From positions 173,290,001 to 173,354,000 of the forward strand of contig OX597815.1 of NCBI GenBank assembly GCA_951406725.2: a stretch of DNA of 64,000 nt, in the 5' to 3' direction. Source of the DNA: Octopus vulgaris (lineage: Eukaryota). The notes below the pieces were generated by a model. It did not search any database. It worked only from the letters and a program-made list of their open reading frames with translations, and had not been told where the DNA came from. Shown piece after piece: positions 1 to 64,000 of the stretch; positions within the stretch are counted from its first letter, which is position 1, and each line of letters starts with the position of its first letter. The translations under genes and the position numbers were made by a program.

Positions 1-3000
1 CTTCAGGTTGATAGACAAGGTTAAAAAAGTAGAGTCACAATAAAGGGGTGGGTTTAGTATAAGCCAAGTTGGATAACATGCAGTTTAGTTTTATATCAAT
101 ATGTGGATTCGCATACATCAAACAAGTGTTTTTAGTTAAAGAAACAACTGTTTTGAATTTGTTAATCAAGAAAAGTATTTGATAGAGTCCCCTGCTCTGT
201 AGATAGGTGAGTACTGAGAAAATTAGATGTGGATAACTGAGTCATGAAAACAGTTCAAACTATGTATAAGGTTATTGTGTGCAATATTTGCATAGTTTCT
301 GTATACAATCTATTTAAACATACAACAGTGTTTCCCTTCAGGTAGATAATCTCCAACCTTCAGTTACTTTCAACATCTCAAATGTACTGGAAACAATCTC
401 AAGTAATAGTCTCATTTATCAAATCAAGCTACTTTTTCTTCTCAATAATCACCAATATGATTTTTGGAGTGCCAGGGCTACTAGATACTCAATATTCTGC
501 ACCACATATCAGTAGTTTCTTGCCTTTGAGAACTTTTTCAAAAGCAATGTTGTAAGCCTTCAACTGAGTCAAGCAAAGAACTTAGAAAGACTGTCTGTCT
601 ATGGTATTACCCTTGTCTCATTATATGAAATGAAAGTTCTCTGTCAGCTCATTCCATTGCATTTTTTGTTGATGAACTCCATTCAAGTCCCAATTTATCA
701 ACTTGAGTATGTCTCAGGGTTCACTTATTTCTGCAATACTCTTCTTTTTCTACATTGATAGTAGTTGTGAGTTCACTGTGCTCCTAAATACACACACACA
801 CACACAGAGGCTTATGAAGATGGTATCAAACCTTTCATAAACTGGTGTAATTCACATGCAACTGAGACAAGCTCACTGATGTACTAATTCTTTTAAAGTA
901 TCTTTCATGAAGAACAAGACAACTTGAATCTTTATAATCTCTATGAATGATAAATTTATGCAAACTACATATTAGTAAAATAGTAAAACTGTTCTCTGAA
1001 AGCAAAAGTTTCTCTACAAGTACCAAAACCACTTTAGATCTGAATAGATGGTGGCCCTTTCTAAGGCACAAAATATATCCTGCAGAATATTGCTTTGCTC
1101 ACAAATATGGAACAGTACCATTTTTGTAAAATCACATATAAAAAAAGTGTGGTAGGGTAATCAAGGAGTCTTTATCTATCTATATGCTACAAGTTTTATA
1201 CATCTACGGCTATTCCTGCTTCTCAGATCTTACAAATTATGCAGTTGTATTGCAAAAGTGTTGAATTTAATCATTGCCAAAGCTCATGTACATATGGTGC
1301 TCACACTAAAGTAGTCATTTTATCAGTTGATTCCCAATAAGACAACAATATTAATTTATTTAAAAAAAAAATACCACTACATTCTAGCTAATTTAGATGA
1401 TATATGCTTTGCAATATTTATGCATATTTTCCTCACAATACAACTATAAAATTTTATTTGGCCCTTGCTGCTGCACATATATATTTTACGAATGTCTTTC
1501 ACGCCAGAATGTACAGGTGGATATGAATGTTTGGATATTTATGTGTTTTTTCATTATGCTTGTCATATTTTTTAAATTAGTATTTTTATAAACCTTTTCA
1601 AAATGAATTAATACCTCTATTATTGTCTAATAGCTAAATAATAATAAAAAAATCCAGAAGAATATGGTTACTTGTATAGTTATATAGTACAGTATGGTTA
1701 AGTCTAAATAAAAATGTGACTAGAATTTTTATTTCTAAATTATCAGAAGCTTAGAAATTATAAAATAATACATTTTTGAATATAAAATATTTAATATTCA
1801 TAACAGCTTTTACATATTGGTTTAAGCAAGCAAACAAGAATAGATAAATGCACAAATTGATTATTTCATGTATAAATAGTTCTATTAGATGCAAGTTCTT
1901 TTATATTAATAGATATAATTATAATTTTAGTGAATAAAGGGACAGCAAATTGGATTATTACAAAATTATCACTGTAGAAAAGATTAGTGAAATGAGCATA
2001 TTTAGAATAAGCTTTAAGGTATCAGAAAACCAGAAGAGTTCCTCATAGATTCACTAAAACAAAATAGCTTAAGAATATGACAAATCTCTGTAACAGAATA
2101 GGGATAGTAATAGCTGCAGGAGAAACAGGAGAAAAAAAAATAATAAAGAAAAGAAGTTATAAACAGGGTAGATGAATGTGATGTTAATATTGTAGAAAGA
2201 GGAGGAAATAAAGAAAAAAGAGCACGTTGCATGAGTCATCAAAGTCAGGTTCAAAACAATTTAACTATTTATTTTTTACTTTGAATTTTTCTGTTTTTCA
2301 ATCAATCTCTCATGGTTTACCTAATTCCTTTTTGATCAATACTTTTGACTGTCTTATTGCGCTTTCTCTAACCCACTTTCTATCTCTTCCTTTTAATCTT
2401 CCTCTCTTCATCCTTCTATCTCATTTAGTGCCTATTAATTTTATTCTTCCTTCCTCTATATTTATCAACTTACTCCTCACTTGACTTTTATTGCTCTCCC
2501 CACTTCTCTTTGTTGTTTCTTATCTTTATTCTAACCCCTTCGGTAAATATGTGTTCATCTTTGTGATATTCCACTGTTAAGATAGCCACCTGATGATCAT
2601 AGTTATTGATTTACCATTAAATAAAAACGGCACCAACAGACAGTATTGAATAATTTCAGGCTTCAAACAATGTTACATTAATTACTGTCCAGAGAACTAT
2701 CAGGCTAACAGATAAAAAATAGCAAAAATACAATATAGTCATCAACATTTTGATGCTTTTTTTCATGCTAGCAGACAGTATGCTACAAACTGTCTCAGTC
2801 TTTTGTAATCTCTTCAAGGACCAGTTTCCTGAGATCTGACATCACCAATACTGATAACATACTCCGATTTCATAAGCATTTTTTCACCCAATAATAGTTG
2901 TCCATTTGAATCACATATTCACACTAGAATAACAGTCTTCTTTGTACATTTGGGCCGAAACTATTAATACTGAACCATTCTGTCATTTCACTTGTTTTTT

Positions 3001-4211
3001 GTCTACCTTTCATGTACATTAGCAATAAACATCCAATAGAGAATGCTGACCCTATTTTTCTCTAGACACCACATATCTTCTGTATTCAATGCCATATCTC
3101 ACAGCGATGTTGCAATACATTTCTTAAACATGCTTTAGAGTCTGCTTTTAGCATGAAGAGAAATATTTTGATACTATCAGTCAATAGTTTGCTGAACTAG
3201 TTCACTTCTTATCTCAACTACAATGCATTCACTACATCCACTCCAATACCAATAATTAGATCAACTAAACAACAGAATCTAGCAACTACATCTTAGAAGT
3301 CTAAATAATTAAAGATTTCATTTTATTCTAACTGTTAACTTCTGTGCATCTATTATGCCTGAAACCTTAATTCTTAATCAGTCTGAAAGAGATTTTACTG
3401 AACATTTGTTTTTTTCAGATGCATTGCTGGTATTGAGTATAAATATATATAAAATTTTGAGTTCCTATATATGCCTTCCTTGTTATTGAACATGGACAGC
3501 TCCCAAGTGCAATGGAATTTCCTACATACCATTTGGTTCTTATTAATTTCATAATCTTTTAGCAAATACCCAGATGTACACACATATACCTTTACTTATT
3601 TTTCAAGTAAGCTTTTTTGTTTTCCTCCCATTCCACCAATTTTCATACATCTGCTGAACTACAGGAAAGTATGCTGTCACCATTTTTTACTAATGGTGCT
3701 AACGAAGACATGTTGTGCACACATGCCCTCTCTTTCTCTTTTGGAAACACATACATATAATGAGGCAGCCCCAGGCTATTCAGCACAGGTCGTCAACCCT
3801 ACAATGTGTATCACACTTTCCCAGTTCCAACCATTTCATGAATACAGCCTGGATACAGCAATAGCTTTTTTTTTTTTAACAATAGTTCAGTTGGAGATGG
3901 CTCAATTTTCTCTTACTTTTAAAATATTGTTCTAGAAGTGATCTAACCTACACTTTATGTTACCAAGTTTGTATATTTTTATTAGGATTAAGAAATTTTC
4001 TCTAAGTTTTCTCCAGATTCTCAAATTTATGTGGCATCTCCAAATTTTAGCACTCAAATCCCTTTATTTGCCAAGTGCATAGCACCAGTCTTGTATAAAA
4101 TGTGTGTGTATGAATTTTTTCCTTTCACAAACTTTGAGAGATATGAACAAAATTGCTTTAATGGTGAAACTTGAAATAGATAAAACCATACATAATAGCA
4201 TGTGTAATATT

Positions 4212-4424
4212 CTTTTCTACTCTAAGCATAAGGCCCCAAATTTTTTGGGAGGGGGCCAGACGATTACATCGACCCCAGTATGCAACTGGTACATAATTTA
4301 GTGACCCCCGAAAGAGTGAAAAGCAAAGTCAACCTCAGCGGAATTTGAACTCAGAACATAATTACAGATGAAATACTGCTAAGCATTTCTCCCAGTGTGC
4401 TGATGTTTCTGCCAGCTCACTGCC
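4212..4424 (-). mobile_element. SINE family A (~215 bp), full length with TSD
   Basis: Reverse complement of the 53565-53783 element (GAGTTCAAATTCC B-box-like motif, central GACTTTGC..TTCGGGG..GTACCAG block). 18-bp TSD aatagcatgt(g/a)taatatt at 4194-4211 and 4425-4442. Confidence 0.88.
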
Positions 4425-6103
4425 AATAGCATGTATAATATTGGGTTAAAAAATCCCTTGGATGGTAGCACATCTGTCATAACCACAGAAGATGTGGGTT
4501 TGTGTACCACAGACAGCCTTCAACTTTTTTTCTATCCATGGGTTTTCAAACTCAATATTCTATATGGCATAATAATGGCTTTATGGACCTCCACCATTAA
4601 AATGATTTCATACACACACACACACAATGGGTCTCTTCATATATTCTGTCTACCAATTTTCTTCTCAAGGTATTAGTTAGTCTAGAGCTAAAGCAGGAGA
4701 CATTGCACAGTGGGAGTGAACCCAAATTTGTGTGGTTGCAAAGCAAACATCTTAATCACATAGTCATGCATGTATTCATTAACCGTTTGATAACAGTTAT
4801 GTAATTATGGTATTACTGTTGCCATTCAACCTGTATTCAGTCAGACATTTGTTCAAATTGAACAAGTCTATGATAGCATTCTAGTATTGACCATTTAGCC
4901 TCTCTTTTCTTTCTTTTCTTTTTTTTGCAAGTATAATGTAACTAGTTATATGTTATCTTTTCTCTTTTTGTTTTCTATTTTTAAAGACAATTTGATGGAA
5001 GTTAGACTGCTCTCTCTCATAAGTCGAGTGACCATTTAGAGGTTTCATTGTTAGCTCATAGTAGTTTTTACTGATGTTAATTAAAATTGAATGAAGAAAA
5101 ATCTCATCTTAATGCATCTGCTAATGCCCAAGAGAAAAGCATGAGCTTTATACAATTTCATCTTCCACTTCCTTTTAGTGAAACATTTTTTCTTTTCATA
5201 TTACTTCTATAACTAGCTACTTGAATAAACTCACAGGTTGCCAGCAGATAATGAAATATTGTCATTATATTTATACTGATGCACACATATCTCTTCTAGA
5301 TCCATTGTTAGACGTGGGGTAGAACAGGTGAAAAAGAGAAGAATATTTATTCTCAGCAGCCATTTGCAATTATTATCACCGGAAGTCATAAGAAGTAATT
5401 CTGATCAATCCAATAGATGGATGGGGAGAAATTTTTAAACAGGAAATGAAATGGACTGATTAGAAAGGAACTTAATGATATAATTATGTAGTCTCAAAGT
5501 GGTCATTATATGCAGGAACAACATACCCCTGAAACTTGGAGGAGCAGGAATGCTTCATCATTGCCATAACAACTGTAGCAGTCATTAATAACAATAGCAT
5601 GATGACCATTATAGTAATCATCTTGTCTTTAATATTGCTTATTCCACTGAAGGTATTTATAAATAAATCCAAATAAATACCTGACCTACTTATGTTTCTT
5701 TGAAGTAATTCATGAAATATTAAATTCTCTGAGAAGCATACCTAACAATAGATGCTCTATTCACAACTGGGAGTTTAAAGGTGTGGTAATAACTTAGTGG
5801 TCAAGTATAAATTTGGATTATAAAAAACAGTTTCACAGAATGAAACACTGGATTTGATATTACCAAAAATAATTCACACATCTTTTAAGCCTTCTGGTGT
5901 CTATATAATAATTACAAGTCATATACTGGGTTAAACAGTCACAGAGTAGATATTTTATTGAGTTCATTAAATACAAGGCTGCCAAGGATCTAATTAATTG
6001 TTCTTAGGCTAGGAACATAGTCAATCAGAATGAATTACAAGGACAACTCTGACAGTCTCACACATTTCCACATTTTGTATCAATGGTTAATCTTCCTTCT
6101 TAG

Positions 6104-6391
6104 AAAAAAAAAAAAAAAAAAAAAAACCCTCTCCAACCCTGATTAGTAGTTCAAGTATGATCCACATAAGTGTATTGCTCACATATCTGAGACAGTGCTG
6201 CTGTAACACACAGATATTTAGACTACATCCCAAAGAAGTCCACCTGTTTGACAAAGACTCATATACCAACATGCAACAGCTTCACACTTTTATTGCTATC
6301 TCAGATATGTGAGCAATACTCTCATGTGGATCATACTTGAACTTTGTAGGGAGCCAGCAATTAATCAGGGTTGAAGTTTTTTTTTTTTTTT
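6104..6391. repeat. Fold-back element: 45-bp inverted arms plus outer 12-bp IR plus poly(A)/poly(T)
   Basis: 6148-6192 vs 6299-6343 (2 mismatches); caaccctgatta 6134-6145 vs taatcagggttg 6362-6373; A-run left, T-run right. Confidence 0.88.
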
Positions 6392-7673
6392 ACATAATGC
6401 CATCATTTCTTCTTTCTGTCTCTACTTCAATTGCTACAATGATTTCAACTTCTCTGAATTAGTATGCTACTTATCACCTCCATTTAAACTCATTTAATGA
6501 GTCCAGTTTTTTTCTTTTTGGAACTTCTATCATGTTTTACCCACCAAAATAAACACATTTCTCAATTATGCCTTTCTATAGCTGCTACCCCTTGGAATTT
6601 GCTCATGCTCATGGTTTTCTCACATAAGTTCAAAGTGAACATCAGTTGCACTGGTCATAACATTTTGCAAGGCAGAGGGCCTCGAAAAGTTTATGGGTGC
6701 TTTCTCTTCTCATTTGACTAATTAAGAATACGAAAAAAAAAACATCAATAATGATCACACCAACACAACTATTGTTACTAATGCCAGGCTTCAGCTGTAT
6801 CAGCATTACCACTACTACATTTGGTTACTGATGCTATCATTAGCATAGCTAGCTGCTACACTCAAAACGTATATATCAACCAAGTAATGTCTTTTTTTAT
6901 TCATTCCATAAATGAAAATTAGAGAATAACTAACTCTTTTGGGCACTTTCATTTAAAGGACCTTCCCCTATCCTCCCAGCTTTTTTGCTTTCAGAAATTG
7001 TTAGATACACAGAGCACCATAATGAAAGTACAGTAGTTACATCTAACATGAACAAAGCTTTCTATAAATTACCTTATAAACACTTTTCCCTATAGCATAA
7101 TGAATAGAGGATCAAAGTAAAATCTCAGCATGAAGAATTTATTTTTCCCAGGAAAGTTAAATATCTAAAACACATGGACATCAAATAAAAAAAAAAAACT
7201 TCTGAAAGTCATATTAAAATATCATAAAGGCTATCAACACACATATTCAAAGAAAGTGCTTAAATTCAATTTGATGACTTTATCAATGGGTATAGAAACA
7301 AACTGCTAAAACAAATGATCAAAAGGAATACTTAAACAAACATAATATACTGAAATGGTCTAATTAGTTTTAATATATTTTTGAGATAACTATCTTATTC
7401 TGAATATAATACAGAAAAAATGTTTTAATCATATAAATTCTATCAAAAATTTGCTTTATAGAAAAGACAAAACAAAATACATCAGACCATTATCTGTATA
7501 CCCCTGCTGTAAAATAGGAACAGGAAACTATATTTTAATTTTTGTTTAATATATTTGGAAAATGTAATTTTATTGTTGATAGCTGAAGATTGACAGCATG
7601 CATATTTTTTAAGGGTGTAAGTGAAACCAAGTATTTTCAAATTGAAAAAAGAAAAAAAAATCGTTATATTTAC

Positions 7674-7803
7674 CTAGCTCCACACTTTCTGAACTATCTG
7701 TACTGAGTCGTCTTTCTTCACCCTCTTCACGTAGGTAATACCTTCCTGCTTCAAGATTCTGTTCAACTACAGGACGCTTTAAATCTAGCTGATCTCTCAA
7801 TCT
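7674..7803 (-). CDS. Dys: Dystrophin-like coding exon, equivalent of human DMD exon 58
   Basis: Acceptor tttccccag|AGA after a 109-nt intron (7804-7912), donor TAG|gtaaat; 130 nt, phase 0 to 1. RLRDQLDLKRPVVEQNLEAGRYYLREEGEERRLSTDSSESVEL resembles DMD AFKRELKTKEPVIMSTLETVRIFL. Confidence 0.92.
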
Positions 7804-7912
7804 CTGGGGAAATTAATGAAATGTGAAGTAGGTAAGAAATGATGCTGAAAATAATATATTAACAGAAAATGTTTGCTGTAGTCAGAAGTTATGAATGACT
7901 ATAAATATTTAC

Positions 7913-8069
7913 CTGATTTTCTTCATTTTGCTGTTGAACCAATTGCAAATCTCCTCCAACAGGTTGTTGGGAGATGAGCATTCTTTGCTGTTGAGTGATC
8001 CAACTAGTAAGGTCTTGTAGTTGAAGTAACAAGTGTGTCCATTGTTCTGCATTACTCTCCAAACGCCCT
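7913..8069 (-). CDS. Dys: Dystrophin-like coding exon, equivalent of human DMD exon 57
   Basis: Acceptor ttctgttttag|A, donor CAG|gtaaat; 157 nt, phase 2 to 0. (R)GRLESNAEQWTHLLLQLQDLTSWITQQQRMLISQQPVGGDLQLVQQQNEENQ resembles DMD SHLEASSDQWKRLHLSLQELLVWL...APIGGDFPAVQKQNDVHR. In frame with the previous exon. Confidence 0.95.
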
Positions 8070-8550
8070 CTAAAACAGAAAATAATTGGCATCAGACAGA
8101 TACGATAATAGTATTGTTTTAGCTAATACTAAAATTAGAATGAATTTAAGAAAACCTCAAGAACCAGGAAAACAAAGAATATAGATCATAAATATATTAA
8201 AAATATAATAAATGTAACATTTGTTAAATTTTTAAATATGACAAAAACCTGATGACTAAATGAAACTTTAAATTTACTTTCTACTCTGTTTTCTGACAGA
8301 ACACTTAAATGCAATCAGTTTCTTTGTTTGGCATATGATAATTTTGACAATGTATATCTTAGTAAATACTCTTTAAGTTATTTCATCTCAAGCACTAATC
8401 TGACCAAAATTGAAAAAAAACACAACAAAAAAAACAAACAAAAAAGTGTCCATTTCATGATATTGTTTTCACTTGGTTGTCATTTAATTTCTAGTTTTAA
8501 AAAAATTCTATAAATTTAGCTAAATATTTTCTTTCTATTCTATAAGTAGT

Positions 8551-8749
8551 TTAACTCTTTTCTTACTATATTCTGTTGAAATACACTATTATTGTTTCAA
8601 TTAATTTTGAAAGTAATAAAGAATTTTAGTAAAATAAATTATTATTAATTTAGTGTTTGGATCATAAATTAATATGAAATTTCGATGGAAGATCTTAAGG
8701 TTATGATAAAACAAGGACAGTTTCAGGCAGGCTTGTATCAAAAAGGGTA
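8551..8749. mobile_element. Second TTAA-type MITE family, decayed; related copy at ~58023-58210
   Basis: ttaactcttttc...tatcaaaagggtaa termini; shared core tttcaattaattttg.aa.taat.aagaa with 58070-58100. Confidence 0.55.
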
Positions 8750-8969
8750 AAAAGGAATATTAGCAGTAAATTCATCTTGTAAATAATTAATGTTAAACAA
8801 CCTAAAAGCTGGTGTTTAAAAGTGTATTAGGTATGTTTAACTTATAAAAGTAATTAAAAACTTCTGTGCCTATTCTTTAGACTTATCACAGAACTTTTCA
8901 CTAAATCCTTCAACTGATTTTCAATTTACAAGATTCATGTGGATATTATTGTTGCTGTCTTCATTGTTG

Positions 8970-9370
8970 TTTTAATGCCTAATTTTCTATGCTTGCATGG
9001 CTCAAACAAGATTTTCTATGGGTGAATGATGTTCTTGGTGCCATCTTGTACCTGTTTCCAAGCAAAGTAATATTTTCCCAAGGCTAGACATATTTTCATG
9101 AAAGATTGCAAACAAACAACACTGCTTGTATGATAGTGACGTTTGCTTACAATTAGCATGTGACATCAAGAGAAGGAGACAGAAGTACATATGTGCAAGC
9201 AAATACATACATACATACAAATAACTTCTTTTCAGTTTCCCACATTGTAATTCATTTACAAGGATTTTGTTAGTCAGGGCTATAGTAGATGTTCAAAGTG
9301 CTGTGAAGGGAAACTAAATCCAAAAGTACATGACTGAAGCAAACTTCTTAAGCATACAGCCACGCCTGCA
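8970..9370 (-). mobile_element. Older copy of the head-B/RTE-tail SINE
   Basis: Same motif order as 52975-53350 (tgcttgcatgg...acctgtttccaagcaa...tgcttgtatgatag...ttcagttt...gctatagtaga...cagccacgcctgca). Confidence 0.7.
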
Positions 9371-9584
9371 TCTACATATCATTAATTATTGAATTACCAC
9401 CACATTTTTGCTACAAATATATATACTCAAGAAATTTACTACATCAAAATCAATGTCTGGTGTATTTTAGATCTTTTTATCCAGATCTAGTATACAATTT
9501 AGCTAACATCATTAAAGAACAAAAACAAACTAACATTTGCTTGCAGTCATTTGGCTATCATTCATGATTATACTTGTAATGTAC

Positions 9585-9587
<3 letters not shown>

Positions 9588-9652
<65 letters not shown>

Positions 9653-9658
9653 AAGAGA
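9588..9658. repeat. (GA)n microsatellite
   Basis: Directly visible. Confidence 0.97.
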
Positions 9659-10919
9659 TGTTAAATTGTAAGCCAAAGTGAAACTAAAACGAGAAAATTC
9701 TCCAAGGTAAATTTGGATTTTGTGTTCAAAAGCCGAGGCAAATTTTTGAAAACCTGAAGTATTAAGGTAAAGGGGTCAACAGGTATTGTTACTTTTCCTC
9801 TATTTTTTTTACAAGGAAATAACTGCTACATGTTAAGTTTCCAGTTAAAATTCTCACAAAAGAAAAAAAGAAAAATCTAAATCAATATATACTGAAGAAT
9901 TCTGTTATTATTTCCCAAAGATAAAACAGCTGCCATACATTTTGTTATTACAAAAGAAAGCTGTGATCTTATGTTAGCATTAGCCTTAGGAATAAAACAA
10001 CCATAGAAATGAAAATTGTACACTTTGGGAGAATATGGTAGTAATTTTGGGTTTTTTCAAAATTCATTTCTAAAAAAATGTAGAGCCAGACAATTAGGAA
10101 GTTTTTAATAGCAAGAAGAAAAAAAATGAAAGAAAAAGAAAAGAAAACAAAATAAAATAACAAAACACTTGGTTTAATATGTTTTTGTGAAACCTTTATG
10201 AATAAAACTGTGTGATAAGAGACAGGTCAATAATCAATATTAATATTTTCACACATCAATTGACCAGATAAGGTTATTTTGATGTTAATTTCTCAAGCTT
10301 TTCTGAAAAACATCAATATCTATTTTTCTTTTATTAACTATTTTGTTTTAGTGACAATATTCTGAGTTCAAACGGCTTTACCCAGCTTCTGAGTAATACA
10401 TTACACCTCATTATGTCAATCTGAAATATTTCTGTTGCTACCACTCATAATTAAAAAAAAATCTTTTTTCCAATTTAGTCAATAAGGGAAGGGCTGTCAG
10501 TGATCATGAACTTTGTGGGAATTCCTGGATAAGAATTCAGGGTTGGCTAATTAATGGTAGGAAAGCTATCCAGTTGCAGAAGTACATCTTCAAATTAACA
10601 TGTCAATATCCAATTGAGAAAGCTATACTGGCATAGGGTAGATGAATATAAAATAAATAGAAATTTTCTCTCAAGGAGAGTATATGAAAAAAAAAAAAAA
10701 AATAAGACTTGTGCCTCTCAAAAGACCTACATAGTAAACTTCATTCACTACATTTAACAAATAAGCAAACAAGAAATAATAAAAATCAAAGCCTTGGAAA
10801 GATCAGTTTGTAGAAATAAGCAGCATGACTGTTATTCCTAGCAAGTAGAGTAACCACCCAGAGACACCCTGTTGACTTGACTTTCATAAATATTTTCCAA
10901 GGAAATTGTTTATACTGTG

Positions 10920-12075
10920 TAGCGGCATGTGTTGGGTGGTTTGACTGGGCTGGCATGCTGGAAGGCTGCACTAGGCTCCAGTCTGATTTGACATGGTTTT
11001 CTACAGCTGGATGCCCTTCCTAATGCCAAACACTCTGAGAGTGTCAGAGATGCTTTTACATGCCACTAGCATGGGTGCCATTTGTTTGACACCGGTAACT
11101 GCCACAACTGTGATTTTGCTCGGCTTGATGGCTCTTCTTCCCAAGCACAACATAATGCCACAAGGCCCAACACTCGAAAGGAGCTTGGCCACTTTGCCTT
11201 CATGAAGCCCAGTGCTCGAAAGGAATGCAGCCACCTCACTTCTGTGAAGCCTGCTCAAGAGGAACTCAACTACCTCCCCTCCATGAGGCCCAACACTTGA
11301 AAGGAAAACAGCCACTGAGGCCCAATGCTTGAAAGGAACTCAACCACTTTGCCTCTGTGAGGCCCAACGTTCAAAGGTTTTTTTTTATGTGCCACCAGTA
11401 CAGGTGCACTTGGCTAGACAGGTCCCCTTAAGCAGAGCACATCACTAAAGGTCTTGGTCACTAGTCATTGCCTGTGTGAGGTTCAAAGTTTGAAGGTCAA
11501 GTTTCACCACCTTGTCCCATGTCTTCCTGGGTCAATCTCTACCACAGGTTCCCCCTACAGTTAAAGATTGGCATATTTTTACACAGCTGTCTTCATCCAT
11601 ACGCATCAGTTAAAGATTGGCATATTTTTACACAGCTGTCTTCATCCATATGCAGCACAGTCATCTCTCTTACACACCACATCTGATTCCTCTTATGCCT
11701 AAATTTTCTCTCAAGATGCTTACACTCTGTCGAACATGTACATTGACATTGCACATCCAGCGAAGCATACTGGCTTCATTTCTCTCAAGCCTATGCATGT
11801 CCTCAGCTGTTATACTCAGCATGTTTCACTGCCATGCAGCATAGCTGTTCGTACACAGGCATCAAACAATCTGCCTTTCACTCTGAGAGGAAGGCTCTTT
11901 GTTGCCAACAGGGGTAGGAGCTCTCTGAACTATTGCCCAGCCTAATCTTATTCTCACAGCTATGCTCTAGGAACAACCACCTCTACTACTAACTTGGTTA
12001 CCTAGATACCAGAAGCTATCTACTACCTCTAGCTTCTTTCCCCTCTGGCAGTTGATGGAGTCTATTTTCTGCACA
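10920..12075 (-). mobile_element. 5'-truncated, degenerate RTE-clade LINE (C-terminal RT region plus 3' UTR)
   Basis: Minus-strand peptide fragments EVVDSFWYLG, LLPLLATKSLPLRVKGRLFDACVRTAMLHGSET, EASMLRWMCNV...LRE.LGIRGI and PRKTWDKVVKLDL are typical of the RTE post-RT region; frameshifts and stops present. Confidence 0.82.
11160..11380. repeat. Minisatellite of ~42-nt units inside the RTE 3' UTR
   Basis: About six variants of (g)aggcccaacactcgaaaggaactcagccactttgcctccat, one truncated. Confidence 0.8.
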
Positions 12076-12866
12076 TAAACAAATCTTATCTCAACCCATC
12101 TAACGCAATGGGGTTTATTTTGAATTTAGAACTAGTATCATCACTATCTTTGTTTTCATGTCCTTATATCAGAATAATTCCTGTAGTTATTTTTCTTTGA
12201 TTATATTACATCATCTATAGCTGTGATACATATTTAATGGCCCTAGAAAATAGCTATGTAGGTGTCCCTGCAACCATCAATTAAACTTAATGCATTACAG
12301 TTTTAAGTTCAACCCTTACTTATAGTCAATAAAATAAGTACCAAATAAAATTTTGTAGCTATATGCTGATGTATAAATCATTACTATATTTTTTATTTTA
12401 TGAATTCAATATAGCATTAAGTACTTAGAATTATTGATTCAACATTATGAAAAATCTCAGGGCTATACCTGTACATCAGTTTTGTAAGAAATATATCGAA
12501 AGTGAAACAAAGAATGCATTAAGTCTGTCTGGAAGTTCTAAATGAGATCAATTAAAGAATACTGTAAGTATGTACAAAGTAAGGTTTTTGTCTTAGAAAG
12601 CTGGATGATAGAAAATATCCAATATTGATTTTATGTGAAATGTATACCAGCAATGCTACTTTATTTTTCGGTAGCACTCACTTCTCAGTCCTTGAACAAT
12701 CAAAGCCATTTTTCTTAAGCTACCTGTCTTTTATTTCTGATTTTGTTCCTGTAACCCTTGTTACTAACAGTCTTCACTTGTTAAAATGCTTATCAAATCT
12801 CTGTATAAAATAACTGTTTCAATAGCTACTCTGAATAAAAGGAATTTTTTTTGTATATGAAGAGAT

Positions 12867-12868
<2 letters not shown>

Positions 12869-12906
<38 letters not shown>
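12869..12906. repeat. (AT)n microsatellite
   Basis: Directly visible. Similar tracts at ~47937-47985, ~57514-57537 and 52590-52625; A-run at 22457-22485. Confidence 0.97.
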
Positions 12907-12909
<3 letters not shown>

Positions 12910-13125
12910 CTTAAAAGATTTATATCAAAGATAAAGACATGTCAGAATCTCTTTCTGTCAGATTTATTATAAAAAGTGCAAGGAAAGAGAAAAAAAGAAA
13001 AATTGGCAATGGTAGGATAGATGCAAATGTAATTATAAACACTGTATAAATAAGGTGCAGCTATTTTACTTGACTCTTCTGGTTTAAGCTATTATTTTTT
13101 TTGGAAGAGTTATACATTGGCATAC

Positions 13126-13295
13126 CTGATTTCCATTGAGGTGGTCATCAATGTGAGCCATCGCTGGTTCATCTCCTCCAGACGATGATGAAGCTGTGTA
13201 GTATCTTGTGCTACCATGGTTCTTGCAAGTTGATTACCAGCACTTGTTAATGATTCATAAGCATTTTGGTGAGAATCTACTTCTGCCTGAATTTC
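13126..13295 (-). CDS. Dys: Dystrophin-like coding exon, equivalent of human DMD exon 56 (spectrin-repeat rod)
   Basis: Acceptor ttttcatag|GAA, donor CAG|gtatgc; 170 nt, phase 0 to 2. Translates EIQAEVDSHQNAYESLTSAGNQLARTMVAQDTTQLHHRLEEMNQRWLTLMTTSMEI(R), resembling utrophin DIQAEIDAHND...LQHRLDDMNQRW and DMD DLQGEIEAH...RRLDNMNFKW...SLNIR. Confidence 0.93.
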
Positions 13296-16200
13296 CTATG
13301 AAAACAAAAAAAAAAATATATATATATATATATAAATAAAATTTTAACAAACTCACACAAAAGAGAAGAAAATATATTAGTTTTAGCAGGATCAATGGAA
13401 AATAATATATGTGACAGTGATGAAATATTACATACAAATATAAGGAATGAATTCCTGAAACTGAGGAATATTAAAAAGGAAAATATATTGACTGAAGAGA
13501 AATATTATTCACTTACACATTATCAGATTTCGAGAAAAGAGTATATGAAATTTGCTAGTGTTGGTGATATTAGATTTATAGATATTCAGATCTTTCATAG
13601 TTACAGCAAATTGTATTCTAATACAATGTGCTTAAAAAATGTAAAAGAAAAAAGAAGAAAAAAACCCCCAAAAAACTTCATTCCTAACTCAAGCAGTTCA
13701 AATTTTTATTCCTTATTGATATCTTCCCAAAAGCATAAAAACTCGTATGGTCCATCACATCTCCAAGAAAGGAAACTTGTGATCCCACTAAGTACCATGC
13801 TGTTCTCTATAATTTTGATAGTTCCAAGATTGTAGATGCAATTATCAATGTGCATTTAGGTGATTATGTATCAAAGTTTACCTGGGCTAAAAACCAGATG
13901 AATTAACTCTGAGGTATAGTCCACATGAAACACAATATTTAATTTAGTGCTAACATATTTAATGCAGTTGCGAATATAAAAAAACAACACAACAACCCAT
14001 TTTAAAAAACTTAGTCGAGAAGCATTGTAATTAGCTCAATGACTATCAAAAAAATTTTGGTAAGCATGAGAGACAATACAGGGTATATTTTGGCCTTACT
14101 AGACCTTTTCAGTGAAGCGGAATGTCTAAGATTGAGATATACATGCAATCGTCTTCCATACTTGTTGAAAAGATTAAAATATTAGTAATCATTGAGGTAA
14201 TAAAGTCCTTCTCATTATATAAATATTTCCCACTGGATTGTTGATGCTCATAGCATTAATATGTCAACATAAATCTAAATAGACAGACAGTAGCCTAAGA
14301 AAACAATAATATTAGCAAAGGATTTGATAAAATACAACATAAAAATCTTAAGGACAAACTTCCTGTGCATTAAGGTTAGAAATAATTGCCTAAATTCCTA
14401 TTATTTTCTACTGCTCATTCCAATTAGTCTTGTGTGAATGGTAATCTTGCAATCCTTCCCCATGTCAGCTTAAACAATATCTAAAGAATTCATCATGATA
14501 ATTCTTTTTCTTTTATCAAGAACTCTGTCAATTCCATATATTACAAGACTTTCTTCTACATACCCTAAATTCAGTGATCTGGCTATGGTTAACACCAGCT
14601 ACTTCTATCATATGTGTGTGCGTTTGTGTATATCTATATCCACTCCTTCCATTAAGACTTTCATAAGATACAACTATCTAGTTACATTTAACAATGCAAA
14701 AAGCTAATATTAAGAACTGTACCATGCTTCCAATTATCACACACACACACACAAAGCTACACTGAGTTCTCATATTCCTAGTACTTCTAAAATTATTTCA
14801 AGATGACCTGGTTTCTGATTTAATGAACTGAGAAGCTGTTCATTATCTACAATGTCAAAAATACACACACACAGATGTGCTGAATGATTCTGGGTTTGAT
14901 CCTGCCACATAGCAATTTAGGCTATTGTGTTCTACTATAACATCAGATTGGCTATTACTTCGTGAATGAAATTTGGTAGACCAGAAACTGTGCAGAATTC
15001 CAACATATTATCTTACATTCACTTTTCCTGCTGGTATGAGTAAGACAGGTTGACAAGATCTGAGTCAGTTCTTATTTCGAGTTACTGCTCTCTTGGACTA
15101 ATTAGATGATCATGTTTACTTGTATATTTTATTTTGGCATGGCTTCTACATTTGGATGCCCTTCCCAAACACTGTGGATTTTATTTTGGCAGCAGTACAA
15201 GAGTTCAAGAGACTGTCATGCCTTTGAAAGACAAGACTAAGAGTCCTCTTCAATACACATCGTTTTAGGTTGTTAATACTGGTCCTCTTCATGAGAGATT
15301 GTCTTAGGTTGTTCACCAAGAGAGTGCATTAGGTGCATTTTATCTTGGGAACAGCACCAATAAGGTTACCATGTCCCCTGAAAGATAAAAGGCATCCTTA
15401 CTGCTCTTCATTGTCTCCATTCAAATAGAGTAAAAGAGAGGGCGACTGCAGAATATCAACTAGGAGAAAAAAGCAAATAAGTGAGGGTGAGAGAGAGAGA
15501 GAGTATGTGTATTCATGATGTGACCTACCATTTCCCATAACTTAGCAGTTAAAAATTGTTAAAATAAATACCAGACTTAAAAGAAATCCTGGGGCCAATA
15601 TGATCAACTAAAACACCTGGAGGCAATGCTACAGCATAGCTGCAGATCAATGAATGAAATCAGCAAAAGAACATTTATAACAGGTGGGGAACACTTCTAA
15701 TTACTGGATTCTAAACTGTTCATAGAGGAGGGAAAGAAAAATGCCTGGTCAGCAAACAAACTTATTCAAATATTTTATCCTGCTACAGAGATTAAATGGA
15801 TTTTATCAAAGACAAATTATCAGTTAAAGCTCATCTTCAATCGAAGATACCTATAGTGATTGCTTCTCACTATCCATATTGTGATTGTCTCCAAAAATTG
15901 CCCATCATATATTCAGCTAGAATGTTTTCAAAAGTCCCTGCTTGAAAAGTTAACATCATAGCTTAGAAATAGACAGCATGTTTTAATATATATATTTTTA
16001 TTTCCACTCTGATTTATATCAATGCAGAGCCTCACTAAACAACTAATTTTAGTAATTATCTTTAAGATATTTAATCCAACATTGATTATCAAAAAGGCTT
16101 TATAATGTTATTTCAAATCAGTTTAATTCATTGTCACTGATTTCAAATACCAATGTATTTAGCAAGCATGAATGCTTGATTTTAATATTACTAGAATTTA

Positions 16201-18029
16201 CCATAGACATTTTTGAACCTCACATAAAATAGCAGTTGGTAAAAACTGTATTCAACAAGCCATATTTAATTAAATTTTCCAAGTGCTACAGCAATGTAAA
16301 AGCGATTCAAACTTGAATAAAAGATGGATAGTTGAGTAGATATTTAAAACTGTAATTTGTGACAACCAAAACTCAAGTAGATCAATAAAAATTGAGAACG
16401 TACAATGTATAGAGTTTAGTATATAGGACTAAATAAAAGGTTGATTTCCTTTATGTTGCCATCTGAAACCAATAACGAAGTGCTCACAATGGATATAGAG
16501 GTGAAGAAAGCTCAATCAAAGGATTAATCGAACATAAAATTGAATCATGTAATATTTACAATTTAATCTTGAAAGGAAAAGAATGAAAAGTCCTCAGAAC
16601 ATCATGATTGTTCTTTTATTGATTGCCAAGCAGAAATTGGCAACATCCTGTATATAAAATTAAAAACATTTAACTAAATTTAAAAAAAGGAGAGGCAAAA
16701 ATGATCTTAATAATGGTAGAATAGTTTGTCATTCTTACCACGATCAAACTTTAAACATACTTCCTATTTTTTAAACTTTGGGATTTACTTTTCGTTCATA
16801 AGAAATGCAAAAAATATCATGAATAGATTGAAAGCAGCAATTCAAAATAAACATGAATTGCATTTATAGCTTATGAGCAAGGAATAACCATGTTTCAATA
16901 AAAAGTATACTTGCTATAGAAATCACTTTTAAAAAGAACAGGTATTTTGATTATGCACCTCACAACATGATTCTAACCAGTACGGCATGAATTCTTTCAG
17001 AAGTTATTTGTTACTATCATGAGATAGCAGGGAAATTTAGAGGAAAACAGCATTGATAACCATCTGAATTATAAAAAATGAAATATTCTTACATTCACTG
17101 TGCCATTGTGTTTTCTGTCATGTTCATTTGTATTATTATTATTTTTGTCATATTTATGAAATAAAGGTGTTTATGCATAAATGTCAAGCTATTTTGATGC
17201 TAAATGATTTGTACACATGTATACATCTCAACCCTGTGCAATATAACATATCAAATGCATCCATGAAGAAAGATAAATGTTTTGGGAGATCAGTTAATTT
17301 CCACAAATAAGAAAATGGATGACAGCATCTAAAATAATCATAGAATACAAACGTTATTTTCCCAAAAGAACTCTCAAATTATACTCATAAACTGTTGGTA
17401 CCACCATGAGTTAGAAATGATCAGTGATATAACAGTAATAAGTAACTGAATGAATGACAAAAAATTTTTTTATCAAGAACACAAATGTTTAGAAGTAGGA
17501 ACAAAGAGGCTTCCTTTGTTTCTTTAGGTTGAATTTCAAAGAACAAAATAACATCATAGATGCAGTTGTCTGATTTTTGTTTTGGAAAAGGTAGTGCAAT
17601 AATTAAAGATGAATTCAATTAACAACAATAAACTTTTGTCTACAACTGTTTGTCTGTTTTTAAGAATTCTAAGATAATGTACAGAATTAAGTAAAATTAC
17701 AATTTATTATTAATGAATGACTGTTTCAAACTTTGGCACAAGCCATGTATTTTGAAAGAGAAGAATGATCAAGTTAATCATTCTCAGTTTTGACAAGTAT
17801 CTATTTAATTGATGTGAAAAGAATAAAAGGCAAAGTCAGTCAGTCCTTGGCAATGATTTAAACTCAACATATAAACTATAACAACAAAATACTGAAAATA
17901 TTTTGTCTTGTGTTCTAGCTGTTTTACCATGTCAACTTACTGAAAATCTTCAACATGACTGCTGTCTCCATAGCATAGTATGCCATATCTCAAAATATGA
18001 CAATGTGTTTATTTTACAGTGATATTTGT

Positions 18030-19249
18030 TTGAAGTCTGTCCAAAGATAAATCAAACATTAAACCTACATGCCAACCAGACTGTGCAGCATGTTCAGAAT
18101 TGCAGTGCTGTATATAGGTGACCTTGACTTTCAGCCAGTCTTGCCTACATTTGCTAGAGTGAATACAATCATCTCCAAAGATGTTCAGATTTGGGATTGT
18201 CTTCAGTTGCAAGTTGAACAATGTAAGATTTGGAACAGTAATGTGGTTATGAGAAATTGTTTTAAGACTTTTGTGAAAACTTTTCTAATGTTGCAACAAA
18301 CCCTTATGTTGGACTGTTTGAGCTGCATGCAATGCCACAAGGAGTACAAGCATTTCAAATTGGGAAGAACATCTACCAAAAACAATCTGATCATGAAAGT
18401 GCATAGAGTGATGCATGTAAATTGTCACCAAATGATTTGTAAAATTTCCAAAGAAAGAAACATCTGTGAAAGTTCATGCCATGTGATTTTCGAAGTTGGT
18501 GCTATGTCAACTAACAAATGAACAAGGAAAAAAAATTTTACAGCCAGTCAGAAACTGTTTAACAGCTTGAATGCAATGAATGAAAACATAACGTGATGGA
18601 ATGTAAGAATAGGGCTACAACGTCAAAGCAAATAGGCAGCTGTTACAGTGGGTTGGATCAATGTTGCCATAACGAAAAAGATAAGTACAAGAGAGTTGTT
18701 CAAATGTGAAGGTGATGTTGGCCACTTTTTTCTTTTTTTATTTCTATTGGAGAGTTGTCGAGCATTATGATTTTGTTCTACATGATCTGACAAATAAGGT
18801 GTTTTTGTTGGATGTTCTGAAGCATCTATGAGAGGCAATGTAAAGGAAGAGAAGAGGAGCTTGGATGACAAAACCTAGATGCTGCACCATGACAATGTAC
18901 CTGCTCGTGCTTCACTCCTTGTCTATAACTTTTTAGTCAAGTACAAAACCACTCTCATTCCCCAGCTGCCTTACTCTCTGGTTTGGTCTCTACAGACTAT
19001 CTTTCCCCAAATTGAAATTCACTCTGAAAGGTCACAGATTTTAAATGATAAAAATCAAGGAAAATTTGTAACAAGAACTGATTACTACCTCTGCCACTGT
19101 AAAGGCATTCCAGAACTGGAAAACCTTGGGAGCTGAGGAAACTATTTTGAAGGAGATAAATATGATTAATAGTAGGTGAAGAAAAATAAAAAAAAAAATT
19201 TTATTTAAAGATTCTGGTGGTTTTTTTTTATATTTTGGATAGATCTTGT
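18030..19249 (+). mobile_element. Degenerate mariner (Tc1/mariner) DNA transposon, ~1.2 kb
   Basis: Remnant MLHHDNVPARASLLVYNFL...IPQLPYS..W..DYLFP.LKFTLKGHRF (HDNA and YSPDLAP.D motifs). Decayed TIRs gaagtctgtccaaa / tttggatagatctt; many stops and frameshifts. Confidence 0.85.
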
Positions 19250-22200
19250 TGGCTAACATATCAATGCAATTAATAGCTGAGAATGACAAATTGTAGGATG
19301 TGTTTGAAGAAAAATAACAGTGAAGAAAATATTTAAAAAGTATCTTTTCACAATAAAAAATTACACTAAAGTTTTGTTAATTTCTGTTATTTGATTGTGA
19401 TATTAAGTACTTGATAAAAATGCTTTAAGTTTGACATTTACAATTGATAAGATTAGTGTGACAAGAAAATGAAAATTTCATGCCATTTTCAAGAGCATCA
19501 TTGACTTAGACAAAACATTTTCAGGTGAGTTCTTAAAAGAAGTTTATATCGGCATAATGGTATCTAGTAACAATATTTGATAACAATGAAAAAGCTATGC
19601 CTATCGTTTTACATAAAATATACTTAATTTTATTGTTCATTCTACTCAATGTTTAAATATGGTGACAGCATACTGACAACCAATTCATTACTGGATTTTT
19701 AGAGCAACAACTTGGAGATAAATTTACTTCAGCAATATAAACTATTTTTTTTAAAACACCAAAAGATAAAATAAGCTGAAACAAATCTATTAATTGATCA
19801 AATTTATTAAATAACTAAATTACAAATCTGTAGTCATTATTGTGATGGACAACATACACACTTCAGATTTTAAGGATAAACTATTATATTGGACTGTAAT
19901 TTTGCAAATCGGTTAAAGAGACCAAGGTTGAAAAATATTAAAATCCATTCAACCAACAAATGGATGACATACCTTGTATTTTCACAACACGGAATTTTTA
20001 GTTTATAAAGTTTTGTAGATAAAGCAAAACATTAATTAATAAATACAGGATATCATGCATCGGACACACTAATTGCTTTGCAAACAGAACATCTGTTAAT
20101 TTATATGGCAGCAATCTAGGAACGGATATTAAACCAAAAGTTTAATGGGTGGGGGAATCCCACAGAGCCTTATCAACAATAGTAAAACAATCATCAATAA
20201 AGCTATATTTTCTGTTAATAAAGATTCACAATAAACCAGAAGAGAAATAAGGGGAAAAAAATGATAAGCAGATTATAACCTTAGATGTAAATTCAGTAAT
20301 AATGATTTATTACAGAATTCACAGTGAGATATAAAGCAATGCAAGTAAATACCATAAGGCATTATGTCTAACACTATTGATTCTCTTGATCTACCATACT
20401 GAGTTAAGTAATAATGATTTCTAACTTAGCTATAAAACAAAAAATTTCGAGGAGGGAACAGGCAATTAAATCAACCTTAGAACTTGACTGATGCTTTATT
20501 TCATCAACATCAGAAGAATGAAAAGCAAAAATCTCTCAAGGCAAGATTTGAAATCAGAATGTGGAGAGGTATAACTATAAGTATACTATAAGGCAAAAAA
20601 ACGTACATAGAATACAGTTGTTTCTTGGCTTTTACTTAGTAAATAAAAAGAATATGCTTATAATTGTTGATCCCCATATGAAATGGAGAAAAGAAAACAA
20701 TTATGTATTTCATTCTGAAACAAATAAAGATTCAAGGATATATTATTGGGAAATTATTTAATCAATAAAAAGAAACACCAAGCAAATGAATCTCCACTGA
20801 AATACAAATGAGAAGCTATTTAATAAAGTCTTTGCTTGTATATAGTAGATCAAAAACATATTTGTGATAATTATTTTATTATAAATGTTTCCTATTATGG
20901 ACAACAAATCAACATGTTTGAGACAATGGATATCAGTTTACAAAATAAAAATAGTAAGACGTTCAGCTCAAGTTAGAAGTCATACTGAATTTTATATGTA
21001 GAAGGAAATAAAATAACATTTAGTTTGCTCTCTTATAGATAAAATGATGCTTGCTTAATCCTGAGAACATGTTGATAACTACCAATCATACATTTTTTCT
21101 TACTTATACACCATCTAATGGGTATTGGTTTACCAAAATGCCCCCATAAAGTTTTATTTACTGTGTTAAGCATGGTCTGGTTTGGTGGTATCAACTGATT
21201 TAATTTACTGGAAATAGCTAGTACAAGGCCAAATTTTGAAATAAATAGAGGATGTAGACAACTGATTCAACCTCAGTATACTTGCACTTATTTTACTGAT
21301 TCTAAGAGTATGAAAACTAAGAACAAATGAGTGTAGGATGTCTATAAAGTTAATAGATTTGCTTCACAACTATGTGATTCTGTCTTTGATTCCACAGTGA
21401 GGCAATTTGGACAAGTGTCTTTTATTCTTATATCATTACAAGTTGACAAATACTTGTGAGTGAAATTTGGTAGATGGAAATTTGTTGTATGTGTGTATTT
21501 TGCTGATATAAGTGAAAAATTGCTGCTCTTCAAAAGAAGTCTTTGTACAAATTTACAGATGTTTCCCTGACATCCTTGCAATGCTAAATGCAATGAACCA
21601 GTAATTGGCCCATTGAAAACCTGTAACCATCAATGCTATTGTTCACAAATTGTGGTATAAAATAAATAAATGGAAAATACTTTAATGCATCTAATACTTA
21701 ATTAACTTCACAAATTTCTATCATCCTAACATTAATATTAAATTAAGCAGATAAAAACAAACAAAACATTGAAATCAAATAGAATGAAGTAGGTTAATCT
21801 TTTGTAGAAATGAAATGGAGTTGAGCCAACTAGAGGTAATGATCAACGTTTTTGATGATTTCTAAACAAAGACATTATTGCTAAATGTTTTAGATATTTG
21901 AAATGCTTTGAAGTTTTATGAATTGCTATTAGGTTAAGAAGAATGTGACATAAAACAAGAGCAATGTCAATTTTATTTTAATTTGTATGAATATTAATTA
22001 AAGTAAATAAAATATTTATATGGATCTTTTAATTGATATGAAGCAACAAGATCAAACCTGTATCAGTATTGAATCTGCAATCTCAGTTGAAAATCATAGT
22101 CTTATTATCTATTATCTAAAATAAACTTTATTAATTGATTTTGTTTAGCAGTACTGGCTTGATCTTGCTCTAATAGGAAGTATAATTAGCATCTGTAGGC

Positions 22201-22456
22201 ATTTTCTACTAATGTAATATAAATCCTGTGTAAAACCTATCAAAATGAATAACAAGCTGACTGGAATACCTAGAGAAGGTGAGTGCCAAAGTATACAGAT
22301 AAAATATCAAATAAGTTTTAATAAATTTTCTTTGAAAATAATACTCATTCACAAAACTCTCATTATATATCTAAGACTCCAAGAACATTTTTCTTCAATG
22401 GCTTTACATATATATATATATATAAATATAACTATTCTGTTTCACTGTCTATTTTG

Positions 22457-22488
<32 letters not shown>

Positions 22489-24344
22489 AAAAATGGTAAG
22501 CTTTCTTTTACATGAAAACAGATGTTATCTAGCTAGTTTGGTGCATGTTGAGGTTCCAGTGAAGCAGGAAGTACAGACCAGGTTATAATTAGAAGATTTC
22601 ATGAACAAATTCTGATTTTTTTTTTAGAGTAATGGTAATCATTGAGCAGGTAGGAAATATAATACTGTTACAAAATTCATTCCTCCCTACTAATAGCCTT
22701 ATGAAATATCAATACAAAAAATAAAATTGGAATTACTGCTATGTACTTTTTATCTTTTCCAAGAAGGAACAAAAAATTAAAAACTTATATTTAGCAACTA
22801 ATACTTGATATAATATTCTGTCTTAAGAGACTGATTGGAATAATTCTTAAATCTGATTCCACAAGAAGAATATATATAAATAAGTACCAAGGTCTTGTTA
22901 TCAGGCAGACAGTTAACCCAAAAGCTATATTTGCAACTAAAACATTCCATTTGGTAAATTTTTAGGTTGTCTTTTAATGCAAAGAAATTGGAAACATAAA
23001 AATATAACATTGAAAGACCATAAATAAATATGTTACGAATAATATAAACAAATTCTTGATGTTTTCTAATTTATGATTGAGATTGAAATGACTGCTACTG
23101 TTTAAATATTTTATTTCAAGAAGAATGCGACTAAGCAGAAAGTTATGACCAGAGAGAATTTAGCATACAATTCATCATATCTAATTAGCAGAGACAGATA
23201 ATATGTTTAATAACTTTGATAAGTAGTCAACAGAAGGTTTTATATAACAAGAGAATTTGTACATAACAATGCACAAGCTAAGTATAAATATACAAATAAA
23301 AAAACCCACACCAAATTTTGAATAAGCAAAAACAAAATAACAAGAAAATTGCAAGCAGGGCTAGACAAGACAAACACTAAGAATGAGGAAGAATGATTTA
23401 AAAATAGTTAATAGTTAAAATAAATTTGTTTGTACATGAATTATGAAGAAAAACAGAATTGGACAGTATTTGGCTGTATATTTGCAGATGAATCAGAAAT
23501 AGTTTCATAATAGTGGAAAAAGAATCAACTATCCCCACAAAATTGATATATGATCTATTCAGAAAATTAAAGACACTCCATTCTCTTGCTTCTAGGTAGA
23601 TTTTGAAGCTTAAGATACTTTGACTTCAGGTTATCTCTCATATTCACAGACAGACAGAAACTACAATGTCATTAGTAGGGATTTATTAATTTTCAAGTTT
23701 AATTATAAACAGCAGTAAAAACTAGTAATAAACATACTTTCCTAAATATAAAGTTTATCCAATGCATTCAAACTTTTATGACACGAGTAGTTCCATTTAA
23801 CTGATCACAATTGAAAAAGATGAAGGTTTTCAGCAAAATATTTGGGTCAAAGATATAAAAAAATTAGCAAAATGAAAAGAGAGTTGTAGACTAATAATAC
23901 TGTAATATCTATGTAAATAGAAGTTATATCATTTTAGATTAAAGGGATTTTAAAGAATAAATCAAGAATAGAAAATTCAAAGAGCTCTATATATTATTTA
24001 CTTATTACTAATGCATTGGAAATTAATCCTTCCCATTGACAAATTTAACTGTTTCTCTATTATGAAAAAAGGAAAAAAAAAATTCTCAAGTAAGCTAACT
24101 GCAAAGATAAAATAAATACCAAATTCTAGTTAAAAAACAGGAAAAAAGAACATTTAATAAGTAGTGATATTTTACCACAGTTTGAACCTGTAATTAAAAT
24201 GAAGATTGAATGTTAAGTTAATTATCTAATACTCAAACAAGCAGTGTAGTTAGTGATCTTACTGGATGTACAAATTCAAATGACGGTAAAAATGTGAATC
24301 CAAGCTTTAAGAAAGCAGAAGACAGGAGATTGTTACACAACCCC

Positions 24345-24665
24345 ATTTTATTGTTAGTGACTTTGAGTTGAAAGGTGAAGGTGTATGCTACATGTGCCAT
24401 GATTTATGGGAGCAATACATGGGTGGGGTAATGAACATGAAACAGCAGAAAAGGTTGGAGAGAATCTGGATGAGCAATTATCATTGAGAAAGAGAGAAGA
24501 CAAACAATCAATTGCAGATAATGATTGGAATAGAGCTAGTGATGAATGTTGTCAATAGAAATGAGATGAAATGGTTGGTCATGTACAGAGTAAAGATGAA
24601 AGTGACTGAGTAAAATGGAGGAGGAAATGAAGGCAAGAGAGGTTGGATATAAAGGCCGGCATAGA
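24345..24665 (+). mobile_element. Highly decayed RTE-like LINE fragment
   Basis: Remnants resembling KVKVYATC...YGSNTW...KRLER...W.GHVQ in the same order as the 10920-12075 element. Confidence 0.5.
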
Positions 24666-27600
24666 AAATGAACTTCAAAGTCTTTTACATGTATTACTGA
24701 AAAGACAAACTAAATAAAACTTTCATGTTTTGTTAATATTAGCAAAAGCGCTAGTTAAATATATATACAATAGCTGTTCAGTGGGTTCAATATTAATAGA
24801 AAAAAGTTGCTATCTTAATACAAATGACCATTTTACAGATAGTCTAATATTTTATTCATTAGTTTTGGTTATCTTATGTAAACTTTCATTTGATTTAAAA
24901 CAGCTAGCTTTTCCAAATGAATGAATTAGAATTACCCTAGCACTTCCATGTAAATTTTTATGAGTTTAAAGAATGCTACACATATAATGTTCTTTTTCTT
25001 CTAATATAGATTATAAAACTCTCTACAAAGCTCATGAAACCCACTATGGAGTGCTACTTCAAGAACTGGGATGGACAGTGCTATTACTACATGCACAAGA
25101 TGGCCACTGAACTGATTGGCTTGAAGTTACTTGCCATCACACTTCACTCTTTGGTTCAGATATGTTGTTTCTTCTCTTGGCTTTTAATACTGCTACTGCA
25201 GTATAAAAAAGTTTCAGACTAGCTTTTCCTACTGCTACTCATCTTATATAACTGTCACTCAATTACCCTAACTCACTTGTCATTCACACTCTTTTCACTC
25301 CTAGGCTTCACGCAAACTACTTCACCTATTCCTTCCTTTCCACAATGTTGGGTCCTACCCATCTTTTTTCAGTAGCTATCAACTGCAAGAGTTCAAAAGA
25401 AATATTAACTGCATGCATTTCAACAGTATTGGAAGGCCTGCATAGCCCTAGCCATTAACTTGCAATGGTTCAAATGAAACATTAACAGCATGCATTTCAA
25501 TAATATTGGAGGGCCTGCATGAAATTGGTACAGTCCTCCACGTTCTTCCTGATGCAACAATTAAAAACAAAAAAAAAATGAAAAATGTTTTACTTTTGGT
25601 CTACTTATAATTCTATGCACAAGTTTCAGGTTGGTTCAGCAAGCTTGAAAACAATGCATACTGTACATTCAAATTGTTTTTAAAAAATGAGTTATATTAT
25701 AGAGGAGAATATTTTGTTCTTCATTATTGGACAAAATTTGTTACTGAGCTTATTTAAGGGTCCAAGAAATTCAGTTAAGCCAACTCTGGATAAAGCTAAT
25801 AAAACTGAAATATATTTGGAGTCAACATACTTTTAAAAATCAGACTTATTCTGTTTGATTCTATACTTAATTCAAGTTTTGGGGTTGTGTCCCTTCCTTC
25901 TTTCTTTTAGATAATGATTTGTTAACACATGAAGGGTGTAATTTTGATTTATTTAATTCTTTTGGCTTACTATATCACATATGCAAGCACCCACTTTATT
26001 ACTTCTATTTTACTGTGCTTCAAGAAGCTGATTTTAAATAGATCTATTAATCAGTAGATTTTCCAACTATCTTCTGGTGTTGCTCAGTTGCATGTCAGAG
26101 AGAGGGAGAGAGGGAGATGATGGAGGGACTAAAATATTTTAAGGAACAGATATAAATATTTGTGTAGAAGAAGCTATATCATGTTCAGTGGTACAGCAAA
26201 AATATTTATTTCATAAGATATTTGTCACACTTCTAGAAATTTCCAGAATATATGCTGATTTTGGAGAAAAGGAGAACTTTTTCTGTTTTAAAATGATGTT
26301 CTGAGCTTTGATTTAATCAATGAAAACTATATTAGGCTGAAATCCACACAAGAGCTGGTATGAATCAGACTCTTTATTTTTTAATGTTCAAACATATGTC
26401 TATATCTCTAATAATAATTAAACAGAAGCAGATGTACATACATTAGAAATTTTAATATTTTATTTCATTGCAATTTATCATTTAAATTATAATATCAGAT
26501 TATAAAATCTTATTTGCTGAAGGGGTTTCAGTGTTGTATTTCTCTTAAGGTTATTAAATTTTTCCTGCATGGTCAAATTATAACTAACTGTTTTGGGATC
26601 AAAGCTACTACGTTGTATCAATCTATGACAAGAGCCTCAAATGTGCACACGGTAGCAACAATAGAATTTCAACATATTTGAACATATTTCTAATTGCCAG
26701 TTGTCTTCCACAATTTGTTTTTCTACTGTGCTCATTAAAATGATCATTTTAAAAATCTGCCCTTCCTTGGGAAACAAGTTTAATTAGCACTACAGACAAC
26801 ACACGATATTGATTTTATTTATGAAGTTTAGACTTCACAGTAAAACTTCACAAACAACTGTTACTGTCTTAAAGAAATTAAATAGAGTGCTTTGTTGTCA
26901 CAAATGTCAATGTTTTGTGTGTTTTGTGTTTTATATAAAATAAAAGGAAATGAATAGTATGCCAAATATGAGTAAACTGTTGGTATAGTATGTAGGTCAT
27001 AATGGCACAAGTTGATATAAAACACCTGATATAAATGATTGTAAATGTAGCATTATGGAAATTGTTGTTATATCAATATGACATGAATTGGAAAGAAATT
27101 GCAAGGTTTACTGAATCGAAATGAAATGACAAGGAAAGAGATTTTCATATAGGAAATATCAGTTTATGTTTGCATTAGTTGGATCTTTATTTGGCAGACA
27201 GCTTTTGTGACAAAGTACCATTTCTTGACACAACCACAGTGATGAAGAAGGAGAAGAATGCATACATTATGAAAGCACTATTGAGGTTGACACTCTGGTC
27301 TCATGAGTCCTCTCTGCATCTCAGCATATTGGTTCTTTTCAGAAGAGTAACTTTGGAAAGGATGCCTTTGTCATATATGCAGCTACATTTCTCTTTCTAA
27401 TAGGCATAAGAGAATCTCTGATTGAGAGTATAGTAAATTAGACAGTAAGAATAAGGAGTGGATGGTAGGAAAGGAATAAAGTCTCAGCATGACAAAGAAA
27501 TGTGCATAATATTGTAGAGAAAGGATAAGAAGGTAATAATCACAATGGCAATAGGTGGAACTATGGAAGATAAAGTAATTAGCTAGAATTAGAGACAATG

Positions 27601-28487
27601 TAATTAATATATGAAAATATAGGGATGCTTCATAACAGATGTTAAAGACAGAGACAACCCTAGGGTTGTGGGCAGACTGAGTAAGCTGAATTTCAGCATG
27701 CTAACAAATATAACTTGAAAATTTGCAAAATTAGGAATTTATTACAATACACTAGCTTAAAAAGAAAATTTAGACACAGCATCAGTGTCAAACCCTTACA
27801 TTAATGCAACAGAGAGAGAGAGAGCAAGAATATGTAAAATTTTGATGCACTTTATAAACAAACATTGAGTAGAGGATGGGTGAATGAAAGAAAGATCAAA
27901 GGATACTATTGATCTCTTGTAGAGGTAATGAGCTTTCTCCATATAAATAACAATTAAAAAAAGCATTCTGAAAAGAAATACATTATTGTAACTTGAAGAT
28001 TTTTTTCTTGATTTTAGATGTGAAAATATTTTCAAAAAACTTTTTATATCAAATTTTTTTCCTTAAAATATTATTTTCTATAGGCAAATTTGTCTCAAAA
28101 TTGACTGTCTTTGTATTTGAATGGTGCCCTTTCGTAAATGGAACTTTGAGCGACTACCTGAGTAGCTGGTATTATCAACTGGCCCCAGAGTGTGGAGATT
28201 CAGAAATTTATAGGCTAATGCATAATGACAATGGTCATAATAAGCAACTATTAACTTTGAAATAAAAAGCAATACAAAAGTTATTCTTCTTACGTTGTCT
28301 TAACATAGATTACTATACCTCAAGGTTGGCATTGACAAGATATACAATCAACAGCAGGCAAAAAAACAGATGGAAAAGCCTTAGTAAGTGGATGAGAGGC
28401 TTGTAAAAACAGTTTTGTATAGCAAGTGTAAGAAGTAAACACACTGATTAAAAGTGTCTGTTTTGTATCGTGTGTGCACATATGCGT

Positions 28488-28518
<31 letters not shown>

Positions 28519-31096
28519 TGAGGGAGATAACAACACCACCTGCAATGATTAAACTATCAGGATGATGTGACACTGTTCTGACCCCCTGACCCTGGAACTG
28601 GATTTTCTCTTTAATGTTTGTTGCCATTACTGATATGAGGAAATCATTGACAATTGCTTTACAAAAGTGTTTAATAAACCTCTTTGCAGGAAAATTATTG
28701 CATTTTAAGTGATGTTAACATTTTAATGAGCCAACAAAGGAGCGACTACATGATTGCATGATCTGCTAGAAATAGCAATCAAATATTCTGCAAATCATAC
28801 TTTACCATTTTAAAACAGAGATGATAATAACAACACTAGCATCATTATCACTAATTAAGGATATTTGAGAAAAACTTTTGTGAACTTTATTTTCCTCTCT
28901 ATAGCACTGTAGTGATACTATTTCAAAGCCAATATTTTGAAAAATTAAATCTTTCTCTATATGTATTTCTCACCAACTTAGAAAGTTACTCAATCCACTT
29001 TAAAATGTCCCAATGTTTTGATATTCTGTCTTGTACTTAATTTAAAAATCAGCTGATTAAGCTGAAATATACAGGAAGAAATTAGTGATTACATGCCACA
29101 AACTTCTATTCACATATCTGGATTGGCACAGCTTCCACATTTGAGGCACTTTTTTTCTTATACCTATTATGGTATACTGTAACTAAATGTCTGTATTTCT
29201 AAAAGCTGGCCCTTTGTGTCCAGGTTTGCTCTTTAACATTAGCTTGCATACATAGAAGCTGAATAGCAATATTATAAAACTATAAGTATTACTTTTCTTC
29301 TTTTGACCAATTCAGGGGGAAATTTTCCTATCAAATAAAATTTATCTTGCAAGCTAATATGGTTAACATAAATGATGTATTAAAAATCTGTAATAGTTTT
29401 CTGTCAATAATGCAGATGTCTTACACTAATTTCTTTCATTAATTTAGGCAAATGAAAACAAAATCAGGACAACTTGAGCAGAATAGCTTTCTAAGCTGGG
29501 AGATGATCTAATATCTAAAACAGTTAAACATTACAAAATTTTAAATCAATAGAGAAAGAAAGCATTATTTTAACATTTGATGGAAATTAACTTTGTGATT
29601 GATTAATTTCCACTAAAGTGTCTAAAACTACCATCAATTTAGAATTGTTTAATGTTTATCAATATAAAAATAGCTATATTTTATATAAGAATACTCAATA
29701 TTCTCTGTTTACCAATCAAATACTTCAACAAAATTTGAAGTTTTGAGTTTTCTGGATATAAAAGGAAACGAGAAATAGAAAAAATGATCTATAAAAAGAA
29801 AGTTGTTTAATAAAAGGGACATTATGTACATTGGCACCTTAATTTATACAAATATCAACTAGAGTTACTTATTACATTTATCAGAATAGTAAAAAGAATA
29901 TCCTTTGATCAAGATCAAGGTGACTATTTTTATTATAAGTGTTATACTCTATCTCACCAAATTAACCCAGAGATTTCCCTTTGCAATATAATACATCCAC
30001 ATTTTGATTAACATTGACATGTTTCCTCATTGAAACTTGAAGAAATTAATAGATTTTGTCTCAGTTATACTGAATTTAGATTTGTTTGTTTATTCATTAC
30101 AAGTGAATGAATAATAAGGTATCTGCAATGCTACACTGGTTGTTAAGGTTTTCATGTAAATTGAAAAATGAAAACAAACTGAGTAATGTTCTTATGATAT
30201 TTACAAACAGCGAGAGAGTTAAAAAACACTGAAAGTATCTTGAAGTACACTGCCATAAGAACAAATTAAATAGATAAATGTATCCTAGTTTTCTCAATAT
30301 TGAACAGAAACTTCAACTGATGGAAAGTAAGATATTTGAGAAGGTAATATGAGCCTTTAGTTAGAAAGTAAAGAGGAACAGAGACTATCATCATCATTTA
30401 ACATTCATTTTCCATGCTGGCATGGGCTGGACAGTTTGACAAGAACAGACAAGTCAGAAGAATACACCAATTTCTGCTGTCTGTTTTGGTATGGTTTCTA
30501 TGGCTGTATGCCCTTCCTAATGCCAACCACTTAAAAGAGTGAACTAGGTGATTTTACATAGGACCAACAGCATTAAGGTTACCAAGTAACTTGCAATCAC
30601 ATTTAATGATTATCTTAAAATTCATGGATTTTCTCTTCATAATACATATTTCAGAAATCACGTAAAATTGCAGCTTGAATGCCTTCACAAAGACTAAATT
30701 GCTTTTATCAAAGTAGATCTTTGGTCAACAATATAGATTCTACAACAGTTATCCACCATGTAGTTTTTCTTCTTTTTTAGTTAAATAGAAATTAAATATT
30801 TCACTTTAAAATTTTATGTCTAACTCAAAACCATGGACCTACACTATCTGCATAAATTAAGAGTTACCTGATGATTGAGTAAATCCTTTTCATATAATAT
30901 ATGCGTATACTGAAATAACAATGTTTTGTTATTTTGTAAATATAAAACAAGAAATTAGTTGTACTTAAACATGGCTAACCTGGGGTAAACAACAACAATA
31001 AAAATGGGAAATAAACATTTACCAGAGCAAAAGAGCCTTGGTAAATTGTCTTGAATATATGCCAAAGTATAGCAATGTATTATTATCGCTATGAAG

Positions 31097-31770
31097 AAGA
31101 TGGTGACCTGGCAGAATTGCTACCATGCAAGACAAAATGCTTAGCAACATTCTGTCTTTATATTTTGAGTTCAAATTCCACCAAGGTCAACTTTACTTTT
31201 AAATCTTTCCAGAGTCAATAAAATAAGTACCAATTGAGTACTTGAGTTGATGTAATCAATTAGCTCCCTCCCCTAAAATTTCAGGCCTTGTGCCTATAAT
31301 AGAAAGGATTATTATTGTTAGGAAGGTGGTGAGCTGGCAAAATCATTAGCATATCAGACAAAATGTTTGGTGGCATTTTTTTTTATTCATTATGTTCTGA
31401 GTTCAAATTCTGTCAAGGTCATCTTTACCTGTCATCCTTTTGGAATTGATGAAATAAAGAACTAGTCAAGAACTGCAGTAATGTAAATCACTGACCTCCT
31501 CTTCTTAAAATTACTGGCATTGTGCCAAAATTGGAAAAATTTATATTATTATAGCAATGGATTGGTAGAATTGTTAGAGAATCAGAAAAATTACTTGCAG
31601 TATTTGTTCCAGCTCTTTCATGTTCTGAGTTCAAATATTGCCAAGGTCAACTTTGCCCTCCATCCATCAATAAAATAAAGTACCAGGCAAATGCTAGGAT
31701 CAATGGTATCAACTAACCCTCCATTCCCCAAATTTCAAGCCATGTGCCTGTATTATAAACAATTATTATA
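31097..31770 (+). mobile_element. Three head-to-tail diverged copies of SINE family A
   Basis: Motif series tggcaga/a...gagttcaaat...caaggtca...aataaaata...gtacc...ttgtgcc...attattat repeats three times (~31097-31318, ~31321-31550, ~31552-31770). Confidence 0.85.
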
Positions 31771-34700
31771 CTTTCAAATATTTTGAAGCTATATTGAGGA
31801 TTTTGAATTTAGAAAATATAATAACTGATGAAGTGGCTCACTCAGTTTTCTTTTCTACTTAAATTTATATTTAAAATTGAGAGCTATATTGATGTAGTGC
31901 AAAAAATGAAAATGATGTTTTAGAGTGAAGATCTCTACTAGAAAAGAAATGAGGTAAAAAATAATTAGAAAAGAGAATATATAACCACATGGAGTTAAAT
32001 AAAATGTGTGGAACATGGAAAGAATGATGTCACTAACTTCTGAACAGTAATTTTCTGTAAGTCTCCAATTTGTATACATTCACTATTAATTCCCTCATTT
32101 CTGCTTTGGTAAAGGATCACACTAACATATTTTACTTCTGTTTATATTTCCTGATTCAAGGAAGTGCAGATTATCTATCTTAACTAACCTAATTAAAATT
32201 TAGATTACTGAAGTAGCTCCTAACTCAATGAATCAAGTTAATGATATGGATTATTATTCTTAACTTCTATATATAGATTGAGTGTAGTCTGACACTAGAT
32301 CATATCAATTCATGTAGTGAACCATCACTTTCACAAAGGGAAATATGAAACAAAATTACTCTTGAATTTGGTGCCAATATACTAATAAACAGCAATGAAA
32401 AAACATTGACAGTTTTCATCGAAAAAAATATTGACTTTTTTAATGAAATTAAAACAGATGACTTCAAAAGGTTTTAGACCCAGCACTTTCTGTGGGGTAA
32501 GATATATATAATAAGATGGTGATGGTTTTTAGTATTGAACATTGATGTTGATGTTCCATACTGCAATTCAAATTCAAAGAAAATTACATGTTAGAATTTA
32601 AAAGGTTGCAATTTATAGTTACAAGTTAAGAAGCAAGTAAGCCTGTTATAAGACCAAAGGTTTATAAGTGCTTGAACCTCAAGCAATCTATATTTTAAGG
32701 AGCCTATGAAAAATATGCATTAAAGTCTTTTATTTATTTATTTTTTTTGAGCCAGTTGATTTGAGAAAATTTCAATAATCATATCAGATCAAATTTTAAA
32801 TGACAGCATTTGAAATATTTTTCTTTTGAGGAGAGGCAAAAAAGACAACATGCCAAGATGAAAAAAACATTGAACTAAGGTTAACTTTGTTAAAAGAAGT
32901 ACAGCAACATGTGGTTTGTGATTACATGATTACAACTTGCTTTTCAAACCTCTTTGGAACTAACAAAACAGGAGTGGGGAACCTAGGGAATTATATATAT
33001 ATATATGAAATATAAAACTCAATCTTTATATTCATCATTGAAGATAGAAATGCTTTGACAACTCAACAGATTTTTCTAAAAGAATTGGACCTTTTGTTTT
33101 AGCTGTAGAAATTGTTCATGTTATTCTAATGATTGAAGATGCTCTAACAAGCCAAGCATATTATTAAATGGAAAGGTAATAGTCAGTTCCTCCTGTCTTC
33201 CACTCCACCTTGTTGAAGCATAAAGGAACAACCATAGCTAGATTGGTTGAGGAAAAAGTGAAAAGGATTTCAAGCTCCTCTAGTAAGGAAGAAAAACCGA
33301 AAATGTGTTCAGGGAATAAAGATTTCTCCTATTCCCCATTATCCATCCCAACCTATTTTATAGTTAATTTTATAATTGTTACAACTTTATTCCATAAGCC
33401 ATGTAAATGAGCAGTAAAGTGATTTTAAATCATGTTTCATGTTTCAAATTATCATTTCCGTTTGACTTGCAAAGTTTTTATATAAAAAAAGAGGTACTGA
33501 AACAACTATAATACAATAAAGAACTGTTTGTTAAAAATATAAATGATGATGACACTAAAAATAATAGCACAACTCAATAACAGAGGTCAGATTGAACTAA
33601 AAATTGGATTTAAAAAAATCAATCAATGCAAAATATTGAAATTTAGACATTTTTAATTGCTGCACATTGAATTTGAGGTGTTTCCTTTGATATTGTCATT
33701 ACATGTAATAGTCATGCTGCAAAATTGTTTGAAAGAATTTTGCAATAATTCCAGTATAGAAATCTGAAAAGCTGGTGATTGTTATTGAAGTAAGAGAACA
33801 CAATTGAGTGAAACAGTGCTATGGATAATCAACTGAAGAACAATGAAGGGGATAGGGAGACAAAAAGATGATTGCATATACAGCAAAATAAATAAATAAA
33901 TAATTAGAGGAAGATAGAATAGAATAAAGGGAATTTTTGAAATTGAAGAGAACAAGAAAGAACTAATGAATAAACTGGAATGGAGGGGTGGGATGTAATG
34001 AAATATACTGCAAGAGAAAAGGGTTACATGAGAGATTTTATGAAATAGTTTGATTTCCTGAAATAATTCAATTTAACACTCACTCAATCAAACATGTCTG
34101 CCACATTATATTTAGTTAGTTATTACTTTTTCAGTGAAAAAAAAAGAAAGAAAAAAAAAAGAAAAAAGAAAAATTTCATCATATTTCTTTCTTTCAGAAA
34201 TGCATTTCTCTTAGTTTCAAGGGATTACACACAAGTATGATAATTGAAATGAATGACTGAGAACCAGCATCAACGTTTTTTTGTTATTCTGTTGAACATT
34301 CTTCGTATATAAATAGACCAGTAGTATGCTTGGAACATTTATTGCATTAATATACTATAATTATACAAATAAGAGGTTACAAATACAAATATACACAAAG
34401 GAAAATCCAAGTGAACAATATCATAAAGCAGACACAAATGAGTCAAAATTAATACCAACATTGAAGCATTATTAATTATTGACAAGTTCCTGAAAAATTA
34501 TTTTAATTCTTTTTGTTACGCATTTATGACAGGAGCTGAAGGGAAATTCCAAGCTGAGATCAATAAAATGCTTGAATCGTAGCAACCAGGTATCAAAAGT
34601 ACCGGAAGATTTATGTAGGAGAGATGACTGTATCAGTTTGAATGGTGATACAAATGGAAACCATCTGGGTTATGATGTGTGATGAGTTGGTATGTGAACT

Positions 34701-36983
34701 AAATAGTAAAGGAAGATTAAAATAAGACCTAGGAAGAAACCTTAACACTACACTCAATCCTTAGGTTCCTTAAACATAGTTCCCTCTGTTCCATTTAGAC
34801 AAGATTCCCTGTTCTTTTCATACACATATTTCTCTTCAGACATTGACCTACAACTGTCCATGAATTTCACCAGTCTAAGGGGGCCTGCAGAGGATACAGG
34901 CACTGCCCTCTGACTTATAAAAATAAACATAAAAAAGACAGAAGAAACCTGAGGGAAGTAAACTTCAGAAAAATGATAATGTAGAATTACAACACATGGA
35001 TCAATATTGTATTTCAGATTCATCTAACATACACTGGCATGCAAAATGGAAATGATGATGACGATGAGATACATCAATCAGTGACCTGTTATTTTGAAAT
35101 CCAGTAACCTTTTAGGATAAACTCAACAGGGACAACTGAAAGATGTTAAATTGCAGTAATGTATTAGACATAGAATTATTCTAACAACAAAAACAATTTC
35201 AAAAATATGTCTGCCTAACCATACACAGCAATATCTGCCTGTCTAACAACTATACACATACTGTTACAAAAATAACATCATAAATATCTGATTAACTTCT
35301 ATTATATTGCAGATAAATCTAAGAAAAGGTTTGTTATTTTAGCCTGTTTGGTTTTAGCTTCTTAGTTTTTGTAAACATTCTTACTCAGGCTATTTTGTAA
35401 AATTGGGTTATAGGAAAAGTTAGCTGAAAACTCCCCTAACATATAAACAATGGTTAACTTCTCAAAAATAAATATAAAAATAAGAGAAGCTTCTGGGCTA
35501 TATATTTAGTTCAGTAAAATTTGATACATCATCCAAAGTGGTGTATAAAAGGGAAACAGATTGTTAAATTTGTTTATAAAATGAATGATATTGGAGGTTG
35601 GAACATAGGAAATGGGAGCAAGAGGGAAAAACCCTCGAAAACTAAACAGAGATAAAACATTCTGTTTTGATTAAAGAGCAATATAGAATACTGATTAATT
35701 AGATTTAACATTTTCTGAGCAGAGATTAGCATATACTAAAATATTTATAGTTGGAATCTGATGATAAATGTCTATATTAATATATTTGAAAGTATTTAGA
35801 AAAAATATTTAAGAATATTTTTAATTTAGGAATTATTGTTCCTTTCTTTTATCAAAGTGTTTATATTATAAACACTATCAAAGAAGTTAAATTCAAATTC
35901 TAATGAGATTAAGCAGATAATTAAAAATACTGTTTATAATTCATATTATAATGTTGTATGTGATTGAGTCAGGTAAAACTTTCAAAGTTTTATCAGGTTT
36001 GTAAATATCCAGATTAACACTACAAAGTACATAAGAGAAAACTGGGGAAGGGGGGATGTATCTTGATTATAAGCTTAATATGTTTTAGCTCAATTTTTTG
36101 TGTTTCTATTCATGCTGTATTCTATCTACCTCTTAATTGACACACTCCCTAATGGCTAAGAACATAAACTATGAATTACAATATAGTTTGAGTAGAAGTG
36201 TAGCTCAAAAGTGTATGACTGTTTGTATGTGCATGCATGCATGTGTATGTGTGTGCACTGCAGCAAAAGACGATTGGTGACTATACAGATCAAAATATAA
36301 TGTAAATATAAAATAAAGTATGAAGGCCTTATCTTCTGCTCTTGCATTTCAGAATAACAGAGAAACAAAAGTGAAGATGAAAGAAAAATATACTTGTTTA
36401 TCAATTTACAAATGACACTTTACAATTTTTATAAGTTTTATAGGGATTAGAGGTATGAATATTAGACAATTATTTATTAACAAGGTATTTCAAATATAAT
36501 CTAAAAAGATACTTAAGAATGTGTGTCTACATATTCAGTGAAGAAATTTAAGATTTATAAAAATGTTGAAATATTTTCATAAGTTATTTTAAAAACCAAC
36601 GTAACATTATTTAAACATTGTAAAACATTAATCAACATAAGTAAGCTTTATTCTTTCAACAACACACATAACTCACTCTTGCTATGTATATGTAAATGCT
36701 ACACACAACATACACTTAAAATTATGATTTCAATTAGAGCCTAAAAAAAAATTAGAGATAAAAGTAACATTTGATATCAAATAATTAAATTCAATAATTT
36801 ATTAAGTGATATTGAAGATTTTGACACAAGGTAAATTACCAGTTAGATAAGGTGAAAAACATCTTAAACAGAAATATATATATGTATATATTTATATGCT
36901 CAATATAGTTTGAAGTTAGAAAATTGAATAAACTTAAGTGTTGCAACATAAGTAGATATAGTGTATTTATGAAGTTATCTTAC

Positions 36984-37034
36984 CTGCTCAAACTCAGTTA
37001 ACACGGCTTGCAGGTTCAGATTAATTTCTATCAT
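36984..37034 (-). CDS. Candidate alternative first coding exon of a short (Dp116/G-utrophin-like) dystrophin isoform, MIEINLNLQAVLTEFEQ
   Basis: ATG at 37034-37032, 17 codons, near-consensus donor CAG|gtaaga in phase 0 matching the acceptor at 13295. In-frame upstream TAG; surrounding sequence not recognised as a repeat. No transcript evidence available. Confidence 0.55.
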
Positions 37035-40000
37035 ACAAGGAGAAAAATGCAATGCAAGCCTGTGGGCCAGGGTTCCTTCAGTTGCACCATCTGACTACAA
37101 CTTAAGGCAGTCAGGTAAACCCCATAGTCAAATTATAATTTTTGGTAGATTGTGTTTGCAACAAGCTTCCTTTTGAGATTTGATATAACATTACTTGTAG
37201 ATTGAGTGTATAAAAGGGAGTTGAACAAAAACCGTTGGTAGCCGGTTGATCATTTTGTCAACAAAAGTATAAACTATGGAGCATTTTCTCTGGGATGTAA
37301 CCGACTGGTTGCTCAGTTGTGGGTAATCTTAGTGGAAACACAAAAACAACAGCAGAAGAAAACTTTCTCCACCTCCTCTACCTCCTTCTCAACTGCCAAG
37401 TGTTATGAATGGATACAACACATAAGACAGCTGGCAAATCACAGGCACTCAAGTGGTCTAGTACTATACTAAAAAAGAAAGCATCCCAAGGAAATCTATA
37501 CTACTTGACATTCCAAACGGATTGTTCTTAATCAATTTTTTCAAGCAATTTAGAGTTAAACTGGCCAGTAGTCTATGTCTGGTTGATATATATTGTAAAG
37601 TATCTACCAATTTGATAGACTTTTCCTAGAGGGTAATGGTATTAATGATAGTGGAAAGAAAGGCGAAAGTGAAAAGGCAGCCAGTCAGCCCTAACAGACA
37701 ACAGTATTTAGGGGATCATAGCAGTGTATTTTCCATGAATGGAAATACCAGAGGAGGAGACTAATGTAACAGGAGAAGTAATGAGTATTGTTAAAGGAGT
37801 GATAGTAGGAGGATGTGTTTCATACTACTATAGCTACTGCTGCTGCAGGCGTCTTGACTGGAACAAGCAATAATATCCCAGCAGAAACAGACCCACATGG
37901 AGAGGTGTGTGTGTATGAATGAGAATGAGAAGACGATGGGGGGTAGTAATAAGGAAAAGAAAGCAACTAGGAGCATTACACAAATGTTACTTTACTGTGG
38001 AAGTGGCTAACATTTCACAGCATAGAGAAAAAAAAAATGTTTTAGATGAAAACTGAAAGAGGAAGAAGAGAAAGTGATGGGAGGAAATTGTGTGTGTGTG
38101 CGTGTGCCAAGTTAAGTCATGCAGTTAGAGAGAAGGGAGCAACTGTTTGAACAGAATGCACCTTCATACAGAACAGGATGAGAGGAATATGATAGATTAT
38201 ATTTAAGGATTCAGTATAGAATTATACTGAAAGATCTTTCAATTTCAGGCCCTCCCATTCATTTATAAATGATACTGGAAAAAAAAAAGAGAAAAAAAAA
38301 AGTAATATAGAAAGCAAAAGCACCTTTGATTCCCTATCCAAGTAAATATTAGGAGTTCTTTGAAATAAATTTTATTTTTAATAGTTGAATGAAATGTTTC
38401 TTTTTACAATGCAATCCAAATATTTTTGTTTACCTTTTTTTGTAAAACTAATTTCAAGATCAACAACTTCTGTTTAAGTTTAAAATAGTTGTTATTAAAA
38501 TGGTATAATGTGCAGTTTGGTAAGGGACTATTTCAATATTATGCTAATGCAGATGATTTCAAGAAAAGGATCTTAGTTAACTTTATTTCTTGAAATTTTA
38601 GATCATACATTTTGCAGGCCAGATGTGTAGGTCTTTCTTGCAAGAGATAAAGAATTATTAATAGTTATAACTTTAATATTAACTAGGTCAACATAATATA
38701 TCCTGCTGTTAATATTAAATTTAATCCTTACAAAACTGAACATGTTAAACAAAATTTTCTTTTTTTCATGAATTTATATACTAGCATAGGTTCAATGGTT
38801 ATGCAAGTGTGTATATTTTAGTGCATTTTAAACTCCCAAATACTAATATGTAAAACAAACAGTGGGCACTGATATGCATTTTCAGCCAATTTGAAAGAAA
38901 CAAGTATTTTGGGGCATGTTAACATTTCATTCCAAAATTGTATATGTAGGAAATACTCCAGCATGATCTTAGCACTGTTGGCTAAAACAAACTATAGGGT
39001 TAACTAACATGTCTCACTACAACATGGTTTGTTAACTTCTGTTTCCATATAAAAATAATTATTTGGCTAATTCCAGTGAATTTGTCCAGTTACTCTACTG
39101 CATTTGCTTAGTAAGTAAAAATGGTGGTACTAATTAAATACCATATAGTATTTAGCTACAGCTATTCATATATGGGTTTAAAACCTGCTAGAGTTAACTT
39201 GGGTTTTTCATCAACCTAAGGTTGATAAAATAAGTGTCATTAATATACTAGGGGTGATTTAATTGACTATACCTGTGACACACATTAGAACTTTGTGGCC
39301 TTGTTATAAAGGGGAGGTAGCACAAATGGAACAGTGCTAGGTTAAAATACCTTACAGTACTCATTGTTATTTTTTCATATCCTCAATTGAACTGCTTTGA
39401 TTTTTGCCTATCTATAAAAAATGCACCACACATGTTGAAATGAAGGAGAGGGGGCAATTCGATTGACTTTACTATTCTCCAACAAATTTGGAGCCTTGGG
39501 CCACTGAAAGAAATCAATATTACCATTACTCAGTAGATGTTCTGTAAAGAATGGAAAATGTTGAGACTAACAAAACTTGAATATTTACAACTAGTCTACT
39601 TCATCATAAATTGTCATAAAGTGTCCAAAATTGAAGCAATGAAAATTATGATCTGAATGATTAAAATTAGGAACATGCTATTCCATTAATTAAAGTCTCT
39701 AAAGTTAATCATCAAAGCAAACTGACCTGATGTTTTTCCAGTTAGGTTATGATATTATTCTAAACATGATACACCTCCCAAGGAGACATATTTTGCAGTT
39801 TGTTTTGTTCACTGTAGCCTTGACAATGTTGACATTTCAAAGGTTTTAATGAAATTAATAGTATCCATGCAACAATCTAATATTCATTGTAACAGAACCA
39901 GCTGTATAGCAGGCCGAGCAAACCTCTAACCAACAACTTTATGGGCTCTGCTTCTGTATTATTATTATTATTATCATTATTATTATTTCAAATGCACCAT

Positions 40001-43000
40001 CTATTGTTCAGTATCAACAGTTAGAGATCAGAGATAAGTTAAAGTAACGGTTATGATCAAAAACGTGAGACTGTGTCACAATAAAAAGAATTTAGCTTTT
40101 TGATGCAATGTTGGTATATTATTTATTTTCGCCTGCTTTCTATTATCTCTTATTAAGATAAAACATATGATTGGCATTTATAAGACACTTTTGAAACTGA
40201 TTTTATTTGAACAAGCAAAAACTTTTATAAAATATCAAAGACAAGTTAAAGAAAATACTTCTGCATTTTCAGTATTCTGTCAAATTTAGTTCAAACTAGT
40301 TTCTTAGATGGGGTGGGGAGAAAGAGACAGAAAGGAAAAAAGTGTTCAAAGAGGAAATAATTGGAAAATGCCTTTCTTAAGCAGTAGCAAAACCTTTTCA
40401 AAAACATTTTACAGTGAAAATATGTAAATAATACCCTTTTGTTCAGTGGTCAAAAGAATATGATCTATTAGATGAATTTATACAAGAAAAGTAGAGGTGT
40501 GAGAATTATGAGAATTTTAGATAATTGTGTAGCAGCTTTTTTGCTTGAATTGAGAAAAAAGCATGAATAGTTTTGCATATTCTTTCTAATATGAAAGAAA
40601 TTTTGCTCCATCAGGATTATGAGCACAAACATATTCATATTACATATGTATGGATTGTATCACTACACTGTTAACCAACAGTAGTATGCAAGTTAAATAA
40701 AATTTAAGATTTTATTTTTACAGAGCTGCAATTTTCAGTTTATATACCAAATGATATGCATTCAACACTAACAGGTGATCTACCAACAATTGCTTTCATA
40801 AATATCAGTATGATGTCTAGATAGCAAACATTAACATTTATTATTACTGTTGTTGTTATCATTGGCAATACAATGAAATATTTCTTATTGGGGCTAATGT
40901 TAAGCCATAAACTGACACCAAACAACTACAGCCAATGTAATGTGTCTTTAGTTTATATTTTACCAGTCAAGGCGGCAGTGGAGGGTGGCTATGACAGTAT
41001 TTCTTACTGTAACTCGTTCTGAGTTCAAATTATATTATGATCAACTTTGATTCTTTTGTGATTGATGCAATAAATATCAGTAATATATTGGAGATAATTC
41101 AGTGAATGTTATCTCACCACTATAAAACCAGCCAAGTGTGTAACCAAAAGAGATCAATAATTTCTCAGTCACGTCTATATTATTTCATGTACATTCTCTT
41201 CTATTTACATTGATATTTTCTTGACTGTTTTGCATCCATTATTCCATGGAGGCAGAAATTTGATGAAGTTTGAAAATCTATATACTTGCACATTAATGAT
41301 TTGACAACTGAATGCCCTTCCTATTGCTAACCACTTGTTTAAACATAAATGAGTAGTAACCATAACAATTTTTAGAAGGCCCATTGCTTGACTAGATATT
41401 CTCTCTGGTCCATAAGAAATTAGTCTCTCTAAGTTTAACTCTTTTATAACTTAATACAAAATGGACAAATTGTATCAATGTGCAGTTTCAGACTAAAGTC
41501 TTATAACAGAATCAAGGATGGCTGCCAAGATGCTGACAACACAGATTGAGTAGAACTTGTTAGATAATTGTGTACAGGAAATAGCTATTCCAATGATCAG
41601 CATGACAGCACCATTAACTGATGGACAGACAACATTGATCAACTCAATAAGGTGAATTACAGTTGTACTAATGTGTGTATACCTATGCACATACTGAAAG
41701 CATAAAATTCCAATTCAATTCTAGATGCTCTCGATTTAAGATGTACAATAATTGTTCTGGAAGTCTTAATCTTAGTACACAGTAAGGGGTTTTCTAGCTA
41801 TTATAGTTTTCACCATAGAGCTTAGATATTTTAATACAAGTAATATGTACATTTTTCATAATTTTTTTTTTTTGCTTTATACTATTTGCTAGGATAAAAT
41901 TTTTCAATGAATTAATTTTCTCACAAGGTAAAAGGCATTAGCCTTGTTCCTAGACTGTTCTAGATTTACTGCATATGTGTAATCTGATGTCTCTTTTGAT
42001 AGTGTTCAAAACAGTGGCTGTATAAATAATTATATGGAATATCCAATAAGTATAGCGTTTATATAGGTTAAATTCTCAACAGTGTTTTGTTAGTCAACAA
42101 GAAATTCATAATATAAATAATCAACAAGAAATTAATAATATGAATAAAATGGGTTCCAAACTGTTAGTGGCAACAAAATTGTGTATTCTATACCACTACT
42201 CATACCTCTGCACCCTTATTTAAAATATTGCACTCCGTAAACTTGATCTTCACCATTCTCTAATTTATTTATGCTGAAAAGCCTTCTAGCTATTGGCTTA
42301 CTGTTTTCTTTACAATGCAGTAGAAGAACAATCTTGCACGCAAGTCAAAAATCATTGGAGATATAATAACCTCTAAGAAAATGATACAGTGTACACTTGA
42401 GCTAAAAGCAAATATACTGAGAGATGGATAAAGAGTGAAGGGAGAGAGTGAAAAGTGAAGAAAGAAGGCAATGAAACTGAGGGGAATGAGAGAGAGAAAG
42501 AGAGAGAGAGAGAAAAGAAAGATTGAGAGAAAAGGGTCAACAGATTTAAAAACAATTTTACCAATAAGGACTAAAGTGTAGTATAAGCTTGGACTAGCCC
42601 ATAGAGAACATATTAATAATTAGGATATTGTTAACATCAATAATTATTGATCAATTGTTAATCAAGATGACAAAAACACAAACAAACAACCTAATTGGTT
42701 GATTGTTATTTGGATTTTCATTGCCTGGCATTAATTTGAATGATCAAAAGTAATATTTTGCTTGTGTGATCTGGAACCAATGTCAGTAATAACATATGGG
42801 CCAACTGAGTCAATTCACCAACCTTACCAGCTGCTAATTCTGCAGTGTTTGCCAAGAAAACACTATTGATTTGTATGCTTATCTTCTTTATTTTTTAAGT
42901 GATGGATTTAGCATGGTGATATGTTTGATTTTTTTTCATTTCTTGACTCAATAATATATTAGCAGAAAAGTACACCACAAGTTAACAGACTGACCGAACA

Positions 43001-46000
43001 CATATTTAGCTTCAACCAAGAAAAAAAGAAAGGGGGTGGGGGAAATAAATAAAAAAAAATGTTGTCTTCTCTTAAAAATATAATTTGCAAAGAGTAAAAA
43101 CAGGCAACAGTTGTTAGCTGAAACAGCTGTCTTCTTTCTATGATGGTTTTGATGATGCAGACAGTCTAAAATCCTGATCAATACACAATGTAAGCAGAAA
43201 TTACAGCATTTATGGCATTTCAGAACAGTAGTTCTCAAAGCAATAATATGGATTCAAAAGGATCTGATAGTTTATTGATTTCTTTAAAAGATTACAAAAA
43301 AAAAAAGATAAACGAAAAAAGAAAAAAAAGCATGTCATTATCATGCTTATTTACTCCATTATGATCATCATCCATCTTTTAAAAGTTACTATTTATGTAT
43401 GAAAATGATTAAATAGTTACAGTCTGATGAAACATGTGGTTACTAAAGGTGTTTAGTATTTCTAGAATTTATCAATCCTATTTTTTAATATAAGCCTCCA
43501 ATTGCATCTACTCATTCAATCAATGACAAATGTCCATTCAATTTTTGTCTTTCCTATCTTTTACTGATTGAGCCAACAACAAATTTAAGAGGTTCGGGTG
43601 TTAGAGACAAACTCCAAACAAATGAAAGAATCCTTCATACTGAAGCTGAAAGGACTAACTAAATACAATATCTGGAAACCACATGTGTAAATGACCAAAC
43701 CAGCTTCATGGTCTTGATTTTCCTTTCAGAGCCCCAAACAGTTGTAGACCACACATAAAATCTTATTAAGCAGAAAAGCTACAATAATGAGATCAATTTA
43801 GTTAACATCCTTGACAGAACTTAGAAAAGAAAACCTATTCTCTGATGACATCTTATCTTTCATTAGGCTGAAGCGCTCAAAAAGCAATCTGGAATGACAT
43901 TAAAAATGCATTAAACTTTTACAACATATCAAGTCAAGCTTTCTATGATTATGCAGTTACAACACATGAGCTTTCCAGTGTATGTTGACATATATTTCTG
44001 CTTGATTAAACCTGTGTAATAACTTGTCTTGACATAATTCCAAACTTCACTCAACTTCCCTAGCAACTAAATAGGAACGATGTAGCTTGATGCATGAAAT
44101 AAAAATATCCTTGTCAAGGTGATAATACCACACTAGTTAAATACTACTACTAAATTTTGAATGTAAACAAATCTTAGTGCTATTTCAGCTTTGTATACTT
44201 TGTAATTATAATTTATTTTTTTATTATTCAATGAGTAAAAACTCAGTTATAATATTAGCTTATCATAATCCTTATGCACCTACTTAATTGTATATTTCCA
44301 ATGTAATTATCATGTATTAGAGAAGGTAGTATATAATAGCAACTTTCTCAATGGTGCAATAAAAAGTGCAGGCACTTCAGTAGTCATTGATTGTAGTTTT
44401 GTCTAAGGGTTAGGTCTACTATAATACTTAAGGTTAAATTTATTCCTAGTCATGCAGAAGCTAGAGAAGAACGAATAAACTGATATGACAAGTTATGCTA
44501 ACTTGAAAGAAACATACGGAGTGGAAGTAAGATGAAAAAGCAGCTGGGATTAGAAGCATTGGTCGCTACATACAAAAGAACTGATCATATTAATAGAGAA
44601 TTCCTGAGAATGGATAATGTAAGCTAGTAGGAAAACGTGATGAGTGATTATAATCATGACAGCAGTAAGCTAGAGAAAACTGAGATTATGATGGTTTCCT
44701 AAAGGAACTGATAAATGAGAAGATAGTGAAAGAGGTGATTTTACAGACCCGTACATGCTTCCTCAAGAAGCATTAACAATAATGTTAATAAGTAAAAGAC
44801 CAGCTGAATGAAAATTAAAATTATATACTATTGAATAAAAGTTTCCATAAACAGATATGAAGATATTCCAATGGTTTTCTTTTTCTAATTCTTCAAAAAG
44901 GTTTCAGTATGGACTGTCAATGTGATACCAGTTCAGGTAAGCTAAATCTTGATATAAAAAAACAAATGAATACAAACATGGTGATTCTACACAGCTGGTG
45001 GGGGGGGGGGGACATTAAACTCCCAATAACTTCTTAAAATCTAGTTTTAGCAGCTTTTGTTTAAGTCATTTATGGAGGACATTAAAATATGTTATCAGGT
45101 TCATGAATTTACAACTTTAGTATATGTTCTGCTGAAAGGGACATATTTTTCGTCTATATTCAACCAAGTTTAAGTAGTTTTCTGTATCTGCATTTTAAAG
45201 ACACCAGACATATCACAAGACATGCTCTAACACTTGTAACCTCAAGAAAAGAAACTATTTCAAATTTCCATGTTAAGAATGCATGTAACAAGCTGTATGT
45301 GAAAAATTCATAAATAACTAATTTCTGTACAAATAAAATGTTAAGAACATATCAAAGAAAAAAAAAAAGCTATTAATTCTTTGACGGATGGATACTAACT
45401 CATAACATGCACATGTCTTAACACATGCACATATTTACTGACAGGTAAGTATTGAAGCAATAGTTAAAGAGGTTGTATCCAATAGGGAATTTAGTGTTGA
45501 ATTCTTACTTTAATAGTATTTGAATATGAATACTGAGTTCACAACTAAAAATTATTTTTAATCACTATAAAAGTGAAAATAACTGCATAAAATTACTATT
45601 TATAGGTTATTAATGTGTTTAACAGCAACAGCAGGGTCTTACACATGTAATAATATAATGAGCTTTGTTCAGTCAGTTTCATTATATTCCCTATATTTTT
45701 ACATACAATGATTACTCCAAGTCTTGCCAACTGAGCAGAATATTATAACAGAGACTAATAAAACTGAAGCATGCCTGTCATGGTCACTTCAGTCAATTGA
45801 TCTTATGGAGTCATCTCACTTGTTGTTTTTTACATTTTAGTCAAAGAGGGAGCATTTATAAACTAATTGCTCAGATAATTTCAATTTACTGAAGATTTTC
45901 AATCACTGAATTTCACCAGCCATATTTGTATTTAGTGTGCAGAATACTCTTCACACATATTTGCCTTTAACTGCACATGAACTATGGATCAATATTATTT

Positions 46001-47645
46001 CCTTTCCAACATTTTTTCTTAAATCAAAGTTATATTTTCTTTAGAAACACATACACACACACACACACACTCTTTCTCTCTCTGTCAGTTGCTTCCTCTC
46101 CCTCTCTCATGTTAATAGTACCTGTCTTTTCCCTTTCCAAAAAAGCTGTCATCAAAACTTCTCTTGACAGCTTTCTGTCTTTTGCTCTTCCCTTACATTT
46201 GTTATCCCATCTTATAACAGCCCTTCACATCCTTTCATTCACTTTTCTTCTTACTCTTCCACTTTTATGGTTTTTGAATAAACATACATCTAAATTTATA
46301 ATCTATGACTATTGAATTAAGAGAACTATATTCTCTGAGAGCAAACAATACAACAGTAAACAATATAAAACTACAGTGAATGACAAAGATTTTTAAATAA
46401 AGAAGTTTAAGTGGAATTTATTTAGCTTGGTATCACCGACTTCCTGACACACTGACTCCACATTCTCTCTAAAGTGAATAGGGAAATAATTAAGAAAATT
46501 AGTCTTCTTAGTATTCCCTGACTGTTACATTATTTGGATTGTACAATATAAACAATAGCTTTCACACTCCACTGTCCTACTATATAAATGCATTTACAGG
46601 CATCTGATGGGAATAGTCAATTGAAGAAACACGTGCCTTACTTTTTTCTTTCCCACATACACATATTCATAAACACACAGACTAAAGACTATTACTTAGT
46701 TGGAAAATATACAGTATAGAAAGGAAACATATATGAAGGTCAATGGTTGTGAAATTAACCACTCAATATATTATCAAGTCAAACACATTAGTCAAATTGT
46801 TTGACTTCTAAACATAGCCAGAAGTCAAAACAATAACAAAACTATCTTCAGTAAACATTCAAAATTTAGGAAGTTCTTCCATTTGTTAATGTAAAAATAA
46901 AAAAGAAAAAAAAGGAAAAAGTTTTGTGCTTGGATATATATGAATGACTGATAAAGGTTTGTCTACATTTATATAGGAAAATATTTGACTTTTTTTTATA
47001 AATTGTTAATGAGATGACAGATGACCCTCAAGGAAAAGGAAGCAATAAAACTGATTGAAAAGTCATTAAATTTTGGTAACACATCTTAAGACTATTATAG
47101 GAGTACTTGTTTGTCAGTTGAGTTATATTTTGAATTATGTATATCTTTGTTTTACTTCATGTCCTAATAAGTGTACACTAAGTGCTCTGGTATTCCTAAG
47201 TAAATTGTATTTTATTTTCACATTTCAATCTTCTAATCTTATAATAGGTCAGTGTTGCAAATTTGTCAATCTTGTAACACTCTGGCACACTGACCCTGGT
47301 TGTAAAACACTGTTCCATGTTACATTAGTGACACCTAAAATTAATGAATAGCAAAATGATTGCATAAACAAAGAGAATATTTGGATTTCACAAGAATACA
47401 GCTTGAATGAGATATTTGTTGGAATCTTAACAATGGAGGATTAACACAGATAAATATATGCACTAATTAAAACATGCGATAAAGAGAGAGTAAAGTCAAT
47501 AAAAAACCCAAATTTCTCTCTTCTCTGTATCACATCCATATATCTGAAATCAGGCACATACAGTGAATACATACTTAGATTAGGCAGTATGCATTATCAC
47601 TAGGAGGCAATATGTAAAAATATTTTGGTAACAAAGCATATATAC

Positions 47646-47682
<37 letters not shown>

Positions 47683-47932
47683 TGCAAGCACAATCATTTA
47701 ATACCCTTTTTTCCATGCCAGCTTATTTAAGACAGCAATTTACAATCAAATGCTCTTCCTATCACCAACCCTTACCTGCTTTTCAAGTAGAAAAATTTCA
47801 ATGGTCTTTAGCAGTATAGGATGACTGGCCATAATATCAACAATATATGTGCACATCATATCACTATTTTGCTCAGGCGGTGACAAGCAAAGCCATGAAA
47901 TATTAGCATTCATGCATATTATATTTACCATG

Positions 47933-47985
<53 letters not shown>

Positions 47986-48667
47986 GTAACAAATTAAAGC
48001 TGAACAAGTTATGCAAGCTGAATGAGTTGTAGCTATGTATATTTATGTAAACAAGCATAAACATAATTATGCAGAAGATACTTGTAGATACATAGTTTTA
48101 TAAAACAGTTGTACGCAAACACGCATTCATTATTACTATTTTATGCAGCCATGTGAATAAAAATTAGATCAATCATTAAAAGCAAATACCCACATGCACA
48201 CTTCTCACACTGACCCAAAAAAGTAGAGTAAATCTGCTTTTACTTTCACTATAGTTAATGTATTATAGAGTTGAACTCAGACATATGAAGTAATAGTGTG
48301 TATGTGTGTGTGTTGAACTTAAAAGCAACAGAAATTGTGCCTGTTCATCATCAAAAATATTAACCCTTTACTGAATTCAATGCATTTAATTCACATTTTT
48401 ATAATGAGCTGGAAATCACTTACTGTTATATTTATATGATATTTATAGTTTTTAGTCTGACTTAGGCACTGCCTACCTTGCCTTTTCAGACTTGACTCTG
48501 CTTTAAATATGTAGGTTATAGCTAATGGCGCTTGAAATTTAGCTTGCACCACTTTACAAATTGTGAAAGTAACACAGAATTGGCACCTAAAATAAGGACA
48601 AACTTTATGATGACCAAAGGTAGTTGTGTTGGGCATAAGGATATTAGTGAATATCAATGTGCAGTAT

Positions 48668-48890
48668 TTAACTTCTCAGCATTTAATCTGCCATATCTGG
48701 CCCAAATATTCTTCCTGTTTTATGTTAAAACTGACCAGATTCAGTTTTATCCATCCCACAATATCATTCTAAGAATATACAGACACACCACTGAAATCTT
48801 GAAACTGCAAGATAATGCATGATTAATTAAAAACAATGTGAATAAATAAGCAATATATTTGACAAAGAAATCTGAATGCTAATGGGTTAA
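48668..48890. mobile_element. TTAA-flanked MITE (piggyBac-like termini)
   Basis: ttaacttctcagcattta...tgaatgctaatgggttaa imperfect TIRs bounded by TTAA; non-coding. Confidence 0.65.
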
Positions 48891-51800
48891 AGTGAAAATG
48901 AAATGGAGGTTTGTGACCACATCTATAATGAACTGGCTGACACTAAACTTAAGGACATCAGAAGAGCTTTAAAGAGGATGCTGTGTTACAGACATAACAC
49001 AGATCTTAGAAAGAACGGATTAAGCTGAGAGTGAAGAACAAATCATCACTCAGTTGGGAAATGAAGCATGACAATGCAGTTAAAAGTACCTATAATTTCT
49101 CAAGTGGCAATTTTGTGATCAACAAATGTGAAAGCATAGAAGCAGAAAAGAAACAGGAATGCTTAAAAATGACCAGGACATTTTCTGTTATATAAATTTT
49201 TTATTTTGCTACAATCTTGTTTTTATATATTTTTAAATACCATTATTACTAGTTTGTTATAAATAATTGTTGATATTATCTGAGCATACTAAGCTCAACT
49301 GCCTGAGGTGTTCCAGGCAGCTGGCATAATGACAAGCAGTAGATCAGCTATCCTGGAATTTCTGAGCTGTGTGAAAGCTTTGATGAAGTTTTGAGAGGTG
49401 TGGGGGAGGGAGAGGAAGAAGAAGAAGAATTGAAATGTACATGAAGAAACTCAACTGATCTTGGTTGTAAGCTGGTTTATATTGATGTTAAAGGAAATAT
49501 GTACACACACATGAGTTTGTCTGCTTCTCTTTATACTGACACAATCTGGGTAGCATTGACATTAGTGTATATCCTACAGCTCAGTTTGATGATCAAAGAC
49601 CAGAAAATAAAGTACATTCATTACTTAATGGCAAATAAGGGACGGTATAAGGAAGGCATCCTGTTGCAGAATTTAGTCTCAAGAAGTTTTACTCAACACT
49701 AAACCACTATAGAAAAAAAGCAAATATAATAATGATTATATAACGATTATGATACACACGCATGTACACAAACATGCAGGTGTCTATATGCACTTATATG
49801 TGTGAGACTAAAGTTAGTTTGTTATATCTAACAACTTATATGTGATGCATGGTTTCTCAGATTTTTTTAACAAACTAATGAGGTTGATTGTTTATGTACA
49901 AACAATAGGTAAAGCTGTTTCCTGCTGAGACAATGAAAAAAGATATTTTAATATGATTTTTACCTGGTGTTCTATTATAATCATTTTTCATGTAAAATAA
50001 TGGAGAAATTTCGTTCTAACATCTGTTGCTTGACTGTTGACAACAGAAATAAATATTACATTTTATGTTTCTGGTTTCTGTTGAGTATCTTAGAAAACAT
50101 GTATTTACTAGGTTTAGGAATTCAGCTTTAACACAGCACTCTTTATAAATTTCTGAGGGGAAATTGTAATGTTTGTAATAATTAGATTCAACTGGTGTGG
50201 ATATATGAAAAGGATAAGTAAACTGAATGAAAATATTCTGCTATTTTGCAACCAAAACACAGGTAAATTAAGAAATTCTTTTTAAAAATTGATATTTTTA
50301 ACTCTTAAAGGAAAGCAAAGACAGAGAAAAATATTTGTCCAGATTTTATCAATTTATTCAGAGATGGACTTTCTACTTAACATATATTTTGTCTTCTCAG
50401 ACAGTACACTATGATATGTTATTTTACAGAGTATGCTATCAATTATTACAATCAGTCTTAAATTTCTGGCTCATCATCAAAACTGTATTTTCTTCCCTGA
50501 CTTTCTTATACTTTCAATTCTTGCATCTACCCCCAAAACTTGTTCTATTTTACCTTTCATTTACACATGAACCTCAGCAGTCTAATGAGATAGTATTTCA
50601 GTACTGAATTCTACAGAATTAAGCAGAAGTTTTGGCACACAGAATAATGTGACCTTTCTAGAGACATAATAAAATACCAATAGTGAGCCCAAACTCAAGA
50701 ATCATAAGTTGGTAGTTCAATATTACATTAGCCAGTTACTTTTCTGTTTCTTCTTTTATTTTTGTCTTTCTTGTCATCACCACCACTGATTTTGTGTAAT
50801 TATCATCATCACTGCCACTGATTTTGTGTAACCAGTTTGCACTGAGTTACACAGTATAAAACATCTACCTGTTTTTCCCTTACATATCAAGTAAGACCGC
50901 TTTCTAGATGGCACTGGCATTTTGTAATGACCTAATTTTTGGAAATTAGGGGTTCTGGACTATTGTTAAAAATCTGGGACTTTCTAGGCAGCTCTTTGAC
51001 AGTTTCTACAATGTGGATCAGGTTTTTAGCATATGGCAGTTTCAAAGAACACATGTTATTATACATGTTACACAAATCTAAACATTTTCAAAAAAACTTT
51101 TCATAATCCGTCAATCTAATGTTGGGTATGTTGTAACTCATTTCTAAAAAAAAAAAGAAAAAAGAAAAAAAGACCCCAAAAACCCTTATCTGTAAACATT
51201 AAATGTATTAATCTCTTATCTCATTTAATGTTAGTTCCAAAAACCTCCAAACTTTCTAAATGTAAGCACATACATTCCTCCCACTTCTAAACAGAACAAG
51301 CATTCAGTTCACCTCTTATCACAACATCTCAACAGTTATTCTTCAGAATTTTGATTATCTTTTGTACATACAGTTAATTATAACATGCCATATATGAATG
51401 TAACAAACAAAATTAGTCTAACACACCTCTGGATATCCATTGATAACTTTTATCCATTACAATATCAAATTTCATCTTGTAATTAAGATCAATAATATAA
51501 ACACAAAATGCTATATAGATTATTTTCTATGAAAATCTTTAATTAAAAAGGTTTTTTGTTGCATTAGATAAAGAAGATTTCATTGCAAATACATTATAAA
51601 ATCTTGGTATTCATACCAAAAGATGAAATACTATTCTAATATATACAAGAACATTTGTGCAATTTCTGATAACAGGAAAAATTAATAAAATCTATCAGCT
51701 TGGTATTAAATAGATCTACTCATTTAAATTATTTTCTGTTTTTACTTTTAACTGTACTATTTATCTGTATCAGACATTAACCAGTGAAAAGAAGAAATAA

Positions 51801-52589
51801 ATTAATAACAACACAAAAAAAAACAAAAAAAATCCAAGGAAGTGAAAACTATTTGTTGAACTCTGTGCTGAAAATAAAAACGTATCAAAGGTAACTAGAT
51901 TTTATGACAATTATTAAAAGGAAAGCAAGCTACTTACAGACAGTAAAAGCAAAGAAAGAACAAGAAAAATCTGTAATTGATATACACCCACCCACCCACA
52001 CATAAGAAGCATATGTTGGAAAACGAGTATTAATGGTTAGGAAAGTTAGTCGTCTAAATCAGCACAAGCCAGCTATTTTGCTTGTTGCCTGTAGTCCAGT
52101 AACAAAGACTTCTCTGATCAATGTTGTTACTTCATAATATCGACACTAGCATTTTATTCTGTTTTTAAAATTGTCAATAGAAGATGTGCACTTGCCAGCA
52201 TTGGTTAACAAGACATGACTTGAGATAAACTATTTTTAACACGATTCTACACATCAAAAGAGACATTTAATTTGCAATAAGAAAAAAAAATTCTGTAATT
52301 TTTTCTTTTTTTTTTTATCTGAATTGTTTTTTGTAAAAATTTTGCTACCGATCATTCAGTACTAAGTTTTAATTTAATATTAGTCATGAAATCATCTTAA
52401 ACTGAATATCTTGTAAGAAAAATATGGAGAGGAGAGAAAAAAAAAAGATTCCCAAAAAACCAAAACAAAAACAAACAAAAAAAGCATCTTATGCATATAC
52501 CAATGCTGTGAAAAAAAAAGATTAAGTAGGGAAACCATGCTTGATTTCCTATCTTACAGATGGATATCTAAATGGAAAAGCGACTACTG

Positions 52590-52625
<36 letters not shown>

Positions 52626-52769
52626 TCTAACTTAGCATATGAACAGAAGTGGAGTATTACAAAGAATATAGGCCAAAATTACAGTAAAGCTTTACAATTT
52701 TAATGGTAATATAAACATTGATAACATCAGTAACCTTAGTGACAACAGCAATGACAGCTACATAAAATT

Positions 52770-52800
<31 letters not shown>

Positions 52801-52974
52801 CTATCAGACCAGTTTCGGACAAAACCCACAATCATCGGATGAAGCAGAAATAGCAATCTTAATTACAGTAAACATGACAGCTAAAGTTATAACAATGGCT
52901 AATTAAACAGAGACAGAAAAAAAAAAGAAGGGTTTTACTTGATAAACTATGTACAGAATGGAATAGAATAATTA

Positions 52975-53350
52975 GCATGTTCACTTTTCAATGGTTGCAT
53001 GGGTTTGATGGAGTTTATTTGAGATAGATTTTCTTTACCTAGATGCCCTTACTGTTGGCAACCCTCACCTGTTTACAAGCAAGATAATAATCTCCACGGT
53101 CAGATATATTTTGCAGAATACTGGAAATGAATGATCCTGCTTGTATGATAGCAACATTCATATACAACTATCTTGCAATGACAAGATAAGGAAACCCCTA
53201 CTGCCATATATAACAGGCTTCTTTCAGTTTAAGTCGACTAAATCCATTCACAAGGCTTCTACTACAAGGCTGTAGTAGAAGACACTTGCTCAAAGTGTCA
53301 CACAGTGGGACGGAATCTAAAATGTTTAAACCACTCAGCCATACCTGCAC
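52975..53350 (-). mobile_element. SINE with family-B tRNA head and RTE-like 3' tail
   Basis: The minus strand starts gcaggtatggctgagtgg...gtcccactg...gcaagtgtcttctactacagcc (as in 54514) and ends in the aagggcatc...cccatgcaa..tgaaaa tail shared with the RTE remnant at ~10920-11030. Confidence 0.75.
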
Positions 53351-53564
53351 ATATAATGTCTATTTTATTATTATTCATAGTTAGGTTTGGGAAGTGCATC
53401 CAAAAATACTGCTTTCATTAGTTTCAAATGCTTTCCTTGCTAAAAAGAAGTCACTTTAAGTAGTATGGCTACACATGTGGTTGATATGGTGCTTATACTA
53501 AAAATCGGTATAATAGGTCAGCAGATGGTTAGACTAAACAACATTCATTTTGAGAGCTCACTTT

Positions 53565-53783
53565 AAGGTAGCAAGCTGGTAGAAGTGTTGGCACGCCGGG
53601 CAAAATGCTTAGTGGTATTTCATTCATCTTTACGTTCTGAGTTCAAATTCCACCAAGGTCGACTTTGCCTTTCATCCTTTCAGGGTCAATAAAATAAGTA
53701 CTAGTGAAACACTGGGGTTGATGTAATTGATTCATCCCCTCCCTCAAATTGCCTGCCCTTGTGGCAAAATTTGAAACCATTAC
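53565..53783 (+). mobile_element. SINE family A, full length with perfect 13-bp TSD
   Basis: gagagctcacttt at 53552-53564 and 53784-53796; internal gagttcaaattcc and gactttgcctttcatcctttcagggtcaataaaataagtac. A decayed second copy follows at ~53860-53980. Confidence 0.92.
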
Positions 53784-54513
53784 GAGAGCTCACTTTGCTC
53801 TTCTTTTCATCAAGAAAGTGGGAGTATTGTATCGGGGCCAGATATAGCTAGTATAGTAATTGTTTGGCAGAGTTGTTATAGTATCAGATAGAATGCTTCA
53901 CAATATTTGTTCTAGCTTTCTGCACAATTCTGCCAAGGTCAATTTTGTTTTTCATCATTTCAAAGTCAATAAATACCATTGATTCATTTATTCTCCCTCT
54001 CTCTCTCCCTCTCAGGAAGAAATTGGCTACGCTCAGATCTGGAGAGGGATAGGTTCTGCCAGGTCTTAAAATATCTAAAACATGCCATATGTCGCAATGT
54101 TGCCCCTACAACTTCATCAGAAATTGAAGGCCTCCAATTCAAAAATAAAAATAAAAGGAAATGAACCAATATTTAATCCATTATCACATGCTCACATCAG
54201 CAGCTTCATCTCTAAAATATAAAATTTTAGTTTGAACTATTGAAACCATTCATTGAAATGGAAATAATATAAGAATTATAATAGATGAGAGAATAATTAA
54301 GGTATGTGTTTGTCAAGATGATGGCTCTTACAAAACTAGTTGAATTCTCAGAAGGAAACATGACTAGTCTTGTAAAAGCCACTAACTCAATAAACAAATA
54401 TTACCATCTTACTTTATATGTCAAGTACTTTGCCTTTAATTATGCTTTTCCTTGATCTTCTATTAATGGGTGTACAGAAGAGGAATAATTAAAGTAAAAA
54501 AAACAAAAAAACA

Positions 54514-54675
54514 GCAGGAGTGGCTGTGTGGTAAGTAGCTTGCTAACCAACCACATGGTTCCAGGTTCAGTCCCACTGCGTGGCATCTTGGGCAAGTGTC
54601 TTCTACTATAGCCCCGGGCTGACCAATGCCTTGTGAGTGGATTTGGTAGACGGAAACTGAAAGAAGCCAGTTGTA

Positions 54676-54712
<37 letters not shown>

Positions 54713-54932
54713 GCGTGTGTTTGTGGGTCTATGTTTGTTCCCCTAGCATTGCTTGACAACCGATGCTGGTGTGTTTACGTCCCCGTCACTTAGCGGTTCG
54801 GCAAATAGAGACCGATAGAATAAGTACTGGGCTTACAAAAAGAATAAGTCCCGAGGTCGAGTTGCTCGACTAAAGGCGGTGCTCCAGCATGGCCGCAGTC
54901 AAATGACTGAAACAAGTAAATGAGTAAATGAG
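54514..54932 (+). mobile_element. Young tRNA-derived SINE family B (octopus OK/OR-like) with internal (TA)n/(TG)n
   Basis: A box TGGCTGTGTGG, B box GGTTCAGTCCC, internal microsatellite, CpG-rich 3' half and short tandem tail (gtaaatga)x2. Decayed heads of the same family at ~4620-4770(-), ~14880-15000(+), ~21340-21500(+). Confidence 0.9.
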
Positions 54933-56979
54933 TTGATAATGAAAGCTGGAAGATTATTTAAATTTAATTTACCATATTTCAGTATTAAGACAATAAACAT
55001 TTAGATAAATCTCTTCTTTTGCATGTTTTTCAACACACAAGGGAGTTGATGTGTTGAAAGAATGGACATATCAATAAAGAACTAAAAAAAAAACATGGGT
55101 ATGAATAAAATTACAAATGTGTGAGTGCATGTTTATTAATTGACAAACTAACCAAACATGACTATTATACTATAGCTGAGATAAAATATTAACAGCAATT
55201 TTTAAAGTGTTACACATTCTAAAATTATAAATTTTATATTTGCTTTCAAAATTAATTTCATCTTTAGAAATGAAAAATAAGTCTTTTAAAAATATAACTA
55301 TGTTTACATTGTTTCAGATGATTTGATCTCAGTTCATAATTATGTGTCATATTCCTAGATATGTATATAGTAGTAGAGAAATAGTGCAAAACACTCCTTG
55401 GAACCAGCCTGTATACAAGACATTAAGTCATCCCTTCTCTCTGGACACTTGAACTGGCAGCTCAGACATGTGCTAACAATCTCTCTTTCTCACATGTCAG
55501 GAGACAGTGAAGTTAGAAGTTTGGAAGAAAGGTGAAGGTGGGTAACAAATCTTCAATGCATGTGATTGCAGATGGTGGCAGTAACAGGTTGCTAACTCCA
55601 ATTGTCTTGGACCCCTAGCTACTGATTCAAGATAATTTCATTGTCAAGATTGTGAGGAAACAGGTGTTCAACAACTTTTCTATGCTAAACATAATCTTGC
55701 AGATTTTCAAATCTGGAGGACAATCATCCCCAGCCTGAGGGTTTGCTGACGACATAGTAATATGCAGGATTCAAACTTGTAAATGTTTATTTCAAAATTT
55801 AATAATGTTCTTAAATTACCCTGAGTTTAGAAATAAAGGTTTCTAGCTCTTACTTCTAATGCAGAATCTGCTACTACATATACATCCAGAAAGTAAACAT
55901 CTGAAGATGACTGGTTATCAAACCAATTAAAATATAGAGTAGGTGTAAATACTGAAAGAATTTTTATCATTAAAGGCAAGGCTAATCTCAGATATTTACA
56001 CATTAAATTAGATAAGTGTGCTGTTTAAAAAATATGAATTTAGGGATCTGGTGACTACAATGAGTCCAGTTATCATAAAAGTTGTTTGTTTATAATTCCA
56101 AATTGTAACTGTGGATAAGGTATGTAAACCATCAGCTGATAGGAATTTATAACTACTACAGAAGTCTCAAGTTTTCTTAAATTCCTGTTTAATGAGAATC
56201 TAGTAGTCTTTGATTTTCTTGTGATTGTCATCATTTGCTTGCTTACACATAACTTGTTAGAAGAATCCAGAAGTATCAAAACACAAAACTGACAAGAAGA
56301 CTTAACAGAGTATTTCAGTTTTTGTACTGATTATTCAAAATGTTTGACAAATTACACATAAACACAAGATAATCTAATATGTAGTGAAGATAAGCAGCCA
56401 TCTTATCACATATCTGGTTGGTTTTTGTTTTGTGAAGTATGTTTTTTATTGCTATCAGAATATTTGGTGCTATGACAGTAACTCATACATTCTAGTCTTT
56501 TGCACCTTTTACTTCAAACCAAAGGAAGTATGTTAGTTCCAGTGCATGTGTACAATGTTCTTGACAATGGTTATTTCAGACTGAGCTCACTTGCTTCTTT
56601 GAGCAATTGCTAGTGTTCACCATATATTGTCTCAATCATTTTGTGCTTATACCAACTTGAATGGAATGGTTTTATTTCTCTCTTTCAGATGTGTCTAGCA
56701 GTTGCAGAGATATTTTCCAACTGACTTTATTAAAACAAAATGTAACATGTCATGCTCTCACTATCATTGCCAAAAGGTTGGTGAAATTTACCTTATTGTA
56801 CACATGCACCACATAACTAAAATGTCACGAATGTAAACATCAGAAATTTTAATTCTTTTATACAAATGGCTCTAGCAGTGTACTTACTTTTTCTTACTGG
56901 TTAATACTTTATTATTATTATTATTGTTGTTATTATTATTTTATGTATGTTGATATACACACATATTATATATATATAA

Positions 56980-57505
56980 TCATCATCATCATTTAATGTC
57001 TTTTTTTTCTAGGCTGGCATGGGTTGGATAGTTTGACAGGAGTTGATGAGCCAAAGGACTGCACCAAGCACCAATATCTGCTTTGGCATGGTTTCTACAA
57101 CTGGATGCACTGCCTAATGTGAATATATATACCCTTAACATAGTCTGTTAGCTTCTTCATTAACACCCTCTGCCTTCAATATGCCTGTTTCTCCTATCAA
57201 AATTTAAAATCTTAACCTCCAGCCAAAAGTCACCGTCGTTTCTCCTATTCTACCTCTGTAGTGAAAGCTGGTTAGTTTTGCAAGTTACAAGGCTACCTCA
57301 TCAATGGTGGATGGTGGTGCCATGATAAGAGCAACCAGAACACTGTAAAGTGGATGATGTTATGAAGAAGATCCATTCACAGAAACCATGCCAAAACTGA
57401 TATATTGGAGTAAGATGGCATCCATTGACCTGATGGATCTTATTGAACCATTCAACCTAGGTCAGCAAGGAAAATGGACATAAAGACATCAATGATGATG
57501 ATGAT
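56980..57505. mobile_element. Oppositely oriented pair of RTE-tail repeats
   Basis: catcatcatcatttaatgtc...ggcatgggttgga...ggcatggtttctacaactggatgc (56980-57120) and its decayed reverse complement gaaaccatgccaaa...ggaaaatggaca...aatgatgatgatg (~57380-57505). Further copies at ~30388-30595 and ~59460-59650. Confidence 0.72.
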
Positions 57506-57539
57506 ATATCATTATATATATATATATATATATATATCT

Positions 57540-57860
57540 TCAAAATAAGCAACAAGAATAACTTTGGTAATTTGGTACGATCGTTTTGCACTACATCATT
57601 TTATTAAATGTTGTAAGCATTACAACAGTTTTAAAATACTGAGCACTCATCAGCCATTAATAGAGGTTTTCCATTAATACATAATTTTCATTAATACATA
57701 ATTTTGATATGAAAATTATGTATTAACGGAAAACCTCTATTAATGGCTGATGAGTGTTAAGTATTCTAAAACTGTTGTAATGCTTACAACATTTAATAAA
57801 ATGATGTAGTGCAAAACGATCGTACCAAATTACCAAAGTTATTCTTGTTGCTTATTTTGA
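57540..57860. repeat. Long near-perfect inverted repeat (152-bp arms, 17-nt spacer)
   Basis: 57540-57691 is the reverse complement of 57709-57860 with 4 mismatches; the spacer partially duplicates the arm end. Confidence 0.95.
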
Positions 57861-60800
57861 TTATAATCACCCCATGGATTTATATGGATAACACCATTCA
57901 AAATTCTGGTGCATCTAACTTAAGTACCATATTCATTTGAATCTAAATTTTGCTGAACTTATATATATACATATTCTACTTTCAAAAATGCAACTTTAAC
58001 TAAAATAGATTTCTGTTTCTTCTTAACCCTTTCAGAACAATACATCTAATAAAATACATTAGTAATGATTTTTCAATTAATTTTGGAAATAATCAAGAAA
58101 TGTAACAAAAAGATCTTACATAGAATTATGTTAGAAGGTTTTAATTTAGATACAAAGACTTTAAAACAAGTAGTTTTGTATCAAAGATACTAGAGGTAGT
58201 GTCAAACATTTAAAAATATTAAAAAAACGTGGCATGTAACATAGTAATTGCTGCTTTAATTCTTTATATATTGAACTGTATTTTATCTTTTAGTTAGACA
58301 TTTTTAGTTTGTGTTTGTACAGCTGCTGAGAAAGAGGAAGGGAAGGAGTGAAAATTGTTTGGTCATATAAACATAAAGAAAAATATTCAAAGGTTAATTT
58401 AATTTCATGAATTTTATCACTTACTCTGTAAGAGAAAATTTTTTTTTAAAGAAGGATATAGTCCCTTGAATCTCTTGTTTTCTCATAAACCATTAATAAT
58501 CGTATTTAGTCATTGAGGTTAAGTATTTATTCAACCGCAGCAAATATCTTTGATTCTGTCTGATGAACATTCCCGGACATTAAATTTTATTTCTCTTTAT
58601 TCAACAGACACTGCATTGAAGAATTAGTTCAGGTTGAATGTAAAGTAACAGAGTGTATTTAGCTTTGAAAATGTAATTTATAATCTATTGTGTGTGCAAA
58701 TTTGTCAAATATTTTTAGTTTCTAGCACTGACTAGCACCAATGTATTTTTCTCAACAATGAAAAACCTTAAATTACAGTAAAAAAAAAAAGAAAGAAAAG
58801 GATTTGTGTTGCTTCTAAATTTTAATTGATTTCAACATCTTTTGTTATAATGAATTAATTTTTCAATACAACATGCAATTTAAAATTTTAAATTATTAAT
58901 AAAAAATAGTAAAATGTCTAGTTAATTAAGCTAGAAAGAGGTCTAGTGTAATCAATATAAGGTTAAAGAATCCATATTTTGTAATCAAATTTAGAAATGA
59001 AAAACAATTTGTTGTTCTAGTTTGTCTCATGACAATTACATGAAAAATATATGCTGTCTTATTTAATTTTATTTACTATAACTAATAAAATAACAATGCT
59101 AGGGTTTGAAAATATTTTAAATTATATATATGGAATGTAGCAAGAATAATAATAAAGAAATATGAACCTATATTTGAAAGAATTCTCAAGTAAACTGATG
59201 ACCATAAAATAAAAATGAAAACTGAAAATCCTGAGTTTTATTAAGCATGAAAAGCTGTCTTTTTAAAATTAGGGAACTATACTTTAGAACTTTGAGTATG
59301 GACCAATAATATATATAAATGGAGAATGATAATACAAGTAAGAATGTTTTTGAAATATCTGGTACATTAGTAATTTAAAATTCTGATTAAGCAATGTATA
59401 GACAATGAAACTTGATGATTTCACTGAAGGTTTAAGTTTGTTTAAGGAATATCTTCTTCAAATTTGTTCCATTTTCAAATATCCATTTTCCATGCAGGCA
59501 TGAGTTGGATGGCTTGACAGGAACTGGCAAGGCCAGGGGCTGCACCAGGTTTCATAGTTTGTTTTGGATTGGTTTTTATAGCTGGATACCCTTCCTAATA
59601 CCAACCACTTTACAGGATGTACTGGATGTTTTTTATGTGGCACCATCACAAAGTAGATAAAACAAAACTATTCTGGTCTTTGCTAAAGTTGGCATTCTCA
59701 TGCTAAACCATTAAACAATTAGTCATTTGGGTCACTTTGAAGCCAACTTTAAAAGATGATTGATAAATTTATAATTTCAAAATAACATTTAACAACTTAA
59801 TTTCTTATCTGCCTGTTGCGATTACATTGAATGGAATAGGAAAAAGAATTGTTAGGAAAGAGCTAAATTTGGTTACAAAAGTAGAGGTAAAGTTTTGCTG
59901 CTTCAATGTGAATTTGCTGCAAACCTTAACCGTTAGTATATTTATATTTTATATAGATCTTCAATATTTTACTATGTGCAATGTTTGCATTTAAATGCTC
60001 GGAATTAGTGCATATTCTATTGATGAAGAAAAATAATGTAGCATTTTTGTCAAAACTAATGTACATTAAAAATAATTATATAGTAGGAAGATTACCAATG
60101 AAAGTTTTGGTTTGGACATGATAGAATCAAACCTTTGCTATCAAGATTTCAGACACAATGGAAGCCACATCAATATAACACTTAGTAGTCAATATAAAAC
60201 ATAAATGAAAAAATTGGTTTGGCTATGTTAAACAGTGACAATATAGAAAATAAAAATGCCTACAGACAAACTTACATTGGATATTTATCTAGTGGTCAGT
60301 TCAGAGAAAGAATCTTATTCAGTAAGATTCCTAATTAACTATTTATGGTGCCTGCCTGCCTACCTACCTATCTATCTGTCTATCTATCTAAAGATGAATG
60401 CAAACTATACACAGATGTATAGAGCTGGCACTTATCTCATTATTTTGCATATATGTAAGAAGTTATTGGTACAATATATCTAAGACCATTCTGGTCCTAT
60501 AATAGAATGAAATAAAAAATACATAAATCCCCATTTTTAGGTTTTCATGTCTGAAATATAACTGATCTTAATTTACAAAAGTATCTTTAAATAACAAAAA
60601 AGTTTGTTATTTCATTAAACTGAACCATCAAATACAATGTAGTATTTCATAAGAAATATGGCTACAAAAGGATTAAACAATATTATCATAAAGAAGCATA
60701 TCTAAAAATCTAAAACTTTTAGATGAGAATGAAGAGTTGGAACATTCATTTCCTGAGAACATTAGGGTTGTAAAAGACAAGAAATTGTTGAAATTTAAAG

Positions 60801-61772
60801 TAGAAACTGGGTTACTGTCTACTTGCTCAGACCTTACTGTGGGATCTGCCACCTTATACTTATATGATTTTAACATATTGATAGTTATGCGTCAAGATGT
60901 GTGTGTATACAAGTGTGAGAGAGTGAGGTAAAAAAAATAATCTCCCCTTAGCTAACTCCCCTAGCTGACTTAAACCTCACTATACTCCTCATTGTAACTA
61001 CTTTGCAGAAGTAACAGAGAAACCCATCTCTTAAGTTCAACAACTACATGAGAGAGAGAGAGAGAGAGAGAGAAATGTACAAATGGACAAGTTTGTTGAA
61101 CATACATTAAACACATGACTGCTCAATGTACTTAAAATAATAGCCAAATCTCACACAAATCACATTTGATCTTCTTAAATAAGGGCTATATGAAAAAATA
61201 CAATTCTTGATATACAGAATATTTTGTTTGCACAGACTGGTCTCAGACACACAGCAACAGGCAAGCTTAGGTTAAGCCAATGAAGAGAGATCTTTGTGTC
61301 ATCATGCAACCTGCCACAAACAGCAGCCAAATTTCCCTAAAATCAGAATAGAACATGTTGGAAAAGTAACCACTTGTCTCAGCACTACATGAAATAGAAC
61401 TGGAGTCAATGAGGGAAGCATTTTGCACATTTACACAACTTAGAGAATATAGTAATGACATTCCCTCCAATCATACTCTACCGACATAAATATAGTCTTA
61501 TATATACTTAAAAAAAGAGATATTATATATATATATACATACACCAGAGTAAGAACATAAATGTGAAACAAGGTGGAAAAAATAGTACATGAATACTGGA
61601 GGTAGAGTAATATGCTTTATTAATAAAGCTGCAAAAACTGTTACTCAGAGTTTCACATTCTTGATTGTCTGACGAATGGGAATGTAAAACTCTGAGGAAC
61701 AGTTTTGGTGATGTTTTTGCAGCTTTATTAATAGAGTATATATATATATATACATGTGTGTGTGTGTGTGTG

Positions 61773-63258
61773 TCTACTACATATGTGGACATCTGTGGGT
61801 GTGCTTGTTTGTGGCATTGTTATCAAACTCCTTCTATATCGGTTTATCGATTTTGATGAAACTTAACACGTGAGTAGAACTCATGTCTGGAAAACTAGTG
61901 ACATACTTAGATTGTTGAAAAAGCCAATAATAGGGCCCCTGGAAGGAATTCTTATATCTACTACATATCTATATATATAAAACTGTAGTTGTGTGAGTGT
62001 CTGTCCCCTTCGATTTAGATTCCTAACTACTCCCACATTTTGCGGTGCAGTTTAACCAAATTCGGGTATCTTATAGTCGTGATTCATATCGAGCCCGTCT
62101 GGGTATTAGCGCGCGTCTACGATGAGTCTACGATTTTAAAAATAATTTAACATTATTTTTTATTCCATTTTAATGCATATTTTTTCGTGTGTCGATGGCG
62201 GCGGAGTTGGCATCCACGCTCACACCTACTCCTGTGGGGAAAGGAGTGTAAGGAAATCAACGTCGTAATGCGTTGTCAAGGAGACCAGCGTTCTTTTAGA
62301 ACAACGACTTCATGGCTTGAAGACACCAAAACAGAAATGGCTAAGAAAGCGTCTACATGAGTACGATTTAAAAAAAAATTTACCATCATTTTTTCCATTT
62401 TAATGCATTTTTTCGCTATTATATAAGGGAAGTAACTCTCTAAAAATGTCTACGATGAGTCAACGATTTAATTACCATCATTTTTTATTCCATTTTTAAT
62501 GCATTTTTTGGCTATAACTCTCTAAAAATGCTTATATAGTTATTTCCCTTACAAACCCGAGCAACGCCGGGCGATACTGCTAGTAAGTAATATATTATTT
62601 TTAAACATTTACTCCTAAAAGGTATCCTCATATAACCCATTCATGCTTGTAAATTATTTCATATAAATCAAATTGAGTATGCTTATTTCTTAGTATTTGA
62701 ACTATTTTATTTTAGTTATTTTCACAATTTATTCAGTACAACACTTAAACAAGTAGACAATAGATCCACTTATTTTGGTTAGTGACTTATTCACGAATAT
62801 ACCAACACTAGCGCCACTGAGGGTAATATTCTCTGCGAATGTACAAAAGCTTTTTTCTGAGTTATTTACTTTGAATTGTTATTATCTCATATCTGATTAG
62901 CCTGTTATTATATAACATGCTTCACGATTTTAGTATACATACCTTATCAGTATTTCCTCCTAAGTTCTACATACTCTGGGAATGTATAAAAGCCTTTTTC
63001 GGGGCTACTTTATTTGAATTCTTACTATCGGGTAATTAATTTCATGTAATTACATAACTGACTTCACAATTTGGGTATTCATAACTTATTGGGAACTCCT
63101 AAAAACAAGATCCTGTGTAAGACAGTTCAGTATTTTCAATAAATGCACAAAAACCGTCTTAAGGGCTACATACTTTGTATTGTCGTTACAGAATTAGCGA
63201 AACAATTATGAGAATGGAACCAAGGGATAAGCCAAGCTTTCCCGGATATGTCAGCTAG
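61773..63258 (+). mobile_element. Older Helitron-like element(s) hosting the young Helitron
   Basis: TCTACTACATA starts at 61773 and 61957. The 3' end gccaagctttcccggatatgtcagCTAG|T is at 63258. Three decayed ~130-140-nt repeats (ttcacga...aatgtacaaaagc...gctact...tgaatt) lie at ~62790-63190. Confidence 0.65.
61968..62583 (+). mobile_element. Young non-autonomous Helitron (616 bp)
   Basis: A|TCTATATATATAAAAC 5' end, subterminal hairpin cccgagcaacgccggg (62556-62571), CTAG|T 3' end, no TSD, CpG-rich. Three internal copies of gtctacgatgagtc.acgatttaa...ttccattttaatgca. Confidence 0.88.
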
Positions 63259-63359
63259 TATTCATATATATATATATATATATTTATTCATTCATGCACA
63301 TACCCACATATATAGTGTGTATGTTTGAGAGAGAGAGAGGGGGGGAGAGAGAAAGAAAG

Positions 63360-63998
63360 AAAAATTTGTTAACAATCAGCCATGGGACATGAACCCATGT
63401 CCCTCAAATACTCTGGCTGAATGCTGTACCATTAAGCTAAATTGCTTGCTAACAAATTCATCTGCAATTTTAGACACTATATAGCTAAATGTACAACTAC
63501 GGGTATAAATGTAAACAAACTGACATTTGCTTTTATAAGCATCAAAATATGAACTGAATGATACAAATTAGATTATATCTTTTTGAATGCAGAAGTACCA
63601 TTAGAAAAGCAGAAATACTAGGTAAATTACCCTTACAAAACAGAAAAATTTGTCAACAACTAGGCATGGCACTCAAACCCATGTTTCTCAAAGACTCTGG
63701 CTGAGTGCTTTACCATTAACCTAAACCGCCCTCTGATAATTTGTATTGTTCAATACACATTTCAATGCTGATAAAAACAAGTTAGTTTGTTTACATTTAT
63801 ACATGTAGCTGTACATTTAGCTACATATTACATATGAATTTGTCATCAGCCAGTTTAGCTTAATAGTAAAGCACTCAGCTGGAGTCTCTGATGGTATAGG
63901 TTCAAGTCCCGTGGCTGTTGACAAATTTTTTCTGCTTTGTAAGGGTAATTTATCCAGTATTTCTGCCTTTCTAATGGCAATTCTGCATTTGAAAAAAT
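63360..63998. repeat. Tandem-plus-inverted array of a tRNA-like repeat (three tRNA-like heads)
   Basis: Plus head 63849-63920 has tagcttaatagtaaagc (A box/D arm) and ggttcaagtccc (B box/T loop); reverse-complement copies at ~63368-63448 and ~63650-63732; flanks also repeated in inverted orientation. Confidence 0.8.
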
Positions 63999-64000
63999 AT

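Follow-up and report, generated by a model that had tools for sequence, protein, structure and literature searches.

Short dystrophins and utrophins that begin near exon 56 have been described in several animals, and the accounts summarized here follow the available excerpts of the cited papers. Human Dp116 and the predicted Dp118 use a first exon (S1) located in intron 55 and spliced in phase 0 to exon 56, with a short coding part and a product of ~950-980 residues devoid of the actin-binding domain (PMC5664101); Dp116 shares dystrophin residues 2740-3685 (PMC5664101). G-utrophin (Up113) departs from the full-length utrophin sequence at this joint, and its 48-residue N-terminus, which has conserved cysteines, is said to resemble that of Dp116 (PMC5664101, PMC1790709). 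In Drosophila and sea urchin, Dp205 and SuDp98 arise in the orthologous intron, as described in PMC1790709. An ancient intron-55 promoter was proposed from position, and the N-termini of Dp116 and G-utrophin were linked through their cysteines (PMC1790709). In the available part of that paper, no N-terminal sequence is described that Dp116 would have in common with the fly or the sea urchin product, so a shared peptide would be sequence evidence for an ancient promoter and would suggest that the N-terminus itself has a function.

Here, we analyzed a window of 64,000 nucleotides from Octopus vulgaris (G000:C2:173290001-173354000) in which an exon of 0.7 to 1.1 kb, lying in intron 55 of the dystrophin gene, is spliced to exon 56. 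We think it very probable that this is the start of a predicted short dystrophin carrying an ancestral 17-residue motif, the exon being likely the first. Isoforms of this kind are known, while the mollusc case is new within the literature searched and the shared motif came as a surprise. Neither a mollusc isoform nor a cross-phylum motif was described in any paper found there, subscription journals being mostly missing from that literature.

The exon resembles the Dp116/Dp118 and G-utrophin starts in its intron, its phase-0 splice, its short coding part and the predicted size of the product, which supports part of the preliminary description of this locus as Dp116-like. Human S1 measures 91 bp and lies 755 bp from exon 56, whereas the octopus exon is 0.7 to 1.1 kb long and 23.7 kb away (PMC5664101). 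The peptide itself is not that of S1: compared by eye with the Dp118 peptide (24 residues, the final 17 being used), it has 2/17 identities, with F15 and E16 absent there and no cysteines here (PMC5664101). The cysteines in Q/NxC context, which together with a basic peptide typify a Dp116/G-utrophin first exon proper, are missing, a comparison made by eye with Dp118 only. Dp205 is much larger than the octopus form and SuDp98 starts internally (PMC1790709). Drosophila Dp117 (Dys-RE) is likewise short, with its own N-terminus and no actin domain, but it has 1051 residues and at most spectrin repeat 24 (PMC11772804, PMC2840664), from which we infer that it joins downstream of exon 56; its orthology to the octopus start was rejected (PMC11772804, bioRxiv 10.1101/2024.03.14.585005).

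Host gene and intron

The host gene is dystrophin, as indicated by the Pfam domains of the related proteins P0001 and P0006 (spectrin repeats, WW, EF-hands and ZZ). Whole P0001 gave 27 matches, all on the minus strand of contig C2, and exon 56 in the window is 93% identical to this protein, whose cluster includes Sepia pharaonis proteins. The exon numbering relies on the match of P0006 residues 9-940 to positions 2725-3695 of the solved dystrophin structure 9c3c_D, on a snake dystrophin joint and on the available part of PMC5664101. Exon 56 encodes the second half of a spectrin repeat (positions 46-95 of the Pfam PF00435 profile) and, used alone against the PDB, retrieved only a weak match to utrophin repeat 1.

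With a 64-residue stretch of P0001, we located the exon-55 homologue at G000:C2:173391895-173392084, where it ends in a phase-0 donor. The whole intron from exon 55 to exon 56 measures 88.6 kb, of which the last 23,688 nt follow the start exon. Because exon 55 lies 65 kb upstream of the start exon and exon 56 downstream, the intron is orthologous to human intron 55, in agreement with the preliminary description. Table 1 lists the features.

Table 1. Features of the alternative start and neighboring exons (window positions unless a locus is named)
Feature	Position	Strand	Basis
Coding part of alternative 5' exon, 17 codons, MIEINLNLQAVLTEFEQ, ATG at 37034	36984..37034	-	ORF and conservation
Alternative 5' exon, transcribed and unspliced, 5' UTR of ~0.7-1.1 kb	36984..38106	-	RNA-type contigs
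Phase-0 splice donor gtaaga, used in RNA	36978..36983	-	Sequence and contigs
Upstream ORF, out of frame, TGA overlapping the start ATG (ATGA)	37031..37090	-	Sequence
TCAGTT hexamer; resembles an acceptor as well (CAG up to 38053, 19/20 pyrimidines)	38051..38056	-	Sequence
Exon-56 homologue, 170 nt, phase-0 acceptor for the start exon	13126..13295	-	Protein match and contigs
Exon-57 homologue	7913..8069	-	Joined to exon 56 in 4/4 runs examined
Exon-58 homologue	7674..7803	-	Protein match
Candidate for a second alternative first exon, with 35 basic codons and a CAG|gtaggt donor	L005:7563-7667 (G000:C2:173371563-173371667)	-	ATG-open frame

Sequence features of the probable start exon

The 17-codon ATG frame running into a CAG|gtaaga donor in phase 0, from which this work started, is present at 37034-36984. 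Its nearest in-frame stop lies 21 codons 5' of the ATG. The open frame totals 37 codons, 17 of them from the ATG, which sets it apart from a long first exon of the Dp205 type with several hundred unique N-terminal residues. Such a frame is common by sequence alone, since an ATG-open frame precedes all three AG|GTRAG donors on the minus strand between 13296 and 64000 (50.7 kb). What raises the start exon above chance is the RNA and the conservation described below, not the sequence alone.

The GC content of 36984-38160 is 0.392, compared to a window median of 0.310, which bears out the GC-richer stretch noted earlier; 11 of 629 sliding windows reach this value, 10 of them clustered near 10.3-12.4 kb. 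The stretch had also been considered unique, and it is indeed single-copy but for one match of 72% over ~120 bp to part of the 5' UTR. This second copy is found 29 Mb away on the same contig, at L002:1501-1619 (G000:C2:202169239-202169357). Judged by eye, minus-strand frames in the GC-rich region 10900-12200 resemble the decayed end of a non-LTR retrotransposon, and frames at 18000-19200 a decayed mariner-type transposase.

Two other features had to be given up. The TCAGTT hexamer, proposed as an initiator, occurs 49 times on this strand in the 64 kb; given this frequency and a contig that runs on to 38106, it carries no weight. The amphipathic-looking pattern of the cephalopod peptide is equalled by 1314 of 5000 shuffles and is not significant. 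A scan for sigma-70 promoters gave 6 sites against 5.2 expected and was discarded, the model being inapplicable to animal DNA.

Splicing of the probable start exon in RNA

Among 24 listed sequencing runs, 20 contain words of this stretch and 14 were guessed to be RNA, none being recorded as such; another count, of runs with nearly none of the start-exon words (4/24), says nothing on absence. Six runs were examined: X1, X3 and X6 (organism A, three studies), X13 (organism B), X14 (organism C) and X22. Exon 56 was joined to exon 57, with intron cover near nil, in 4/4 runs (X13, X14, X1 and X22), indicating that these are spliced RNA. X22, with one 225-nt contig and three upstream letters, was uninformative as to the start.

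Start-exon contigs run from the donor to 37709 (plus one to 37906) in X1, to 37884 in X3, to 37780 in X6 and to 37713, 37740 and 38106 in X13. In X1, X3 and X13, a loose end of 25 nt at 36983 equals window positions 13270-13294 (among the 20 of 24 loose ends listed). The junction thus appears in three of four runs and in two organisms, X1 and X3 belonging to two studies of organism A, and the X6 contig shows the same 25-letter offset at the donor, its own loose end lying outside those 20. The junction contigs are exact and recurrent but extend 25-26 letters on the exon-56 side, under the 31-letter bridging rule. They support the in-frame splice of the start exon to exon 56 (26 letters on that side in X1, X3 and X13), as had been predicted for an exon-56-like exon 23.7 kb downstream, and we have next to no doubt that the spliced isoform is real.

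The start exon is likely a first exon transcribed from an internal promoter. Its contigs end between 37709 and 38106 without listed joints, although contigs cannot reveal a start site, and no joint inside the exon is listed for X1, X3, X6 or X13. An acceptor at 38053 or 38275 might instead join it to a further upstream exon, placing the promoter elsewhere and leaving the protein start unchanged. Both sites follow strong pyrimidine tracts (19/20 and 20/20, respectively), some insect frames lacking an ATG (see below) may need such an exon, and, with 20 of 24 loose ends listed, an upstream joint could be among the rest. Yet neither acceptor has a joint or loose end among those listed, and the X13 contig continues unspliced across 38053 to 38106, those of the other three runs ending at 37780-37906, so that we regard this arrangement as very unlikely. 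With the start exon as first exon, transcription would begin at dispersed sites between ~37700 and 38100.

Conservation of the N-terminal peptide

A search for shorter relatives retrieved 28 proteins. Among them, Candidula P0006 (CAG5122950.1) begins with 17 residues fused to exon 56, 6/17 identical to the octopus peptide, and Bradybaena P0030 (BFZ24844.1) begins with the same counterpart (6/17), a likeness reached by 16 and 38 of 100,000 shuffles. These two land snails provide the conservation in related species that the preliminary description had suggested looking for. A long Bradybaena form, P0031, has exon-55-like sequence followed by 938/938 downstream residues equal to those of P0030, indicating one gene with two starts. 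The motif was found in 0/14 members of the P0001 cluster and was not seen in the cuttlefish, bivalve, annelid, crinoid or echinoderm sequences among those retrieved. Nothing under an E value of 0.2 was among the listed tblastn matches of the P0002, P0005 and P0006 N-termini to the intron, P0006 residues 1-120 recovered only P0006 itself among 106 candidates, a degenerate DNA pattern of the mollusc peptide had 0 matches in metagenome contigs, and the ESM Atlas returned generic spectrin-repeat clusters only.

The peptide is not confined to molluscs. Using the snail N-terminus as query, which favors motif-bearing matches, we found the motif ahead of exon 56 in 8 of 85 representative proteins, namely, six insects (Timema, Leptosia [CAK1546850.1], Laodelphax, Plutella, Manduca and Trichomalopsis), one shrimp (Penaeus) and one bird utrophin (Lamprotornis, KAI1240834.1). 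It also occurs in a crab model and in additional Penaeus models, one of which stops one residue, V, after the motif, as expected of a frame read through the donor. The arthropod forms have longer N-termini ahead of the motif, and all motif-bearing models are automatic annotations. The bird sequence is a single partial gene model (one member) with a 36-residue N-terminus, the last 17 residues of which, MIGLNFSLRELLTKFEK, share 8/17 identities with the octopus peptide; their score of 43 was reached by 0 of 200,000 shuffles. The N-terminus had been assumed to be the mollusc's own, an assumption not supported by a peptide common to arthropods and a bird utrophin model.

Genomic DNA gave a similar picture. 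At least 17 metagenome loci contained a relative of exon 56 (41/64 parts scanned), and 15 were kept after dropping the transcript-like L014 and L024. With the window peptide, the phase-0 donors of L017, L018 and L021 took the top three ranks among the 1194 GT donors in these loci, with scores of 33, 30 and 23 and the next at 15; 33 was reached by 1 of 3000 shuffles and 23 by 203 of 3000. As L017 and L018 are 96% alike, they count once. In the other 12 of the 15 loci, most with short flanks, the motif was not found. Conversely, the bird, arthropod and snail peptides each ranked position 36984 first of the 1576 GT donors in the octopus intron. In none of the three genomic insect frames does an in-frame ATG appear over 72-125 codons; a non-AUG start or a further exon may be the reason.

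In another reading, the isoform is real but the peptides of mollusc, arthropod and bird resemble each other by convergence, since any peptide fused to exon 56 must continue the same helix; we think this unlikely. The motif has only 17 residues, helix-forming residues are common and some pairs score low (2 for a shrimp copy against the cephalopod peptide and 10 for snail against L017). Nevertheless, exon-55 ends continue the same helix and obtain scores of -24 to +3 when compared with the motif set (five shifts, seven proteins), by which we also discarded an origin of the motif as a duplicate of the end of exon 55. Other starts at this joint, i.e., P0046, L014, the L005 candidate described below and human S1 (PMC5664101, available part), lack it. 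Over 14 motif copies, E16 is kept in 14/14, L/F12 in 14/14, F15 in 13/14 and L8 in 12/14, and N5, T13 and E16 are shared, so that the likeness extends beyond hydrophobic residues. From these comparisons, common descent of the motif in molluscs, arthropods and vertebrates appears highly probable, and the matches found where snail, insect, crustacean and bird sequences join exon 56 suggest that the start is likely older than the split of these groups.

Several other features were seen around this joint. Arthropod motif exons share a TWPGR-like motif further upstream (L017:3986-4201, L018:4435-4713 and L021:4254-4619; P0068, P0069 and P0073). Long Dp205-like N-termini without the 17-residue motif reach the exon-56 joint in Bemisia P0046 and in L014:1-1620 and, as other arthropod models have the motif, two or more starts appear to exist at this joint in arthropods. 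In the animal contig L013, an open frame of 925 codons (1282-4056) lies 3 kb ahead of exon 56 and may be a Dp205-like exon or unrelated.

Translation and predicted product

The 17-residue peptide is probably translated, in our judgment with good confidence. The start context of its ATG is weak (T at -3, A at +4) and the 5' exon contains 9 ATGs when counted from 37713 and 16 from 38106, the coding one included, that is, 8-15 upstream ATGs. Ribosomes would have to reach 37034 past all of these, and output is therefore probably low or regulated. We also considered a true alternative start whose translation proceeds mostly from the exon-56 methionine at 13217, with the peptide minor or vestigial in octopus. 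The in-frame ATG at 13217 has a strong context, in contrast to the weak one with an overlapping upstream ORF at 37034; its methionine is kept in the aligned mollusc exon-56 sequences, it is also where the Sepia models P0034 and P0035 begin, as do two further mollusc models, and internal initiation has been described for sea urchin SuDp98 and fish DRP2 (PMC1790709, available excerpts). Against this, an untranslated frame should not hold 8/17 identities to the bird peptide and 6/17 to those of snails, with length and phase exact, and P0034 and P0035 derive from a gene split at this very intron, P0033 and P0037 ending after exon 55. We consider predominant initiation at 13217 quite unlikely.

Translation from 37034 would yield 17 + 966 residues (~983 in total, ~113 kDa, estimated from P0001), predicted to retain half of repeat 22, repeats 23-24, WW, EF-hands, ZZ and coiled coil without the actin-binding domain. 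From general dystrophin biology (PMC5664101, PMC2840664, available parts), such a form would scaffold dystroglycan, syntrophin and dystrobrevin without a tie to actin. In the repeat cut by this start, helix B would be left an orphan, and the motif would most likely lengthen it. The conserved hydrophobic face of the motif (positions 2, 4, 6, 8, 12 and 15) would replace helix A, absent from this product, or serve to dock a partner; this docking or capping role is put forward tentatively. A structural model of the bird protein predicts the motif and exon 56 as one helix (pLDDT ~91 at residues 21-30, pTM 0.36, seven sequences), while the full-length snail model has a mean pLDDT of 53 and is unconfident at residues 1-26.

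Regarding origin, we lean towards an ancestor of molluscs, arthropods and vertebrates that already had a motif-bearing intron-55 short dystrophin. In vertebrates, the exon would have survived in utrophin, separate from that of G-utrophin, and perhaps in the dystrophin of some lineages. The Dp116 and G-utrophin starts would then be later additions to an intron with several alternative starts, and an overlooked ancestral short utrophin with a conserved docking helix may exist in mammals. The bird N-terminus of 36 residues, as opposed to 48 in G-utrophin, appears to be another exon when compared by description. Up109 is a short utrophin of about the mass expected here and may or may not be the mammalian form (PMC10789850, available part). 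The 17 residues provide a handle for seeking an uncharacterized short utrophin in vertebrates; this bears on utrophin knock-outs and antibodies by which short forms are missed. The motif could also be mutated in moth, wasp, snail or chick.

Other candidate starts in the dystrophin gene

The exon-56 contigs of X1, X13 and X14 have two upstream branches, one of 49-2488 nt that is probably exon 55 and one formed by a 33-nt stem with four upstream letters. In all three runs, this stem connects the start-exon branch to the exon-56 contig. The start-exon contigs break exactly at the stem, with depths of 12 (X1) and 115 (X13) compared to 39 and 403 in the stem; contig depths were used for this branching inference only and never as expression level. 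The branching is most simply explained by another upstream exon whose last four bases match those of the start exon. Skipping of exon 54 was discarded as its source, because exon 54 does not end in GCAG, as was the donor at 47776, whose fifth-last base is the same as that of the start exon and would not produce the observed break. Of 19 intron donors with the same four bases, the best fit was L005:7563 (G000:C2:173371563), the donor of the candidate first exon in Table 1. This candidate sits in a 1-kb stretch with a GC content of 0.40-0.42, and no homologue was found among the fetched proteins.

A further internal start was observed in the same gene, with a first exon at L009:2051-2215 (G000:C2:173523550-173523714, minus strand) encoding a strongly hydrophobic, transmembrane-like N-terminus. 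Here, the ATG follows an in-frame stop and the exon ends in a phase-0 GT. This N-terminus (19-residue hydropathy of 2.7-2.9) belongs to a dystrophin of ~1830 residues (P0001, P0039 and P0031) and was found in Sepia-cluster proteins from Logan and in the snail Bradybaena, the L009 copy being 89% identical. A membrane-anchored dystrophin isoform would be unusual.
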